A stretch of 64,000 bases of DNA, from NCBI GenBank assembly GCA_963675755.2, contig CAXXMD010000003.1:128001-192000 (forward strand), given 5' to 3'. Made by a program: the position numbers and the translations under genes. This DNA is from a bacterium. GTDB taxonomy: Bacteria; Zhuqueibacterota; Zhuqueibacteria; Residuimicrobiales; Krinioviventaceae. The notes below the pieces were generated by a model. It made no database searches. It was given only the letters and a program-made list of their open reading frames with translations, and had not been told where the DNA came from. This document shows positions 1 to 64,000 of this stretch, piece by piece. Every line of letters starts with the position of its first letter. The first letter of the stretch is position 1.

Positions 1-81
1 CGTAAGCACAGGTATGTTTAGTTTTGAATTATTCCAGGCATGTTCGAATTGGCTGAATAACTCGTAAACGAAAGGATAGTT

Positions 82-1803
82 ATGACTGGTGCAGAAATGA
101 TTTTACACGCTTTAAAACAGGAAGGCGTAAACGCGGTTTTCGGTTACCCGGGTGCCTCGGTAATCGATATTTTCGATTTATTGTATGATGGAGATATCCC
201 GTTTTATCTGGTAAGACATGAACAGGGTGCGGTACACGCAGCAGACGGCTTTGCCCGTGCATCCGGCAAAGTGGGAGTTTGTCTGGCCACTTCCGGACCC
301 GGTGCTACCAATCTGGTAACCGGTCTGGCTACAGCTCACATGGATTCAATCCCCATGGTTGCCATTACCGGCCAGGTAGCCACCCACCTGATCGGGAATG
401 ATGCGTTTCAGGAAGTCGATATGGTGGGTATCAGCAGACCCATTACCAAGCACAATTATCTGGTAAATTCAGTTGAGGAATTGCCCATAATTTTAAAACA
501 GGCCTTTCATATTGCACGCAGCGGCAGGCCCGGTCCGGTATTAATTGACATTCCCAAAGATCTTCAACGAATGGAATGTACCGTTCCCTATCCGGACCAT
601 ATAGAAATCTCCAGCTACAAGCCAACCTTAAAAGGCCATACGCAGCAGCTCAAAAAGGCGATAAATTTAATCGAGCGCAGTAAAAAACCGGTTATTTACG
701 CAGGGGGTGGTGTTATTGCCAGCGAAGCAAGCAGCGAACTTCGAACCTTTGCAGAAAAGATCAATGCTCCCGTCACAACGACATTGATGGGATTAGGGAT
801 TTACGATGAAACCGCACCCAATGCATTAAAAATGCTGGGGATGCACGGTACCGAATATGCCAACTACTCTATTCAGGCATGCGATTTATTGATTGCAGTT
901 GGTGCCCGTTTTGATGACAGGGTTACCGGCAAAGTTGATAAATTTGCACCCAACGCCAAAATCATTCATATTGATATCGATCCCACAACCATCCGTAAAA
1001 ACGTTCAGGTCAATATACCCATCGTTGGAGATGTTAAACATGTTCTGGCAGATCTGATAGAAATGATTGAGCAACAAGATAAAGCAGAATGGATTTCACA
1101 GGTGCGGGAATGGAAAGAAAAGCACCCCCTGACATTTAAAAACGATGGTTTTATTCAACCACAATTTGTGATCGAAAAAATCGCAGAAATGACAAACCAT
1201 AAAGCAATTATTACCACAGAAGTCGGCCAGAACCAGATGTGGACAGCACAGTTTTTCAATTTTAAACATCCGCGTACCTTTTTATCATCCGGCGGCCTGG
1301 GAACGATGGGCTATGGATTCCCCGCAGCTATTGGCGCTCAAATTGCCCACCCGGATAAAGTGGTGATTGATATAGCTGGCGACGGTAGCATCCAGATGAA
1401 TATACAGGAACTGGCAACCGCAGTTTTGTATCAAATACCAGTCAAAATCGTTATACTTAATAATCGTTCCCTGGGCATGGTAAGACAATGGCAGGCTATA
1501 TTCTATGACAGGCGTTTTGCATCAACCTGTCTGCGCCGCAATGCCCAATGTCCACCGCAATGTGAACAGACAGAAGAATTTTGTCCTACAGAGTATGTAC
1601 CCAATTTCGTCAAACTGGCCGAAGCTTATGGTGCAACCGGTCTTTATGCGGACAAAGTTGAGGATGTTGTGCCCACTTTGGAAAAAATGTTGAATACACC
1701 GGGTCCGGTTGTTGTTGAATTCAAGATAGAAGCGGAAGAAAATGTTTATCCCATGGTGCCGGCAGGCGCCCCGATTCATGAAATGATAAGAGGCATGGCA
1801 TAA
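82..1803 (+). CDS. ilvB: Acetolactate synthase large subunit, copy 1
   Basis: FGYPG, VRHEQGAVHAADGFAR, ATSGPGATN, SSGGLGTMGYG and ThDP-binding GDGS...NN motifs; RBS AAAGGA upstream. Confidence 0.96.
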   Translation: MTGAEMILHALKQEGVNAVFGYPGASVIDIFDLLYDGDIPFYLVRHEQGAVHAADGFARASGKVGVCLATSGPGATNLVTGLATAHMDSIPMVAITGQVATHLIGNDAFQEVDMVGISRPITKHNYLVNSVEELPIILKQAFHIARSGRPGPVLIDIPKDLQRMECTVPYPDHIEISSYKPTLKGHTQQLKKAINLIERSKKPVIYAGGGVIASEASSELRTFAEKINAPVTTTLMGLGIYDETAPNALKMLGMHGTEYANYSIQACDLLIAVGARFDDRVTGKVDKFAPNAKIIHIDIDPTTIRKNVQVNIPIVGDVKHVLADLIEMIEQQDKAEWISQVREWKEKHPLTFKNDGFIQPQFVIEKIAEMTNHKAIITTEVGQNQMWTAQFFNFKHPRTFLSSGGLGTMGYGFPAAIGAQIAHPDKVVIDIAGDGSIQMNIQELATAVLYQIPVKIVILNNRSLGMVRQWQAIFYDRRFASTCLRRNAQCPPQCEQTEEFCPTEYVPNFVKLAEAYGATGLYADKVEDVVPTLEKMLNTPGPVVVEFKIEAEENVYPMVPAGAPIHEMIRGMA

Positions 1804-1906
1804 AAAGCCAGAGAATTAAAAAATAATTGATAAAACTTAAATATTCTACAATCTTGAAATTATTGACGTTATTTATTTAAAAAACAAGACATAAAATATT
1901 TTTTTA

Positions 1907-1934
1907 TTGACTTTATCAAATAATTAGTTATATT
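1907..1934 (+). promoter_or_regulatory. Possible sigma70 promoter for the leader/ilv operon
   Basis: TTGACT (1907-1912), 16-nt spacer, TATATT (1929-1934) in an AT-rich intergenic region; a second TATAAT lies at 1949-1954. Confidence 0.4.
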
Positions 1935-2040
1935 TATTAATTCAATAGTATAATATTTAGAAAAATTCATGAGCACACATACGGCCACAAAATCATATCC
2001 TTTTTCAAACCCGTTAGCAATCGCTTACGGTAGGGGAGCT

Positions 2041-2178
2041 GTGTGCATACGTAATACGAATCTGAATATTCTACCATCCTTGTTAGTAAACTTACCGGGT
2101 GTGATTGTGCGACGCCTGGTGGTCGTGCCCATCATTATTCTAAACCTCTTGCTAGTGCTAATTCGCCTAAGCGAATAA
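2041..2178 (+). CDS. Attenuator leader peptide (45 aa, Leu/Ile/Val-rich, also Arg and Pro)
   Basis: GTG start after AGGGGAG; translates to VCIRNTNLNILPSLLVNLPGVIVRRLVVVPIIILNLLLVLIRLSE with 12 Leu (5 CTA codons), 7 Ile and 7 internal Val. An in-frame ATG at 1969 would give 69 aa. Confidence 0.85.
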   Translation: MCIRNTNLNILPSLLVNLPGVIVRRLVVVPIIILNLLLVLIRLSE

Positions 2179-2308
2179 GATACATGGTGCAAGAGGAAGC
2201 CAAAAAAATTTAATACACTACACAAAGCCTAAACGACCCGGAAAACGGGAAAACCCTCTGCACCATGAGACAAGGTGTTTTTTTAAATTTGATGAGGTAT
2301 TTTTTTTT
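2145..2308 (+). promoter_or_regulatory. Transcription attenuator with mutually exclusive 1:2, 2:3 and 3:4 helices
   Basis: CCTCTTGC (2145-2152) pairs with GCAAGAGG (2189-2196); CATGGTGCAAGAGG (2183-2196) pairs with CCTCTGCACCATG (2255-2267); CACC..GGTG (2261-2277) plus T7 and CCTC..GAGG (2255-2297) plus a T-run form the terminator. Confidence 0.8.
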
Positions 2309-2347
2309 GAGCAAAAAACAATACATACAACAAAAAAAAGGATAGTT

Positions 2348-4069
2348 ATGACTGGTGCAGAAATGATCGTTCACGCTTTAAAACAAGAAGGTGTACGTGC
2401 GTTATTCGGTTACCCGGGTGGTTCGGTGATCGATATCTTTGATGTATTGTACAAATCAGATCTTCCATTTTATCTTGTGCGGCATGAACAGGGTGCAGTC
2501 CACGCTGCAGACGGTTTTGCACGTGCATCCGGTGAAGTGGGTGTCTGTCTTGCAACATCAGGGCCGGGGGCTACAAACCTGGTAACAGGTTTAGCTACTG
2601 CTCATATGGACTCTATTCCGATGGTAGCAATAACAGGACAAGTTCATACTCATTTGATTGGTAACGATGCATTTCAAGAAGTCGACATTGTTGGCATCAG
2701 CAGACCCATTACAAAACACAATTATCTGGTTAGCTCGGTAGATGAATTGCCTAAAATTTTAAAACAAGCATTTTATCTGGCCCGCACGGGCAGACCTGGT
2801 CCGGTTTTGGTGGATATCCCCAAAGATATTCAACAAACCGAGTGCAAGGTCCCCTATCCGGATAAAGTTGAAATTCCAAGCTATAAACCCACAATGAAGG
2901 GCCATTTGCAGCAGCTCAAAAAAGTTGCCAAAGCCATTGAACAAAGTAAACAACCCGTTATTTACGCCGGTGGTGGTGTTATTGCAAGCGAAGCAAGCAA
3001 TGAACTGCGTACCTTTGCTAAAAAGATCAATGCTCCCGTTACTACAACGCTGATGGGACTCGGAATTTATGACGAGACTGATGATGATGCGTTAAAAATG
3101 CTGGGTATGCACGGTACGGAATATGCCAATTACTCTATTCAGGCATGCGATTTGTTGATTGCTGTTGGTGCTCGCTTTGATGACAGAGTTACCGGCAAAG
3201 TCGATAAATTCGCAGCCAATGCTACAATTATTCATATCGATATCGACCCTACAACCATTCGTAAAAACGTTCAGGTCAACATTCCTATCGTTGGTGATAT
3301 TAAACATGTGCTTACTGATCTGAACGAGCTCATTGAACAGCAGGATAAAAAAGAATGGATTTCTCAGGTTCATGAATGGAAAGAAAAACATCCGCTGGTT
3401 TACAAAAACGATGGTCACATTCAACCACAATATATCATTGAAAAACTGGCTGAAATGACTGATCACAATGCGGTTATCTCTACCGAAGTGGGTCAAAACC
3501 AGATGTGGGCGGCACAGTTTTACAATTATAAAAATCCGCGTACCTTTTTATCATCTGGCGGTTTGGGAACCATGGGTTACGGATTCCCCGCAGCCATTGG
3601 CGCCCAGGTTGCACAGCCGGACAAGGTCGTTATTGATATTGCGGGTGACGGCAGCATCCAGATGAACATTCAGGAACTGGCCACCGCGGTATTGTATCAA
3701 ATACCCGTCAAGATTGTAATCCTCAACAATCGCTCACTTGGCATGGTGAGACAATGGCAGGGTATATTCTATGACAGACGCTTTTCATCTACGTGTTTGC
3801 GGCGTAATGCCATGTGTCCACCGCAATGTGAACAAACAGAGGAGTTCTGCCCGGAAGAATACGTTCCCAATTTCGTCAAACTGGCAGAAGCCTATGGAGC
3901 AACCGGTCTTTATGCGGATAAAGTTGAGGATGTAGTACCAACTTTGGAAAAAATGCTGAATACTCCGGGCCCGGTTGTTGTTGAATTCAAGATAGAAGCT
4001 GAAGAAAATGTTTACCCCATGGTGCCGGCTGGTGCCCCAATCCATGAAATGATAAGAGGAATGGCATAA
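2348..4069 (+). CDS. ilvB: Acetolactate synthase large subunit, copy 2
   Basis: Same motifs and same 573-aa length as copy 1; stop overlaps the ilvN start (TAATG). Confidence 0.96.
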   Translation: MTGAEMIVHALKQEGVRALFGYPGGSVIDIFDVLYKSDLPFYLVRHEQGAVHAADGFARASGEVGVCLATSGPGATNLVTGLATAHMDSIPMVAITGQVHTHLIGNDAFQEVDIVGISRPITKHNYLVSSVDELPKILKQAFYLARTGRPGPVLVDIPKDIQQTECKVPYPDKVEIPSYKPTMKGHLQQLKKVAKAIEQSKQPVIYAGGGVIASEASNELRTFAKKINAPVTTTLMGLGIYDETDDDALKMLGMHGTEYANYSIQACDLLIAVGARFDDRVTGKVDKFAANATIIHIDIDPTTIRKNVQVNIPIVGDIKHVLTDLNELIEQQDKKEWISQVHEWKEKHPLVYKNDGHIQPQYIIEKLAEMTDHNAVISTEVGQNQMWAAQFYNYKNPRTFLSSGGLGTMGYGFPAAIGAQVAQPDKVVIDIAGDGSIQMNIQELATAVLYQIPVKIVILNNRSLGMVRQWQGIFYDRRFSSTCLRRNAMCPPQCEQTEEFCPEEYVPNFVKLAEAYGATGLYADKVEDVVPTLEKMLNTPGPVVVEFKIEAEENVYPMVPAGAPIHEMIRGMA

Positions 4070-4557
4070 TGAGACATATAATTAATTTAGAAGTCGAAAA
4101 CAATCCGGGTGTACTGGCAAGGATATCAGGACTTTTCAGCGCGCGCGGATTCAACATCGAGGCCATTTCGGTTGGAAAACCCGAAACCAACATGACCTCG
4201 CGTATGACCCTCGTAGTTAGAGGAAATGATGAAGTAATTGAACAAGTCAGCAAACAACTCAACAAACTTATTGATGTAATACGTGTAACCGATGTTACCA
4301 GCAATTATTACGTCAGTCGTGATCTGGTATTGGTCAAAGTTACGTGTCCACCGGCCAAACGTACCGAAATCTCTCAACTGATCGGTATTTTTGACGCCAA
4401 GGTTGTTGACATTAGCAACAAAACCATGACACTGGAACTGGCAGGCAGTGAAGCCAAAGTAAACGCATTTATTGAAACTATTCGTCCTTATGGAGTAAAA
4501 GAACTGGCCCGCTCCGGAACCATTGCCATGTTGCGGGATTCAAACGGAAAAATCTAA
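4069..4557 (+). CDS. ilvN: Acetolactate synthase small regulatory subunit
   Basis: ACT domain VENNPGVLARISGLFSARGFNI, KQLNKLIDVIRV, C-terminal ELARSG. Confidence 0.96.
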   Translation: MRHIINLEVENNPGVLARISGLFSARGFNIEAISVGKPETNMTSRMTLVVRGNDEVIEQVSKQLNKLIDVIRVTDVTSNYYVSRDLVLVKVTCPPAKRTEISQLIGIFDAKVVDISNKTMTLELAGSEAKVNAFIETIRPYGVKELARSGTIAMLRDSNGKI

Positions 4558-4575
4558 CAAAAACTATAAACTTAA

Positions 4576-5580
<1,005 letters not shown>

Positions 5581-5591
5581 TAGAGGTTATT

Positions 5592-7133
5592 ATGGATAAA
5601 AATCGCGTAGTGGTATTCGACACAACCTTGCGCGATGGTGAACAATCACCGGGTGCAAGTTTGGATGTACCCGACAAGGTAGCCATTGCACATCAATTAG
5701 CACGTTTAAAAGTAGATGTAATCGAGGCGGGTTTCCCTGTATCATCGGAAGCCCAGTTTAATGCGGTGAAATTGATTGCTCATGAAGTAAAAGGACCGGT
5801 AATTGCGGCTCTTGCCCGATGTGTCGATCTGGATCTGGATAAAGCGGGCGAAGCCTTGAAAGGAGCAGAAAAACCGCGTATTCATACGTTTGTTGCAACT
5901 TCAAAAATACATTTGGAAAAGAAATTCCGTAAATCCGAAGACGAAATTCTGGAAATGGCTGTTGCCGGAGTAAAACGGGCAAGAAAATACTGCGATGACG
6001 TAGAGTTCTCTCCCGAAGATTCTGCACGTACCGGTAAAGAATTCCTGTTTCGCATTGTTGAAGCAGCTATCAATGCCGGTGCTACAACCATCAACATTCC
6101 GGATACGGTGGGATATTCGAATCCCGAAGAATTCGGTAATTTGATCAATCAGATCATGAACACGGTACCCAATGTAGACAAGGCTATTATCAGCGTTCAC
6201 TGCCACAACGACTTGGGTTTGGCAGTTGCCAATACCCTGGCAGGTGTTCGTAATGGCGCACGTCAAATTGAAGTAACAGTAAACGGTATTGGTGAACGCG
6301 CGGGCAATGCTTCTCTCGAAGAAGTAGTTATGGCATTAAAAACCCGTCATAACTATTATAATATCAATACCAACATAAACAGTCAAGAGATCATTAACAC
6401 CAGTCGTATGGTTAGTAACCTGACAGGTATTATGGTACAGCCCAACAAGGCAATTGTAGGTGCAAACGCGTTTGCTCACGAATCCGGCATTCATCAGGAT
6501 GCCATGATCAAAGATGCCAGCACCTACGAGATCATGACTCCCCACGAAATCGGTCTTGATGCAAGTAAAATTGTATTGGGTCGTCATTCCGGTCGTCATG
6601 GTTTGAAACAGCGTTTGATAGAACTGGGTTATCATCTGAACCCGGAAGAACTGAACCATGTTTATGAAAGATTTCTTGAAATTGCTGATAAAAAGAAGGA
6701 AGTCTTTGACGAAGATCTCATTGCACTGGTTGGTGATGAATCTCAGGATTATGAAGATGCTTATCATCTCGACTATTTTCATATACTGAGTGGCAACAAG
6801 GCTATTCCCACAGCTACTGTTGGATTGAAACACAAAGATGAAATAATTCAGGATGCTTCCGTTGGTGATGGCCCCATTGACGCAGCTTATAAAGCTATAG
6901 ACAAGATAGTAAACGTTCCCCTGAAACTGGCAGAATATTCTTTACGCGGTGTAACCGGTGGTAAAGAAGCAATGGGTGAAGTGGTTGTACGTGTAATCCA
7001 GGACGGGAAAAAATTTCTGGGTCGCGGTGCCAGCACGGATGTCATTGAAGCAAGTATCAGGGCCTATCTTAATGCTGTGAACAAAAGCATGCATATGCAT
7101 TCAAAAACCACGGAAGAAAAAGCAGAATTATAG
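5592..7133 (+). CDS. leuA: 2-isopropylmalate synthase
   Basis: [39 protein letters not shown]-terminal regulatory GDGPIDA. Confidence 0.96.
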
Positions 7134-7141
7134 GACATACA

Positions 7142-8230
7142 ATGAAAAAAGACAACTATACAATAGCAGTCCTGCCGGGAGATGGTATTGGCCCCGAAGT
7201 AGTGGCAGAGGCTGTCAAAGTTCTGGAAACCATCGCAACAACCAGTAATTTTACCATTACTGCAAATTATGCCGATGTAGGTGGTGTTGCCATCGATAAA
7301 TATGACAATCCCCTGCCAGAAGAAACACTGAACACATGTAAACAAGCAGATGCTGTTTTGCTGGGCGCTATTGGTGCGCCCCAATACGACAATCTGCCCT
7401 CAGATAAACGTCCCGAACGCGGCCTGTTGGGTCTGCGCGCAGGTCTGGGCCTTTATGCAAATCTACGTCCGGCCAAGGTTTATCCCAGTCTTGTAGATGC
7501 ATCAAGCCTGAAACCCGAGCTGGTTTCAGGTATTGACATTCTCATTGTAAGGGAATTAACCGGTGGTATTTATTTCGGCCAACCACGCGGATTCGACGAT
7601 AAAGACAATGGCCGTGGATTCAATACCATGGTTTACACAAAACACGAAGTTGAGCGTATTGCCAAAATCGCTTTTGACGCGGCACAAAAACGTGGTAAAA
7701 AAGTAATGTCTGTTGACAAGGCAAACGTGCTTGAAGTATCACAGTTCTGGCGGGAACAGGTTATCAACACAGCCAAATCGTATCCCGATGTTGAACTTGA
7801 TCACATGTATGTTGACAATTGCGCAATGCAGCTTGTGCGCTGGCCCAAACAATTTGATGTTATTGTTACAGGAAATCTGTTTGGAGATATTCTCAGCGAC
7901 GAAGCATCCATGCTAACAGGGTCACTGGGCATGCTTCCTTCTGCCAGTATGGGTGATGGAACAGCAATGTATGAACCTGTGCACGGTTCAGCACCTGATA
8001 TTGCAGGAAAAAGCATCGCGAATCCCATTGCAACCATAGCATCAGTAGCCATGATGTTACGCCATTCAATGGATCGCGCTGCAGAAGCAGATGCGCTGGA
8101 AAAGGCCATCGATGAAATTCTTAAAGATGGCTACCGCACCAAAGATATTGCCCTTGAAGGTGAAGACACGATCTCTACCACAGAAATGGGAAATCTGGTT
8201 GCGGAAAAGGTAAAATCTTTGCTAAATTAA
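7142..8230 (+). CDS. leuB: 3-isopropylmalate dehydrogenase
   Basis: [49 protein letters not shown]. Confidence 0.97.
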
Positions 8231-8255
8231 CAAATATGAATAATGGAGGCATCAT

Positions 8256-9854
8256 ATGCCGGAACAACTGATTATATATGATACAACACTACGTGATGGT
8301 TCACAAAGTGAAGGAATCTCGTTCTCGGCACTGGACAAGATCATGATCGCCCAACGTCTTGATGACTTTGGCGTAAATTATATTGAAGGGGGTTGGCCAG
8401 GCTCTAACCCCAAAGATATGGAATTCTTTACCCGTGCCGTTGATGTTGAATGGAAAAATGCTAAAATTGCGGCATTCGGCAGTACCCGACGTGTGAAATC
8501 CAAAGTGTGGGAAGACGCCAATATAAAATTACTGCTGGAAGCCAAAACACCGGTAGTAACCATTTTTGGCAAAACCTGGGACCTGCATGTAACCGAAGGG
8601 TTACGTACTACTTTGGATATTAACCTTGAATTAATTCGGGATTCTATTGCCTATTTAAAAGATCAGGGTAAAGAGGTGGTATATGATGCTGAACATTTTT
8701 TCGACGGATACAAAGACAATCCCGAATACGCGCTAAAAACGCTCGAGGTTGCCAAAGATGCTGGTGCGGACTGCCTGGTGTTGTGTGACACCAATGGCGG
8801 TACCCTGCCCAGCGAAGTAAAATCCATTATCGACGCGGTTTATGCAACCAATCTAAACATTCCTCTCGGAATGCATGCGCATAACGACGGTGATGTTGCT
8901 GTTGCAAACAGCATTGTTGCGCTGGAAAACAAGATAATGCACATTCAGGGCACAATGAATGGCTATGGTGAACGCTGCGGAAACGCCAATTTGTGCACCA
9001 TCATTGCAAATGCCGCGTTAAAAATGAACATAGGAACATCAGAAAAACTCAAACTCAATGAACTGACACAATTATCACGCTATGTCAGCGAAATGGCCAA
9101 TCTCCCCCATCGTGAAGAGATGGCTTTTGTAGGTAACAGTGCTTTTGCTCACAAAGGCGGCATCCATGTTAGCGCGATACGACGTAATCGTCGTACGTAC
9201 GAACATATCGATCCGGCAACCATTGGAAACCGTCAGCGAGTGCTCATTTCTGACCAATCCGGTCAAAGTAATATTCTGCAAAAAGCGGAAGAAATGGGCC
9301 TTGACCTGACAAGCAATAAAGAAGCAGTACATGACATTGTCAATCGCCTCAAAGATATGGAGCATCTCGGCTATCAGTATGAAGGTGCAGACGGCTCTTT
9401 TGAGATTTTGATTAACAAATCAACCGGCGAGCACAAGGAATTCTTTGACCTTGAAAGTGCACGTGTGATTATTGACAAGCACGAAAAACTCGGCAAACTT
9501 TACTCAGAAGCCATGGTAAAAATGAGAGTTGGCGGTAAAGTTGAACATACCGCAGCCGAAGGCAATGGTCCGATTGATGCATTAGACAATGCCATGCGTA
9601 AAGCATTGGAACCTTTTTATCCATCACTGAAAAAGATAAAATTAATAGATTACAAGGTGCGTGTATTAAACAGCACCCAGGGAACAGCAGCCAAAGTCCG
9701 TGTATATATTGAATCGCAGGCTGATGATATGATCTGGGGAACCGTAGGTGTTTCTGAAAATATCATCGAGGCAAGCTGGCAGGCGCTGGTTGACCGCATC
9801 AACTATATGCTGTTAAAGCTGGAAAAGAACAATCTAAATGGTGCAGCAGACTGA
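8256..9854 (+). CDS. cimA: Citramalate synthase
   Basis: YDTTLRDGSQ, EGGWPGSNPKD, YDAEHFFDG, LCDTNGG, FAHKGGIHVSA, WGTVGVSENIIEASW, all typical of bacterial CimA. Confidence 0.9.
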   Translation: MPEQLIIYDTTLRDGSQSEGISFSALDKIMIAQRLDDFGVNYIEGGWPGSNPKDMEFFTRAVDVEWKNAKIAAFGSTRRVKSKVWEDANIKLLLEAKTPVVTIFGKTWDLHVTEGLRTTLDINLELIRDSIAYLKDQGKEVVYDAEHFFDGYKDNPEYALKTLEVAKDAGADCLVLCDTNGGTLPSEVKSIIDAVYATNLNIPLGMHAHNDGDVAVANSIVALENKIMHIQGTMNGYGERCGNANLCTIIANAALKMNIGTSEKLKLNELTQLSRYVSEMANLPHREEMAFVGNSAFAHKGGIHVSAIRRNRRTYEHIDPATIGNRQRVLISDQSGQSNILQKAEEMGLDLTSNKEAVHDIVNRLKDMEHLGYQYEGADGSFEILINKSTGEHKEFFDLESARVIIDKHEKLGKLYSEAMVKMRVGGKVEHTAAEGNGPIDALDNAMRKALEPFYPSLKKIKLIDYKVRVLNSTQGTAAKVRVYIESQADDMIWGTVGVSENIIEASWQALVDRINYMLLKLEKNNLNGAAD

Positions 9855-11071
9855 TGCAAACAAAAAAAATAAAAATTGAAAAAGGATCCATTACCACACC
9901 CAAAGGCTTTCGAGCTGCAGGTGTTCATGCGCGTATTAAACAAAAAGGCCCGGATCTGGCACTTATCATGAGCGATACCCCCGCAACACTTGGGGCCATG
10001 TTTACAACCAATAAAGTTCCGGCACATTGTATCAATATCGATCGTGCCAAAGCTGTCTCGGGTCAGGGACAGGTTTTAGTCATTAACAGCGGCAATGCCA
10101 ACGCCTGTACCGGTGAGCAGGGCCGGCTTGATGCGGAAGAAATGATAGATCGTACCGCCAAAGGTACCAGTACTGATCCCGATCTGGTTTACGTTGCCAA
10201 TACGGGTATCATTGGCGAAAAGCTTCCCATGGATTTGCTGCGCAAAGGAATTGACAAAGCATGCTGTAGTCTTACTGACGACACAGGCGGAGTAGACGCG
10301 GCATGGGCCATTATGACAACAGATACCTATCCCAAACATTTATCTGTCACGTTTAAATTGGATGAAAAGCCCGTTACCATTGGCGTCATTGCCAAAGGCA
10401 GCGGAATGATTAATCCCAATATGGCAACCATGATCTGTGTATTCACAACAGACGCTGCAATCACCCCTGAAATGCTGCAACAGGCATTAAAAGAAACGGT
10501 TGATGTTTCACTAAACATGCTGACCGTAGATGGTGAAATGAGCACCAATGACAGTGTCTTTATATTGGCCAACGGTGCGGCCGAAAACCCCGTCATATCC
10601 GAAAAAGATAAAAATTACCAAATATTTCAAAAAGCACTCGAAGCCCTGGGCATAGAGATCACCAAACTAATCGCACTGGATGGTGAAGGTGCAACCAAAC
10701 TTGTTATTGTAACCGTTGATGGTGCAAGAACGTATGAAGATGCGGTCAAGGCATCCAACTCTATTGCCAACTCGAACCTTGTTAAAACTGCAATCTTTGG
10801 CAGAGATCCCAACTGGGGCCGTGTAGTACAGGCCATTGGAGCCAGCGGTGCAGAAGTGGATCTTGATTCGTTCAGCATCCAGTTTGCGGGTATTTCAGTA
10901 GCTGAAAACGGGGGCTCGATTGATTACGATTCCCTTGAAATGCACGTTGCCCTGCAGAAAAAAGAGGTGCACATTCACGCTGATCTGGGAGTAGGTAAAG
11001 AAAGCGCTACCGTTTATACCTGCGACCTCACTCATGACTATATCAGTATTAACGCGGAATATCACACATAG
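9854..11071 (+). CDS. argJ: Bifunctional glutamate N-acetyltransferase / ornithine acetyltransferase
   Basis: NSGNANACTG, AIMTTD, KGSGMINPNMATM autocleavage motif, DGEGATK, DPNWGR. Confidence 0.97.
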   Translation: MQTKKIKIEKGSITTPKGFRAAGVHARIKQKGPDLALIMSDTPATLGAMFTTNKVPAHCINIDRAKAVSGQGQVLVINSGNANACTGEQGRLDAEEMIDRTAKGTSTDPDLVYVANTGIIGEKLPMDLLRKGIDKACCSLTDDTGGVDAAWAIMTTDTYPKHLSVTFKLDEKPVTIGVIAKGSGMINPNMATMICVFTTDAAITPEMLQQALKETVDVSLNMLTVDGEMSTNDSVFILANGAAENPVISEKDKNYQIFQKALEALGIEITKLIALDGEGATKLVIVTVDGARTYEDAVKASNSIANSNLVKTAIFGRDPNWGRVVQAIGASGAEVDLDSFSIQFAGISVAENGGSIDYDSLEMHVALQKKEVHIHADLGVGKESATVYTCDLTHDYISINAEYHT

Positions 11072-11081
11072 GAGAATCATT

Positions 11082-11927
11082 GTGCTGTTTAGCAGAAAGA
11101 TAGCATTTATTGGCGCCGGTAATATGGGCGAAGCGCTCCTGGGTGGATTGTTAAAATCCAACCTGACCAACCCGGAAAACATTATTGCAACCGATGTATT
11201 GCAGGAACGACTGGACATTATTTCAGAAAAATGGCAGGTTGAAACAACCACAGACAACCTTAAAGCAATCGACTTTGCGGATGTTATTGTATTGTGTGTC
11301 AAGCCACAAACCATTGCGGATGTTTTAACAAATATCAAAGCAAACGTACGCTCAGAACAACTTATTATCTCTATTGTTGCCGGTATTACCACCAAAACTA
11401 TAGACTATTTTATCAACAAAAACAATCCGGTTGTACGCGCCATGCCCAACATCCCCGCTGTTGTGGATGAAGGTGCGGCAGGTATCTGCATGGGTGAACA
11501 TACCCAGGCTATTCATAAGGAAATAGCTCTGGCTATACTGGGTTCCGTGGGTACGGTTGAAATTGTTACCGAAGCACAAATGGATGTTGTTACCGGTTTG
11601 AGCGGCAGCGGTCCCGCTTATATCTATATGGTTATAGAAGCATTGACTGACGGCGGTGTAATGATGGGGCTGCCCCGCAACGTGGCCACCAAACTTGCCA
11701 CACAAACCGTTCTGGGCTCGGCCAAACTGGTTAAAGAAACCAACATTCACCCGGCAATTCTCAGAGACCAGGTTACTACTCCGGGTGGCACAACCATCAA
11801 AGCCATTCAGGGGCTGGAAGAAAACGGACTTCGCCCTATGCTGATCAAAGCGGTAGAGATTGCTTCTCTACGTTCTCAAGAATTATCGCATTTCCTGGAA
11901 ATGCAAAACACAAACAAGAAAAAATAA
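11082..11927 (+). CDS. proC: Pyrroline-5-carboxylate reductase
   Basis: FIGAGNMG, RAMPN, TGLSGSGPAY, VTTPGGTT; GTG start at 11082 after AGGAG. Confidence 0.96.
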   Translation: MLFSRKIAFIGAGNMGEALLGGLLKSNLTNPENIIATDVLQERLDIISEKWQVETTTDNLKAIDFADVIVLCVKPQTIADVLTNIKANVRSEQLIISIVAGITTKTIDYFINKNNPVVRAMPNIPAVVDEGAAGICMGEHTQAIHKEIALAILGSVGTVEIVTEAQMDVVTGLSGSGPAYIYMVIEALTDGGVMMGLPRNVATKLATQTVLGSAKLVKETNIHPAILRDQVTTPGGTTIKAIQGLEENGLRPMLIKAVEIASLRSQELSHFLEMQNTNKKK

Positions 11928-11928
11928 C

Positions 11929-12951
11929 ATGAAAAAGACTATTGGAATTGTGGGTGCCACCGGTTATACCGGTGAAGAACTGCTCAAAAATTTAACAAAC
12001 CATCCTGATGTAACAGTGGACTTTGTGACCTCTGAAAAGGAATCCGGTCACCCCCTGTCAGATATCTTTCCTCATTTGCCTTTTTACAAAGATCTGACAT
12101 TTATTTCGGCTGAAGCTGCAACAAAAAAGCAGGTAGACTTGGTATTCCTTTGTCTTCCTGCCGGAGAATCTGTTAAACTAGCCCCGGATTTTTTAACACA
12201 AAACACAAAGGTGATTGATCTGGGTGCTGATTTTAGATTCAACAATGCTCAAGATTATGAAACCTGGTACCATATACAGCACAGCGCGCCGGTGTTACTG
12301 AACAAAGCGGCATACGGACTGCCAGAATGGTTCCGCGATCAAATTGCAGATGCTAAAATCGTTGGTAATCCCGGCTGCTATCCAACCACAGTATTAACAG
12401 CGGTACTCCCCTTGTTAAAAGAACATATACTGGCAGAAGGACCCATTATTGTAGATTCAAAAAGCGGAGTTTCAGGAGCCGGAAAATCTCCAAACAAAAC
12501 CACGCATTATGTACAGGTTAATGAAAATTTTACTGCCTACAAAGTCGGTCGAGTGCACAGGCATGTGGGTGAAATGGAGCACATTCTCAGTAGAACAGCC
12601 AAACATCCGGTGCAGGTGATCTTTACGCCGCACCTCACACCGCTTACACGTGGCATGTTTTCTACTATTTATGTAAATACATATTCAAAGCGTGAAACCC
12701 AGGATATTCTGGATATTTACGAACAATACTACAGTAACGAACCCTTTGTTCATGTACTACCGGGTATCCCGGATATTAAAATGGCCGCCAATACCAATTA
12801 TTGTTTTCTAGGTGCCCAATCTGTGCCCGAAACCCACACAGTCATTTTGTATTCTGCAATTGACAATCTTGGCAAAGGCGCAAGCACGCAGGCAATACAA
12901 AACATGAACCTGATGCTGGACATCCCCGAAACCACAGGACTGATACGATGA
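11929..12951 (+). CDS. argC: N-acetyl-gamma-glutamyl-phosphate reductase
   Basis: GATGYTG, GNPGCYPT, SGVSGAG, IDNLGKGA; start moved to ATG 11929. Confidence 0.97.
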   Translation: MKKTIGIVGATGYTGEELLKNLTNHPDVTVDFVTSEKESGHPLSDIFPHLPFYKDLTFISAEAATKKQVDLVFLCLPAGESVKLAPDFLTQNTKVIDLGADFRFNNAQDYETWYHIQHSAPVLLNKAAYGLPEWFRDQIADAKIVGNPGCYPTTVLTAVLPLLKEHILAEGPIIVDSKSGVSGAGKSPNKTTHYVQVNENFTAYKVGRVHRHVGEMEHILSRTAKHPVQVIFTPHLTPLTRGMFSTIYVNTYSKRETQDILDIYEQYYSNEPFVHVLPGIPDIKMAANTNYCFLGAQSVPETHTVILYSAIDNLGKGASTQAIQNMNLMLDIPETTGLIR

Positions 12952-13721
12952 AGCGCATATTATTAAAACTGGGCGGTCGTTCTTTTGAATCGCAGGAGGC
13001 ATTTACAGAACTGGCACAGGCAATACAAGCTGTTGATGCGCAGGTAATCATTGTACATGGCGGTGGTTCCGAAATCTCTCAGGCGCTCAAAGATGCGAAT
13101 CGGGAAACCCGTTTCATAGATGGTATTCGCGTAACCGAAAAAAAAGATATTGAAATTGTAGACAATGTGCTGTCAAATGTTATCAACTCCCGGATCTCTG
13201 ACTATCTTGAACAAGCCGGGGTAAAATGTACAGGCATGGCAGGCAAAACCAACGGTACATTGATTGCTGAACCCATACGTCGTCAGGATTATGATTACGG
13301 TTTTGTGGGCCAGATCAAAGAAGTGAATCCCGGTTATGTCTGGCAGCAATTACAAAACAACATGGTGCCGGTAGTCTCCCCCATTTCTGCGGATGAAGCG
13401 GGAAATAGCTATAATGTAAACGCAGATAGTGCCGCGGCAGCCCTTGCTGTAGGCTCGCAATGCACGGATTTGATCTATTTTTCAGATGTACCCGGAGTCA
13501 AGGCAAATGATGAAATTCTTCCATCACTTACCGCAGAACAGACGCAGGAGCTCATTGCTGAAGGGATCATCAAAGACGGCATGGTTGCTAAAATGGAGTC
13601 TGCTTTTTACGCGCTCAACGGAAATGTAGAGCGTGTGCACATTACCTGCTGGCAGGGCCCCAATACCTTGGCACAAATACTTGACCAATCCCATGCGTTT
13701 GGTACAACCATACATATTTAG
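12948..13721 (+). CDS. argB: Acetylglutamate kinase
   Basis: LKLGG, IVHGGG, NVNADSAA, SDVPGV, GMVAK. Confidence 0.93.
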   Translation: MKRILLKLGGRSFESQEAFTELAQAIQAVDAQVIIVHGGGSEISQALKDANRETRFIDGIRVTEKKDIEIVDNVLSNVINSRISDYLEQAGVKCTGMAGKTNGTLIAEPIRRQDYDYGFVGQIKEVNPGYVWQQLQNNMVPVVSPISADEAGNSYNVNADSAAAALAVGSQCTDLIYFSDVPGVKANDEILPSLTAEQTQELIAEGIIKDGMVAKMESAFYALNGNVERVHITCWQGPNTLAQILDQSHAFGTTIHI

Positions 13722-13728
13722 GATAAAG

Positions 13729-14925
13729 ATGAACACTAGAGAACTCATAGCAGCAGAAAAACAAACCATTCTGGGTACGTATACCCGTCCCGAATTTGTG
13801 ATCACTCACGGTAAAGATGTCTATCTTTACGATGCAGAAGGTCGTGAATATCTCGATTTTGTATCCGGAATAGCTGTTAACGCTTTCGGATATAGTGATA
13901 CAGACGCTAAAAACGCACTAACTGAACAGTCAGAAAAACTCTGGCACTGTTCTAATCTTTACTATACCGAACCCCAGGTAAAACTGGCACAATTTCTTGT
14001 AAAACATACATTTGCAGACAAATTATTCTTTTGCAACAGCGGTACCGAAGCCATGGAAGCTGCAATTAAATTTGCTAGAAAATGGGCTTCTTTGACAAAA
14101 GGATCGGACAACTATCAAATTCTTGCATTTAACCGTTCGTTTCATGGACGGACCTATGGCGGTCTCTCTGCAACCGGGCAACCCAAATTCTGGGAACACT
14201 TTGGGCCCATGCTTGAAGGATTCGACTTTGCAGAATTTAATGATATTGAATCTGTAAAAATTAAAATAACCGATAAAACCTGTGCTGTCATTGTAGAACC
14301 TGTACAAGGCGAAGGTGGTATTTATCCCGCTGATGTTGAATTTTTAAAGCAACTGAGAACCTTGTGCGATGAGCACAATACCCTCCTCATTCTGGATGAG
14401 ATCCAATGCGGTTTCGGTAGAACCGGCCACTTTTGCGCCTATGAAGGTTATGGAATACTACCGGATATTTTAACAGCCGCAAAACCCATAGCCGGCGGAC
14501 TTCCTCTTGGTGCGGTATTGTTGACAGATAAAATTGCCGAACACATAAAACCGGGAGACCACGGTACAACTTTTGGCGGCGGCCCCATTGTTACCAGTGT
14601 AGCCTTGAACATTCTTGAACGTATTGCAGAACCCGCGTTTCTGGAATCAGTTAGAGATAAAGGCAGCTATTTGCAGGAACAGTTATCCGCACTGCAAACA
14701 GAGTATCCTGAACTGATAGCAGTTCGCTCCAAAGGACTCATGTTCGGTCTTGAGATTCAAGGCAGCCCCCAGGATCTGATCAAAGCATGCACAGAACAAG
14801 GATTACTTATTTGCAAAACCGGCGGTAATGCCGTACGTTTTTTACCTCCATTGATCATAACAAAAGAGCAGATCGATGAAGGCCTGAACAAATTCAAACT
14901 GGCTCTCGACAGTTTAAGAGGATAA
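13729..14925 (+). CDS. argD: Acetylornithine aminotransferase
   Basis: NSGTEAMEAAIK, SFHGRT, EPVQGEGG, DEIQCGFGRTG, TAAK, HGTTFGG; start moved to ATG 13729. Confidence 0.93.
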   Translation: MNTRELIAAEKQTILGTYTRPEFVITHGKDVYLYDAEGREYLDFVSGIAVNAFGYSDTDAKNALTEQSEKLWHCSNLYYTEPQVKLAQFLVKHTFADKLFFCNSGTEAMEAAIKFARKWASLTKGSDNYQILAFNRSFHGRTYGGLSATGQPKFWEHFGPMLEGFDFAEFNDIESVKIKITDKTCAVIVEPVQGEGGIYPADVEFLKQLRTLCDEHNTLLILDEIQCGFGRTGHFCAYEGYGILPDILTAAKPIAGGLPLGAVLLTDKIAEHIKPGDHGTTFGGGPIVTSVALNILERIAEPAFLESVRDKGSYLQEQLSALQTEYPELIAVRSKGLMFGLEIQGSPQDLIKACTEQGLLICKTGGNAVRFLPPLIITKEQIDEGLNKFKLALDSLRG

Positions 14926-14926
14926 A

Positions 14927-15388
14927 ATGGTAAGACAGGCAAAAATACATGATGTACCCGAGATTGTTACACTGATCAATAGTTACGCACAGCATGGCGT
15001 TATGCTGGGACGTTCACAAATACAAATTTATAACGCATTGCGGGATTTTGTTGTCATAGAAAACGATGGGCATATTCTGGGTGTTGGTTCATTATCCATT
15101 ATCTGGAAAGACCTTGCCGAAGTACGATCCCTTGCAATTGCTCAAGAGATGCATGGAAAAGGATTAGGCAAACAAATTGTAGAATATCTGGTTCAACAGG
15201 CACGAGAATTAGAACTTCCGCAGGTTTTTACACTTACCTATCAACCGGAATTCTTTAAAAAAGTGGGTTTCAGCTTGATTGATAAAAAAGAGTTGCCCCA
15301 TAAAGTGTGGAAAGACTGTATAAATTGCCCCAAATTCCCGGATTGTGATGAAATTGCACTTATCCGCTATCTCGATCAAGAGAATTAA
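14927..15388 (+). CDS. argA: Short GNAT N-acetyltransferase, probable N-acetylglutamate synthase
   Basis: LAEVRSLA, GKGLG, LTYQPEFF, LPHKVWKDCINCPKFPDCDEIA; last gene of the arg cluster. Confidence 0.75.
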   Translation: MVRQAKIHDVPEIVTLINSYAQHGVMLGRSQIQIYNALRDFVVIENDGHILGVGSLSIIWKDLAEVRSLAIAQEMHGKGLGKQIVEYLVQQARELELPQVFTLTYQPEFFKKVGFSLIDKKELPHKVWKDCINCPKFPDCDEIALIRYLDQEN

Positions 15389-16271
15389 GCTTATCAATCA
15401 ACCAGGGATCATAATCAGAAAAAGATTCGGTCCCTGCGTTCACTATCCCCTCTTCAGTAATCAACCCCGTTAATAAATCCAAAGGTATTGTTTCAAAATA
15501 TCGATTTATAACATTGACAGGTTTGGGTTTTTCTCTCCAAACTTCTTTTTCCGGCTTTTTACTTTCCTCAGGAAGCAAATTCAAATCAGGCACCCTTTTC
15601 AAGCTGGACGCAAGTGCATACACCGGCTTGTCAAAATGTCTGCATAATAAACACAATGCCAATGTACCGGTCTTGTTGATAAAATACGAATGATCAAATG
15701 CATCCGCTCCAATAACAACACAATCCGCCTCTTGTACTGCTTCACCCATTGCCGCATCCGTATACAAAGACACGGGTATGGACAGCTGCGTCAATTGTTC
15801 AGCGGCAGTTCTGCCCTCATAAACCGGGCGGGATTCAGTTACAAGAACCTTTATAGATTTATCCATAGCGGCATGTTCAATGGCGTTCATCACGACACTA
15901 CTGCGGCTGTATGTTAATAGCGTATTATGAGGTTTTACCAGTTGTGTGAATCGTTCGGCAATAACTTGTTTTGCCTGAACAGATTGTTCAACAACATGGC
16001 CAATTTCCTGTACAATGATTGATTTTAAATGGGGTATATCAGATTTCAGCGAGGTTTTTATCAGCACCCGGTTGACCAGGTTTAAAAGAGGCGCCATACG
16101 CGGCTGGGCTTGAATCAAATCAAGCCCGGCCTTTTGTATAGCGTTAATAAATGTATCAAGAGGACATTCTATATTAAACTGATCGATCGTTTCGGTTAAA
16201 TACTGTGCTGATTTATTCAGCAATTCATCTGCACCTGAAACGTGATCATTTTGAATATCCGTCAAATTCAA
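15360..16271 (-). CDS. eIF-2B / ribose-1,5-bisphosphate isomerase-like protein (IF-2B family)
   Basis: SGA, QPRMAPL, LTYSRSS, ESRPVYEG, IGAD, NKTGT, NRYFETIP, ITEEG. Confidence 0.85.
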   Translation of the reverse strand: MNLTDIQNDHVSGADELLNKSAQYLTETIDQFNIECPLDTFINAIQKAGLDLIQAQPRMAPLLNLVNRVLIKTSLKSDIPHLKSIIVQEIGHVVEQSVQAKQVIAERFTQLVKPHNTLLTYSRSSVVMNAIEHAAMDKSIKVLVTESRPVYEGRTAAEQLTQLSIPVSLYTDAAMGEAVQEADCVVIGADAFDHSYFINKTGTLALCLLCRHFDKPVYALASSLKRVPDLNLLPEESKKPEKEVWREKPKPVNVINRYFETIPLDLLTGLITEEGIVNAGTESFSDYDPWLIDKLNSLDRDSG

Positions 16272-17794
16272 ATAAAGAATACCAATGTTGCCAAAATAAA
16301 TACAGGAATCAGAATTCCAAATGACCAGGCCATGTATCCAAAAAAGCTCGGCATTTTCAATCCAGTTTCTTCAGCAATAGAACGTACCATAAAGTTGGGG
16401 GCATTACCAATATAGGTGTTAGCACCCATAAATACAGCACCGGCAGAGATAGCTTTAAGATAAATTGCATTCTCTGCAATCAAGCTTGCAACGGCCTGTG
16501 GTTCAGGCATACCTGAATAGAAATTACCCAAAGCAGTATTCAGGAATGTCAGGTATGTAGGTGCATTATCAAGAAAACTAGAGAGAGCACCAGTTACCCA
16601 GAAATAATGCCAGGGTTCTTTAACGGCTTCAATGATAAATGCCATAGCACCATTATGACCCGCTTTTAAAATTGCCAAAGCAGGGATAATACACATAAAA
16701 ATACCGGCAAACAAGTAAGCAACTTCCTGAATGGGGAACCATGTAAATTCATTTCCTTCGCGAATTTCTTTTTTGGTGGTTTTAAGAGACAATACAACCA
16801 TCAATACCAGAATTACATCACGTAAAATATTCTGCCATTGCATATGTACACCCAAAACGGTTACAGCACCCAATTTTACCAAACCACTCATCAATACAGC
16901 GGCAATAATACCACCAAGGAAAATAAAATTATGAGTACCACGCAAACGTACAGGTACGGTTGCAGAAGTATCTTCTACAATTGTACCGGCTTTCTTTTCT
17001 TTGTTATAAAGAATTGAATCAACTGCAAAGAAAATTCCCAACAGTATTACAACAACAAAAATCATATGCGGTAAAATATTCATAGTCCAGAAAAATGGCA
17101 CATGGTGCAAAAATCCCAGGAACAATGGTGGATCACCCAATGGGGTCAATGCGCCACCAATATTGCTCACCAAAAAGATAAAGAAAATCACAATATGCAT
17201 ACGATTTTTACGGTTAGAATTGGCTCTCAATATAGGACGAATCAATACCATTGAAGCACCGGTAGTTCCAATCCATGAGGCAACCAAAGTACCAATAAGT
17301 AAGATCACCAGGTTGGTGGTTGGTTTACCCTTTATAGAACCTTCTACAAGTATACCACCAGCAGCAGTATACAATGCCCATAAAAGCACAATAAAAGGAA
17401 TATAATCAATTAAATAAATATGAAAAATCTCATACAATGCATCACCGCCATATGTAATCACAAAAGGGATAGCAAATAGCAAAGCCCAAAATGCAGATAC
17501 TTTGGGAAAATGATGGTGCCAGAATTTTTCAGCAAGCAATGGAAATAATGCAATAGATAATAATATACCTACAAATGGTATTACACTCCATATTGGCAAA
17601 ACTTCACCTAAATTCGTTCCATGATGTCCACCGCCGTGTGCTTCTTGCCCGGCATCAGACATATGGGCTTCATGTGCAGCTGTTTCGCTGCCATGAGATG
17701 CATCTGCGTTTCCGTGGTCTGTATCGGCGGCAAAAACAACAGCGGCTATCATCATAATGGCGAAAACTGCCAAATAAAACAATCTCTTGTTCAT
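16268..17794 (-). CDS. Ion-transporter superfamily membrane protein (sodium:proton antiporter / CitMHS_2-like)
   Basis: Many transmembrane helices; IGTTGASM, SNIGGALTPLGDPPLFLG, SSFLDNAPTY, TYIGNAPNFMV; His-rich N-terminal stretch. Confidence 0.85.
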   Translation of the reverse strand: MNKRLFYLAVFAIMMIAAVVFAADTDHGNADASHGSETAAHEAHMSDAGQEAHGGGHHGTNLGEVLPIWSVIPFVGILLSIALFPLLAEKFWHHHFPKVSAFWALLFAIPFVITYGGDALYEIFHIYLIDYIPFIVLLWALYTAAGGILVEGSIKGKPTTNLVILLIGTLVASWIGTTGASMVLIRPILRANSNRKNRMHIVIFFIFLVSNIGGALTPLGDPPLFLGFLHHVPFFWTMNILPHMIFVVVILLGIFFAVDSILYNKEKKAGTIVEDTSATVPVRLRGTHNFIFLGGIIAAVLMSGLVKLGAVTVLGVHMQWQNILRDVILVLMVVLSLKTTKKEIREGNEFTWFPIQEVAYLFAGIFMCIIPALAILKAGHNGAMAFIIEAVKEPWHYFWVTGALSSFLDNAPTYLTFLNTALGNFYSGMPEPQAVASLIAENAIYLKAISAGAVFMGANTYIGNAPNFMVRSIAEETGLKMPSFFGYMAWSFGILIPVFILATLVFFI

Positions 17795-18046
17795 TTTATT
17801 ATCCGGTCCTTTCCTGTAATGATTTATTTATGTATAAACTAAACGATAGTTAGCATAAAATGTAATAAATAGTCATCTTTTTTCAAAGTAATTAATTGTA
17901 CGCTTGTATGGTGCAATTTTTACCTTATGGATGGCTAAATTAGCTATATCAATAAAAAATCATATTCACAACACACTAATTTCATTGATGTTACACAGCA
18001 ACAGCGCAACAATGAGATTAAAATGACAAAAATTATACCATGAAAA

Positions 18047-19291
18047 TCATAGGGCTTGAATTATAGAATGGACTTTATCATCAGTTAGGTAGGGTTGAAC
18101 AATATTGTACCAAATTCCGTCTCTGGTATATTGCCCGGAATTCAAACCTTCAGGATCAATACTCTTAAAGAATTCAAGCAATTCTAGGCTCCAGGGCAGG
18201 CCACGGTTCTGTAATAATCGTTTAAAATCCCAGTGTTTTGCAAATTTTTGAATCAAATCGAAACTCCAGGGCAGTGTTTCACGAGCGCTCAGCTTTTCCC
18301 AATCCCAAAAATCCCGATATGCAGAGATAAATGCTTCTGTCCAGGGAAAATCGTCACGGCAACTAAACATTTCCCAATCCCAGCGTTCCAGGTACGTTTC
18401 AATCAATTCCCGGTCCCATTGAATACCTGCGTTTCCGCTCAGGTATTTCCAGTCCCATTTGTTTTCATAACGCTGAATAAACTCCGGGGTCCATGGTAAG
18501 GCACGATTATAACTCAGCCACGTCCACTCCCATTTATCTGCATGCTCCAACACAAATGCCTCGGTCCATGGCAAACCTTCGTTTGCGCTCAAACAATCCC
18601 AGAATAAATGCTCACGATATTGAGATAATATAGTTTCATTCCAGGGCAATGCTGGATTGTAACTTAGCGATGCCCAATCCCAATGGTCTCGATATTCCCG
18701 AATCAGCGTATCGCTCCAGGGCAGAAACTCGTTCAGACTCAGGTTTTCCCAGTTCCAGCGATCATCAAAACGGTCAATCAAGCTATCGCTCCAGGGCAAT
18801 GACCTGCGACTGCTTAACAATCGCCAGTCCCATAATCCTGCAAAGTGTGCAATACTGGTTTCATTCAGGGGTATACGTTCGTTTTTACTCAATGCCGACC
18901 AGTTGAACCTGTCACTGTAACGCTCCAACAGAGAATCACTCCAGGGCAGTTCAGGGTTTGCAGAAAGCCCGGCCCAACCCCATTCCCAGCGTCCCCAGTC
19001 CCAACGATTTTCATAACGTTCAAGCAAACTTGACGTCCAGTTGATTCGAGGATTATCACTAAGCAATTGCCAGTTCAACACGGTTTTATACCGCTTTATT
19101 AAATCATGAGTGAGTGGATATTCACGTGATAAAATATCAATAAACACACGCGGATTTTGGATGAGAAACTGCTCCAGCTCGCTGGTATCATGTTGTATCA
19201 GATGCTGAGCTATTGCTATAGAAGTGTCTGATCGCTTTAATTCCTGGCGATCCACGGGAACCAATGATTTAAACGATTCTGAATTATGCAT
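18047..19291 (-). CDS. Trp-rich ~23-aa tandem-repeat protein of unknown function
   Basis: About 13 repeats of consensus WDW..LS.N..LPW...LI..Y.D. Confidence 0.85.
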   Translation of the reverse strand: MHNSESFKSLVPVDRQELKRSDTSIAIAQHLIQHDTSELEQFLIQNPRVFIDILSREYPLTHDLIKRYKTVLNWQLLSDNPRINWTSSLLERYENRWDWGRWEWGWAGLSANPELPWSDSLLERYSDRFNWSALSKNERIPLNETSIAHFAGLWDWRLLSSRRSLPWSDSLIDRFDDRWNWENLSLNEFLPWSDTLIREYRDHWDWASLSYNPALPWNETILSQYREHLFWDCLSANEGLPWTEAFVLEHADKWEWTWLSYNRALPWTPEFIQRYENKWDWKYLSGNAGIQWDRELIETYLERWDWEMFSCRDDFPWTEAFISAYRDFWDWEKLSARETLPWSFDLIQKFAKHWDFKRLLQNRGLPWSLELLEFFKSIDPEGLNSGQYTRDGIWYNIVQPYLTDDKVHSIIQAL

Positions 19292-20198
19292 GCGCGCGGG
19301 TTCTTAGAATGTGTATTTCTTTCATCAAAGACTGGCGAATAGTTTTAAAATAGTGGTCCCAGTCTTGTATTCCGTTCATGGTACGGTAGGTATCTGATTC
19401 TTTAAGTTTAATAATTTCTTTATTGAGGGCTTCGATACGTGTTTGCAGCGTAACAATAATGGCTTTCAACTTGTCCATATCAGTAATCTGATCAGATTTG
19501 ACTGTCATGCCTCCTTTTTCCAGCATGGCCAGAATATCTAAAATCCGTTCCAGATCATTTTCTTCATAAGCCTGTTTTAAATCAATAAACGTCTGCTGTG
19601 CCTGTTCTTTAAATTCTTCAGCAACAACATCAGGGTGACAGAGTTTGCTAGCACGTAAAAATGCCAACCGCAAGTCTTTATGACGTTCAGGGGTTAATAT
19701 GGGTATTTCCTGGGGATCAACGCTGTCAAGAATGGTCTTGTACTGTTCAAATTCCTGATCTGCCTTTTCTGACCAGTCCTGTGGAGTATTTACCTGCACC
19801 GGTTTTACTTTTCTTCGTAAATCCAGTACTTCAAGAATATATTCACCCAACTCTGTCTGATAATTGGTATAAAAGTGGTGGATCATCCGTTCAAGATCCA
19901 CTTTGACACTCTGTTTTTCCGCAAGCTTGATTTCCAGAGCTTTTACCTGCAGTCTCAATGCAGGCAGTTCGGCAAAGGGAGCATTATTTAGACGAAAAGG
20001 ATAATTAATAAATTCATCAATCAGCCGGGTTGCCTGAACAAATTCGTAACGATCAAGACATTTAATAATAGGCAAAAGGCTGTTATCTGAACTGGCTTTT
20101 TTTATTTTCTCAACCTGTACGCGTACCAAGTCAAGCTCACCCAATACTATGAGATTTTTCAATACTTCGAGACGTTTTTGCAGTTGAGAATCTATCAT
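19284..20198 (-). CDS. Coiled-coil protein with internal J-domain
   Basis: LRLAFLRASKLCHPDVV...AQQTFIDLKQAY is a J-domain with HPD; flanked by coiled coils. Confidence 0.8.
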   Translation of the reverse strand: MIDSQLQKRLEVLKNLIVLGELDLVRVQVEKIKKASSDNSLLPIIKCLDRYEFVQATRLIDEFINYPFRLNNAPFAELPALRLQVKALEIKLAEKQSVKVDLERMIHHFYTNYQTELGEYILEVLDLRRKVKPVQVNTPQDWSEKADQEFEQYKTILDSVDPQEIPILTPERHKDLRLAFLRASKLCHPDVVAEEFKEQAQQTFIDLKQAYEENDLERILDILAMLEKGGMTVKSDQITDMDKLKAIIVTLQTRIEALNKEIIKLKESDTYRTMNGIQDWDHYFKTIRQSLMKEIHILRTRAHA

Positions 20199-20260
20199 TT
20201 TACCATTTCAGTTAATAATCTATATACTAGACATTTTAAAAATAAAATTCAAGCAGAATC

Positions 20261-21031
20261 TCAGTAGGTCAAAACCAACCCGGTAGACAACCGGGTATCC
20301 ATATCTTTAATATGGTCAGGGGGTTTCTTGTCATATCTCATTTTAAACGTGGTTACCAAAGACAACGGACCTGCAATGACGACTTTAAAATTGGCTTCAC
20401 TCAAAATACGGATATCATTCATATCCGTAAACATGGGTTGAAAATAAGTGGTCCAATGCCCCTGTAACCGGCTGTTGAAATTGATATTCATGGCAAAATA
20501 ATTATTCCAGCGAGCAACTGTGGTTTCATCCGGGTGCAAACTGCCTTCGGGCAGATCGAGCTTTTCATATTCATACATGTAGGACGTTCCGCACACAATG
20601 GAATTCTTTTCATTACGGAAAATAGCCGCGCGCACACCTGCACCTGCCAGGCGTCTGTCATCCAGTGAACGTGATTTGTTATAGTCCATTTGGAAAAACG
20701 TTTCGGGCTGCCACCAGGCTTTAATTTCAAATATCTGCCGTAAATGCACCAGACCTTCATTAGAATATTGCAAGTCTCCCTGCCAACGCTGGTCACCTTC
20801 TATGATAATAAACGAGTCCATGCGTTTCCACTTGAAATCACTGCTGCTTGAAATATCCACCTCTTGCGCGTCAACATTCCCGGTCCTTGCGGAATAAGAT
20901 ACTTTCAAGTAACCATCCAATCCTTCATGCTGTCCCGCTTTGCGGTATTTTTCCACATTAACCTGTGCAAAAACCCATCCTGTCGCAAACAATAACATTC
21001 CAAAAACCAGTAAATGAAAATGCTTTTTCAT
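20261..21031 (-). CDS. DUF481-like outer-membrane beta-barrel protein
   Basis: Signal peptide MKKHFHLLVFG..VFA, then QVNVE, TGN, alternating beta strands, terminal GLVLTY. Confidence 0.75.
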   Translation of the reverse strand: MKKHFHLLVFGMLLFATGWVFAQVNVEKYRKAGQHEGLDGYLKVSYSARTGNVDAQEVDISSSSDFKWKRMDSFIIIEGDQRWQGDLQYSNEGLVHLRQIFEIKAWWQPETFFQMDYNKSRSLDDRRLAGAGVRAAIFRNEKNSIVCGTSYMYEYEKLDLPEGSLHPDETTVARWNNYFAMNINFNSRLQGHWTTYFQPMFTDMNDIRILSEANFKVVIAGPLSLVTTFKMRYDKKPPDHIKDMDTRLSTGLVLTY

Positions 21032-21041
21032 ATTTTTCTCC

Positions 21042-21986
21042 TCAACTTGCATCCCATATTTCTAAAATATTTTCAAGGGCGCTATTTACATCCAACTGCT
21101 CCAGATCCAGCCAGTGTATCCGCTGATCTTTGCGGAACCAGGTCAATTGTCTTTTTGCATATCTTCGTGAATTTCGTTTAATCAACCTGATCATTTCATC
21201 AAATTCCAGTTTACCATCAAAATGATCATATACTTCCTGGTACCCCACCGTTTTCAAGGCATTTAATTCAGGTCCCCATCCTTTTTTTTCAAGATCCCGG
21301 ACTTCATCAAGCAGCCCCTCCTGAATCATCAAATCCACCCGCAAGTTAATCCGGTCATACAATAGTTTGCGGTCTCTTTGTAAACCAATAAAAACAGGTT
21401 CAAACTCGCAAGGTTTTTCATCCCCTTTTCGATATTCGGAAATGGGTTTTCCTGTTAAATCATAAATTTCCAAAGCCCGCACTACCCGTTGCATATCATT
21501 GGGATGCAAGCGTTCCGCACTTTTCGGATCAACCTTACGTAAAGCTTCCAATACAGCTTCCTGTCCTTGCTCGCGTATACGCTGCCGCCATTTTTCTTTA
21601 ACATCAGGATCAGACATTTGGGGGGCAAACAGTCCATCAACCAGTGCCTGAATATAAAATCCTGACCCACCGGTTACAATGGGGACGGTATTTCGCTCAA
21701 AAAGCTCCCTGACACATGCTCTGGCCTCACGCCCGTATTCCCCTGCGCTGTAGAATTGATTAGGATCGCGGATATCAATAAAATGATGCGGAACACGTAA
21801 AAGTTCATCCCGGGTGGGTTTTGCAGTACCAATAGACATGTAGCGGTAAACTTGTCTGGAGTCAGACGAAACCACTTCTCCACCCAATTGCTCGGCAAGT
21901 TGAAGCGAGAGTTCTGTTTTGCCCACGGCAGTGGGGCCTACCAGTATAATTGCCTTATGTGCGCTCAAACCGTTTGTCCAGTTCAT
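21042..21986 (-). CDS. miaA: tRNA dimethylallyltransferase (true start may be TTG 21968)
   Basis: GPTAVGKT, DSRQVY, IGTAKP, GGSGFY, RRYAKRQLTWF; directly after mutL. Confidence 0.97.
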   Translation of the reverse strand: MNWTNGLSAHKAIILVGPTAVGKTELSLQLAEQLGGEVVSSDSRQVYRYMSIGTAKPTRDELLRVPHHFIDIRDPNQFYSAGEYGREARACVRELFERNTVPIVTGGSGFYIQALVDGLFAPQMSDPDVKEKWRQRIREQGQEAVLEALRKVDPKSAERLHPNDMQRVVRALEIYDLTGKPISEYRKGDEKPCEFEPVFIGLQRDRKLLYDRINLRVDLMIQEGLLDEVRDLEKKGWGPELNALKTVGYQEVYDHFDGKLEFDEMIRLIKRNSRRYAKRQLTWFRKDQRIHWLDLEQLDVNSALENILEIWDAS

Positions 21987-23766
21987 CCAATGACAACGTA
22001 ATCATGGTGGGTCTGCCATGCGGACAAAAATACGGGGTTTCGCAGGCAAACAACTGGTCCACCAACGCATTCATAGATTCATCATTCAGGGTGTCTCCGG
22101 TCATAATTGCAGACCGGCAGGCAACGCTTTTGGCAACACGTTCCTGTATATCTACCTCTGTCCCCAGTTTCAACTTGTACTCGTCCAGAATACCCAACAG
22201 CAGTTTGTTTTCCTGGCCTATACGCATGCCTGACGGTACGCCTTCAAGCACAATGGTGCGACTACCAAATCCTTTGATGATAAATCCTATTTTTTCTAAA
22301 AACGGCAAAATCTCCATCAAATACTCAAAGTCTTCAATAGATAAATCAATAGTCTGCGGAAACAACAACTGCTGAGACGGAGATTCATGATTCTGAAAAT
22401 TATCTTTGACCCGCTCGTAAATAATTCGCTCATGCGCGGCATGCTGGTCAATAATCACAAGTCCGCTTTTGATTTGAGAAACAAGATATTTGTTGTGCAA
22501 TTGCCACAACATCTTGTTCTCTTCCTTGTACTTGTTTGGAGATGGACTCTGCTGCGGTGTCAGGTTGTACCGGGCTACCGGTTCACTTTCTACAGGCTCG
22601 GTATGATCATAGTGGCTGTGCGTTTCCCGTGGCGGTGGATTCTCAAAATCAATCCGCGTTTGGGGTGTAGGAGTTTGACGGATCTCATCTACCAATGGAG
22701 ATGCAAACCGTTTTGAAAAAGATGGCCTGCCGGGTGCTCTAAAATTCTGCATCATCTCTGGCACAATATCATCGGTTTTCATAGACCGTTTGATAGCCCC
22801 ACGGATCAACGTAAACAGCATCTGCTGGTCGGCAAACTTTATTTCACTTTTTGTGGGGTGAACATTTACATCAATCCGCTCGGGATCAATATCCAGAAAC
22901 AACACATACAAAGGGAAACTGCCTTTGGGCAGCATTTCCCCTAGTCCTGCAATAATTGCAGCATTTATAGTACGATCATTAATGAATCGCTTGTTCACAA
23001 ACAGGAACTGATCATTTCGGGTTTTGCGTAATATATCAAAATTGCCAATAAATCCTTTAATATCCATGATAGGATTTTTATCCGTGATCTCTATCAAATT
23101 CTCACGAATTCTTCCACCCATAACATCACCAATACGGTCCGCAAGATCAGACGGTTTGTAACTAAAGACCTCGTTATCATCATGAAAAAAGTCAAAAGCA
23201 ATATGAGGATATGACAATACAAAGCGGTTAGCCATGGAGATAATATGCCGGTATTCGGTAGAGGTTGCGCGGAGGAATTTCCGTCGCGCGGGTGTATTGA
23301 AAAACAAATTTTTGACAGCTATAGAAGTACCGGGATTTCCACCGGTACGGTCCATTTTCACCACAGTACCACCGTCAATATTGATCTGGGTACCCTCAAT
23401 CTGACCTTCGGGCACGGTTTTCATTTCAAGCTGCGATACCGCCGCAATGCTGGCAAGCGCTTCACCTCTGAAACCCAGGGTTAAAATGCGCTCCATATCC
23501 TCATAATCATGAATTTTAGAGGTAGCATGACGCTGGAAAGACATGATGGCATCTTTTTCTTCCATGCCGCAGCCATTGTCCACTATCTGGATCAATCCCT
23601 TGCCGCCCTCTTTGATGATAACGCTGATCTTGTCTGCACCGGCATCAATAGAATTCTCTACCAGTTCCTTTACAACTGAAGAGGGCCGGTCAATCACCTC
23701 ACCGGCCGCAATTTTATTTACAAGATTTTCAGATAATACGCGTATTTTTATGTCACTCTCGCCCAC
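21955..23766 (-). CDS. mutL: DNA mismatch repair endonuclease MutL
   Basis: IAAGEV, KELVENSIDAGA, GFRGEALASI, DVNVHPTK, DQHAAHER, CPHGRP. Confidence 0.98.
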   Translation of the reverse strand: MGESDIKIRVLSENLVNKIAAGEVIDRPSSVVKELVENSIDAGADKISVIIKEGGKGLIQIVDNGCGMEEKDAIMSFQRHATSKIHDYEDMERILTLGFRGEALASIAAVSQLEMKTVPEGQIEGTQINIDGGTVVKMDRTGGNPGTSIAVKNLFFNTPARRKFLRATSTEYRHIISMANRFVLSYPHIAFDFFHDDNEVFSYKPSDLADRIGDVMGGRIRENLIEITDKNPIMDIKGFIGNFDILRKTRNDQFLFVNKRFINDRTINAAIIAGLGEMLPKGSFPLYVLFLDIDPERIDVNVHPTKSEIKFADQQMLFTLIRGAIKRSMKTDDIVPEMMQNFRAPGRPSFSKRFASPLVDEIRQTPTPQTRIDFENPPPRETHSHYDHTEPVESEPVARYNLTPQQSPSPNKYKEENKMLWQLHNKYLVSQIKSGLVIIDQHAAHERIIYERVKDNFQNHESPSQQLLFPQTIDLSIEDFEYLMEILPFLEKIGFIIKGFGSRTIVLEGVPSGMRIGQENKLLLGILDEYKLKLGTEVDIQERVAKSVACRSAIMTGDTLNDESMNALVDQLFACETPYFCPHGRPTMITLSLDELDKRFERT

Positions 23767-23893
23767 GGTACTCCTTGTATATTAAACTCGAATCAATAGT
23801 ATACCGAATTTGAGAATGAATTTCAAGCAGATTATTTAAAAGGTGAGAATTCATTGGTAATATTATAAACCAGATTACCTTGTATTTGCACAA

Positions 23894-24181
23894 CTAGTCA
23901 TTCACTGATCTTTTCAAATCCCGATAAAAATTCTCATGCAATCCCAATGCAATAAAGGTCCTCGAGGCCTCATCCCACATATAAGCTAAAAGATACTGCT
24001 GTCTGATAAGGTTGAATTTATAGACCCAAATATTTGCCAAATCCCCGCTTTTTTGCTGACCAAGTTCAGGATTTTCAATCAACATTTTAATTGCTTGATC
24101 TAATTCCTTGATTTGGTTCTTTTTTAATTTCTTTTTCTGATTTTTAAATTGTCGGGTTTGATAAACTTTAATATCACCCAA
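23894..24181 (-). CDS. Type II toxin, RelE/ParE family
   Basis: 95 aa, basic; NPELGQQKSGDL..IWVYKF and GLHENFYRDLKR. Confidence 0.85.
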   Translation of the reverse strand: MGDIKVYQTRQFKNQKKKLKKNQIKELDQAIKMLIENPELGQQKSGDLANIWVYKFNLIRQQYLLAYMWDEASRTFIALGLHENFYRDLKRSVND

Positions 24182-24183
24182 AA

Positions 24184-24411
24184 TTATTCCCCCTCCCCAA
24201 ATACATAGGGAGTTATATCACCTTCATTTACTTGTTCAATTCCAATCAATATATCTTTAATGAATGTAAAAGGCAGGTCAGGATTATCTTCTGCAATCTC
24301 TCCAATTGTGGCCCAGAATTCAATCTGACCGGCAACAGACCGTTTCATTGCTTTTGACCGGGTCCTTGCTTTATTCACCAATTCATCCGATATTCTTACT
24401 GCTGTAGGCAT
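24184..24411 (-). CDS. Type II antitoxin, ParD-like ribbon-helix-helix
   Basis: MPTAVRISDELV..A...RSVAGQIEFWA.IG.IAEDNPDLP; immediately upstream of the toxin. Confidence 0.85.
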   Translation of the reverse strand: MPTAVRISDELVNKARTRSKAMKRSVAGQIEFWATIGEIAEDNPDLPFTFIKDILIGIEQVNEGDITPYVFGEGE

Positions 24412-24465
24412 AATATCATTCCTTATACAAAACTTACAACTATACATAACATATTACAATTTAAA

Positions 24466-24480
24466 ATTGCAAAATGCAAT
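24466..24480. promoter_or_regulatory. Inverted repeat, possible toxin-antitoxin operator overlapping its promoter
   Basis: ATTGCA-AAA-TGCAAT; the minus strand reads TTGCAT-N17-TAATAT toward the antitoxin. Confidence 0.45.
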
Positions 24481-24519
24481 AAATAACATCATTCTTTTTC
24501 TAATCAATAAATTTTGAAA

Positions 24520-25275
24520 TTACTTGAGCAGTAACAATTTCCGTGTAAAGTTGTATTCTGTGGATTGAAAACGGTAAAAATAAATCCCCGATGGCAAACC
24601 ATGCATATCCAAATTAATATGATAGCTCCCTGAATTATAATACCGGTTAATGAGTGAAAGCACCAATTCCCCATTAATATTATAAAGCGCTAAAGATACC
24701 CGCCCCGCCTGCGGTAAATCAAATTTTATAACCGTTTCATCATTAAAGGGATTGGGATAATTCTGGTATAACCTGAACTCAGAAGGCGCTTGTACAAACG
24801 GATCATGAATTCCGGTTTCAGGATCAAAAACCAATACTCCTGTTTCCACCTGCACTGAGTCAATACCTTGAGCCAGGGTATCGGCAAGAACTACCTCGGT
24901 AGTAAAACGCAATGTATCAGAGCCGGTGATTTGCCGGTCTACGGTTAAAAGCAAATCCGCCAGTTTTTGATTACCAGCAAGAATAGAACGCCCCTGTTTA
25001 TGATAAATCAACACCCGCTCACCATTGGTTAATGCAGTAAAGTCCCCAATCTCATCTGCCAAAACCACGCTGTCAATCCTGACAATAGCGGAATCATCCT
25101 CCAACTCGAATTGAATACCGGCCACTGACGGGTCAGTTTCCAGAAAAACAGGAATGCTCAAAGAATCCGGACCCAGCTCACCCGAGGTACCAAAATATAA
25201 CCGAGTTGAGGGCAATGCAGTCAAACTGTTAAACAGTAAAATTCCTGTCAATATATATCGTTTCAAACATTTCAT
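24520..25275 (-). CDS. Secreted protein: cohesin-like beta domain plus T9SS/FlgD-type C-terminal domain
   Basis: Signal peptide; IPVFLE..VAGIQFEL; [12 protein letters not shown]...RKLLLLK. Confidence 0.75.
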   Translation of the reverse strand: MKCLKRYILTGILLFNSLTALPSTRLYFGTSGELGPDSLSIPVFLETDPSVAGIQFELEDDSAIVRIDSVVLADEIGDFTALTNGERVLIYHKQGRSILAGNQKLADLLLTVDRQITGSDTLRFTTEVVLADTLAQGIDSVQVETGVLVFDPETGIHDPFVQAPSEFRLYQNYPNPFNDETVIKFDLPQAGRVSLALYNINGELVLSLINRYYNSGSYHINLDMHGLPSGIYFYRFQSTEYNFTRKLLLLK

Positions 25276-25276
25276 A

Positions 25277-27172
25277 CTATTGAATATAAACCATTTTTTT
25301 CAATTTATGAAAGCCATTTCCTGTCAGTTCGTAGAAATACACACCTGATGGCACCCGACTGCCAAAACGGTCACGGCCATCCCAGACTTTACGATACGCA
25401 CCTGCCGCGTATTTCCCACCAGCAAGACGAATTACCTCCTGCCCCAGCGTATTGTATATTGTCAAATTTACCTCTCCCGCATCTGCAAGCGAAAAGGAGA
25501 TAACCGTATTCGAGTTAAAAGGATTGGGATAATTGTCATACAGTTCCCAACTATTGACATCTTTCCCTGTATTGTCAATCGCGAGCGGAAAATCAATCTC
25601 TAAAGAATCAACTGCCATAGGAGCACCTCTAGGCCATGTCCCTTTTCTTCCCATACTGTCTGTAGCAGAAATATAATACTGGATAACTCCCGAATACTCG
25701 TTTCCAGGTATCTTTGCCTGGTATCTGTCAATGGGTACAATATATTCCACATCCAGTGAATCAAACGCACCGGATTTCCCATAACGATAATGTACCTTAA
25801 AAGAGGCTGTATCCAATGCAACCGGATCCGTTAATAAAACAGGCGGATTAATGGAAGCAAGGATTGTATAGTCATCAGCAGGATGCTTGAATGTGCTATA
25901 ACTGTAATCCATTATTTCCGGTTCCTCTCCTGCAGCCCAGGCCATAAATAAATTGGCGCCCAGGTTCTCATAACACATAAAATCGATTTCGGTGGTATCC
26001 GGCCAGAATCCTCCCTGCACCGAAAGTCCCACTTCGGGAGTAATGGCAAAAATCCCTTGTTCTCCATATAGCCAGTCATCCGAACTGCCATTTGCCAGAT
26101 AGCCAAGCTTGTTTGTAACTCCATTGTCTGGGGTGTAACCGTTATATGCAACACAACTGTCATTCAATGCCAGAAAAGCAGAGTAATCCGGTTCTTCCGG
26201 ATTCTCGGGTTTGAACCCCCACGGATAGAGCCACAAGTTCCCATAGCTGTGATAAAACAGGCTGATTACAAAATCATGCGCTTCCACAAATTCTTTAATG
26301 GCCCAGGTCTCGGGTTCTGAAAAAGGCGCTAATCCCCGGTAACTTTCACTATTCATATTCGGGCTCGAACCAACATCATTAAATGCCCAGGAAAAACCAA
26401 AATTCCGGTTCAGGTCTACCCCGTCTTTATCCGGATTAAAAATTCCGTTGCCATCGTTATCGTGCATATTTTTACGCCACAAAATAGGATTTGAGGTGCT
26501 GTAAATGCCGCCATAATCTCCGGTAAAGACATAATCCCTACCATCAGGATTCACACACAAGATAAACCACAACTCGCGGTTATTGATCAAATGAGTAGCA
26601 AATGCATTGGTGCCATAGCCATTCAACAAATAATCGATGAAAACAATCAATACTTCAGGAGTAACAATTTCTCTGGCATGAATAGCTGCTGTATACAAGA
26701 CATCCGCTTCGGTTGAATCCTCAACCGAGACATCATCAGATATTTTCATTGCAAGAATATCAAATCCTTTATTATAGGCGACTTTATTATAGCTGTCTCC
26801 AATATCAAAAATCCGCACTAAATCAGGATAGGCGTTTTCCAGAGAATCCATTAACGCTTCTATCTGTTGGATACTGTGAAAATGCTTGAAATAATTGCTG
26901 TTGCGCAATTCATCATAAAATCCATTCAAATCATCAATAACCGTATCAAACGAGAATCCCAAATTCTGCAATTCTTTTTGCTGTTCATAGGTCAAAATTG
27001 CTTCCACAATCCCGGATTCAGACGAGATATGGGTAACATCCAAATCCATCTCGTAAAATTGTTTAATATCATCCGGATTTTCGGTCTCTATTCTTAAAAG
27101 TGAAGGTGCCGAATTATTCGCAGCATAAATTGTCATGGTTAAAAATACCATACAAGCAATAATGTGTTTCAT
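25277..27172 (-). CDS. M14 zinc carboxypeptidase (carboxypeptidase T-like) with C-terminal sorting domain
   Basis: HARE, NPDG, WRKN, GVDLNRNF, PFSEPET, HSYG, NGSSDDW, PEVG; NYPNPFN tail. Confidence 0.92.
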   Translation of the reverse strand: MKHIIACMVFLTMTIYAANNSAPSLLRIETENPDDIKQFYEMDLDVTHISSESGIVEAILTYEQQKELQNLGFSFDTVIDDLNGFYDELRNSNYFKHFHSIQQIEALMDSLENAYPDLVRIFDIGDSYNKVAYNKGFDILAMKISDDVSVEDSTEADVLYTAAIHAREIVTPEVLIVFIDYLLNGYGTNAFATHLINNRELWFILCVNPDGRDYVFTGDYGGIYSTSNPILWRKNMHDNDGNGIFNPDKDGVDLNRNFGFSWAFNDVGSSPNMNSESYRGLAPFSEPETWAIKEFVEAHDFVISLFYHSYGNLWLYPWGFKPENPEEPDYSAFLALNDSCVAYNGYTPDNGVTNKLGYLANGSSDDWLYGEQGIFAITPEVGLSVQGGFWPDTTEIDFMCYENLGANLFMAWAAGEEPEIMDYSYSTFKHPADDYTILASINPPVLLTDPVALDTASFKVHYRYGKSGAFDSLDVEYIVPIDRYQAKIPGNEYSGVIQYYISATDSMGRKGTWPRGAPMAVDSLEIDFPLAIDNTGKDVNSWELYDNYPNPFNSNTVISFSLADAGEVNLTIYNTLGQEVIRLAGGKYAAGAYRKVWDGRDRFGSRVPSGVYFYELTGNGFHKLKKMVYIQ

Positions 27173-27855
27173 TTTTCTCCTTTAAATTGCTCCATCGCAT
27201 AAACAGACAGCAAGCGAACCTTGTTATAGTCATACACAAATTCAATGTGAATGAGCTGGCTAATGCGCTCAATACGGGCGTATACTACAACCTCTTCCTT
27301 CTTTTCATCGTAAGCAATCTGCCAGTTAAAATCAGACGGCAGGTTTAAATCCGTGCCCTTTTGCCTGTAATGGTTCTCTATCTGTTTTATATAATCTTTC
27401 GCCTGGGTTTTCACCAACTCTGTAAAAGCACTCAGATCCTTATAATCGAGAATTGAATCTACTTTGACGGATTTGAACGGTAACGCTAACGCTATATCGG
27501 GTTTAAACCGCAGTGTATCCGTAATAATTGAACCTTTTAATTTTATATATACCGATTTATCATATAGCAAAGAATCTGCCAATAATGCATAGCCCATAGT
27601 CCCGGGTGCCATCCAGTTTGTGAGCATGGGGTGCCAGGTACGGTTAGAATAGCGGTAGCCGTATACACCTGAAATTTGTACTGGGTTACCAGCTTTTACC
27701 AAGTCAATAACCGAAACATATTTCAAAAATAAATTACCAAACCGGGACTGGTCATAGTTTACCTTTGGGTTATTGTTACAACCGGTAATCATAAATAACA
27801 TCAGAATTGCTATTATGAAAATATGGCGCTTATTTACTGTATTCGGGTTTTCCAT
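27169..27855 (-). CDS. Hypothetical lipoprotein
   Basis: Hydrophobic leader ending in lipobox ITGC. Confidence 0.6.
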   Translation of the reverse strand: MENPNTVNKRHIFIIAILMLFMITGCNNNPKVNYDQSRFGNLFLKYVSVIDLVKAGNPVQISGVYGYRYSNRTWHPMLTNWMAPGTMGYALLADSLLYDKSVYIKLKGSIITDTLRFKPDIALALPFKSVKVDSILDYKDLSAFTELVKTQAKDYIKQIENHYRQKGTDLNLPSDFNWQIAYDEKKEEVVVYARIERISQLIHIEFVYDYNKVRLLSVYAMEQFKGEK

Positions 27856-28724
27856 ATGTTTTTCAATTGATTGGTCCATACATCAAAAGTTTCAGAGTAC
27901 AATGTTTTCCCGGCTGCATGCGCAAGAGATTCCAATCTCGCTTTCTCCTGATCAATACTTTTTATCATATTTTCTATAGCAGAAACCGGGCCTGCATTTG
28001 GATTTTGCAGCAAAAACTGTTTCAATTCATACAAATCATGATCGATCCCCAAATACCCGGAAAGTATATGAAATTCTTCCGCCAGATCAGTCAAATCGTC
28101 AGGCTTTTCAGAGGTCAATATCAATAACTGATACCATAAATATTTTACATCTTTACGCCATTCATGCATCAGTACATCATTTGTCTCATCAAAGGCTGTG
28201 AGCATTTCATATTGACCACTATTATAGATTTTTTCCATTCCCTGCCAGAACAGATCATCAGAATCCTCAAGCTGCCAATCTTTAGCACGTGCAGCAATTA
28301 TTTGCAGCTCTTTAATAATATGTTCTTTGACATTATTTTCCTGGAACAGGCGGGCATGCTCTAGATAATGTTCATTCAAAGTTTGACGTACGGGTTCCCA
28401 ACCCGTTTTTTCCGATCTATTCAGCGATTCAGACAAAATATCCAGTGTCTCCACAAGAATAAAGCTGTCCCTGTTGTCAGAAAGCAGCCTGCCTATATCT
28501 CGAAGTGCCAAATTCTCAAATTTATAAACATCATTGCCGAGCTGAACCTGTAACAGCCTCAACATGGCTCTGCATTTTTTTACATTCGTACGTGTATTAT
28601 GGATGCGTTCATCCAGGTTTTCAGATTCATCAGACAGCTCTTCTATCATGGATAACAACAGTTCTGTTAGAATTCGTACAACACCCCAGGACAAAGATTC
28701 AAAAGGTTGCAGCGAAAATGCCAT
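27834..28724 (-). CDS. CHAD-domain protein (polyphosphate-binding family)
   Basis: IHNTRTNVKKCRAMLRL, LSDNRD, MHEWRKDVKYLWYQ, LGIDHDL. Confidence 0.88.
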   Translation of the reverse strand: MAFSLQPFESLSWGVVRILTELLLSMIEELSDESENLDERIHNTRTNVKKCRAMLRLLQVQLGNDVYKFENLALRDIGRLLSDNRDSFILVETLDILSESLNRSEKTGWEPVRQTLNEHYLEHARLFQENNVKEHIIKELQIIAARAKDWQLEDSDDLFWQGMEKIYNSGQYEMLTAFDETNDVLMHEWRKDVKYLWYQLLILTSEKPDDLTDLAEEFHILSGYLGIDHDLYELKQFLLQNPNAGPVSAIENMIKSIDQEKARLESLAHAAGKTLYSETFDVWTNQLKNIWKTRIQ

Positions 28725-28795
28725 AGCTCACAGCTCGCGTATAGTATGAATACGGTCCATTAGAAAAAAACAGAGGTCCCCCCCAGTGGACGGCT

Positions 28796-29572
28796 CTATT
28801 TTAATTTATTCACAACCTGTCTGGTGATCTGCTCAACCAGTTCAGGAGAAACATCAGTTACAGCATCATTAGCTTTTGCAGCAGTTGGTACCTGACAGCC
28901 ATCAATCTCACAGGTTGGCGCATCCGGACGGATACCAAAACGTTTACGGAGATCCATCAGTTCCGACATTTTCTCACCTTTGATGGATTGAACGTTACCC
29001 AATTGATGAGCTACAAACATAATTTTTGCAAAGTGTTCCATGGTTTCCATTTTAAAATGGGCGTCTGTAATGGTTTTACCAACAGTAATAGCACCATGAT
29101 TTTCCAGCAGTACCGCGTCATATTGTTTCAAATACTTACTTACAACATCGGCCAGTTCCTGGGTACCGGGAGTAGCATATTCCGCGATTGGAATAGAACC
29201 CACACTCACAATTACTTCCGGTAAAACACACTGGGTCAATGGAATACCTGCAACCGCATAGCCTGTAGCTGTTGGTGGATGAGCGTGCGCCACAGAATTA
29301 ATATCAGGACGAGCTTTATAGATGGTTACGTGCATCTTGGCTTCGGAAGATGCCTTGCGTGTCCCGGATACCTGATTACCATTTTCATCTACAATTACCA
29401 GATCACTGGGAACCAGAAAGCCTTTGCTCATTCCGGTGGGTGTCATTAAAAAATGTCCGTTATCCAATCTGCAGCTAACATTGCCATCGTTTGCGGCAAC
29501 ATAACCGCGATCATATATTCTGCGGCAGATATCAACCATTTCTTTTTTTAAACTGAATAATGAAGTAGCCAT
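28796..29572 (-). CDS. Class II aldolase (fuculose/rhamnulose-phosphate aldolase-like) with C-terminal encapsulation peptide
   Basis: DGNVS, TPTG, SSE..MH, HAHP, LLENHG; amphipathic tail PELVEQITRQVVNKLK. Confidence 0.9.
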   Translation of the reverse strand: MATSLFSLKKEMVDICRRIYDRGYVAANDGNVSCRLDNGHFLMTPTGMSKGFLVPSDLVIVDENGNQVSGTRKASSEAKMHVTIYKARPDINSVAHAHPPTATGYAVAGIPLTQCVLPEVIVSVGSIPIAEYATPGTQELADVVSKYLKQYDAVLLENHGAITVGKTITDAHFKMETMEHFAKIMFVAHQLGNVQSIKGEKMSELMDLRKRFGIRPDAPTCEIDGCQVPTAAKANDAVTDVSPELVEQITRQVVNKLK

Positions 29573-29588
29573 AACATCCTTCTCTTCT

Positions 29589-29867
29589 TTATAATTCAAC
29601 ATTCATATTTACAGTATCCACAACACCTACAATAATACTTCTTACAGGTGCCTGATTGATTCCCAGTATATCAGAGGCTGTCTTGCCTTCCCGGGAAACC
29701 ATCACAATATCGCCAATACCGGCATCTACAGAATCAACTGCTACCGTGGTATTTGTCTCTTCTTCGCACAGCGGAGAAATATTCCGCAACAGCAACAATT
29801 TACATCCTTTATAAGCAGGATGATGAATTGTACTGGTCACATTACCTATAACTACAGCCAGTTCCAT
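29589..29867 (-). CDS. Microcompartment pentamer shell protein (EutN/CcmL)
   Basis: VIGNVTST, VAVDSVDAGIGDIV, IVGVVD. Confidence 0.92.
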   Translation of the reverse strand: MELAVVIGNVTSTIHHPAYKGCKLLLLRNISPLCEEETNTTVAVDSVDAGIGDIVMVSREGKTASDILGINQAPVRSIIVGVVDTVNMNVEL

Positions 29868-29870
29868 GCT

Positions 29871-30203
29871 CTATCCCCGCACCTGTTTCAAATTCTGTTC
29901 TTTCCACTTTTTCAACCGGCTGTTTGTATACCGTTTATCTTTAGCAAAAGTATTATCCACAATACCAACAATAGAAGCATCAGAAGGGATCTTTTTTCCC
30001 TCCATAGCAAATGAAGCTTCGCGGGAACTAACCCAGTATACCAGATCATCTTCTCTTGAACCAACCGTATCTGCCGCCAGAATGGGTTTACCCATTGCTT
30101 CTTTTTTTTCATTCACAGGCTGTAAAATATACAATTTTACGCCTGTGAGTTGCGGGTCTTTGTGTGTGGCCCATACTCTGCCCACAATTATTCCAAGCTT
30201 CAT
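29871..30203 (-). CDS. Microcompartment pentamer shell protein (EutN/CcmL) with basic C-terminal extension
   Basis: IVGRVWATHK, AADTVGS, DASIVGIVD. Confidence 0.92.
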   Translation of the reverse strand: MKLGIIVGRVWATHKDPQLTGVKLYILQPVNEKKEAMGKPILAADTVGSREDDLVYWVSSREASFAMEGKKIPSDASIVGIVDNTFAKDKRYTNSRLKKWKEQNLKQVRG

Positions 30204-30205
30204 AA

Positions 30206-31624
30206 TTATACAACCCGCAAATAATCAACCATGGAGCATCTGCGCATACGAGTAAATGTGCGCGCGGAGGTAATACCTTCTCCGGTTGGGCTGGCAATAC
30301 TGTGACTCAAATAACCTTCACCACCAATACCAAGGCCTGCAAAGGATGGCCCGTTTTTCACAAACAAGGTACAATTCATCAACTTGGCCATCTTGGTCAT
30401 ATTTTCAACATTTTTAGAGTGCATAAGCGCAGTATGTCTGAAATTGTGTTCTACTTTTTGGGCTAAAAGTATAGCTGCGTCAACATTGGGTGAACGTAAA
30501 AATGGCAAACAATTCATCATTTGTTCGGCAACTACAAAGGGATGATCATTCGGAGTTTCGGCAAACAACATTTCAGTATCCGCAGGGATGCTAATACCCA
30601 ATGCATCCGCCAGATAGTGTGCATCTTTACCAACAAACTCGCGGTTTAGAACAGGCTCACCAGGACCTTTACCACCGTCTTTAAAAACAATCTCTGCCAG
30701 ACGATTAATCTGCTCAAGAGTCAGTTCAAATGATTTATGTGCAACAAGCTGACGTTTCAGTTCGTCGGCAATACTTTCAACAGCGATAATTATTTTTTCA
30801 CCAATACATAACAAATTGTTATCAAATGTAGCACCTTCAATAATGCTCTTGGCAGCATTGGCAAGGTCTGCGGTCTCGTCTACAACAACGGGGGGATTAC
30901 CAGGGCCCGCACAGATGGCACGTTTGCCCGCTTTCATAGCAGCTTTAACAACACCGGGGCCACCAGTTATACATAATATATTAACCTTGGGATGAGTGAA
31001 CAAAGTTTGACCGGTTTCCATTGTAGGATTTTTCACACAGGTGATCAAATTTGCCGGTCCGCCTACTTTGACTATTGCTTCATTTATCAATTGAACGGCA
31101 TAATTGGTTACATTCTTTGCACCTGGATGAGCGTTGGCAATAATTGAATTACCGGCAGCAATCATACTGATTGCGTTATTAATCATGGTTGGCACAGGAT
31201 GGGTTGAAGGCAATATCGCTCCAATAGTACCAAAAGGAGCCATTTCTACAACCGTCAAACCATGGTCACCAGACCATGCAATGGTCTCCAGGTCTTCAAC
31301 ACCCGGGGTATGCTTGGAAGCCAGTTTACATTTCTGTATCTTGTGTTCAACACGGCCCATTTTTGTTTCTGCAACAGTCATTTGGCCAAACTCAACGGCG
31401 TTGGCCTGACCTACCTGGCGAATGGCTTCAATGATATCTTTGCGCAATTCAATTGTACTGTCAACCAGCTTGAGCTGTGCTTCATATGCCGCGTCTATTG
31501 CATCTTCAATATTATCATATACACCGGTTGAACAAGTAGTGCAAGTGCTGGGTGCACCTTTTTTTTCAACATTCAACTCGGTCAATACTCGCTGCACTAT
31601 GGCAGATATTTGTTTTTCATCCAC
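30206..31624 (-). CDS. CoA-acylating aldehyde dehydrogenase (EutE/PduP family) with N-terminal encapsulation peptide
   Basis: PSTHP, TGGPGVV, AGPGNPP, FDNNLLCIGEK, PTGEGITSA; N-terminus MDEKQISAIVQRVLTEL. Confidence 0.93.
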   Translation of the reverse strand: MDEKQISAIVQRVLTELNVEKKGAPSTCTTCSTGVYDNIEDAIDAAYEAQLKLVDSTIELRKDIIEAIRQVGQANAVEFGQMTVAETKMGRVEHKIQKCKLASKHTPGVEDLETIAWSGDHGLTVVEMAPFGTIGAILPSTHPVPTMINNAISMIAAGNSIIANAHPGAKNVTNYAVQLINEAIVKVGGPANLITCVKNPTMETGQTLFTHPKVNILCITGGPGVVKAAMKAGKRAICAGPGNPPVVVDETADLANAAKSIIEGATFDNNLLCIGEKIIIAVESIADELKRQLVAHKSFELTLEQINRLAEIVFKDGGKGPGEPVLNREFVGKDAHYLADALGISIPADTEMLFAETPNDHPFVVAEQMMNCLPFLRSPNVDAAILLAQKVEHNFRHTALMHSKNVENMTKMAKLMNCTLFVKNGPSFAGLGIGGEGYLSHSIASPTGEGITSARTFTRMRRCSMVDYLRVV

Positions 31625-31650
31625 TGTATTATTTCCTTATCCAATACAAC

Positions 31651-31938
31651 CTATTTTTGATATACCACTTTACCCTTGAATTCCATTGTATCAATAATGC
31701 CAATGATACACGTATCCGTGGGTACACTTTCCATATTGACGGCCTGTCGCGCTGAACTGCCGCGAACCAGAATGACCATTTCATCAATTCCGGCGCCAAC
31801 TGTATCTACAGCAATCACATTGCCAGATGATGCCTTGCCATCCGGTGAAACCAGATTTACGATCATCAACTTGCTGCCGGACAACTTTTTGTCCTTAATG
31901 GTTGACACAACCGTACCAACTACTTTACCTAATTCCAC
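31651..31938 (-). CDS. Microcompartment pentamer shell protein (EutN/CcmL)
   Basis: GKVVGTVVSTIK, AVDTVGAG, GSSAR, IIGIID. Confidence 0.93.
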   Translation of the reverse strand: MELGKVVGTVVSTIKDKKLSGSKLMIVNLVSPDGKASSGNVIAVDTVGAGIDEMVILVRGSSARQAVNMESVPTDTCIIGIIDTMEFKGKVVYQK

Positions 31939-31948
31939 AATAACTCCT

Positions 31949-32653
31949 TTATGCGTTGCCTGATGTTAACAGTCCCTGGTCTGCAAAGCTGTAATAACTG
32001 TCTTTGCCAATAATAATATGATCAAGAACATTCACATCAAAATATTTACATGCGGCACAAATTTTATCTGTTACATTTCGGTCTTCATGTGAGGGAGAAG
32101 GATTTCCACTAGGATGATTATGCAGCAAAATAATGTTTGCAGCCGCTGCCTGTACCGCCTCCAGAATGATTTCACGTGGCGACACCACACTCTCACACAA
32201 ACTTCCTTCAAAAAGTGTTTTTTCTTTCAGCACCTGGTTGCGCGCAGACAGATATAACACTTTGAAAACTTCACGGCCCAGATCACGCATACGCAAATGG
32301 ACCAATTGATAAACATCATCAGAGCAGCTAATGTGCTCATTCACCCGCCATTTCTGTTTAACCAGCCGTTTAGACAATTCCAACGCTGATTTGATCTGAC
32401 AGGCTTTTGCCAAACCGATCCCTTTTACCGTTTGTAACTGTTGGATCGATACAGCATCCAATCCACGAATTCCTCCAAACTCTTTCAGCAGGCTGCGGGC
32501 CATATCCACGGATGTTACTTTGCCATTTCCCGTTCGTAAGATGATCGCCAGCAGTTCCGCTTCAGACAGGGCCTCAGGTCCATTGTGCAGCATCCGTTCT
32601 CTGGGACGCTCGTCCTGCGGCCAATCCGGTATTTTCGTTCGATAGGTTTCCAT
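31949..32653 (-). CDS. radC: RadC / JAB-domain protein (UPF0758)
   Basis: ERPRER, ELLAIILRTG, KGIG.AK, PREI, HNHPSG..PS..D, LDHIIIG. Confidence 0.95.
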   Translation of the reverse strand: METYRTKIPDWPQDERPRERMLHNGPEALSEAELLAIILRTGNGKVTSVDMARSLLKEFGGIRGLDAVSIQQLQTVKGIGLAKACQIKSALELSKRLVKQKWRVNEHISCSDDVYQLVHLRMRDLGREVFKVLYLSARNQVLKEKTLFEGSLCESVVSPREIILEAVQAAAANIILLHNHPSGNPSPSHEDRNVTDKICAACKYFDVNVLDHIIIGKDSYYSFADQGLLTSGNA

Positions 32654-32708
32654 GTATCACAAGTTAAAACAATATATTGCAATATTGAATAAAAATCAAG
32701 CATCAAAT

Positions 32709-32750
32709 AAAAAAAAGGGCCGGATTCTAAAACCCGGCCCACTTTTTTTA
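32709..32750 (-). terminator. Intrinsic terminator, probably bidirectional, after the secreted-protein cluster
   Basis: GGGCCGG-N10-CCGGCCC flanked by an A-run and a T-run. Confidence 0.8.
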
Positions 32751-32782
32751 TCATGTATTCCTGTCTGGCAGGAAAGTTTATT

Positions 32783-35700
32783 TTATTTCAGGAACGACAT
32801 CTTGATCGTGTTCACATAGTCTCCTGCGCGCATCTGCATAAAGTACAGACCGGTAGAAACCTGCAAGCCCATGTCATTCTTACCATCCCATATTACTGAA
32901 TGGAATCCCGCTGCTCGTTGATCGTCAACCAGGGTGCGGATCTTTTGTCCATTAATGTTGTAAATATCAATCACAACATTGGCCGCTTTGGGAACCTGAT
33001 ATTGGATCGTTGTCTGCGGATTAAACGGATTCGGATAGTTCTGCTCTAATTTAAAGGTTTTGGGCAGTACTTCTGTTTCTTCGATTCCGGTTTCAATAAC
33101 ACTTACCCATAAAGTATCGGATGCTGTTTTCATACTGGTATCAACTTTTGATCTGGCGAATGCAACAATCGCATAATCACCTTTATCTGACCATTTATGC
33201 GCAGCAGTAGTATCGGCAGACCAGGCTGAAGTTGTTCCATCACCCCAGTTGAATTGATATTCCACTGCTTCACCAACGGTTGAAACAACCTTTGATGTAG
33301 CAAAACCATAGTACTGATCGATCATCAAATTCGTTTGACCTTCAGGTATTGCAGGTTGAGCTATGGTCATTTGGCGCTGACCCAATGTCAGATAACAGAA
33401 TTCCAATACTTTGACATAAATATTGTTTTCGTCAAAGCTGAATATCTCAAGAACTGTCCATTCACCGGACAATACAGAGTAATAGAAAACAGTCAATTCT
33501 TCCGGACTATCAACACCCGCGCTATCAAGCACTTCCTGAGTATAAGGAATACTGATGGTTACGGAATCTGCAAATGTAAGTCCTGCCGGTCCAAAATGGA
33601 TAGCCAGAGCCATACCGTGTGAACCTTCCGGCAATTCAGGATATTCATCAACAACACTGATACTGATCTCGGTTGTATCAATCAATGCGTTTTCAGGAAT
33701 TGATACGGCAATACCGGTTGTATCGTCAAATACAATACCGCCTGCAATTGTCAGCGTATCTTTAGCAGTATGAACTACAGAGGCAATACCAGTTTGAAAT
33801 GTAAAAGAGGTATCAATACTGTTTGTAACAGGTGAAGTATCTTCACATTGAATATGTACGTTAATGGTGCTGTCCGGTTGGAATGCTGTTTCAGGCTCAT
33901 AGTAGACTATACAAGATTGACCTTTATACTCTACACTTGCATAACCACCGGTTTGATCTGCACCATTTCTCAACACATCAACACCTTCAACGGTAAACAT
34001 TAAAGTTGCCAAATTAACCGAGGTACCCATATCACGAAGTTTAAACTGTACAGGAGAGTTAACCGGTACTTTTTTCGCGTTGGGTGCGGGGAATGCGTAT
34101 ACAAGTTCCGGTGCGTCAACATCACCCGAACTGAATGTTGCAGTAATGGTCATAGCAGAATCCATAACAACTGTATCAGGATTACTTTCACTAACCAGAT
34201 CACCGGTCCATTCAACAAAGACATAACCACTTTCTTCATTGGGTATTGCTGTTACCGGTACTTCTTCACCCATATCAAACCATGCACCGGGAGACGCAGG
34301 AGTTACTTCACCGCCATCTTCAGGGTCAACATGAGTTGACAGATAGAATTGGGTCATATAGTTTGCTGTAAATGTTGTATCCGAGTTGACAGTTACAACA
34401 TGTTCACGTGGTTTTGCATCGCTCCAATCGGTAAAATAGTATCGAATTCCGGTACCACCACTCTTTAATGTATCTGCACTAATTGTATGTATCGAATTTT
34501 CTTCCCAGCTGAATGTAAATGGTGTTTTGTACTTCATACCATCAATACTTACAGTCAGACTTTCGGGTACTGTTGCAACAACAACCTGTTTCAATCTTCC
34601 AAAAGAAGCAGTAACGGATTTGGGACCATCCATAACCAGGGTATCTGGTGTGGCCTTGCCGGTCAAATCACCTGACCAGCCAATGAAACGATATCCATTT
34701 ACTGTATCCGGTTCTGCAACCAATTCTACCTCTGCTTCCGCAGCATACCAGTCACCAGGTGCCGGAGGAGTAACAGTACCACCTTCTTCAGGGTCAACTG
34801 CTGTAGTTAACAGATATTCAGTGTCAAACAAGGCACTGTAAACAAGTACGCCATTGACAGTAATATTATGTGATTGTGCACCGCCATCACTCCAGGTATC
34901 AAACTGATAACGGGTACCGTCACCACTAAACTGGGTTGTAGAATCTTCAGAAATTGCAATTGTATGTACGGATCCTGCTTCCCACTCGAAATCCTGTGGC
35001 GCAATATAGGATTCTCCATCAACAACAATAGAACGTCCCGGAGGATCGGTTGTAATTCTTACATCACCCAACTTTATAAAGTTTGCAACAATTTGCTTAT
35101 TTCCATTCATGGTTACCGTAGTCAAATTGGTATCTGAATCAGCTACACCACCGGTCCAATTGGCAAAACGATAACCTTCGGCAGCAATAGCTTCAAGTGC
35201 AACCACGGAATCTACACCAAGAACATATTGCCCAACTGCGGGTACGGTTGTTCCTGCATTCTCAGGGCTTACAGATATATCCAAAGTAAACTCGTCCGGT
35301 TCAAAATGTGCCAGAACATTTTTATCTTTAGACATGACAACGGTTGTAGAAGCTTTTGTAGAATCCGTAACACCACCGGACCATTTTACAAATCGGTATC
35401 CACTCAGGGCTGCTGCAGAGATATTTACAACTGCACCACTGTCATAATCATATTCACCTGCTGCAGGTACAGTGGTACCTCCGCCTAAAGGATCGGGACC
35501 AATGTTTAATGAATAGGTAATCTTTTCAAATTTGGCAGTTACGGTTTCATCCTGTATAACACGGATTGTAGAATTCGCACTGGTAGTATCGTCAACATTG
35601 CTGCTCCAGCCGACAAATCTGTAACCGGCATTAGGAATAGCTGTCAAATCTACCAATGAGTATGTATTATAGGTATGCTCACCGGGTTCAGGATCAGTAG

Positions 35701-38179
35701 TACCACCCTCTGCCGGATCAGCAACCATGGTCAAAGTAAAATCCTGTTTTCCAAATACAGCTGTAACGGTTTTATCGTTATCGATAAATACAGTAGTGGT
35801 TGCATTGTATGGGTCCTCAACATTACTGCTCCAATATTTAAAACGGAAACCTTCAGCGGGAAATGCCTGAATAGGTACCTGATCTCCAATATCATAGACA
35901 TGGTTACCAATCGCAGGGCTGGTTGTGCCCCATGTATTTACATTTCTTGCCATGGTAAGGGTTGCTTCACGTTTTTCTTCAAAATTTGCAGTAACGGTTT
36001 CACCGGCACCTGGTACAGTATAGGTATGACTGCGTGCACCAGCATCACTCCATGAGGTAAATACATATATCAATTCACCCACTTCCTGAATGGCATCAGT
36101 AGTCAGGGTATGATTACTGCCAACTACCCATGAAAAAGTTTGTGGAGTTGAATACGTAATACCATCAACTGTAAAATCCAAACCAGCTATACTGGTATTT
36201 ACAGTGACATCAACAACCAGATTATAATTTGCTGTAACAGACTTGGGTCCATTCATCAATAGTGATGTAGGAGTAGTTGTACCACTCAGGCTGCCAGTCC
36301 AGCCGACAAAATCATAACCGCTGGCAACTGTTGTACTAATATTTGCTGTGGTACCGGCATTATACCATTGTCCTGGAGGTGCAGGAGTTGTATTACCACC
36401 CGCATCAGGATTTTCTGTCATGGTAAGATAATATTGTGTCTGCCATGCGGCGGTAACGGTCTTGGGTCCATCCATAGTAATGGAATGGCTTGTTTCAGTG
36501 CCGCTATAAGCTCCACTCCAGCTCTGAAATATGTGCTGTGTACCGGTCTCAACATCAGGTGTTGTAATGCCAAATGTAGCGCTGGCGCCAGAATTATACC
36601 AGGCTTCACCAGTGGGACTGCCATAGTCAGAAACAACATCGAGGTAATACTGAGTTGTCCAGGCGGCTGTTACCGTCTTGGGACCATCCATGGTAATTGT
36701 ATAACTGGATTCACTACCGGTATGGTCTCCACTCCATCCACTCAAGACATAACGGGTTTCAGAGTCACCATCCGGAGTTGTTACCGATACGGTTGGTGTT
36801 GTTCCACCATTATGCCAACCGGCTCCCTGGGGATTACCATGAGCTGAATTTACGGTCAATTGATATTGAGTTGTAAAGTTTGCGGTAACCGTTTGATTTG
36901 TTTCCGGTACTGTATACGTTTGGGGATTTGTTCCTGTATTGCCCCAATTGTAAAATACATACTGTGTACCTGTTCCGCCACTCTGGGTTGTACTTTCAAC
37001 TTCAAGCGTATGTGTTTCACTTGAAACCCAGGTAAAAGTATGCGGGGCGGTATATGTAGTTCCATCCACTTCAAAATCTAAACCGGATGGACTTGTATTA
37101 ATAGTAATATCAACTTCTGTTCCAAAATTTGCTGTAACGCTTTTGGCTGCATTCATGGTCAGGTTTTGAGGCAGGGTTTTACCTGTTAGTGCCCCAGAAA
37201 AACCAGCCCATTGATATCCGGAATTTGTTGTGGTATTGATTGATAATACGGTCCCGGCATCATGCCAATCACTGCTCTCACTAATTGTACCGCCAGCCAA
37301 AGGACTTACAGCAGTTGTTAAATAATATTGAGTTGTCCAGGCAGCGGTAACTGTCTTGGGACTATTCATAGTAATATTAAAACTGGTTTCACTGCCAGTA
37401 TGATCTCCGCTCCAGCTATCCAAAACATAACGTGTACCGCTGGTACCATCGGGAGAGGTAACTGAAACTGCCGCAGACGTATTGGCATCTTTCCAGCCTT
37501 GTCCTGTAGCACTACCATGAGCAGAATTGACGGTTAAATAATATTGTGTATCAAAATTTCCGGTTATTGTTGCATTGCTGGATCCCACTACATAAGTTTG
37601 CGGATTAGAGCTTGTGTTGCTCCAGGCATCAAAAACATATTGTATTCCTGTACCGCCACTTTGGGTTTCATCAGAAACTTGAATATTATGAGATGAACCC
37701 TGTTCCCAGGAAAAGGTTTGTGATGATGAATAAGTTGTACCATCAACAACAAAAGACCGGCCTGCCGGGGAGGTAGTTACAGTAATATTATGTGTTGGAC
37801 GGTTTATGGTAACTGTTCCAACATCTTGAGATGGGTCATTAGTTAAAACAACTTCTATTGTTTTTTCCCCACCATTTTCATCATCAAAATCCACTACTAG
37901 TGTTTGACCTGCCGACCAAGAAAAACTTTCATTCCCGAGTTGTACTTGAAATGATCCTTCACTGCCATCCCATAAATCTTTTCCTGAATTTTCAGTCAAT
38001 GTAGTTAACGAATCGGGTTGTTTGATATAAGCTCTCCAAGTCATATGTGACGGGATTGAATTATCAGAATACCTTAATAATCCCCAAACAGTATGAATAC
38101 CATCTGCATAAGCACTATTTACGACCAAAATAATAGTACTTAGAAAAATTAAGAAAAATATTATTCGATTCTTTTTCAC
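32783..38179 (-). CDS. 1798-aa secreted repeat protein (divergent InlB-B-like repeats, ZU5-like and PKD-like domains, sorting domain)
   Basis: Signal peptide; many ~75-aa repeats of GY.F..WSG and VDG..Y..P..F.W; FGPAGLTFADSVTISIPY; YQFNWGDG; QNYPNPFNP tail. Confidence 0.85.
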   Translation of the reverse strand: MKKNRIIFFLIFLSTIILVVNSAYADGIHTVWGLLRYSDNSIPSHMTWRAYIKQPDSLTTLTENSGKDLWDGSEGSFQVQLGNESFSWSAGQTLVVDFDDENGGEKTIEVVLTNDPSQDVGTVTINRPTHNITVTTSPAGRSFVVDGTTYSSSQTFSWEQGSSHNIQVSDETQSGGTGIQYVFDAWSNTSSNPQTYVVGSSNATITGNFDTQYYLTVNSAHGSATGQGWKDANTSAAVSVTSPDGTSGTRYVLDSWSGDHTGSETSFNITMNSPKTVTAAWTTQYYLTTAVSPLAGGTISESSDWHDAGTVLSINTTTNSGYQWAGFSGALTGKTLPQNLTMNAAKSVTANFGTEVDITINTSPSGLDFEVDGTTYTAPHTFTWVSSETHTLEVESTTQSGGTGTQYVFYNWGNTGTNPQTYTVPETNQTVTANFTTQYQLTVNSAHGNPQGAGWHNGGTTPTVSVTTPDGDSETRYVLSGWSGDHTGSESSYTITMDGPKTVTAAWTTQYYLDVVSDYGSPTGEAWYNSGASATFGITTPDVETGTQHIFQSWSGAYSGTETSHSITMDGPKTVTAAWQTQYYLTMTENPDAGGNTTPAPPGQWYNAGTTANISTTVASGYDFVGWTGSLSGTTTPTSLLMNGPKSVTANYNLVVDVTVNTSIAGLDFTVDGITYSTPQTFSWVVGSNHTLTTDAIQEVGELIYVFTSWSDAGARSHTYTVPGAGETVTANFEEKREATLTMARNVNTWGTTSPAIGNHVYDIGDQVPIQAFPAEGFRFKYWSSNVEDPYNATTTVFIDNDKTVTAVFGKQDFTLTMVADPAEGGTTDPEPGEHTYNTYSLVDLTAIPNAGYRFVGWSSNVDDTTSANSTIRVIQDETVTAKFEKITYSLNIGPDPLGGGTTVPAAGEYDYDSGAVVNISAAALSGYRFVKWSGGVTDSTKASTTVVMSKDKNVLAHFEPDEFTLDISVSPENAGTTVPAVGQYVLGVDSVVALEAIAAEGYRFANWTGGVADSDTNLTTVTMNGNKQIVANFIKLGDVRITTDPPGRSIVVDGESYIAPQDFEWEAGSVHTIAISEDSTTQFSGDGTRYQFDTWSDGGAQSHNITVNGVLVYSALFDTEYLLTTAVDPEEGGTVTPPAPGDWYAAEAEVELVAEPDTVNGYRFIGWSGDLTGKATPDTLVMDGPKSVTASFGRLKQVVVATVPESLTVSIDGMKYKTPFTFSWEENSIHTISADTLKSGGTGIRYYFTDWSDAKPREHVVTVNSDTTFTANYMTQFYLSTHVDPEDGGEVTPASPGAWFDMGEEVPVTAIPNEESGYVFVEWTGDLVSESNPDTVVMDSAMTITATFSSGDVDAPELVYAFPAPNAKKVPVNSPVQFKLRDMGTSVNLATLMFTVEGVDVLRNGADQTGGYASVEYKGQSCIVYYEPETAFQPDSTINVHIQCEDTSPVTNSIDTSFTFQTGIASVVHTAKDTLTIAGGIVFDDTTGIAVSIPENALIDTTEISISVVDEYPELPEGSHGMALAIHFGPAGLTFADSVTISIPYTQEVLDSAGVDSPEELTVFYYSVLSGEWTVLEIFSFDENNIYVKVLEFCYLTLGQRQMTIAQPAIPEGQTNLMIDQYYGFATSKVVSTVGEAVEYQFNWGDGTTSAWSADTTAAHKWSDKGDYAIVAFARSKVDTSMKTASDTLWVSVIETGIEETEVLPKTFKLEQNYPNPFNPQTTIQYQVPKAANVVIDIYNINGQKIRTLVDDQRAAGFHSVIWDGKNDMGLQVSTGLYFMQMRAGDYVNTIKMSFLK

Positions 38180-38212
38180 ACTATACCTCTACCATTTTAT
38201 ATGAATTTTTTA

Positions 38213-39196
38213 TTACCTGATCATAATCGCTTTTGAGCGTCTTGTCAGCGTCTCACCTTTTAATTCCAGAAAATACGTTCCACTGCCCAATTTATCACCA
38301 GCATCGTTCTTGCCGTCCCAAACTGTCTTGTATTCACCCACATTTTTATATTCCGCGATTAATGTTCTTACGCGTTTTCCAAGAGTATTATAAACCGTTA
38401 ACTTTACATATTGTGAACGATCAAGTCCGAAACTGATCACAGTTTCAGGATTAAAAGGATTTGGATAATTCTGCATCAACCGGATATCCTGTGGTGCTGA
38501 CAACTGATCTGACACTATTCCTACCGGATACTCCAGCGTTACAACATCGGTACTGTCAGAAATCTGTTCGGTCAGAATAAGTTCTACAAAACCCGTTGCT
38601 GACTGAGTATCATCGATGTCAATATGCAAGGTATCACCCGCAGTCCAGCTTGAAAAATCCGTACATTCAAGCACAAACTCTCCGGTTGTATTGTCATAAT
38701 AGGATGAATCTGTAAAAGCCAAAGTATCATCAGGCCGGGTTGTTATAAAAGCAGTCCAATTAATTGCAGCCGGAATAGCCTCATTCACATATTGAACAAA
38801 ACCATATACCGGATGTTCTGCTTCCTGGACCTGGTTCAATACAACAATTCCCGCGTTATCATAAGCGTCATAGCTCAATACTACATCAAGGGTGGCAGCA
38901 AAATCCTGAGTATCTGTAAATTCCACATGTAAAGTCTCATCCGCGGCCCAGCTTGATAAAGCCGAACATTGGATCAAGAAATTGCCGGTTGTTTGATCAT
39001 ACATGGATGTTGTGGGCTGCTCAAAAACCAACACATCTTCAGGACGTGTGGTGATATATGCCGTCCAGTATATATCTTGCGGAAAGCTTTCATCCTCGTA
39101 TTGCAGGGTACCTATTACACTATGTGGCGCAGCGGCAAAAAGAGATCCACTGCCCAGTGTAATTAGCAATACAGATAATATGTTAAATATTTTCAT
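38213..39196 (-). CDS. Secreted protein with two tandem 'H.V.G' modules plus sorting domain
   Basis: Signal peptide; duplicated I.WTA[YF]ITTRP.D.L ... W.A...LH; QNYPNPFNP tail. Confidence 0.8.
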   Translation of the reverse strand: MKIFNILSVLLITLGSGSLFAAAPHSVIGTLQYEDESFPQDIYWTAYITTRPEDVLVFEQPTTSMYDQTTGNFLIQCSALSSWAADETLHVEFTDTQDFAATLDVVLSYDAYDNAGIVVLNQVQEAEHPVYGFVQYVNEAIPAAINWTAFITTRPDDTLAFTDSSYYDNTTGEFVLECTDFSSWTAGDTLHIDIDDTQSATGFVELILTEQISDSTDVVTLEYPVGIVSDQLSAPQDIRLMQNYPNPFNPETVISFGLDRSQYVKLTVYNTLGKRVRTLIAEYKNVGEYKTVWDGKNDAGDKLGSGTYFLELKGETLTRRSKAIMIR

Positions 39197-39209
39197 AGTG
39201 TTCCTGTCG

Positions 39210-41858
39210 TTATCGAATTAAAATTGCCTTCATCTGCTTTTTAAAATTACTGCTTTCCATAACATAAAAATACATGCCACTGGGTACATTCAATCCGGAA
39301 TCATTTTTTCCGTTCCAGACAACCTGGTAAGAACCGGCAGATTTCTGTCCGTCAACCAAAGTTCTGATTTGTTGTCCCATGGTATTGTAAACATTTAATT
39401 TCACATAGTCATCCTGAGGCAAAGCATAACGGATCAATGTTTCAGGATTAAATGGGTTCGGGTAATTCTGTGTCAACGTATAACTGGAAGGCAATTCACT
39501 CACAGTGTTTGTTAAATTTAAAACTTTATCAGCAGCCTGATCAGTTAATACAATATTTGACTCAAAAATAGTATTTCCTTTACTATCCAGACAGGCAATA
39601 TTCAGGTTTTTACCAATTGTCCATCCATTTGGTAAAGCGGCAATTTGTAAGGCAAATACACCGTCTTTAAGCTGACTGCCCGGTGATGTGGTTGTCACAA
39701 AAGCACTTGCATCATCGTCCATCCATGCTTTAACCAATGCAATTTTTTGATCTGATTGTGGTATAGAACCATAAACCATATGGGGAACAGTCAAAGCAGA
39801 AGCAGCATTGCCGGTTCCCTTTGCAAGGGCAGTTCTGGCGCTTACAGTGCTGCCAGAAGGCCACGAAACATTTGATGTCACATTGACATAATAGGGATAG
39901 CCAATGGTTGTGGTAAAATCAGTGCTCGATAATCCCGGAATATACTGATAATACCCCTGGATAGATGCATCCCAACGGGCCACACTGTTACAGCTGGTAA
40001 TATCGGCTTGTAATTGACTTGCAAGGGTTATATCAGACCTGTCTAGTGGCAGCATAATTTCATTAAAATCCGTTGTTGCAGTAGTCACCAATGAATAAGT
40101 AGGGTCTGTCAAGGTTCCGGTTATAGTAAAAACAGAATTGTCTACAACATTTACATAATAGGGATACCCTGCATATACATCAAAATTGGTACTTGAAAGC
40201 CCGGGGATGTATTGATAATAACCCTGAATTGTGGGTTCCCAGTAGGCTACAGAATTACAATTGGGAATGGCACTTGCAAGATCACTCGCGTCACTGATAT
40301 TGGCAACATTTAAAGGTAAAGCAATTTCATTAAAATCCGTTGTGGGTGTGGTGATCAAATAAAAATCAAATTCACCATAGATTTCAGAAGGTTCACTTTC
40401 AGAACCGTTCAAAGCGGTAACCGCGTAATAATAATTTACAGCAGCATTACCGGCAACATCACCGGTATCTGTCCATTGTATACCCGCTGTTCCACCATCC
40501 TCATCGGTTATTGCGGAAGCGACCCGGTTGGTTCCATTTTGTCTGTCTGGTACAAAATCAGGAGATGTACCACGATACACGTTATACGAAGAAGCACCCG
40601 AAACTGCATTAAACGTGAGCATTAAATTCGTTGTGTCTACCTTTACAGCCGATGTAATGGTTGTGGGATCTAAAATTTCCTGTCCATTATTTTTAACACC
40701 CGTAACAGTAATAGGTCCATACTTTTCGTTATACCAGCCGGACGTATTAAAACTGGAATGCGCAACCCATACGGTCATTCCTGCCTGCGCCAATTCGGAA
40801 ACACCATCATCCCAGGGTGCAGCAAGTGAATCGCTCCATACGCCATTTTCCAACACTTTAACCTGTTCGTTGGCCCTTCTGGAATTGTAATACATCAGCG
40901 TACCGTCAGAAAATGAAGTAACACGCATATAAGGACCGCTGGTATTGGCGAACATGATTGTATCGCCACCTACATAATGGTTCCAGGTACCATTACCCGG
41001 TTCCTCAGCACTGGAACAATACATTGCGGTTTCGTAAAATGTTCCATCATATTCCGCCAGGGTTTTATCGCACCAGGATACATATATAGTTCCATTTAGA
41101 ATTGTCATATAAGGGTTGGTACCCAAATGGCCTACTGCACCGTCAATGCCGGTAACAGTGGTCCAATCACTATCAGAGGTCGACATATATTTAAAAATCG
41201 CAGAACGCGGATCACCCTTCATTCGGGCCAGTACATAAATGTAGCCGCTATCACTGGTAAACAGGTAGGGAAACTCTCCGGAACCCAACGGTTGCGGTGC
41301 CCCCCATGTCGAACCGGTACGCACTACATAAAATAGTAAATCATTAACGCCTTCTTCATAAATAACATAGATCTTGTTATTAAACAAGACAATATCTAAA
41401 TTGATTTTTGATGGAGTTGTGTTTACAACCTGCACTGAACCGCTCCAGCTCCCGTTATACCAGGTCTTGTACCATATCATACCATTTTGGGTACAATAAA
41501 CAATATGCATTTTTCCGGCTTCATCAAATGTCATTCCTACATTACGTAAAGGGTACGAATGCTCATCTCCACCAAAAACAATTCTGGTATCGTCATCTAT
41601 GATTTCTGCACTTGACCATGAGCCATCGCTTTTACGGTAAACATGTTTCATATCCCCATCTTTAACCCAGATAACATGCGGGCGATTGTTGGTTGGGTCT
41701 ACAGCAACATTGGCACTATGGCCGCCAATTTGTTCCAGGGTTACCATTGGAATTATTTCAAGATCGTCTATGGATGCGCTAAAAGCATTAACAACGAAAA
41801 ACAGACTGAAAACTAAAAACAGTCCATTAAAATTAAAAGGAACACGTATCCTGGTCAT
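39210..41858 (-). CDS. Secreted modular protein: propeller-like N-terminus, FN3-like domain, two 89-aa repeats, H.V.G module, sorting domain
   Basis: ATG 41858 after AGGAGAGG; W-containing beta repeats; tail shared with the next two ORFs. Confidence 0.8.
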   Translation of the reverse strand: MTRIRVPFNFNGLFLVFSLFFVVNAFSASIDDLEIIPMVTLEQIGGHSANVAVDPTNNRPHVIWVKDGDMKHVYRKSDGSWSSAEIIDDDTRIVFGGDEHSYPLRNVGMTFDEAGKMHIVYCTQNGMIWYKTWYNGSWSGSVQVVNTTPSKINLDIVLFNNKIYVIYEEGVNDLLFYVVRTGSTWGAPQPLGSGEFPYLFTSDSGYIYVLARMKGDPRSAIFKYMSTSDSDWTTVTGIDGAVGHLGTNPYMTILNGTIYVSWCDKTLAEYDGTFYETAMYCSSAEEPGNGTWNHYVGGDTIMFANTSGPYMRVTSFSDGTLMYYNSRRANEQVKVLENGVWSDSLAAPWDDGVSELAQAGMTVWVAHSSFNTSGWYNEKYGPITVTGVKNNGQEILDPTTITSAVKVDTTNLMLTFNAVSGASSYNVYRGTSPDFVPDRQNGTNRVASAITDEDGGTAGIQWTDTGDVAGNAAVNYYYAVTALNGSESEPSEIYGEFDFYLITTPTTDFNEIALPLNVANISDASDLASAIPNCNSVAYWEPTIQGYYQYIPGLSSTNFDVYAGYPYYVNVVDNSVFTITGTLTDPTYSLVTTATTDFNEIMLPLDRSDITLASQLQADITSCNSVARWDASIQGYYQYIPGLSSTDFTTTIGYPYYVNVTSNVSWPSGSTVSARTALAKGTGNAASALTVPHMVYGSIPQSDQKIALVKAWMDDDASAFVTTTSPGSQLKDGVFALQIAALPNGWTIGKNLNIACLDSKGNTIFESNIVLTDQAADKVLNLTNTVSELPSSYTLTQNYPNPFNPETLIRYALPQDDYVKLNVYNTMGQQIRTLVDGQKSAGSYQVVWNGKNDSGLNVPSGMYFYVMESSNFKKQMKAILIR

Positions 41859-42022
41859 TTCCTCTCCTGATTCAACTAAATATTTAATCTTTGCACCATG
41901 CAAATTGTATACCTATACAGGAACATTCAAGATCCTGTAACTAACTGTAAATAAAGAACACATTTTTATCTACTTTTGGGCGCCTCCGTTATTAACAAAA
42001 CCTGTATTACAATTTTGTAATA

Positions 42023-45000
42023 TCATCGTAAAAGTAACATTTTACGTTTTTCTATCTTGTCAGCATATCGTAATGTATAAAAATACACACCAGACGCGGT
42101 CGTTTTTCCAAAATTATCTTTACCATCCCAAATCACCTGATGCATTCCGGATTGCTGCACACCTTGCACCAAATTTCTCACATTTCTGCCATTTACATCA
42201 ACAACTGACAATTCTACGACACCTGCATCGGGAAGTGAAAATTGAATCATTGTTTCAGGATTAAACGGATTAGGAAAATTCTGAAACAGATTAAATGAAT
42301 CTACGGTTTTTGTCTCAATTTGCAGAGACTTAATCTTATCTGCAGGGCTGAATGAAAGCTCAACTATACCGGTTGCTACACTTTCATCCTGGTCATTATA
42401 AAATGTAACAGAAACCTGATCACCTACTGCCCAGCCGCTTTGTAAATTTCCCAGTTGGGCATACCAAGCCTTGCCATCAATTGCAGAGCCCGGAGAATCC
42501 TGGCTAATGATCTGATCTTTATATTTTGCAACAAAACGGGTTACACTGTCTACACCTTCAATCTCACCATAGATCAAATGCGGAACTGATGCAGCAATTC
42601 GTGTGGTTTCAGTATATTTTTGTTTCAACAGTGCACCGGAAGAAGGCCATGCATTATCACCGGTTACATTTATATAATAGGGATAACCAAGATATGTATC
42701 AAAATTAGTACTCGACAATCCGGGTATATATTGATAATAACCTTGGATAGATGCATCCCACTTGGCCACACTGTTACAATAGGGTATGTCGTTTAAAAGG
42801 TCCTGCGCCGTTACCAATGCGCCTTTACTCAAAGGAAGCATCACTTCATTAAAATCAGTAGTTTCTGTCGTTTGCAGCATAAAAACAGGTTCGGTCAGAG
42901 AACCATCAAGCGTAAAATAAGTATCCTGGGTAACATTTACATAATATGGATAACCGGGATAAACTGAAAAATTTGTACTTGACAAACCGGGAATGTATTG
43001 ATAATAGCCTTGTATGGATGCATCCCAATAGGCTATTGAATTACAATAGGGTATAACATTTAATAAAGTTTGTGCATCGGTAACGCCATCTACAGCCACG
43101 GGTAAGGCAATATCATTAAAATCTGTGGTTTCAGTGGTTATCAACTCAAAGTCAAAAACACCATACACATCAGACAAATCACCTTCCGCACTGTTACGAA
43201 CGGGAGCAACCCGGTAATAATAATTTACAGATGCATTTCCTGCAACATTATCGGTATCTGTCCATTGTACACCGCTTGTTCCGCCATCCTGATCAGTCAC
43301 ACTTGCAGCTACACGGTTCGTGCCGCCATCCTGGTCAGCAACAAAATCGGGACTAGTACCACGATATACATGATACCCTGTTGCATTCTCTATTGCATCC
43401 CAGGTCATAAGCAGATTTGTTCCACCTGTCACACTGGCATCAGATATGACAGGAGTTCCCAGGTTGCTTGCAGAGCCTACCTCATATACCTGGTCTGCGG
43501 CAATGCCTTCATAATCCTGAACATCACCATTGGTCAAAGTAACGCGGATATCACAAGTTGTAAATCCACTCAAGCCAAAATGCAGAGCGGTCTGATTTTG
43601 ACACAAATAACTGTAATTAGATACCGATTCCTGGTAACCCAAAAGATAATTTGAATTGCCAATATAACCTGGCTGATAAACAGCGACCTTGGTACCAAAA
43701 CCACCATAATCGCCACCGGGGCCGGTGCACAAAACGTCAATATAATGATTACTGTTTTCTGAATCATTTCTCAGCATAAAGTTGTCGCCATATGTACAGG
43801 CAATAAAATAATCGATATCGCCATCATTATCAATATCCGCATAACCAGCACCTCTGGCACCACCAGCTGCAACTTCAAGAGCAGGTACATAACGATATGT
43901 CAAATTGCCGGCACCGTCATTCAAATATAATTCAGGTCTTGCGCCTTCTTCTTTTTCATCATTACGGATCAAATACAGGTCAAGATCTGCATCATTATCA
44001 ATATCACCAAAGACGGTGGAATAACCACTTACGGTAATACCATAATCCAAAGTAGCATTCACAAAATAACCGTTACCATTATTTTTAAAAATCCTCAAAT
44101 TCGGAAGATCGGTACTTCCAGAGAGGGTATAATTCATTACCACCAGATCAAGATCTGCATCATTGTCCAGATCTACTAAAGTAGCACCGTGCGAACGTCC
44201 ACCAATGTTAACGCTGCGGGCTGCCGCTTGTTCAGTAAAATTTCCGTTACCATCATTAATAAACAACCAGTTTGCAACTTCGCGACGACAAACATACAAG
44301 TCTATATCACCATCATTATCCACATCACCAGCGGTTACGCCCTGGCGTCCTTCTATATCTCCATCAGGCCCATTGGTCCCACGGTCCACGCGGGTCATTT
44401 GGCCGTTACCATTGTTTAAATATAATGCATTGGGATCACCCCAATTCAATACAAACAAATCCAGCCATCCGTCATTATTAATATCTGTAGCAACCGCTCC
44501 ACGGCTGAAAAAAGTCTCTGTGGAAATTCCGGCCCAGTCAGTAATGTCTGTAAAATTACCATTTCCATCATTTCTATACATCCGGTTACGACCCGGTGGC
44601 AAAGTTTCACCAACCGGCTGATTGCTCAGAAACACATCCAGGTCACCATCATTGTCGAAATCCGCTGAAACCACACCATGTGTATGGCCTTCATCTCCAA
44701 TACTCCTGCTTACAGCTTCATTGGTAAAAGTATTGTTCTGCTGATTTATATAAAGTACATCTTGCATAGTGGGGCCACCAGCATTGGTATAAAAAACATC
44801 ATACCAGCCATCCTGGTTCACATCACTAAAGCTTACACCATGGCCATAACCTTCCGGAGAAATCCCTGCTACACCTGCAGAACTGGTAATATTGGTAAAG
44901 GCGATTGTTGAAGCACCAGGATCACTCTCGCCGCGGCCATAAATACGGATATTCGAATATACTGGCCCTACCTGACCTTCATACATATTATCTGTACCTA

Positions 45001-45616
45001 AAAAGATATAGCGAAACTGTTCAATCATGGTACGGTACATTTCCAATTCACCCTGTACAACACCATCAACAAATGTCCATACAGAACCTTCGTCCCAAAC
45101 AATCTTGAATTCATATGTATCATTAATATTCCAGGTAGCGCTCTGCATATATCGGTCTTCTTCTCTACCGCCCGCATAAGCTGCCAGCATTTTGTAACCA
45201 GCCAGTCCCGGCCCATCCGAATAAGAGGTACCTGTACGAATATTCACCCATGCACCATCAGTATCAAAAATGTCTTTACTGCCATTTGCTTGCGAATAAA
45301 GATTGATAATCTGCTGCTTGTCGGTATGATTTTGATTAGCAGGATCAAAATTAGAAACATCAACAACAAAGGTACCTTCACGAGGCAGATCAGCCGGCAA
45401 TGTAATAAATAACTGGCTAGTGGTTTGCGTTGCCTTCCAGCCGACAGCCCTGAATTCACCATTATTGTTCTGGATATAACCAACACCGGAATTACCACCA
45501 TCCAGCAAATCGTCAGAATATAACAAGTTTGTATGCGTTGGAGCTGTGGCCGCAAACACCAATCCCATTGGCCAACAGAATAATGTTAACATTATGATTT
45601 TGGAAAGAAAACGCAT
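42023..45616 (-). CDS. Secreted FG-GAP/CRTAC1-like protein with ASPIC/UnbV domain and the shared tail
   Basis: Repeated DxDNDGDLD blades; Q..LHFGL motif; two 89-aa repeats; QNFPNPFNP tail. Confidence 0.85.
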   Translation of the reverse strand: MRFLSKIIMLTLFCWPMGLVFAATAPTHTNLLYSDDLLDGGNSGVGYIQNNNGEFRAVGWKATQTTSQLFITLPADLPREGTFVVDVSNFDPANQNHTDKQQIINLYSQANGSKDIFDTDGAWVNIRTGTSYSDGPGLAGYKMLAAYAGGREEDRYMQSATWNINDTYEFKIVWDEGSVWTFVDGVVQGELEMYRTMIEQFRYIFLGTDNMYEGQVGPVYSNIRIYGRGESDPGASTIAFTNITSSAGVAGISPEGYGHGVSFSDVNQDGWYDVFYTNAGGPTMQDVLYINQQNNTFTNEAVSRSIGDEGHTHGVVSADFDNDGDLDVFLSNQPVGETLPPGRNRMYRNDGNGNFTDITDWAGISTETFFSRGAVATDINNDGWLDLFVLNWGDPNALYLNNGNGQMTRVDRGTNGPDGDIEGRQGVTAGDVDNDGDIDLYVCRREVANWLFINDGNGNFTEQAAARSVNIGGRSHGATLVDLDNDADLDLVVMNYTLSGSTDLPNLRIFKNNGNGYFVNATLDYGITVSGYSTVFGDIDNDADLDLYLIRNDEKEEGARPELYLNDGAGNLTYRYVPALEVAAGGARGAGYADIDNDGDIDYFIACTYGDNFMLRNDSENSNHYIDVLCTGPGGDYGGFGTKVAVYQPGYIGNSNYLLGYQESVSNYSYLCQNQTALHFGLSGFTTCDIRVTLTNGDVQDYEGIAADQVYEVGSASNLGTPVISDASVTGGTNLLMTWDAIENATGYHVYRGTSPDFVADQDGGTNRVAASVTDQDGGTSGVQWTDTDNVAGNASVNYYYRVAPVRNSAEGDLSDVYGVFDFELITTETTDFNDIALPVAVDGVTDAQTLLNVIPYCNSIAYWDASIQGYYQYIPGLSSTNFSVYPGYPYYVNVTQDTYFTLDGSLTEPVFMLQTTETTDFNEVMLPLSKGALVTAQDLLNDIPYCNSVAKWDASIQGYYQYIPGLSSTNFDTYLGYPYYINVTGDNAWPSSGALLKQKYTETTRIAASVPHLIYGEIEGVDSVTRFVAKYKDQIISQDSPGSAIDGKAWYAQLGNLQSGWAVGDQVSVTFYNDQDESVATGIVELSFSPADKIKSLQIETKTVDSFNLFQNFPNPFNPETMIQFSLPDAGVVELSVVDVNGRNVRNLVQGVQQSGMHQVIWDGKDNFGKTTASGVYFYTLRYADKIEKRKMLLLR

Positions 45617-45720
45617 AATACTCCTTTTCTACATTTATTTTGTAAATACATACAAAAAACTATCAAATTTGCGAAAAAACAAAGAGATAAATATAAAATA
45701 TTATCTTACTTTTACAATAC

Positions 45721-48700
45721 TTATTTTAACAATACCGCCTTTTGCACCTTGTGATACGTACCAGCTTTCATCATGAACAAATATGTTCCGCTTGCAGCTT
45801 GACGGCCAAAATCATCACAGCCATTCCACTCTACCGAGTAACGTCCCGCTGTTTTTTCCTGATTGATTAATGTTCTTACACGCTGACCACGTGTGTTGTA
45901 TATCTCAATCAAGACATGAGCCTGTTCCGGCAGCTGATATTGGATCATGGTTGTGGGATTAAAAGGATTGGGATAATTCTGATCCAGACCATAATGATCA
46001 GGAATATCCACAACATCAAGTGCTCCGGCAAAATCCACAGCATTGGATGAAAGTGTATGTTCTATTGTATTCAACAGATTATTGTTTTCATCAAAAAACT
46101 CTACAATCAGCACCTGGTCTGGAGACCAGCCGTTTTCGAAATTACCCGCCTGTACCATCCAGTTTTCAGCAGTTATAAAACAACCAGGCGAGGTTTCATT
46201 TAGTGCCTTTTCAGGCAGATGACTAAGATATGCATTAAAATGTTGTACCTGGGTATCAGACATTTCACCCCAAATTGCATGGGGAGCTTTGCTGACAGAA
46301 TTCGTCTTGACAACCATTTCAGTTGCTTTGGCTTTTGAAAACGCACGTTGCGGCCAGCTAGTAGGAGCTGTAACATTGATATAATAGGGATAACCAGCTT
46401 TTATATCAAAATTTGTATGAATCAATCCTGGAACATATTGCCAATACCCTTGAATTTCAGTATCCCATTTTGCTACACTGTTACAATTTGGAATATCCTC
46501 TGCAAGATCAGCACTGGTTATTAATGATGCCTTGTCAAAAGGAAGTGTAATTTCATTAAAATCTGTGGTTGCTGTAGTAATCAAATTAAAGACAGGAGTA
46601 ACAACTTTGCCTAAAATCGTTAACACCTGATCTTCAAGCATATTGACATAATAGGGATTACCCATCTCGATTGTGAAATTGCTGGGCTCAAAACCCGGTA
46701 CATATTGTACATAATCCTGTAATTCAGCAGACCACATTGCTACAGAATTGCAGGAAGGGATATAAGATAGCAAATCATTTGCAGTTGTTATGCTTTCAAC
46801 AAAAAGCGGTAATGCAATTTCATTAAAATCTGTGGTTGCTGTGGTTAAAAGTGCATAATCAAACTCACCATAACTCAACGTAGCACTACTTTCTTCACCA
46901 TTCCGTAACGCGGTTATTCGGTAAAAATAATTAACACTTGTATTCCCCACAACAGGATCAGTATCTATCCACTGTACACTTGGCATTGACGCATCCTGAT
47001 CGGTAACGCCGCTTGCAACCCGGTTGCTGCCCGATTCATAATCGGGTTCAAAATAAGGATCCGTACCACGGTACACATTGTATCCTGAGGCGTTTGAAAC
47101 ATTAGTCCAGGTAAATTTAATATTATCGTCATCATGCACATTTGCATGCAAAATAATGGGTGCAGTCAATGCCTGATATGCATCAATTTCAAAAACCTGA
47201 TCAGCCTGCACGCCGGTATAATCAAGAATATCTCCATTTGTCAATTCTACACGAATATCACAAGCATTTCGGTTCTTTAAACCGAAATGTAATGCTGTTT
47301 GATTTTGTGACAAATACCCAAAATTCGAAACCGCTTCCTGATACCCTATTAAATAGTTGGTATCACCCAAATGCCCGATTTCATATACAGACACTTTTGA
47401 ACCAAAACCGCCATAATCACCTTTTGGACCTTCGCAAAGCACATCAATATAATGATAGTCATTTATCAGGTCATTGCGATACATGAGATTCCACGAATTT
47501 GCACAGGTAATATAAATATCAAGATCTCCGTCATTGTCATAATCCGCCAATGCTCCTGCACGCGCGTCACTTCCCCCGTCATCCAATCCGATTTCATTAA
47601 TTTCAGTAAATTTTCCGGTTCCGTCATTCAACAACAACTGGGGTGTAGCACCAGGTTCATTTTCATCATTCCGAACCAGCAACAAATCAGGATACCCATC
47701 ATTATCCATATCCCCAACTGCCGCAGTATAACCGCTAATGGAAATATTATATTCACTGCTCATGTCTGTAAAAAAACCGTTTCCATTATTGATAAACACA
47801 GACAACAGAGGCAAATCAGAACTGCCCGAAGTAGAATAATTTACAACAAACAAGTCCATGTCACCATCAACATCAATGTCAGCAAAGGTGGCACCATGCG
47901 ACAAACCGCCGACATTTACACCACGTTCTGCAGCATCATCATCAAAATTACCGGAACCATCATTGATGTACAATAAATTTCCAGCATCCCGCTGACATAC
48001 ATAAATATCAATATCACCGTCATTGTCAACATCGGCTGCAGTTACGCCTTGCTGAGCGGTTACATCCCCAGCCGGACCATCTGCACCTCTGTCAGACCGG
48101 TTCATTTTTCCTGTACCATCATTAATATATGTTTCATTTTGGCTGCCCCAATTCACAGTATATAAATCCAGATAGCCATCATTATTAATATCTAATGCAA
48201 TAGCACCACGCGAATACCCATAATAATCAGATATACCAAAACCTTCGGTAACATCAGTAAAGAATCCCGAACCTTCATTACGATAAATACGGTTCTTCCC
48301 TGCTTGAATATTCACACCAATGGGTTGATTGGCAAAATAAGCATCCTGATAGCCATCATTATTCAAATCCGCTAAAACCACACTATGCGTATAACCGCTA
48401 TCCTCAACATTCCTTGTAGCGGCTTCATCATGAAACTGCCCCTCACCATTATTAATATACAACTGATCCAGAGTACTCTCTGTGCCCCCTGCATTACTAA
48501 CAGCAAGATCCTGGAATCCATCCCGGTTTAGATCGGCAAAAGCAGCTGCACGACCATAGCCTGCTGATGAAAACCCCTTAACATTTACCGCCTCTGTAAC
48601 ATCCGTAAACTGTACATATTTTTCAGTAACCTGAATATAACCTGACTGGGTTTTAGTATCACTCCCGCCATCACCGGATACAGATAAAGTAACAGTATAC

Positions 48701-50484
48701 GTACCCGGCTGTGCATATGTATGCTGTGGATTTTGTACATATGAATGACTTGATCCGTCACCAAAATTCCAATCCCATGAGTTGGCATTGATTGAAAGAT
48801 CAGTAAACTGCACCTGTAGCGGCATAAAACCGGAACGGGGCTGTGCGGAAAAATCCGCTTCTGTAGCAACAGCTTCGGGTTGTTTTTTGATATAGACAAC
48901 CAGGTCCTGATTGAATGTTGGAAAATTAATTAAAATATTTCCACCACCATCAAGATCATTGATTTCACTATTGGTATAATATGCGCCATTTGAGGGATTG
49001 TAAAATTGTACATCATATTTGCCGGCATCGAGAGCTACCCGAATACCATTACTGTATGTATAATTATCCGGTATATCCCAGGCATCCAAAGTATTATCCG
49101 GACCATTGACCATATAAATTACAATTTCATCATCTGATGCAAGTGCCCATTCGTACATGGATGCAGGATCATTTCGAATTATTGACTCATTTGGCTGCAT
49201 CTTCCAGAATTCTGTTCGCTCCCAGAATGGTCTGAGATATGGAACATATTCATAACCGGGTCCATTGTATGACACATCTACAATGCCTTCACTGCCTTCA
49301 TAAGAATGAAAGCAGGTATAAACACCGGTAATACTCCATGTCCAATACTGTTTTCTACGGTGCTCTGCGCAATTGTTGCTATGCCTTATTTCTCTGGCAG
49401 TTTCATCGCACCATGCTGGTTTATCGTATTGTTTAATGGTTTGTGCAATCTCACGGATCTGAGCAAGACTGTGTTGATTGTGTTTTGCCCAGTGGTTAAT
49501 AGCCACATCAACCCACGATTCATCAGCCCAGGCCGCATCCGTAGTGCTTTTATGCGCTGGTGCAACCAGGTGACTATATGGATCATTGGCATGCACAAAA
49601 TTTGCAATATCAATCACATAATCTTTATCATCACGGTCCGGTTGAAATTCATTATTTGTTTGAAATAAAATAATATTGGGATTACTGGCCAAACGTGCCA
49701 GAGCATAATCGAGATATGGCTCTGCATAATTCCAGTCAAGATTTGTTCGCATAAGGGTAAAAAAACAAACTTCGGAATATATATTACGATCAGCAGCGTA
49801 TTTTATAATATCATCAATCTTTTTCCAGAAATCAATATTGTATCGGTTATAATCAGGATTACTACGGGTTCCCTGCCAGGGCCAAACATCAATATAAGGC
49901 TCTGCGGATGAAAAATCAAACTCTAGTGCAAAACGAATACAGTTTTCTTTACGGGGAACCATTTTATCTATAAATGCTCTATAATTTGTTTGTGTTACAC
50001 CGCCAATTAACCAGGCGGTTTTGGAAAAAATAAAAGGGTGTCCACCATTAGAAAACATGAAAGCATTGGTATATTCAGGATCCGTAATAATAAAGCCATT
50101 TCCGGCATTGGTATCGATAACATAAAAATTTCCGGTAAATGTTTTTTGGCCATTAGTATCTTTAAAAACTATATTATATGAATAAGATCCGGTTTCAGAT
50201 GGCGTAAAACGCAATTTGTGCAAAGTGCCATTATAGGAATCACAAAATCCACGAACCTGAACAATATCATTAGAAGGGGATGTAAAATTCGCCTGAATAT
50301 CTACATCTGTAAAAGGATTACCAACTTTAGGTGAGGTTACATTAAAAACAAACTCCATAACTTTGTACTGCGCGTAATTGTCCTCAAGGCCTGCCAAGCT
50401 AACGGTTCTGGATTGTACCGTTTGTGCAATACCAAAAAGCAACTGTATCAACATAGAACAAATTAAAACAAAATTCGATTTCAT
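45721..50484 (-). CDS. Secreted putative glycoside hydrolase (DUF5060/DUF4038-like) with PKD, FG-GAP, ASPIC domains and the shared tail
   Basis: NPF.DV...F.SPS..GF..RFTP; NEF; PAWCDE; PKD motif [15 protein letters not shown]; DxDNDGD blades; QNYPNPFNP tail. Confidence 0.8.
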
Positions 50485-50628
50485 CGCACCCTTCTTTGCA
50501 TTGTTTTTAATTAACTTACGCGACATACTAATCCATACATTTTGTTATACTTATTACAGGCAACTATTGTACCTTTTTCAAAGGATTTTACATGATTGAA
50601 AAACAGGAAATAAAAATTAAATGAAATG

Positions 50629-51279
50629 CTATTGTTGCTCGGGATTGTAACTTAATTTCATCATCTTTTTTCTTAAAATACCTTGTTCTGATTGTAAAAC
50701 AAACTCATAAACGCCAGGGCTGACATTTTTATTCTCATCATTATTCCCATTCCATACTACATTATAATAACCTGGCAATGCAGTACGGTTAAACAGCTCT
50801 CTAATTTCATTTTGGGATGAATTAATAACTTTGAGTGTTACATCCCCCTCCAATTCATCAGGAAGTTGAAATGAGATATTTGTAGCTGAAATAAAAGGAT
50901 TTGGAAAGTTCTGATATAATGTAAATACTGTATTAAACTTTTTTATAGTTACACCTGCCTCATGGCTATAGTTATAACTACCATCAGCACTCGTTTGCCT
51001 CAACCGATAAGACAACAATCCCTTACAACCAGGAATATCTTCATGAGAATACTCCTTTCTTTCAAAATATGACCCCGCACCCGCCACAAATGCTACCTGA
51101 TTCCATTCGTCTTCGTCCATTAGACGACGCTCTATAGCAAAACCTATATTTCCGATTTCATTATCCGATGTCCACTCTAATAATACTTTATCTTTGGAAG
51201 CATAAATAACAAAATCTACCAAGTCTACATCAGAAGCACCACGATTTGCGTTTACAGATTCGTTTGGTTTGTTCGGCAT
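50629..51279 (-). CDS. Small FlgD/T9SS-CTD-like protein without an evident signal peptide
   Basis: LEW.S.NE..N.GF.IER, YRLRQ...DG, QNFPNPF; homologous to the C-terminus of the neighbouring ORF. Confidence 0.7.
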   Translation of the reverse strand: MPNKPNESVNANRGASDVDLVDFVIYASKDKVLLEWTSDNEIGNIGFAIERRLMDEDEWNQVAFVAGAGSYFERKEYSHEDIPGCKGLLSYRLRQTSADGSYNYSHEAGVTIKKFNTVFTLYQNFPNPFISATNISFQLPDELEGDVTLKVINSSQNEIRELFNRTALPGYYNVVWNGNNDENKNVSPGVYEFVLQSEQGILRKKMMKLSYNPEQQ

Positions 51280-51351
51280 ATTTCATTTCCAATACTTGCA
51301 AGGGGAAACTGATCCGGTATAACAATTAATTTGCCAATTACATATAAAAAA

Positions 51352-53655
51352 TCATTGCAATTTAATCATTTTTCGAATCTGTTGCAAGTTCCCAATTTTT
51401 AAAACATAAAAATATTCGCCCGAACCTGTCTCCTGACCTGATTCATTAAATCCATCCCATACAACTTGAAAATAACCCGCCTGAGCAGGAGCATTAACCA
51501 GGGTACGCAAGCGACGTCCTAGAACATCATACACATCCAAACGAACATTGCCGGAAAGATTATCCGGAACTTGATATGCAATCCGGGTAACCGGATTGAA
51601 AGGATTGGGATAATTCTGAAATAATGCCATTTCTTGTGGCGCTTTGACTGTTAAATGCACAACATCACTAAATTCAACAGATCCATCTGTATCTACCTGT
51701 TTTAAGCGATACATAACAGTTCCGGTTACATCAATTTTATCCGTAAAACTATAACGATTACTGGAAGTGGTTGTACCAGCACCATTGACAAATGCCACCT
51801 CTTGCCAGGCATTCTGTGTTCCTGATTTTCTTTCAACTGAGAAACCCAGATTGTTGGTTTCCGATTCAGTAATCCAAACCAGTTCAATATGATCATCTAC
51901 CTGATTTGCTGTAAATAACGACAACTCTACCGGCGATGTATTTTGCCCCGCAAGATTTGAAAAGTCTGACCAGTTTTCATACTCGTCTGATGAACGAATG
52001 TAAAAGTAATATCTTTTATTCATTGTCAGATTGTTAATAGTAACACTTTGTGTTTGTCCGGGTTCAGCAGGACTTGGCATATTATCTACAAACGCAGCAC
52101 CATTCCACCAGGTTTCTACACCATAAATTGGCAGTGCTGTGCTGTATTTCATTTGATACTGATAAGCAGGGCCTCCGGCATCCCCATCATCTCCGGGAGC
52201 AGTCCATGACAGGGTTACAAAATCCTGCCCGCTGTCAGAAACTAACAAATCTGCAATTTTAGCAGGTTTGATTGTATCCACTGGAAAGTTCTGTTCAGAC
52301 AAGGTTATATTGTCCGTTCCTATAGGGTTCTCATGAAAAGACTTGATCACGGCAGCACTGTCAGGAGACAAATTAGCTCCCAAAAAGTAAAGCCAAAGCT
52401 GTATATCAATTCTGGATTCCTGTGAAAAAGAACCGGTATATTTTACACCAGTATCACCCCAGGAACCATTCACACCGGTATCAAAAGCCTGATCGCCACT
52501 CAAGGGACTATCATTTGTTCCTGTTAGATCATCTTTATAATAAAGATACTGATTAACAGCAACATCAGGAAGTTCTGCTATACCCAACAAAGTTCCGGGT
52601 GTACCTGTTTGCATCCACCAGTTCCACCCCGGGATATTTAAATCACGGGGAACACCAATATCATCACTTTCTGTTGTTCGGTTAACAAGCGATCCATTCG
52701 GCTTGGCAGAAAGAGCATTTTCAGCAAACATATGCATACCATTGGCTGATGGATCGAGATCATAAGACAGCCTTAAAAAATCAACATCTGCATCTGCAGG
52801 TATCTTTAATTGTCTAAAAGATCCCATATCGCAGCTAGTGGGATAATATTTTACAATATAATCAAAAACAGGTAAATCAATTGCGCCTTGCAATTCGGGT
52901 ACTTCGAGTTGAATTTTCCAATTTCTGACAACACGAATTTGTCCTTCAATGCCGCTCGCATTCTGTTTCGTTAAATTTTCCTCGGATAACACCAGGGTGA
53001 CTGAACCCAGAAATCCCAAATCATAAGATCCTCTAACCCTGATCTTGAAACGGTCAATAAAATCTTCACCATTGCCGCCACCATCATTGGTTAACAGCAA
53101 AGTGGTCATAATACCATTACTCGCATTATGGGCAACCTGGTAAAATTGACTTTCTACCCGGTCCAGACTTGCATCGTATTGAATATAATCAGTAGCCACA
53201 GGATGTGAGGCTTTATTGTCAGTCCGGTAAACATATACATATCCATCATCACCACTCAATGGATCATGTATCTGTACCTGATAACGAGGATAATTTCTGG
53301 AACTCTCGTCGGAAATCCAAGAAGAGGAAGGAGCAACATCTCCACAATCATTGGCCAAAACCAATAGTTCATCATTAGCGGTTAACAGATTATCCTGGCC
53401 ACTAAACATGTAATCGTTATCTGAATCCAAATCATCAATTTGATATGAAATAGCTGTCCAACTTGATGAAAGATCCGAATACGAATAAACAACCAAATTA
53501 TTATGAGAGATGTTCAGAAATCCCTGAAACTCAGCCCCCTTGATAATCACAGGTTCATAAGCTCTGTTTGTCACAGCATACAAACTTGAATAAATCAGCA
53601 CAACAATAAGCAATGCACTGAAAAGGAAAAAAGATTTTTTTTCAGGAGATTTCAT
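51352..53655 (-). CDS. Secreted protein with FN3-like and C-terminal sorting domains
   Basis: Signal peptide; LSWTAPGDDG; PVELSLF..WITESETNNLGF; QNYPNPFNP. Confidence 0.8.
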   Translation of the reverse strand: MKSPEKKSFFLFSALLIVVLIYSSLYAVTNRAYEPVIIKGAEFQGFLNISHNNLVVYSYSDLSSSWTAISYQIDDLDSDNDYMFSGQDNLLTANDELLVLANDCGDVAPSSSWISDESSRNYPRYQVQIHDPLSGDDGYVYVYRTDNKASHPVATDYIQYDASLDRVESQFYQVAHNASNGIMTTLLLTNDGGGNGEDFIDRFKIRVRGSYDLGFLGSVTLVLSEENLTKQNASGIEGQIRVVRNWKIQLEVPELQGAIDLPVFDYIVKYYPTSCDMGSFRQLKIPADADVDFLRLSYDLDPSANGMHMFAENALSAKPNGSLVNRTTESDDIGVPRDLNIPGWNWWMQTGTPGTLLGIAELPDVAVNQYLYYKDDLTGTNDSPLSGDQAFDTGVNGSWGDTGVKYTGSFSQESRIDIQLWLYFLGANLSPDSAAVIKSFHENPIGTDNITLSEQNFPVDTIKPAKIADLLVSDSGQDFVTLSWTAPGDDGDAGGPAYQYQMKYSTALPIYGVETWWNGAAFVDNMPSPAEPGQTQSVTINNLTMNKRYYFYIRSSDEYENWSDFSNLAGQNTSPVELSLFTANQVDDHIELVWITESETNNLGFSVERKSGTQNAWQEVAFVNGAGTTTSSNRYSFTDKIDVTGTVMYRLKQVDTDGSVEFSDVVHLTVKAPQEMALFQNYPNPFNPVTRIAYQVPDNLSGNVRLDVYDVLGRRLRTLVNAPAQAGYFQVVWDGFNESGQETGSGEYFYVLKIGNLQQIRKMIKLQ

Positions 53656-53702
53656 ATATACTCCTTCCATTTTTTTAAAAGCGGAAGGATCTAACAAACA
53701 TA

Positions 53703-54044
53703 TTATTTATCAAAAGCGTTAGTAGCCTCTTCCACAGTATCAAATGTATCAAAAATAGTGATTAATTTTGTGATCATGAACAAACTTTTTACTTTTTCTG
53801 TAACGCGAGACAATTTTAAATCACCATCTGCATTTCTCAGTGTGGTCATTGATCCCATCAATGCGCCTAAACCAGTACTATTCATCCATGTAACTTTACC
53901 TAAATCTATAACAACTTTTTTAACTCCGTCAGCAACCAGTTCTTTAACTTTAGTATGTATTGCTGCTGTTTCCGGGCCGCCCATTAATTTCCCTTTTAAC
54001 TCGATAATTGCAATATCACCTTGCATTTGCTCTTTAATAGGCAT
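53703..54044 (-). CDS. STAS-domain anti-sigma factor antagonist
   Basis: GKLMGG, VIDLGKVTWMNSTGLGAL, ITKL..IF; ATG 54044 after GGAGG. Confidence 0.92.
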   Translation of the reverse strand: MPIKEQMQGDIAIIELKGKLMGGPETAAIHTKVKELVADGVKKVVIDLGKVTWMNSTGLGALMGSMTTLRNADGDLKLSRVTEKVKSLFMITKLITIFDTFDTVEEATNAFDK

Positions 54045-54125
54045 TTTGTATTCCTCCAAATTATAATTTCAGATATCAATTTTGCTTAAGCAAAGATAAA
54101 ACATTTTTAGCTATAAATCAACTTT

Positions 54126-54869
54126 TTATTCACCGTTAAAACTGGGTTCAAGATATTGTTTGGCCTGGTTATTTTCCGGATTCAATTCAATTGCACGGTT
54201 AAAAATTTTAAAGGCCCTTTCCGGCCATCCACTGTCAAGGCACAACACACCGACCTCATTTATTCGGTTATCCATATCTTCTTTTCCCAGAATTTCTTCC
54301 AGGAGTTGTTTCAAGGATTTGTCAAATGCATTTGTAACATATCTTTCATTTTCAAAAAGATAGAGCAATACTGCAAGGTTTTTATCAGAGTCTTTTAATA
54401 CGCACTTTGCTTTTTCAATGCCGACCTTGAATAATCCCTCCATATTATTCACATAATAATCCAACAATACTTTGATCTGTTTGTAATCATCGCTGTCGGT
54501 TTTATAATATTCCAGCATGTATTTCAATTCTCGAGCAACAGTAGCTTTGTGAAACAACAGTCCCACATTGTTCATAAAATCAATTTCGTCGTCATTGGGT
54601 GTATACTTGAACGACTTTTCAACTCCCTCCTGGTAGGGATCGCCTATTCGTTTGAACAAGAGGTGTAAATCTTCTTTTGCTGTAAAAAGCAATTCAGAAA
54701 ACTTTTTCATCTTTTCAAATGAAACCTCACCTCCTGCAGAGTAATCCAGAAACAGCTTTGAAAACAGATTTTTTGCATACAAAAAATCTGCTATTACTTT
54801 ACGTAACAGCCACGATTTATTTGCAGCAATAAAAGGACTTACTTTATCTGACATTTTTACACCTGCCAC
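54126..54869 (-). CDS. Hypothetical protein with C-terminal TPR
   Basis: Helical ORF ending AFKIFNRAIELNPENNQAK. Confidence 0.65.
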   Translation of the reverse strand: MAGVKMSDKVSPFIAANKSWLLRKVIADFLYAKNLFSKLFLDYSAGGEVSFEKMKKFSELLFTAKEDLHLLFKRIGDPYQEGVEKSFKYTPNDDEIDFMNNVGLLFHKATVARELKYMLEYYKTDSDDYKQIKVLLDYYVNNMEGLFKVGIEKAKCVLKDSDKNLAVLLYLFENERYVTNAFDKSLKQLLEEILGKEDMDNRINEVGVLCLDSGWPERAFKIFNRAIELNPENNQAKQYLEPSFNGE

Positions 54870-54910
54870 TCATAGATTAGATAAACAAAATTTACATTAA
54901 AAAATTTCAA

Positions 54911-56284
54911 CTAAATATGAATAATATCATTTTCGCCTTTAATAAAACTTGCAATATGGTCTGCTATCAATCTCTCCAGGTCACAATTCTGAACTGTATC
55001 CATATTCAGCAGATTTACCATTTTACTAGTATACAACCAACTTGCAACAATGTCAATCCTTTTGTTTGTTTTATTTACAGTTGGAGCGGAAAAAAATTCT
55101 AAAACGCGGTTAACAATTTCGCTCAACTCTTTATATTGTTTTTGCACTTCCAACTCTAAAAGACCATGGTTAGGCTTTACACAATAAAGCTTGATCATAC
55201 TCGCATCAAAATGCTCTAAAAACAAAATACAAGGTTTTAATCGGGCTGAAGGAATACTTCTTTTATGCACATCAATCTGCTTATTGATATCCGGATCATA
55301 ATTTTGTATTGCCTCATATTCAAGCAATAACGCTTCAAGCTCGGAACCCGCAAGACGAATTTCTACAGATCTGATCCTATCGCGAATACTTGAAATCTTT
55401 GCTTCTAAATTTTCTGTTTCACGAAAGTAGGAATTTACCCTTTCATACAAATTTCTGGATTTGCCAACGTACATGACTCTATCATTCACATCTCGCATAA
55501 GATAAATGCCCGGCAATTCGGGTAATCCGTTCAGATATTCCCTGTCAAATTGATATTGTGAAAAATCAATTGCTTCAGCTGTTGATTCACAATAATCGGC
55601 AATTTGAACAGCATCTTTTAAACCAAGGGTTTCACACAATTCAAAGGTTGCGGTAAATTGCTCCAGAAATAATTCAAACTGCTGATCGGGCGCTGCATTT
55701 TCCAGATGTGTCACTCCCAATGCACTCGAAATCTGACTGCTTTCACTGATTTTGTTTTCCGGTTGCAATCGCTGTAAAAGTCGTTTTAAAAAAATAATTT
55801 GACTACTAAACTCATGTCCCGTAACCTGCAAAAACATTCGTCTGAACAAAGAGACTTGATTACCAAAACCATCAAAAACAACAATTTGGCCATCTGCTTT
55901 CGCTTTAATCTCTTTGCAAATTCTTTTCAACTCATCATCAGAATATTCTTTGAGTTGTTTTTCAGTCAATAATATAGATTTTTCACCCCTGGGAAATGAA
56001 CGAATATCAAGACGAGCCCAGTCCCAAAATGAGAGTGACCGTTCAGGAACAGCTTTTATCAGAATAAAATCAGTGTCAAGATTAGAATTTTCTATTGGAT
56101 TTACCAAACACCAGGTGTGATCTTTAGATTTGACTATACGATTTGAAGTGGATACTGTGGATTGTACAAGCATATCACAGATGCCGGAATTCACTTCCGG
56201 CATCTTGAAAACATTCTTTACTATATCAGCAGAAGTTGCTTTGCCCCCATTTTGATCAAGAAAATCAATAATGCGTTCTATCAT
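54911..56284 (-). CDS. GIY-YIG (UvrC/Cho-like) nuclease with divergent N-terminal domain
   Basis: LPELPGIYLM..VMYVGKSRNL..RVNSYF, SELEALLLE, P..N. Confidence 0.85.
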   Translation of the reverse strand: MIERIIDFLDQNGGKATSADIVKNVFKMPEVNSGICDMLVQSTVSTSNRIVKSKDHTWCLVNPIENSNLDTDFILIKAVPERSLSFWDWARLDIRSFPRGEKSILLTEKQLKEYSDDELKRICKEIKAKADGQIVVFDGFGNQVSLFRRMFLQVTGHEFSSQIIFLKRLLQRLQPENKISESSQISSALGVTHLENAAPDQQFELFLEQFTATFELCETLGLKDAVQIADYCESTAEAIDFSQYQFDREYLNGLPELPGIYLMRDVNDRVMYVGKSRNLYERVNSYFRETENLEAKISSIRDRIRSVEIRLAGSELEALLLEYEAIQNYDPDINKQIDVHKRSIPSARLKPCILFLEHFDASMIKLYCVKPNHGLLELEVQKQYKELSEIVNRVLEFFSAPTVNKTNKRIDIVASWLYTSKMVNLLNMDTVQNCDLERLIADHIASFIKGENDIIHI

Positions 56285-56299
56285 TAATTGCCTGGTTCA

Positions 56300-56764
56300 T
56301 TAAACCATTCTGGCTTTACCAAACAGAGCTACTCCCAATATTCCACCAACCAGCCCGAATATACTATTAATTATTAAATTAATAATTAATCCAATAATAA
56401 ACGTGCCTCCCGTCAGAGTTCGGGCGGGAATCTCGTCAAAAATGGATTGTATATCCGGATCACTGATGTATTGAGAGACAAAGTCCAAAAAATTAACAGA
56501 CAATGAGCCGGTAATACTGGTCAATACAACGGCAATAACCGCTCCGATAACACCTGCCAGAAATCCCAGCAATGCACCATCAGACATACTTACCCTGCCC
56601 TCCGGAGCCTGCTGCCTGCGATAAAGGTAAATGGTAAACATTCCACCACCAATTACCCCTGCACAACATGCACAGTTGATAAAATTTAGTATAGGAATGC
56701 CACTGACAACTCCAATTACAACTCCACCTAAAAGTGCCGAGTTCCATTTACTATTGTTGTCCAT
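56300..56764 (-). CDS. Gly-rich integral membrane protein
   Basis: Four hydrophobic GxxxG-rich helices; NCACC motif. Confidence 0.75.
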   Translation of the reverse strand: MDNNSKWNSALLGGVVIGVVSGIPILNFINCACCAGVIGGGMFTIYLYRRQQAPEGRVSMSDGALLGFLAGVIGAVIAVVLTSITGSLSVNFLDFVSQYISDPDIQSIFDEIPARTLTGGTFIIGLIINLIINSIFGLVGGILGVALFGKARMV

Positions 56765-56788
56765 AATTCCACTCCATTATCTCTTGTC

Positions 56789-57901
56789 TTAGAAAAAAAC
56801 ACCCAAATCTCTTAATTCAGCATCATCCATTGCGTCCAAAGTAAATTGGGGCAATGCGGTTTCCATATCAACCGGGCGAATTTCCATACCTTTAATACCA
56901 ACCATTAATCCGGATTGGTTTTGGTGTACCAGTTCTACCGCTTTTCTACCAAAACGCTGACCCAGGTTGATATCAAACGCATTTGGTGCAAGACCACGTA
57001 AACTGAAGCCAATATTAGATTGACGTACACGGCTCAAACCAACACCCAATCCCTGAACCAGAATTCTTTGTATAATAACACCTGTACCACCGAGTTTCAG
57101 ATTGCCATGCGGATCGATTTCAGGATCTTCTGACAACATGGATTTCAATACGCCATCCTTGGCATCATCTGCTACTGCTTTTTTAAACAAGGGGTCGTTT
57201 TGATCAAAATTCACACCTTCAGACACAACAATATTGGCGTATCCTTTAGCATCATTAATCGATTTTACTTTTTCTACAAGTGCTTGTAGTTCAAAATTCT
57301 TTTCAGGTACAAGAATAACATCTGCACCGCTTGCAACCCCAGAAAAAAACGCAAGCCATCCAGCCTTACGGCCCATAACTTCGTTCACAGAAATTCTTGC
57401 ATGCGTATCAGCAGAAACAGAAGTGCTTCTAAATGCCTTTGTAGCAAAATCAATAGCAGTATGCGCTCCCAACATCCAATCGGTTTCACTGATATCATTA
57501 TCAATACTTTTTGGAATAGCAATTGTAGGGAAATTAATCTTGTGCATTCCCCACGCGGTGTTTACGGTGTCATTACCTCCGGTTGCAATAATAGCATCAA
57601 CACCCAGCTTTTTCAGGTTTCCCAACAATTTTTCTGGTGCCCATGAATTATTTTTATCATTAAAGGGAGCAAAACGGGAAGATCCCAAAATGGTGCTGGG
57701 GGCATCAAAAATAGATAACGCATCGTTGCTGTCCAACGGTACAATATAATCTTCAACATTATCAGCAGCTAAACCTTCAAACGCTTTTTTTACACCAATA
57801 AAAGTATCACCATATTTAGATGCGCCATGCAATATAGAACGGGCAATTGCCGAATTTATACCTGCACAATCACCACCACCGGTCACAAATGCAATTTTCA
57901 C
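56789..57901 (-). CDS. pfkA: Phosphofructokinase family protein, probably PPi-dependent
   Basis: TGGGDCAGIN, TILGSSR, GGNDT, PKSIDND, EVMGRKAGWLA, VSEG. Confidence 0.88.
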   Translation of the reverse strand: MKIAFVTGGGDCAGINSAIARSILHGASKYGDTFIGVKKAFEGLAADNVEDYIVPLDSNDALSIFDAPSTILGSSRFAPFNDKNNSWAPEKLLGNLKKLGVDAIIATGGNDTVNTAWGMHKINFPTIAIPKSIDNDISETDWMLGAHTAIDFATKAFRSTSVSADTHARISVNEVMGRKAGWLAFFSGVASGADVILVPEKNFELQALVEKVKSINDAKGYANIVVSEGVNFDQNDPLFKKAVADDAKDGVLKSMLSEDPEIDPHGNLKLGGTGVIIQRILVQGLGVGLSRVRQSNIGFSLRGLAPNAFDINLGQRFGRKAVELVHQNQSGLMVGIKGMEIRPVDMETALPQFTLDAMDDAELRDLGVFF

Positions 57902-57964
57902 AACATCTCCTTTATATTAATTTTTATCAAATATTTGAATTTAAATAATATATTGAATTTATAT

Positions 57965-57996
57965 AAAAAAAGACAGACAAAAAATCTTGCCTGTCT
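57965..57996 (-). terminator. Intrinsic terminator upstream of pfk, ending the putative ncRNA
   Basis: Minus strand AGACAGGCAA-gatttt-TTGTCTGTCT followed by a T-run; the G-U pair forms only on the minus strand. Confidence 0.75.
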
Positions 57997-58197
57997 TTCT
58001 TTTTAGATAATACATTCGCCCTACCGATGTAATATCTTTGTGTAGAACTTTTTCCTGTCATCGTGGTTTGGCAGCCCCCTGCTCTATATCCACAATATGG
58101 AAGGAACAAGTTCCCCCATTTACTCAAGTGTGTTCCTCGAACACACCCCCTCATCTTATATGCGACCCCTCAAACTGTATAATCACTTCGAATAATG
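57965..58197 (-). ncRNA. Putative structured ncRNA or leader RNA with repeated (A)GGGG motifs
   Basis: Bounded by the bipartite motif and the terminator; hairpins at 58128-58146, 58045-58113 and 58011-58031; G-runs at 58166-69, 58146-50, 58113-17, 58075-79 and 58019-21. Confidence 0.5.
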
Positions 58198-58202
58198 GCA
58201 TA

Positions 58203-58243
58203 TATTAATATAGTGCCTTAAAATATGCAAAATCTTACACTTT
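58203..58243 (-). promoter_or_regulatory. Putative ECF-sigma promoter, copy A
   Basis: Minus strand AAAGTGTAAGATTTT-gcatattttaagg-CACTATATTAATA. Confidence 0.7.
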
Positions 58244-58333
58244 ATTTTAAAAATATCACTTTTTTTTGTATTTATTTCTTGTATATTAACTTTATACACG
58301 CTTTTTTTTGTCTTTTTGAGGAGATTCTTCAAA

Positions 58334-58969
58334 ATGGATCACAAACGACAAGGTACAAACGATATGACACTAGGTGACCTCCTCGACAACTGCACCAATC
58401 CCAACTCCCCTGTTTGGGAAAAAAGCTGGCAGGAATTCCTCAACAGGTATCAAAATTTCATCTATAAACTTGTATTAAATCGATGCAAAAGCTGGAATTT
58501 GCAACGTATTCAATGCCAGTTACAAGAAGAGGTTGATGACATTGTATTTATAATTATAAGACACTTTATTAAAGACGATTATCGTTTTTTAAAACAATTC
58601 CAAAACCGCGATAACCCACAGCTTTTTCTATTGTACCTATCTACACTCATCAATAGAATTACTAGAAGACATTTGGCAGTTCATTTCAACAAAATTTTAG
58701 ATAACCTTGATGAAGATCAGACAAAAGACACTTTGAAGGAAATATCCCCCGAAGCAGGTTGGGAAATTTACGAAGAACTGATACAAACGCTTCGCAACAG
58801 CATAATTAATAAACATCCCAATAATGAACGCAACATACACCTCTTTCTTATGTATACATGGACAGATATGTCGATTGATATGCTTACCCACAATGATTTT
58901 TACAAACCAATGGGGCAAAATGCCATATATACATTGATAAATCGCATGAGAAATAAAATAAAAGTGTAA
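58334..58969 (+). CDS. Divergent ECF-type sigma-70 factor
   Basis: Region-2-like SWQEFLNRYQNFI..EEVDDI..LKQF..FLLYL; region-4-like RNIHLFLMY..DMS..NAIYTLINRMRNKI; ATG after GAGGAG. Confidence 0.75.
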   Translation: MDHKRQGTNDMTLGDLLDNCTNPNSPVWEKSWQEFLNRYQNFIYKLVLNRCKSWNLQRIQCQLQEEVDDIVFIIIRHFIKDDYRFLKQFQNRDNPQLFLLYLSTLINRITRRHLAVHFNKILDNLDEDQTKDTLKEISPEAGWEIYEELIQTLRNSIINKHPNNERNIHLFLMYTWTDMSIDMLTHNDFYKPMGQNAIYTLINRMRNKIKV

Positions 58970-59001
58970 GATTTTAGTTATAAAACTACACTATATTAAT
59001 A
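58961..59001 (+). promoter_or_regulatory. Putative ECF-sigma promoter, copy B
   Basis: AAAGTGTAAGATTTT-agttataaaacta-CACTATATTAATA, overlapping the sigma stop and about 30 nt upstream of ORF 59031. Confidence 0.7.
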
Positions 59002-59030
59002 ACTGATAACTGTAAAAAGCAAGGTAGTTC

Positions 59031-59441
59031 ATGAGCAGCAGCATAATCGTTCATAAACTTTCAATAGGCAAAGTTTTATCTATAATTCAAGATGATCAAA
59101 ATAGAGAGAAAAATATCTTAGAGAATTATCCGGAATCTATTCATTATTATAATAGCTTAAAGGCCCGTTTCAACAAATTTGAAAATGACCCCAATCTCGC
59201 AAATTCGATATTCAACAGTATCCCGAAACAATGTTGCCAGGCCAACAAATCTTTTTTGAAAGATAACGATGATTTTTTTATCGCGTATACTATACTTTCA
59301 AAAAAGCAAGATATTCACATTAACAATGCTAAACAGTTTATTCATCATTTAAATAACTGCTATTGGTGTTTCATTGAATATAACCAGTTTATAAATGATG
59401 AATACTTTACTAACAAAGAAATTGAGACGGGGGTACTGTAA
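59031..59441 (+). CDS. Soluble protein with zinc-binding anti-sigma (ZAS-like) motif
   Basis: HLNNCYWC matches HxxxCxxC, with an upstream CC; no transmembrane helix. Confidence 0.65.
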   Translation: MSSSIIVHKLSIGKVLSIIQDDQNREKNILENYPESIHYYNSLKARFNKFENDPNLANSIFNSIPKQCCQANKSFLKDNDDFFIAYTILSKKQDIHINNAKQFIHHLNNCYWCFIEYNQFINDEYFTNKEIETGVL

Positions 59442-59445
59442 TAAT

Positions 59446-60558
59446 ATGCGTGAATTAAAAATAACATATGAGCAAATTCTGGAATATATTAATAATCCGG
59501 ATACCAAATCTATAAATATCAGTGAATTAAAAGAAAGCGATCCTGCTTGCTTTTCTCTTTTCACAATGATAGATAATAGCCTGAAACATGCAAATTCGCA
59601 AAATATAGGCACAGAAAACACCACCGCAGGATATCATGAACTCGAAATGATAATCCTGGAACAATTGAGTGGCAATGTTACCAGGTACAACTCGGAAAGA
59701 TTTTTATCTCTCATTACCAGTCATCCTGATTATTACAGAAGAATTCTGGACACCTTTGACACGGAATCCATTCAAGCAGTTAAACTTGAAAACATTGAAA
59801 TCTCAGACAATAACACCCTTATTGAAATAATAAAAGGTCATGAAAGCAATAAAGAAATCCATAAACAATCCACGTTCTTACAATTAAAACTAGTTCTAAA
59901 CCGTTTTTTTCAAAATCTTTTTATGCCAAACAAAAGACCACATTATGCTTTAATCGCAGTTGTCGTTATGACTTTTTCCATTCTCACATTTAAAACCTTT
60001 TTTCAGGAATCTGTTCATAATCCTGTCTATACAAAATATTTCCAATCTTCTAATTTACCTTGCGAATATTATGAAACCTCTACCAGAGGCAACGTTGTAT
60101 CTTTTGATTCAGATTCTCAATACAACAAGACACTAAATCAATTTAAATTCGCAATGGCTGATTATATTCAAAAAAACTATCAAGATGCAAAAAAATCACT
60201 CAACACTATCCTAACTGAAATTGAATCTGGCTCCACACAATCATTGAATACAAGTTCAAATGGAAAGCAACTATTAAGAGACATTTATTTTTACACAGGT
60301 ATTTGCGACCTGGCACTAGCCGGCAAAATGTTTGACACCTCTTTAATTGAATCTGCTTCTGATAGATTCAATACCGCAAAAAAACTGGTTCTTGAATCCA
60401 ACATGAAAGGAGGTGACCGAGAGTTCTTTTTCCTGGGTTTAACTTTTAACCTGCTGGGGAACGATTCACGCTCGCTTGAATATTTGGGGAACATTCAGGA
60501 AAACAGTATCTATTACAGAGATAGTCAAGTTATTGTATCGCAGCTAACGAACCGATAG
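59446..60558 (+). CDS. Single-pass membrane protein with extracytoplasmic TPR-like domain, putative anti-sigma factor
   Basis: TM helix YALIAVVVMTFSILTF; STRG motif; TPR-like helices AMADYIQKNYQDA, YFYTGICDLA, FFLGLTFNLLG. Confidence 0.7.
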   Translation: MRELKITYEQILEYINNPDTKSINISELKESDPACFSLFTMIDNSLKHANSQNIGTENTTAGYHELEMIILEQLSGNVTRYNSERFLSLITSHPDYYRRILDTFDTESIQAVKLENIEISDNNTLIEIIKGHESNKEIHKQSTFLQLKLVLNRFFQNLFMPNKRPHYALIAVVVMTFSILTFKTFFQESVHNPVYTKYFQSSNLPCEYYETSTRGNVVSFDSDSQYNKTLNQFKFAMADYIQKNYQDAKKSLNTILTEIESGSTQSLNTSSNGKQLLRDIYFYTGICDLALAGKMFDTSLIESASDRFNTAKKLVLESNMKGGDREFFFLGLTFNLLGNDSRSLEYLGNIQENSIYYRDSQVIVSQLTNR

Positions 60559-60568
60559 GAGACAACGA

Positions 60569-60733
60569 ATGGAGTTATTTTACCTGTTAATGTCTGGTGT
60601 TGTTGCAGCTGTAACCAAAAGGCTGGTTGATATAAAAAATTTCCAACGGGAAACTGGCATCATTAAATCCCATGGAGGGGATGATCCGGATCCACCACCA
60701 CCCCCTCCCGACCCACCAGATCCCAATTGTTAA
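60569..60733 (+). CDS. Unannotated 54-aa peptide: hydrophobic N-terminus, GG, Asp/Pro-rich tail
   Basis: AGGAG RBS; translates to MELFYLLMSGVVAAVTKRLVDIKNFQRETGIIKSHGGDDPDPPPPPPDPPDPNC; followed by a terminator. Confidence 0.75.
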   Translation: MELFYLLMSGVVAAVTKRLVDIKNFQRETGIIKSHGGDDPDPPPPPPDPPDPNC

Positions 60734-60740
60734 TTAAAAC

Positions 60741-60770
60741 GGTCCTGCCCTTTTTTGCAGGGCCATTTTT
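60741..60770 (+). terminator. Intrinsic terminator after the small peptide
   Basis: GGTCCTGC-N8-GCAGGGCC followed by ATTTTT. Confidence 0.7.
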
Positions 60771-60844
60771 CGTTAAAACCTGCCTGTTGCATTTGAATAT
60801 TTTTTGATTTATCTTGTAATTCAACTAATATTTCATATGTGAAA

Positions 60845-63800
60845 ATGAAAAAACTAATTCCAACATTACTCCTCTTGATATCAAGTTGTCTTGCTTTTGC
60901 AAATCAGGATAATGTGGAATATTATGACTTTCTTCAAACCCTGCAAGGCCTATCAGACAGCACACAGCTTGAACACACCTTGAACTATTTATATGACCAT
61001 CCTGATTTTTGGAAAATATATGAAAAAGCATATAGATTATTTACTTATACGGGTCAAAAAGAAAAGGCATATACTTTTTATGCAAATCTGGTAAATGACA
61101 AACAATATTCACCTTATGCAAATCTGTATTTGTCAAAACTCTACAGAGAAGACAATAAAGCTGATTTCGCCAAACAATATTTTATTTCCGGGTTAGAACA
61201 AAGACAAGATTATTATATTATCTCCGAGTATGCAAAAAATTATACCAATTCATCCCAAATTGACTCAATAGCAAAAAGCCTCTTAGACAGCACCCAATTA
61301 TTGATGGCTAATGGAATGAGTAATTACTACAAGGCCAAATACACTGAGGCAATTGACCTGCTTGAACAAGTATTACAGCATGACAATAATTTAAATTTAC
61401 AGATCATGCTTGGTTATTGTTACATTATCAATAACCAGCATCAACAAGCAGATTCGGTATTTGAAGCAGGTTACAATGATGCAATAAAACAATATAATAT
61501 AGACGGTCAGATTATTTTTTTACAATCATTGGGCAAACTAGCGCTTACACAGAACAACTATAATAAAGCAGAAACGCTGTTAAACAAAGCCCTGGAAAAA
61601 TCTGATGAAATCATAGATTACAGGCGTAAAATAACAACTTTTAATGAACTGGGAAAATTAAAACAAAAACAGGATAAAACAGATTCAAGCTTGGTATATT
61701 TTAATCTGGCCCAATCATACTCTGATAAATTTAAAGGGGAAATACAACTTGCTCAGGTCCTGAGAAATGGATACAATTTTCATCTACACCATCAATACTC
61801 TCAAGCAGTTCAATGCTACAAAGAATCTATCGAGTTGATTGAACCTAATGACTGGAATAATGAATTACGTGTAAAAAGCCTGCTTGTAACACTATATGAA
61901 CGTTTTGGCATGATCAGCCTCATGAACCAAATGCTTGCTGAATGTAAAGTTTTGGCAAATGAAAATAATTACATCAGCACACAAAAATGGGTAGAACTTC
62001 AGGAAATAAAAAATCAACTTTCATTAGATAATTTAGATATTCAAAGGAAAAACCTGGTTAAATTATATAATTATTATCTTAACAAAGGAAATAACAATTT
62101 ATACGGTTGCCTACACACACTTGCCAAGTCCTACATTATTGAGCATAAATATAAAAAAGCACAAACTTTTTATCAATTAGCACTCGATCAAGCTATTAAA
62201 ACAAACAATCAGAGTAAAATAGCATATTATTATGCCCGACTTGCATTTTGGGATATTAAATGCGATGAAACAGACAAAGCCTTGGCAAGGCTGGATTCGG
62301 CAAAAACAATAATTAATAAAATTGACGATTCATATATGGCCAGATTTGTATATAGAACAACGGGGTTGGCACATGAAAAAGCGGCTGATTATGACAGTGC
62401 ACTGGTCTATTATTACAAAGCTATACCTCATACTGAACGGCTTCGTAATAAATTATCAGCCGAAGATCTGAGAATTGGGGTCTTTTCAAGCGATGCCTCT
62501 ATTTACCAGGGTATTGCCCGCAGTTATTTGCAAAAGTACATCTCGAGCAACAATTCTTCCTTATTAGACAGCCTGTATAAATACGAAGAAAGCTTTAGAA
62601 GCCGTGCACTGAAAGACAGAATGGACAATCGAAATATTATGTCCGGTTCAGGCAAGCCGACTAATGAATACTCGCAAGCAATGGAGATGATTTCAGATTT
62701 ACAACAAAAACTGAGAAAACAGGCAGGGACAGAACACACAGATCCCGAATGGGACCAGTTAATGGGCGATCTTGAAGCTGCAAAATACACATTAATCCAG
62801 CAGCGTATATTTATGATTGACAGCTTAAAAACCAGTCAACAAAAAGATTCCGGTACATCTGTGCAATTGTCAGAAATCCGAAAGCAGCTTGAGAAAAACA
62901 ACGCGGGTTTACTTGAATACCACATTGACAGCGAAATCTCGTTTGTTCTAGTAGTAACACCTGACACCACCCATACAGTATTGCTTGCAACCTCCCAAGA
63001 TTCACTTTCAAAAAAAATAAAAAAACTAATGTCTCCATTGCATGATTTGCAAGAGCAAGATCCCAAGATCCCGTTTTATGCCCAAACAGCATATCAACTT
63101 TATGCGGAAATATTTAATCCCATTGAAAAAGAGATCAAACTGCCGGAGAACCTGCTGGTCATCCCGGATGGTCCATTAATGAATCTTCCATTTGAAATGC
63201 TAGTCACACATAAACCAAACAAAGCCGCTTATACCCCCTTGGACGAACCAGACTATAGCAATTCCTTTTTATTGAATCAATATTCATTATTTTACAGCCC
63301 CACCAGCAATATACTAAAAAAATCAGGCTTGAAATTGCTCAACAGACCCAACATGATGGTTTTTGCAAATCCGTTTTCAAATGTTAATGAAATTTCAGAC
63401 AATGTATTACAATACCGTTCACGTACCGGCTGGAATTTTCAGGCCCTCCCGTTTGCTGAACTGGAAGCAAATGAAATATCAAAATTAACTAGCCGGGTCA
63501 AGCTCTACAAACGACAAAACGCAATTGAAACCTACTTTTCCCAAAATGCATCCAAATATGACATTCTCCATCTTGCTACACACGCTTTTGTAGACACTTC
63601 ATTTGAAGCTTTTTCAGGCCTTATTCTTGCTTCCAGTGAGGATTCTACAAACGATGGAATTTTAATGGGTTATGAAATAGAAGACCTTGATCTGGATTGT
63701 GAACTGGTTACATTGAGTGCATGCGAAACCGGTAGAGGCAAAAATATGGCCGCAGAAGGATTGCTGGGCTTGCCCCGATTATTTATGGGAGCGGGAGCAA

Positions 63801-64000
63801 AATCCGTTCTCATGTCACATTGGAAAGTGGATGACCGATTTACTTCAAAACTGATGCCTTTATTTTATCATTATTATTTAACAAAAAAAATGGACAAAGC
63901 AGATGCGCTAGCAAATGCCAAGAGGGATCTTATTAAATCATCGCAAGAAATAAACGGGGAGCATTACCAGCACCCCTTATACTGGGCTGCATTTACTTTA
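60845..64000 (+). CDS. Exported TPR-CHAT (caspase/HetF-like) protease, runs off the window end (at least 1052 aa)
   Basis: My translation: signal or lipobox MKKLIPTLLLLISSCLAFA; TPR helices; LLEY, VIPDGPLMNLPFEML, ILHLATHA (His 63581), LVTLSACETG (Cys 63722), EGLLGL, WKVDD, HPLYWAAF, all in one frame. Confidence 0.92.
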   Translation, partial: MKKLIPTLLLLISSCLAFANQDNVEYYDFLQTLQGLSDSTQLEHTLNYLYDHPDFWKIYEKAYRLFTYTGQKEKAYTFYANLVNDKQYSPYANLYLSKLYREDNKADFAKQYFISGLEQRQDYYIISEYAKNYTNSSQIDSIAKSLLDSTQLLMANGMSNYYKAKYTEAIDLLEQVLQHDNNLNLQIMLGYCYIINNQHQQADSVFEAGYNDAIKQYNIDGQIIFLQSLGKLALTQNNYNKAETLLNKALEKSDEIIDYRRKITTFNELGKLKQKQDKTDSSLVYFNLAQSYSDKFKGEIQLAQVLRNGYNFHLHHQYSQAVQCYKESIELIEPNDWNNELRVKSLLVTLYERFGMISLMNQMLAECKVLANENNYISTQKWVELQEIKNQLSLDNLDIQRKNLVKLYNYYLNKGNNNLYGCLHTLAKSYIIEHKYKKAQTFYQLALDQAIKTNNQSKIAYYYARLAFWDIKCDETDKALARLDSAKTIINKIDDSYMARFVYRTTGLAHEKAADYDSALVYYYKAIPHTERLRNKLSAEDLRIGVFSSDASIYQGIARSYLQKYISSNNSSLLDSLYKYEESFRSRALKDRMDNRNIMSGSGKPTNEYSQAMEMISDLQQKLRKQAGTEHTDPEWDQLMGDLEAAKYTLIQQRIFMIDSLKTSQQKDSGTSVQLSEIRKQLEKNNAGLLEYHIDSEISFVLVVTPDTTHTVLLATSQDSLSKKIKKLMSPLHDLQEQDPKIPFYAQTAYQLYAEIFNPIEKEIKLPENLLVIPDGPLMNLPFEMLVTHKPNKAAYTPLDEPDYSNSFLLNQYSLFYSPTSNILKKSGLKLLNRPNMMVFANPFSNVNEISDNVLQYRSRTGWNFQALPFAELEANEISKLTSRVKLYKRQNAIETYFSQNASKYDILHLATHAFVDTSFEAFSGLILASSEDSTNDGILMGYEIEDLDLDCELVTLSACETGRGKNMAAEGLLGLPRLFMGAGAKSVLMSHWKVDDRFTSKLMPLFYHYYLTKKMDKADALANAKRDLIKSSQEINGEHYQHPLYWAAFTL

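Follow-up and report, generated by a model that had tools for sequence, protein, structure and literature searches.

Inverted copies of a two-box motif flanking an ECF-like sigma factor gene as predicted promoters of candidate inhibitor genes and a G-tract RNA

Two identical copies of a two-part motif lie in opposite orientations on either side of a single gene in a bacterial genome, which raises the question of what reads these copies and what they control. We present here an analysis of this locus within its window (the whole stretch of DNA analysed, 64,000 nucleotides), in its genome, and in related genomes. Judged from sequence comparison, both copies are probably promoters read by RNA polymerase with a diverged ECF-like sigma factor encoded between them, and would drive genes for its inhibitor and a G-tract RNA.

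The motif and its two copies

An earlier note on this DNA had reported an identical two-part motif in inverted copies. This was borne out by the sequence and by a pattern search: the 15-nt and 13-nt boxes match at 28/28 positions between 58203-58243 (minus strand) and 58961-59001 (plus strand), and the 13-nt spacers of the two copies are unlike at 9/13 positions. The copies and the gene that they enclose are as follows.

58203..58243, minus strand: left motif copy, promoter-like, based on the pattern search, the family PWM, and comparison with a sister species
58239->58233 and 58215->58210, minus strand: -35-like box TGTAAGA and -10-like box CACTAT of the left copy
about 58197-58204, minus strand: putative start for the left copy, directed away from the sigma-like gene
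58244..58333, plus strand: upstream region of the sigma-like gene, motif-free, with a presumed housekeeping-type promoter
58334..58969, plus strand: gene for a 211-aa diverged ECF-like sigma factor, region-2-like at about residues 9-140 and region-4-like at about 139-211
58961..59001, plus strand: right motif copy, promoter-like, based on the pattern search, the family PWM, and orthologous loci
58965-58971 and 58989-58994, plus strand: -35-like box TGTAAGA and -10-like box CACTAT of the right copy
about 59001-59007, plus strand: putative start for the right copy, about 25-30 nt 5′ of an ATG at 59031

The TAA stop codon (58967-58969) of the sigma-like ORF lies within the -35-like box of the right copy. 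With up to 3 mismatches allowed, the pattern search of the 64-kb window returned exactly two matches, each free of mismatches at all 28 specified positions; dinucleotide shuffles gave a match in 0/100 cases. The earlier note had suggested scanning the genome to define a regulon. A search of the whole 6.48-Mb assembly (3 contigs) for the 28-position motif found two sites only, both flanking the sigma-like gene; the runner-up sites have 5, 6, and at least 7 mismatches of 28, which is the level of a shuffled genome. In a genome scan with the family PWM, the left copy ranked first (score 28.8) and the right copy second (24.3). The third-ranked site in this genome (G000), on C2 near 1099553, scored 23.9 but is antisense to a LemA-like ORF; by itself the PWM score is therefore not specific. 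Inspection of its neighbourhood found no obvious downstream unit, and the site was treated as probably spurious. A core-only match at C3:729594, without likeness in the flanking boxes, was also set aside.

Neither copy faces the sigma-like gene, and no plus-strand copy was found upstream of it in this genome by pattern search or PWM scan, in keeping with the claim that neither copy transcribes the gene. A sigma-70 consensus scan of 57850-59500 was uninformative (8 matches versus 9.3 expected). In orthologues, TTGAAT-N17-TATAAT-like sequences were seen by eye upstream of the sigma-like gene.

The enclosed gene and the flanking units

The 211-aa protein has 0 matches to Pfam or NCBIfam profiles, including Sigma70_r2, Sigma70_r4_2, and Sigma70_ECF, and its sigma identity therefore needed separate proof. 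One of 14 orthologues matches a sigma profile (E = 0.069). AF2 modelled the protein with a pLDDT of 80.8 and its C-terminal part with a pLDDT of 90.7. Structure alignment of the full model gave sigma region 2 in 17 of the top 18 rows (Z 7.0-9.6, residues 9-140) and that of the C-terminal model gave sigma region 4 in 18 of the top 22 rows (Z 5.7-7.0), both being moderate Z scores in a range that can be common for helical proteins. The best region-2 matches were SigW (Z 9.6, rmsd 3.5, 96 aligned), sigmaE r2 (Z 9.3), and SigK (Z 9.3), and the best region-4 matches were CnrH (Z 7.0, rmsd 2.5, 61 aligned), SigL (Z 6.6), and SigR r4 (Z 6.4). Foldseek aligned 197-210 columns with whole ECF sigmas, at weak E-values of 0.15-0.7.

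Six of 10 remote relatives of the family profile match Sigma70_r2 (4) or r4_2 (2), with one Sigma70_r2 match above its cut-off (26.0 versus 24 bits) and both r4_2 matches below theirs. Neighbours of the protein in the ESM Atlas are ECF sigma clusters (0.95-0.98), which carry Sigma70_r2, Sigma70_ECF, or r4_2 on 10-95% of their members, and a paralogue of the sigma-like gene is followed by a gene for a zf-HC2+TPR anti-sigma factor. A search of the family profile against PDB sequences found no sigma match (best, a response regulator, E = 0.23). A word-indexed homologue search returned 5 unnamed proteins only. The family comprises 1,147 representative clusters (50% identity) at E <= 0.001 and is present in 59/167 genomes of the phylum. 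Fold, transitive profile matches, language-model neighbours, and the paralogue beside a zf-HC2 anti-sigma factor thus support the sigma gene that had been proposed between the copies. At the level of fold, the protein appears to be an ECF-like sigma of two domains (region 2 and region 4, without regions 1.1 and 3). Because profile matches are absent in the protein itself and indirect in its relatives, we name it ECF-like and not a profile-defined member.

To the right of the sigma-like gene, the following features would form one unit.

59031..59441, plus strand: 136-aa protein, candidate cytoplasmic anti-sigma partner, with a conserved Cys and HLNxCYWCF (HxxxCxxC)
59446..60558, plus strand: 370-aa protein, TPR-like over its C-terminal half and hydrophobic over a central stretch; a candidate for a membrane sensor or an anti-sigma component
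60569..60733, plus strand: final gene of the unit, a 54-aa ORF that is hydrophobic at its N-terminus and has poly-proline in its tail
60741..60764, plus strand: intrinsic-terminator-like hairpin closing the unit (MFE -15.3 kcal/mol, z -3.8)

The 136-aa gene is conserved immediately 3′ of the sigma-like gene. The complex predicted for the two proteins had an ipSAE of 0.79 versus 0.00 for the best control, a score that expresses model confidence and may reflect likeness to solved sigma/anti-sigma pairs; in calibration, the ipSAE mark was reached by 58/80 solved complexes and 2/110 mismatched pairs. At least 67% of contacts agree between model runs, and the partner has a pLDDT of at least 80. The predicted interface joins residues 142-193 of the sigma-like protein (region-4-like) to residues 71-128 of the partner, and the 136-aa protein is accordingly listed as a candidate anti-sigma factor, predicted to dock on the region-4-like domain. 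Pfam (including zf-HC2) and anti-sigma profiles matched 0/17 members of the 136-aa family, and the ESM Atlas gave no usable match for the protein.

The 370-aa gene is the conserved third gene of the locus. TPR profiles match its orthologue in L040, below curated cut-offs, and BLASTP found no similarity between the 370-aa protein and the paralogue's zf-HC2/TPR anti-sigma factor (E = 1.5). The transmembrane segment of the 370-aa protein was read by eye. A small ORF like the 54-aa one, for which there was no Pfam match, also stands 3′ of gene 3 in L039, L040, L042, L043, L045, L046, and L048. The right copy stands 5′ of this conserved operon, and with the first protein of the operon predicted to bind the sigma-like one, the proposal that the copy drives an anti-sigma operon is strengthened to that extent.

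On the left, the motif copy precedes an RNA region that is ended by a terminator, in agreement with the divergent RNA that had been claimed for it.

57958..58202, minus strand: divergent putative transcript (about 240 nt) containing four G4-5 tracts of (G)AGGGGG type
57962-58005, minus strand: terminator, hairpin and U-run (-19.4, z -6.9)
56789-57901, minus strand: pfk (phosphofructokinase), 3′ of the G-tract region

The left transcript is predicted to fold with an MFE of -74.4 (z -6.0). At gathering thresholds, the window has 0 matches to Rfam families, and rows below threshold (E <= 10) are at chance level, the best being the L20 leader (21.7 versus a gathering threshold of 58.7 bits). G-tract RNAs also lie 3′ of minus-strand copies in G001 (the sister species), G004, G007, G009, and G017; when six such RNAs are aligned, only the G-runs align, with a mean column identity of 45%. 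Indels relative to the sister species indicate that the left transcript is not a conserved ORF. A 75-aa minus-strand ORF (57927-58154) was rejected as a gene, since its reading frame continues through the terminator and this region has indels in the sister species. Pairing of the G-tract RNA with the C-rich poly-proline codons of gene 4 was likewise rejected despite 9 nt that are complementary by eye in G000: in the sister species the C-run of gene 4 is missing and the RNA motif is kept, and the G009 sequence is unfit for pairing. The genome has a CsrA gene (84 bits), the left RNA holds 4 GGA as counted on the sequence versus about 3 expected, and a role of this RNA as a CsrA sponge is not supported.

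The left copy might instead be a promoter whose transcript is a regulatory 5′ leader (attenuator) of pfk and not a free small RNA. A same-strand pfk does lie 3′ of the G-tract region in G000, G001, and G004, and the pfk start is only about 60 nt from the hairpin, leaving little room for a separate promoter. Yet the terminator-like hairpin with its U-run is strong, pfk was not seen 3′ of the G-tract RNAs in G009, G017, and G007, and there is no match to an Rfam riboswitch or leader family. We consider a pfk leader unlikely and treat the transcript as a putative free RNA.

Conservation, alternatives, and proposed mechanism

Relatives were drawn from phylum records labelled KSB1 or Calditrichia. 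Across the phylum the consensus is (T)GAGAGA-N17-C[T/A]CTAT, located at or just past the stop codon of the sigma-like gene. Relative to the sister species (93% protein identity), the boxes have 0/56 changes versus 6/26 in the spacers (Fisher p = 6.6e-4); in the left copy, both boxes are unchanged and the spacer is changed at 4/13 positions. The sigma-like coding sequence is identical at 570/636 positions.

The regex TGNNNG[AT]-N17-CNCT starts between -25 and +5 of the sigma stop codon in 12/18 unique orthologous loci (expected, 0.0037 per locus), and in a blind test the best plus-strand PWM match fell at about -10 to +28 nt from the stop codon in 13/15 new loci; both regex and PWM were designed after loci had been inspected, and related genomes are not independent. 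The blind set consisted of 15 loci left out of PWM building, one of which (L064) has the same top-match sequence as L044. The plus-strand site is absent in 2/18 assessable orthologous loci (L041 and L050), and near the stop codon in 2/15 blind loci (L067 and L072). Depending on the locus, the motif is found in any of three codon phases, over the stop codon, or past it in non-coding DNA. A search for TGAGAGA-N17-CYCTAT gave 5 matches in 5 genomes, 4 of them at the sigma locus, versus 1 match for a reversed-pattern control.

Plus-strand copies in relatives stand 5′ of gene 2 or gene 3, and in L047, L049, and L051 the motif is directly 5′ of gene 3, not gene 2. Many orthologous loci have the plus-strand copy only. 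A second, divergent copy is often found upstream of the sigma-like gene, preceding varied genes; downstream of minus-strand copies lie either G-tract RNAs or protein genes, the start codons of the latter being about 95-145 nt away. The upstream regions of 34 loci contain no plus-strand PWM score of 12 or above (borderline: L032, 11.9; L069, 8.5; L071, 8.0).

Genomes with the -35 box TGAGAG(A/T) mostly encode the recognition helix RV[VLI]DNV. In lineages with a rewritten helix, the box is altered in both copies: G000 and G001 have NAIYTL with TGTAAGA, and G007 has PALEQI with TGTC[A/T][T/G]A. The co-variation of helix and -35 box rests on two or three lineages and is imperfect, since G010 has TGTAAGT despite a nearly standard helix. 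The usual ECF elements are of the AAC/CGT type, and the boxes here are unlike them.

The claimed -35/-10 pair agrees with the fixed N17 and free spacer, with conservation at the 3′ end of the sigma gene regardless of frame, and with spacer drift in the sister species. Conservation, placement, and co-variation thus make the promoter reading well supported by comparison. A search for RNA runs that contain 57900-59500 returned none. The identity of the copies could in principle stem from recent duplication or chance, without function, for which there is only the AT-rich context. Against this, shuffles gave no match, both copies are kept in the sister species while their spacers diverge, and the motif recurs phylum-wide; we give this explanation practically no weight.

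A further alternative is that the boxes are operators for a conventional transcription factor encoded elsewhere, which co-regulates both flanking units with the sigma-like protein uninvolved. Conservation and placement reveal a functional DNA element, not its reader, and the consensus has a partial inverted symmetry (AGAG...CTCT) that is fully complementary in 7/16 sites. This symmetry is lost, however, upon box change: the other 9/16 sites pair at 1-3 of 4 positions, and G000 at 1/4. The two boxes are unlike each other, keep a fixed 17-nt gap, and always face a downstream unit, which suits a -35/-10 pair better than a site bound by a dimer. Throughout the phylum, the motif also accompanies the sigma-like gene and hardly occurs anywhere else in the genomes, and its -35 box alters together with the protein's C-terminal helix. 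Operators of this kind are in our view improbable.

The copies are inverted and flank a discrete segment, so they could also be recombination sites of an inverton, with the 717-bp segment that carries the sigma gene flipping between them. Strand exchange, however, needs identity in the central 13 nt, and these are unlike at 9/13 positions; a single site is not palindromic, and many orthologous loci have the plus-strand copy only. No recombinase-like gene was found among the scanned neighbours, which encode a GIY-YIG protein, a membrane protein, and PFK (54911-57901) and, downstream, a TPR-CHAT protein. Inversion would moreover leave the sigma gene linked to its own upstream region. The earlier note had named reads of an inverted segment as evidence against promoters. 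Contigs of 3 DNA runs (X1-X3), possibly from the source sample, have the window orientation only, with no inverted form and no joints, although rare variants are lost in contigs; one contig runs through the entire stretch, and each motif copy is also bridged separately by others. Recombination sites are very improbable here.

Returning to promoters read by the ECF-like sigma, the probable mechanism is as follows. TGTAAGA would be the -35 element and make contact with the region-4-like domain; CACTAT(ATTAATA), 17 nt downstream, would be the -10 and start region and make contact with the region-2-like domain. Lacking a cognate promoter, the sigma gene would presumably be expressed from a housekeeping-type promoter, and active sigma would transcribe two units. 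The first would begin inside the sigma stop codon and encode the 136-aa Cys/His protein along with the membrane protein with TPR and a small membrane peptide rich in proline (four-gene unit); binding of the 136-aa protein to sigma region 4 would then exert negative feedback. The second would be the divergent G-tract RNA of about 240 nt, in this genus the sole other predicted output. The analysis itself shows that the motif is unique, conserved, and regularly placed, that the protein has a sigma-like fold, and that an interface with its partner is predicted; the reading of the boxes by this sigma is inferred, as are both transcription starts, anti-sigma action of the partner, and whatever the RNA may do.

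A bolder version is rather doubtful as a whole: a phylum-wide sigma family, missed by profile libraries and wired in reverse of the textbook ECF module, with a constitutive sigma whose stop-codon promoter serves the inhibitor genes only, and whose second, divergent copy is directed to one lineage-specific output, which in this genus is a new G-tract riboregulator. The (G)AGGGGGU repeats could base-pair, one G-U wobble included, with the anti-Shine-Dalgarno sequence of 16S, or else titrate an RNA-binding protein; the left promoter, placed back to back with that of the sigma gene, might in addition occlude the latter.

A literature search on KSB1 sigma factors and internal anti-sigma promoters found no published description of the sigma-like family, though one may exist. 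If confirmed, this would be an ECF-like sigma family wholly missed by annotation pipelines that comes with its cognate promoter consensus, partner proteins, and targets. It would represent a natural ECF module of pure negative feedback with a regulon of two transcription units, useful for signalling logic and as an orthogonal sigma/promoter/anti-sigma part, and would add, from an uncultured lineage, an unclassified small RNA with G-tracts that is controlled by a sigma. A promoter downstream of the gene would expose a blind spot of ECF target-motif prediction from upstream regions.

Comparison with known systems

ECF (group 4) sigmas are classified into 157 groups by Casas-Pastor et al. 2021 (PMC7826278), who state that ECFs "usually autoregulate" and that non-autoregulated groups exist, e.g. 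ECF32. ECF sigmas resemble the system here in their sigma2+sigma4-like fold, a co-encoded candidate anti-sigma, and a group-specific bipartite promoter with a fixed spacer, here predicted. The 211-aa protein differs in being missed by the Sigma70_r2, r4_2, and ECF profiles, and its conserved putative promoter is downstream of the gene, not upstream; target motifs of ECFs are normally predicted from upstream regions.

The 136-aa protein resembles ZAS-type anti-sigma factors (zf-HC2; RsrA, RslA, RsiW, ChrR) in its HxxxCxxC with an upstream conserved Cys and in the predicted contact with region 4. Unlike these, its family has no zf-HC2 match among 17 members, the motif is close to the C-terminus in a protein that is small and looks soluble, and the membrane TPR protein is encoded by a separate gene and lacks the Cys/His motif.

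The closest parallel in layout is E. coli rpoE-rseABC. PMC8595263 describes rseA P3 as a sigmaE-dependent promoter within rpoE from which rseABC is transcribed, starting 228 nt before rseA; a sigma-read promoter in the sigma coding region thus drives the anti-sigma genes separately and yields negative feedback, as is predicted here. The putative promoter here differs in overlapping the stop codon. In E. coli, rpoE also has a sigmaE-dependent upstream promoter and positive autoregulation, whereas here no copy faces the sigma gene. E. coli sigmaE further drives the small RNAs MicA, RybB, MicL, and MicV (e.g. PMC1851643 and PMC6694218), a second likeness to what is predicted for this locus. The box sequences are unrelated to those of sigmaE, the predicted regulon consists of two units only, and the RNA, unlike the sigmaE-dependent ones, is G-tract-rich and without a known family.

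The paired motif and the gene between its copies

A pattern search (a 15-nt box, a 13-nt gap and a 13-nt box, 3 mismatches allowed) returned exactly two occurrences in the window, which lie in inverted orientation on both flanks of a sigma-like gene, as the earlier note had claimed.

58203-58243, minus strand: left motif copy, 0 mismatches at 28 specified positions
58961-59001, plus strand: right motif copy, 0 mismatches at 28 specified positions
58334-58969, plus strand: sigma-like ORF of 211 aa, assigned on fold and remote-family evidence

The TAA stop codon of the ORF (58967-58969) sits inside the first box of the right copy. The spacers between the identical boxes do differ, being unlike at 9 of 13 positions. 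No match was obtained in 100 dinucleotide shuffles, the boxes are conserved in the sister species G001, and the motif recurs at orthologous and blind-test loci; a chance identity of the two copies is scarcely conceivable. The source assembly (G000) comprises 6.48 Mb in 3 contigs with a G+C content of 39-40%, and the window corresponds to C3:128001-192000 in it. The genome scan proposed earlier as a check found only these two sites: none other in the 6.48 Mb has 4 or fewer mismatches of 28, and the next-nearest have 5, 6 and at least 7, in the same counts as in a shuffled genome. The third-best match to a PWM built from 16 sites lies on contig C2 near 1099553 (minus strand; score, 23.9; TGTGAGA-N17-CTCTTG), where the TG position denotes the base immediately preceding the T on the scanned strand. 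It falls just beyond a LemA-like ORF, into which it points in the antisense direction, with no obvious downstream unit.

The 211-aa ORF has no matches in Pfam or NCBIfam, Sigma70_r2 is touched by 1 of 14 orthologues (E = 0.069), and the family profile found no sigma factor among PDB sequences. The top Foldseek rows for a full AlphaFold2 model, built from a 14-sequence alignment (pLDDT, 80.8), are whole ECF sigma factors (sigmaE, AlgU, SigW, SigK, and CnrH), with weak E-values of 0.15-0.7. With a structure aligner independent of Foldseek, 17 of the 18 best rows for residues 9-140 were sigma region 2 (Z scores: SigW, 9.6; sigmaE region 2, 9.3; SigK, 9.3), and 18 of the 22 best rows for the C-terminal 80 residues, modelled alone (pLDDT, 90.7), were sigma region 4 (CnrH, 7.0; SigL, 6.6; SigR region 4, 6.4). 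These Z values are moderate and, by the aligner's own warning, often attained by helical models, so the argument for a sigma factor rests on the consistency of the sigma matches and the correct domain order. The fold matches of the two domains also include chain 9n9q_C (Z, 7.6 and 5.5), whose entry bears the title "RNA-guided transcription complex," a likeness at fold level only.

Three independent lines add to the structural evidence. An exhaustive profile search placed 1,147 representative clusters in the family at E ≤ 0.001. Among 10 remote members tested, 6 match Sigma70_r2 (four, one of them above the curated cut-off) or Sigma70_r4_2 (two, below the cut-off). Among named ESM Atlas clusters, those closest to the protein (0.95-0.98) consist of ECF sigma factors, partly with Sigma70_r2, Sigma70_ECF or r4_2, and a paralogue in a related genome (locus L037) precedes a gene whose product carries a zinc finger of the zf-HC2 anti-sigma type (28.9 bits; cut-off, 22.2) and TPR repeats. 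From sequence comparison and modelling, we conclude that 58334-58969 encodes a putative, strongly diverged ECF-like sigma factor, below the detection of profile libraries. Our literature search found no description of this family, and one may have been published elsewhere. Within the order, 16 of 43 genomes contain the family, and within the phylum 59 of 167 do (E ≤ 1e-15; this tally takes in one unpublished genome, G162, which entered no other part of the analysis), and related loci carry the labels candidate division KSB1, Calditrichia and Calditrichaeota MAGs. Some genomes hold sigma-like paralogues (L035, L036, L038, and L037 on G018:C410), with up to 4 matches in one genome of the phylum.

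Conservation, recognition and orientation of the boxes

G001 (93% protein identity) retains all 28 box positions in each copy, with 0 of 56 box positions changed versus 6 of 26 spacer positions (Fisher p = 6.6e-4); the sigma coding sequences of the two genomes are identical at 570 of 636 nt. The family consensus in distant orthologues is TGAGAGA-N17-C[T/A]CTAT. The expression TGNNNG[AT]-N17-CNCT, composed after inspection of the loci, begins between -25 and +5 of the sigma stop codon in 12 of 18 unique loci, against 0.0037 expected per locus. Of 18 orthologous loci that could be assessed with the PWM, 16 have a plus-strand site 3′ of the sigma gene; in L047, L049, and L051, the motif precedes the TPR-like gene (gene 3) instead of gene 2. 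At L047 (2501-3837), two sigma-like genes in tandem are followed by a small Cys/His protein, and the motif stands before the next gene (412 aa). A blind test used 15 loci, none of them in the matrix, that belong to other families within the phylum. The best plus-strand match lay about -10 to +28 nt from the stop codon in 13 of these (scores, 11.8-21.6; the top match of L064 has the same sequence as that of L044), but not in L067 and L072. Searching the complete genomes of five relatives for the pattern yielded 5 matches, 4 of them at the sigma locus, versus 1 for a reversed-pattern control. Among genomes, the motif occupies three codon phases and encodes M/L-R-E, supplies the TGA or TAA stop or falls past it, which indicates constraint on DNA rather than protein. 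The comparisons thus support the earlier reading of the motif as a candidate promoter with ECF -35/-10 boxes and a free spacer of fixed length.

The two boxes are dissimilar and their 17-nt gap is constant. Only 7 of 16 sites show the partial AGAG/CTCT symmetry of the consensus in full, and box changes are uncompensated, which, with unlike boxes at a fixed gap, argues against a palindromic operator or RNA hairpin. The -35-like box varies with the C-terminal helix of the protein. Genomes with TGAGAG(A/T) mostly bear the helix RV[VLI]DNV. G000 and G001 have NAIYTL with TGTAAGA in both copies, and related genome G007 has PALEQI with TGTC[A/T][T/G]A and a common CACTTATTA in both. In two lineages, therefore, both copies and the linked protein changed in concert, as predicted if that protein recognises the boxes, in a small sample confounded by phylogeny. 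Related genome G010 (TGTAAGT with RVVDVV) is a partial exception to this tracking. We consider it unlikely that some other DNA-binding factor reads the boxes. Use of the copies as inversion sites is highly improbable: their cores are nonidentical, no recombinase occurs among the neighbours scanned and many loci have only one copy. Inversion of the intervening segment, which the earlier note had set against its promoter reading, did not appear, as the contigs examined show a single orientation.

A minus-strand copy is found upstream of the sigma-like gene in L001, L039, L041, L048, L033, L029, L059, L063, L069, and L072, as well as a weak one with shared boxes in L032. These copies are without exception directed at a downstream unit, which is a G-tract RNA in five genomes related to G000 and elsewhere a protein-coding ORF with its start codon about 95-145 nt downstream. 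The ORF in L059 and L063 (…YQI.VGD.IEVKFFYQ.DLNEIVTVRPDG…) presumably resembles polysaccharide-export (Wza-type) proteins, and the 70-aa ORF in L069 may be a TM2-domain protein. No convincing plus-strand copy was found upstream of the sigma gene in 34 loci scanned, which agrees with the claim that neither copy would transcribe it. Borderline upstream scores are 11.9 (L032), 8.5 (L069) and 8.0 (L071). On the plus strand, L069 (near 1398) and L071 (near 1377) have, about 100-125 nt upstream of the sigma-like gene, a perfect TGAGAG(A/T) followed after 17 nt by TGTCGT or TGTCTA, so that weak autoregulation from this site is possible in their branch.

The two predicted target units

57958-58202, minus strand: divergent G-tract RNA of about 240 nt (MFE, -74.4 kcal/mol; z, -6.0)
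57962-58005, minus strand: 17-bp hairpin and U-run ending this RNA (-19.4 kcal/mol; z, -6.9)
59031-59441, plus strand: gene 2, about 135-aa family with a conserved Cys and HLNxCYWCF motif, conserved order
59446-60558, plus strand: gene 3, about 340- to 400-aa family with a hydrophobic segment (by eye) and TPR-like C-terminal half, conserved order
60569-60733, plus strand: gene 4, 54-aa ORF directly after gene 3, with a hydrophobic N terminus, PPPPPPDPPDPNC tail and GGAG upstream
60741-60764, plus strand: terminator-like hairpin 3′ of gene 4

The left unit would start near 58197-58204 (minus strand). Its RNA contains four G4-5 tracts, three in (G)AGGGGG context, and matches no Rfam family. It is identical to that of G001 at 224 of 240 positions with indels, which argues against a conserved ORF, and the G-tract RNAs of six genomes align at the G-runs only. 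Repeated (G)AGGGGG(U) tracts are common to the divergent RNAs of the window, L048, L033, L032, and L029. Inspection by eye suggests that AGGGGGU could base-pair, through one G-U wobble, with the anti-Shine-Dalgarno sequence of the 16S rRNA; the tracts of G009, a related genome, are separated by 5-7 nt, a spacing that would permit a G-quadruplex. Since pfk follows in G000, G001, and G004, a function as pfk leader is a live alternative; we favour a putative sigma-dependent riboregulator, by analogy with sigmaE-dependent small RNAs. Farther left, a 457-aa protein (54911-56284, minus strand) has a GIY-YIG nuclease domain (E = 5.6e-8). In L020, L045, and L046, an ORF whose N terminus looks similar by eye comes first on the minus strand upstream of the sigma-like gene, so pfk and the membrane-protein genes would be an insertion in this genus.

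The right unit would start near 59001-59007, cover genes 2-4 and stop at the terminator-like hairpin (60741-60764). The gene order 3′ of the sigma-like gene is conserved among related loci and in many ends with a small ORF (about 55-65 aa; hydrophobic N terminus, proline-rich tail); small proline-rich-tail ORFs also follow gene 3 in L039, L040, L042, L043, L045, L046, and L048. Gene 4 has no Pfam match, and the TPR profile matches of gene 3 fall below curated cut-offs, in one orthologue. Complex prediction for the sigma-like protein and the gene 2 product (136 aa) passed, with an ipSAE of 0.79 versus 0.00 for the best control. Of 80 solved complexes, 58 attained this mark, as did 2 of 110 mismatched pairs; as model confidence, the score may mirror likeness to solved sigma/anti-sigma pairs. 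Contacts agree by at least 67% between runs, partner pLDDT is at least 80, and the predicted interface joins sigma residues 142-193 (region-4-like domain) with partner residues 71-128 (conserved Cys/His part). The zf-HC2 profile matches 0 of 17 members of the partner family. In the protein next to the L037 paralogue, a zf-HC2 zinc finger, hydrophobic segment and TPR repeats are fused, unlike the window's system, where Cys/His and TPR modules are on separate genes. Adjoining the terminator downstream is a gene (60839-64000, plus strand) that runs off the window; its product of >1,053 aa combines a hydrophobic segment at the N terminus with TPR repeats and, C-terminally, a CHAT domain (PF12770; E = 1.6e-57).

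Proposed circuit and comparison with known systems

In the circuit that we infer, the sigma factor would be produced from its own motif-free upstream region (58244-58333). Free sigma factor would transcribe its inhibitor operon from a promoter within its own stop codon, giving negative feedback, and would also transcribe one divergent output. The properties of the motif and the fold are demonstrated by the analysis; reading of the boxes by the sigma factor, anti-sigma activity and the start sites are inferred from them. Comparative evidence supports the overall proposal that the copies drive an anti-sigma operon and a divergent RNA. According to Casas-Pastor et al. 2021 (PMC7826278), ECFs usually autoregulate, group-specific promoter motifs were predicted on that basis and autoregulation is lacking in some groups, ECF32 among them. 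The window's system differs from known ones in a sigma factor undetected by sequence profiles, the lack of a motif copy facing the sigma gene, a predicted cognate promoter conserved at that gene's 3′ end, a regulon of two sites only in this genome, and the box sequences. Its closest precedent is Escherichia coli rseA P3, which lies within rpoE, depends on sigmaE and drives rseABC (PMC8595263); the small RNAs under sigmaE control belong to the same precedent.
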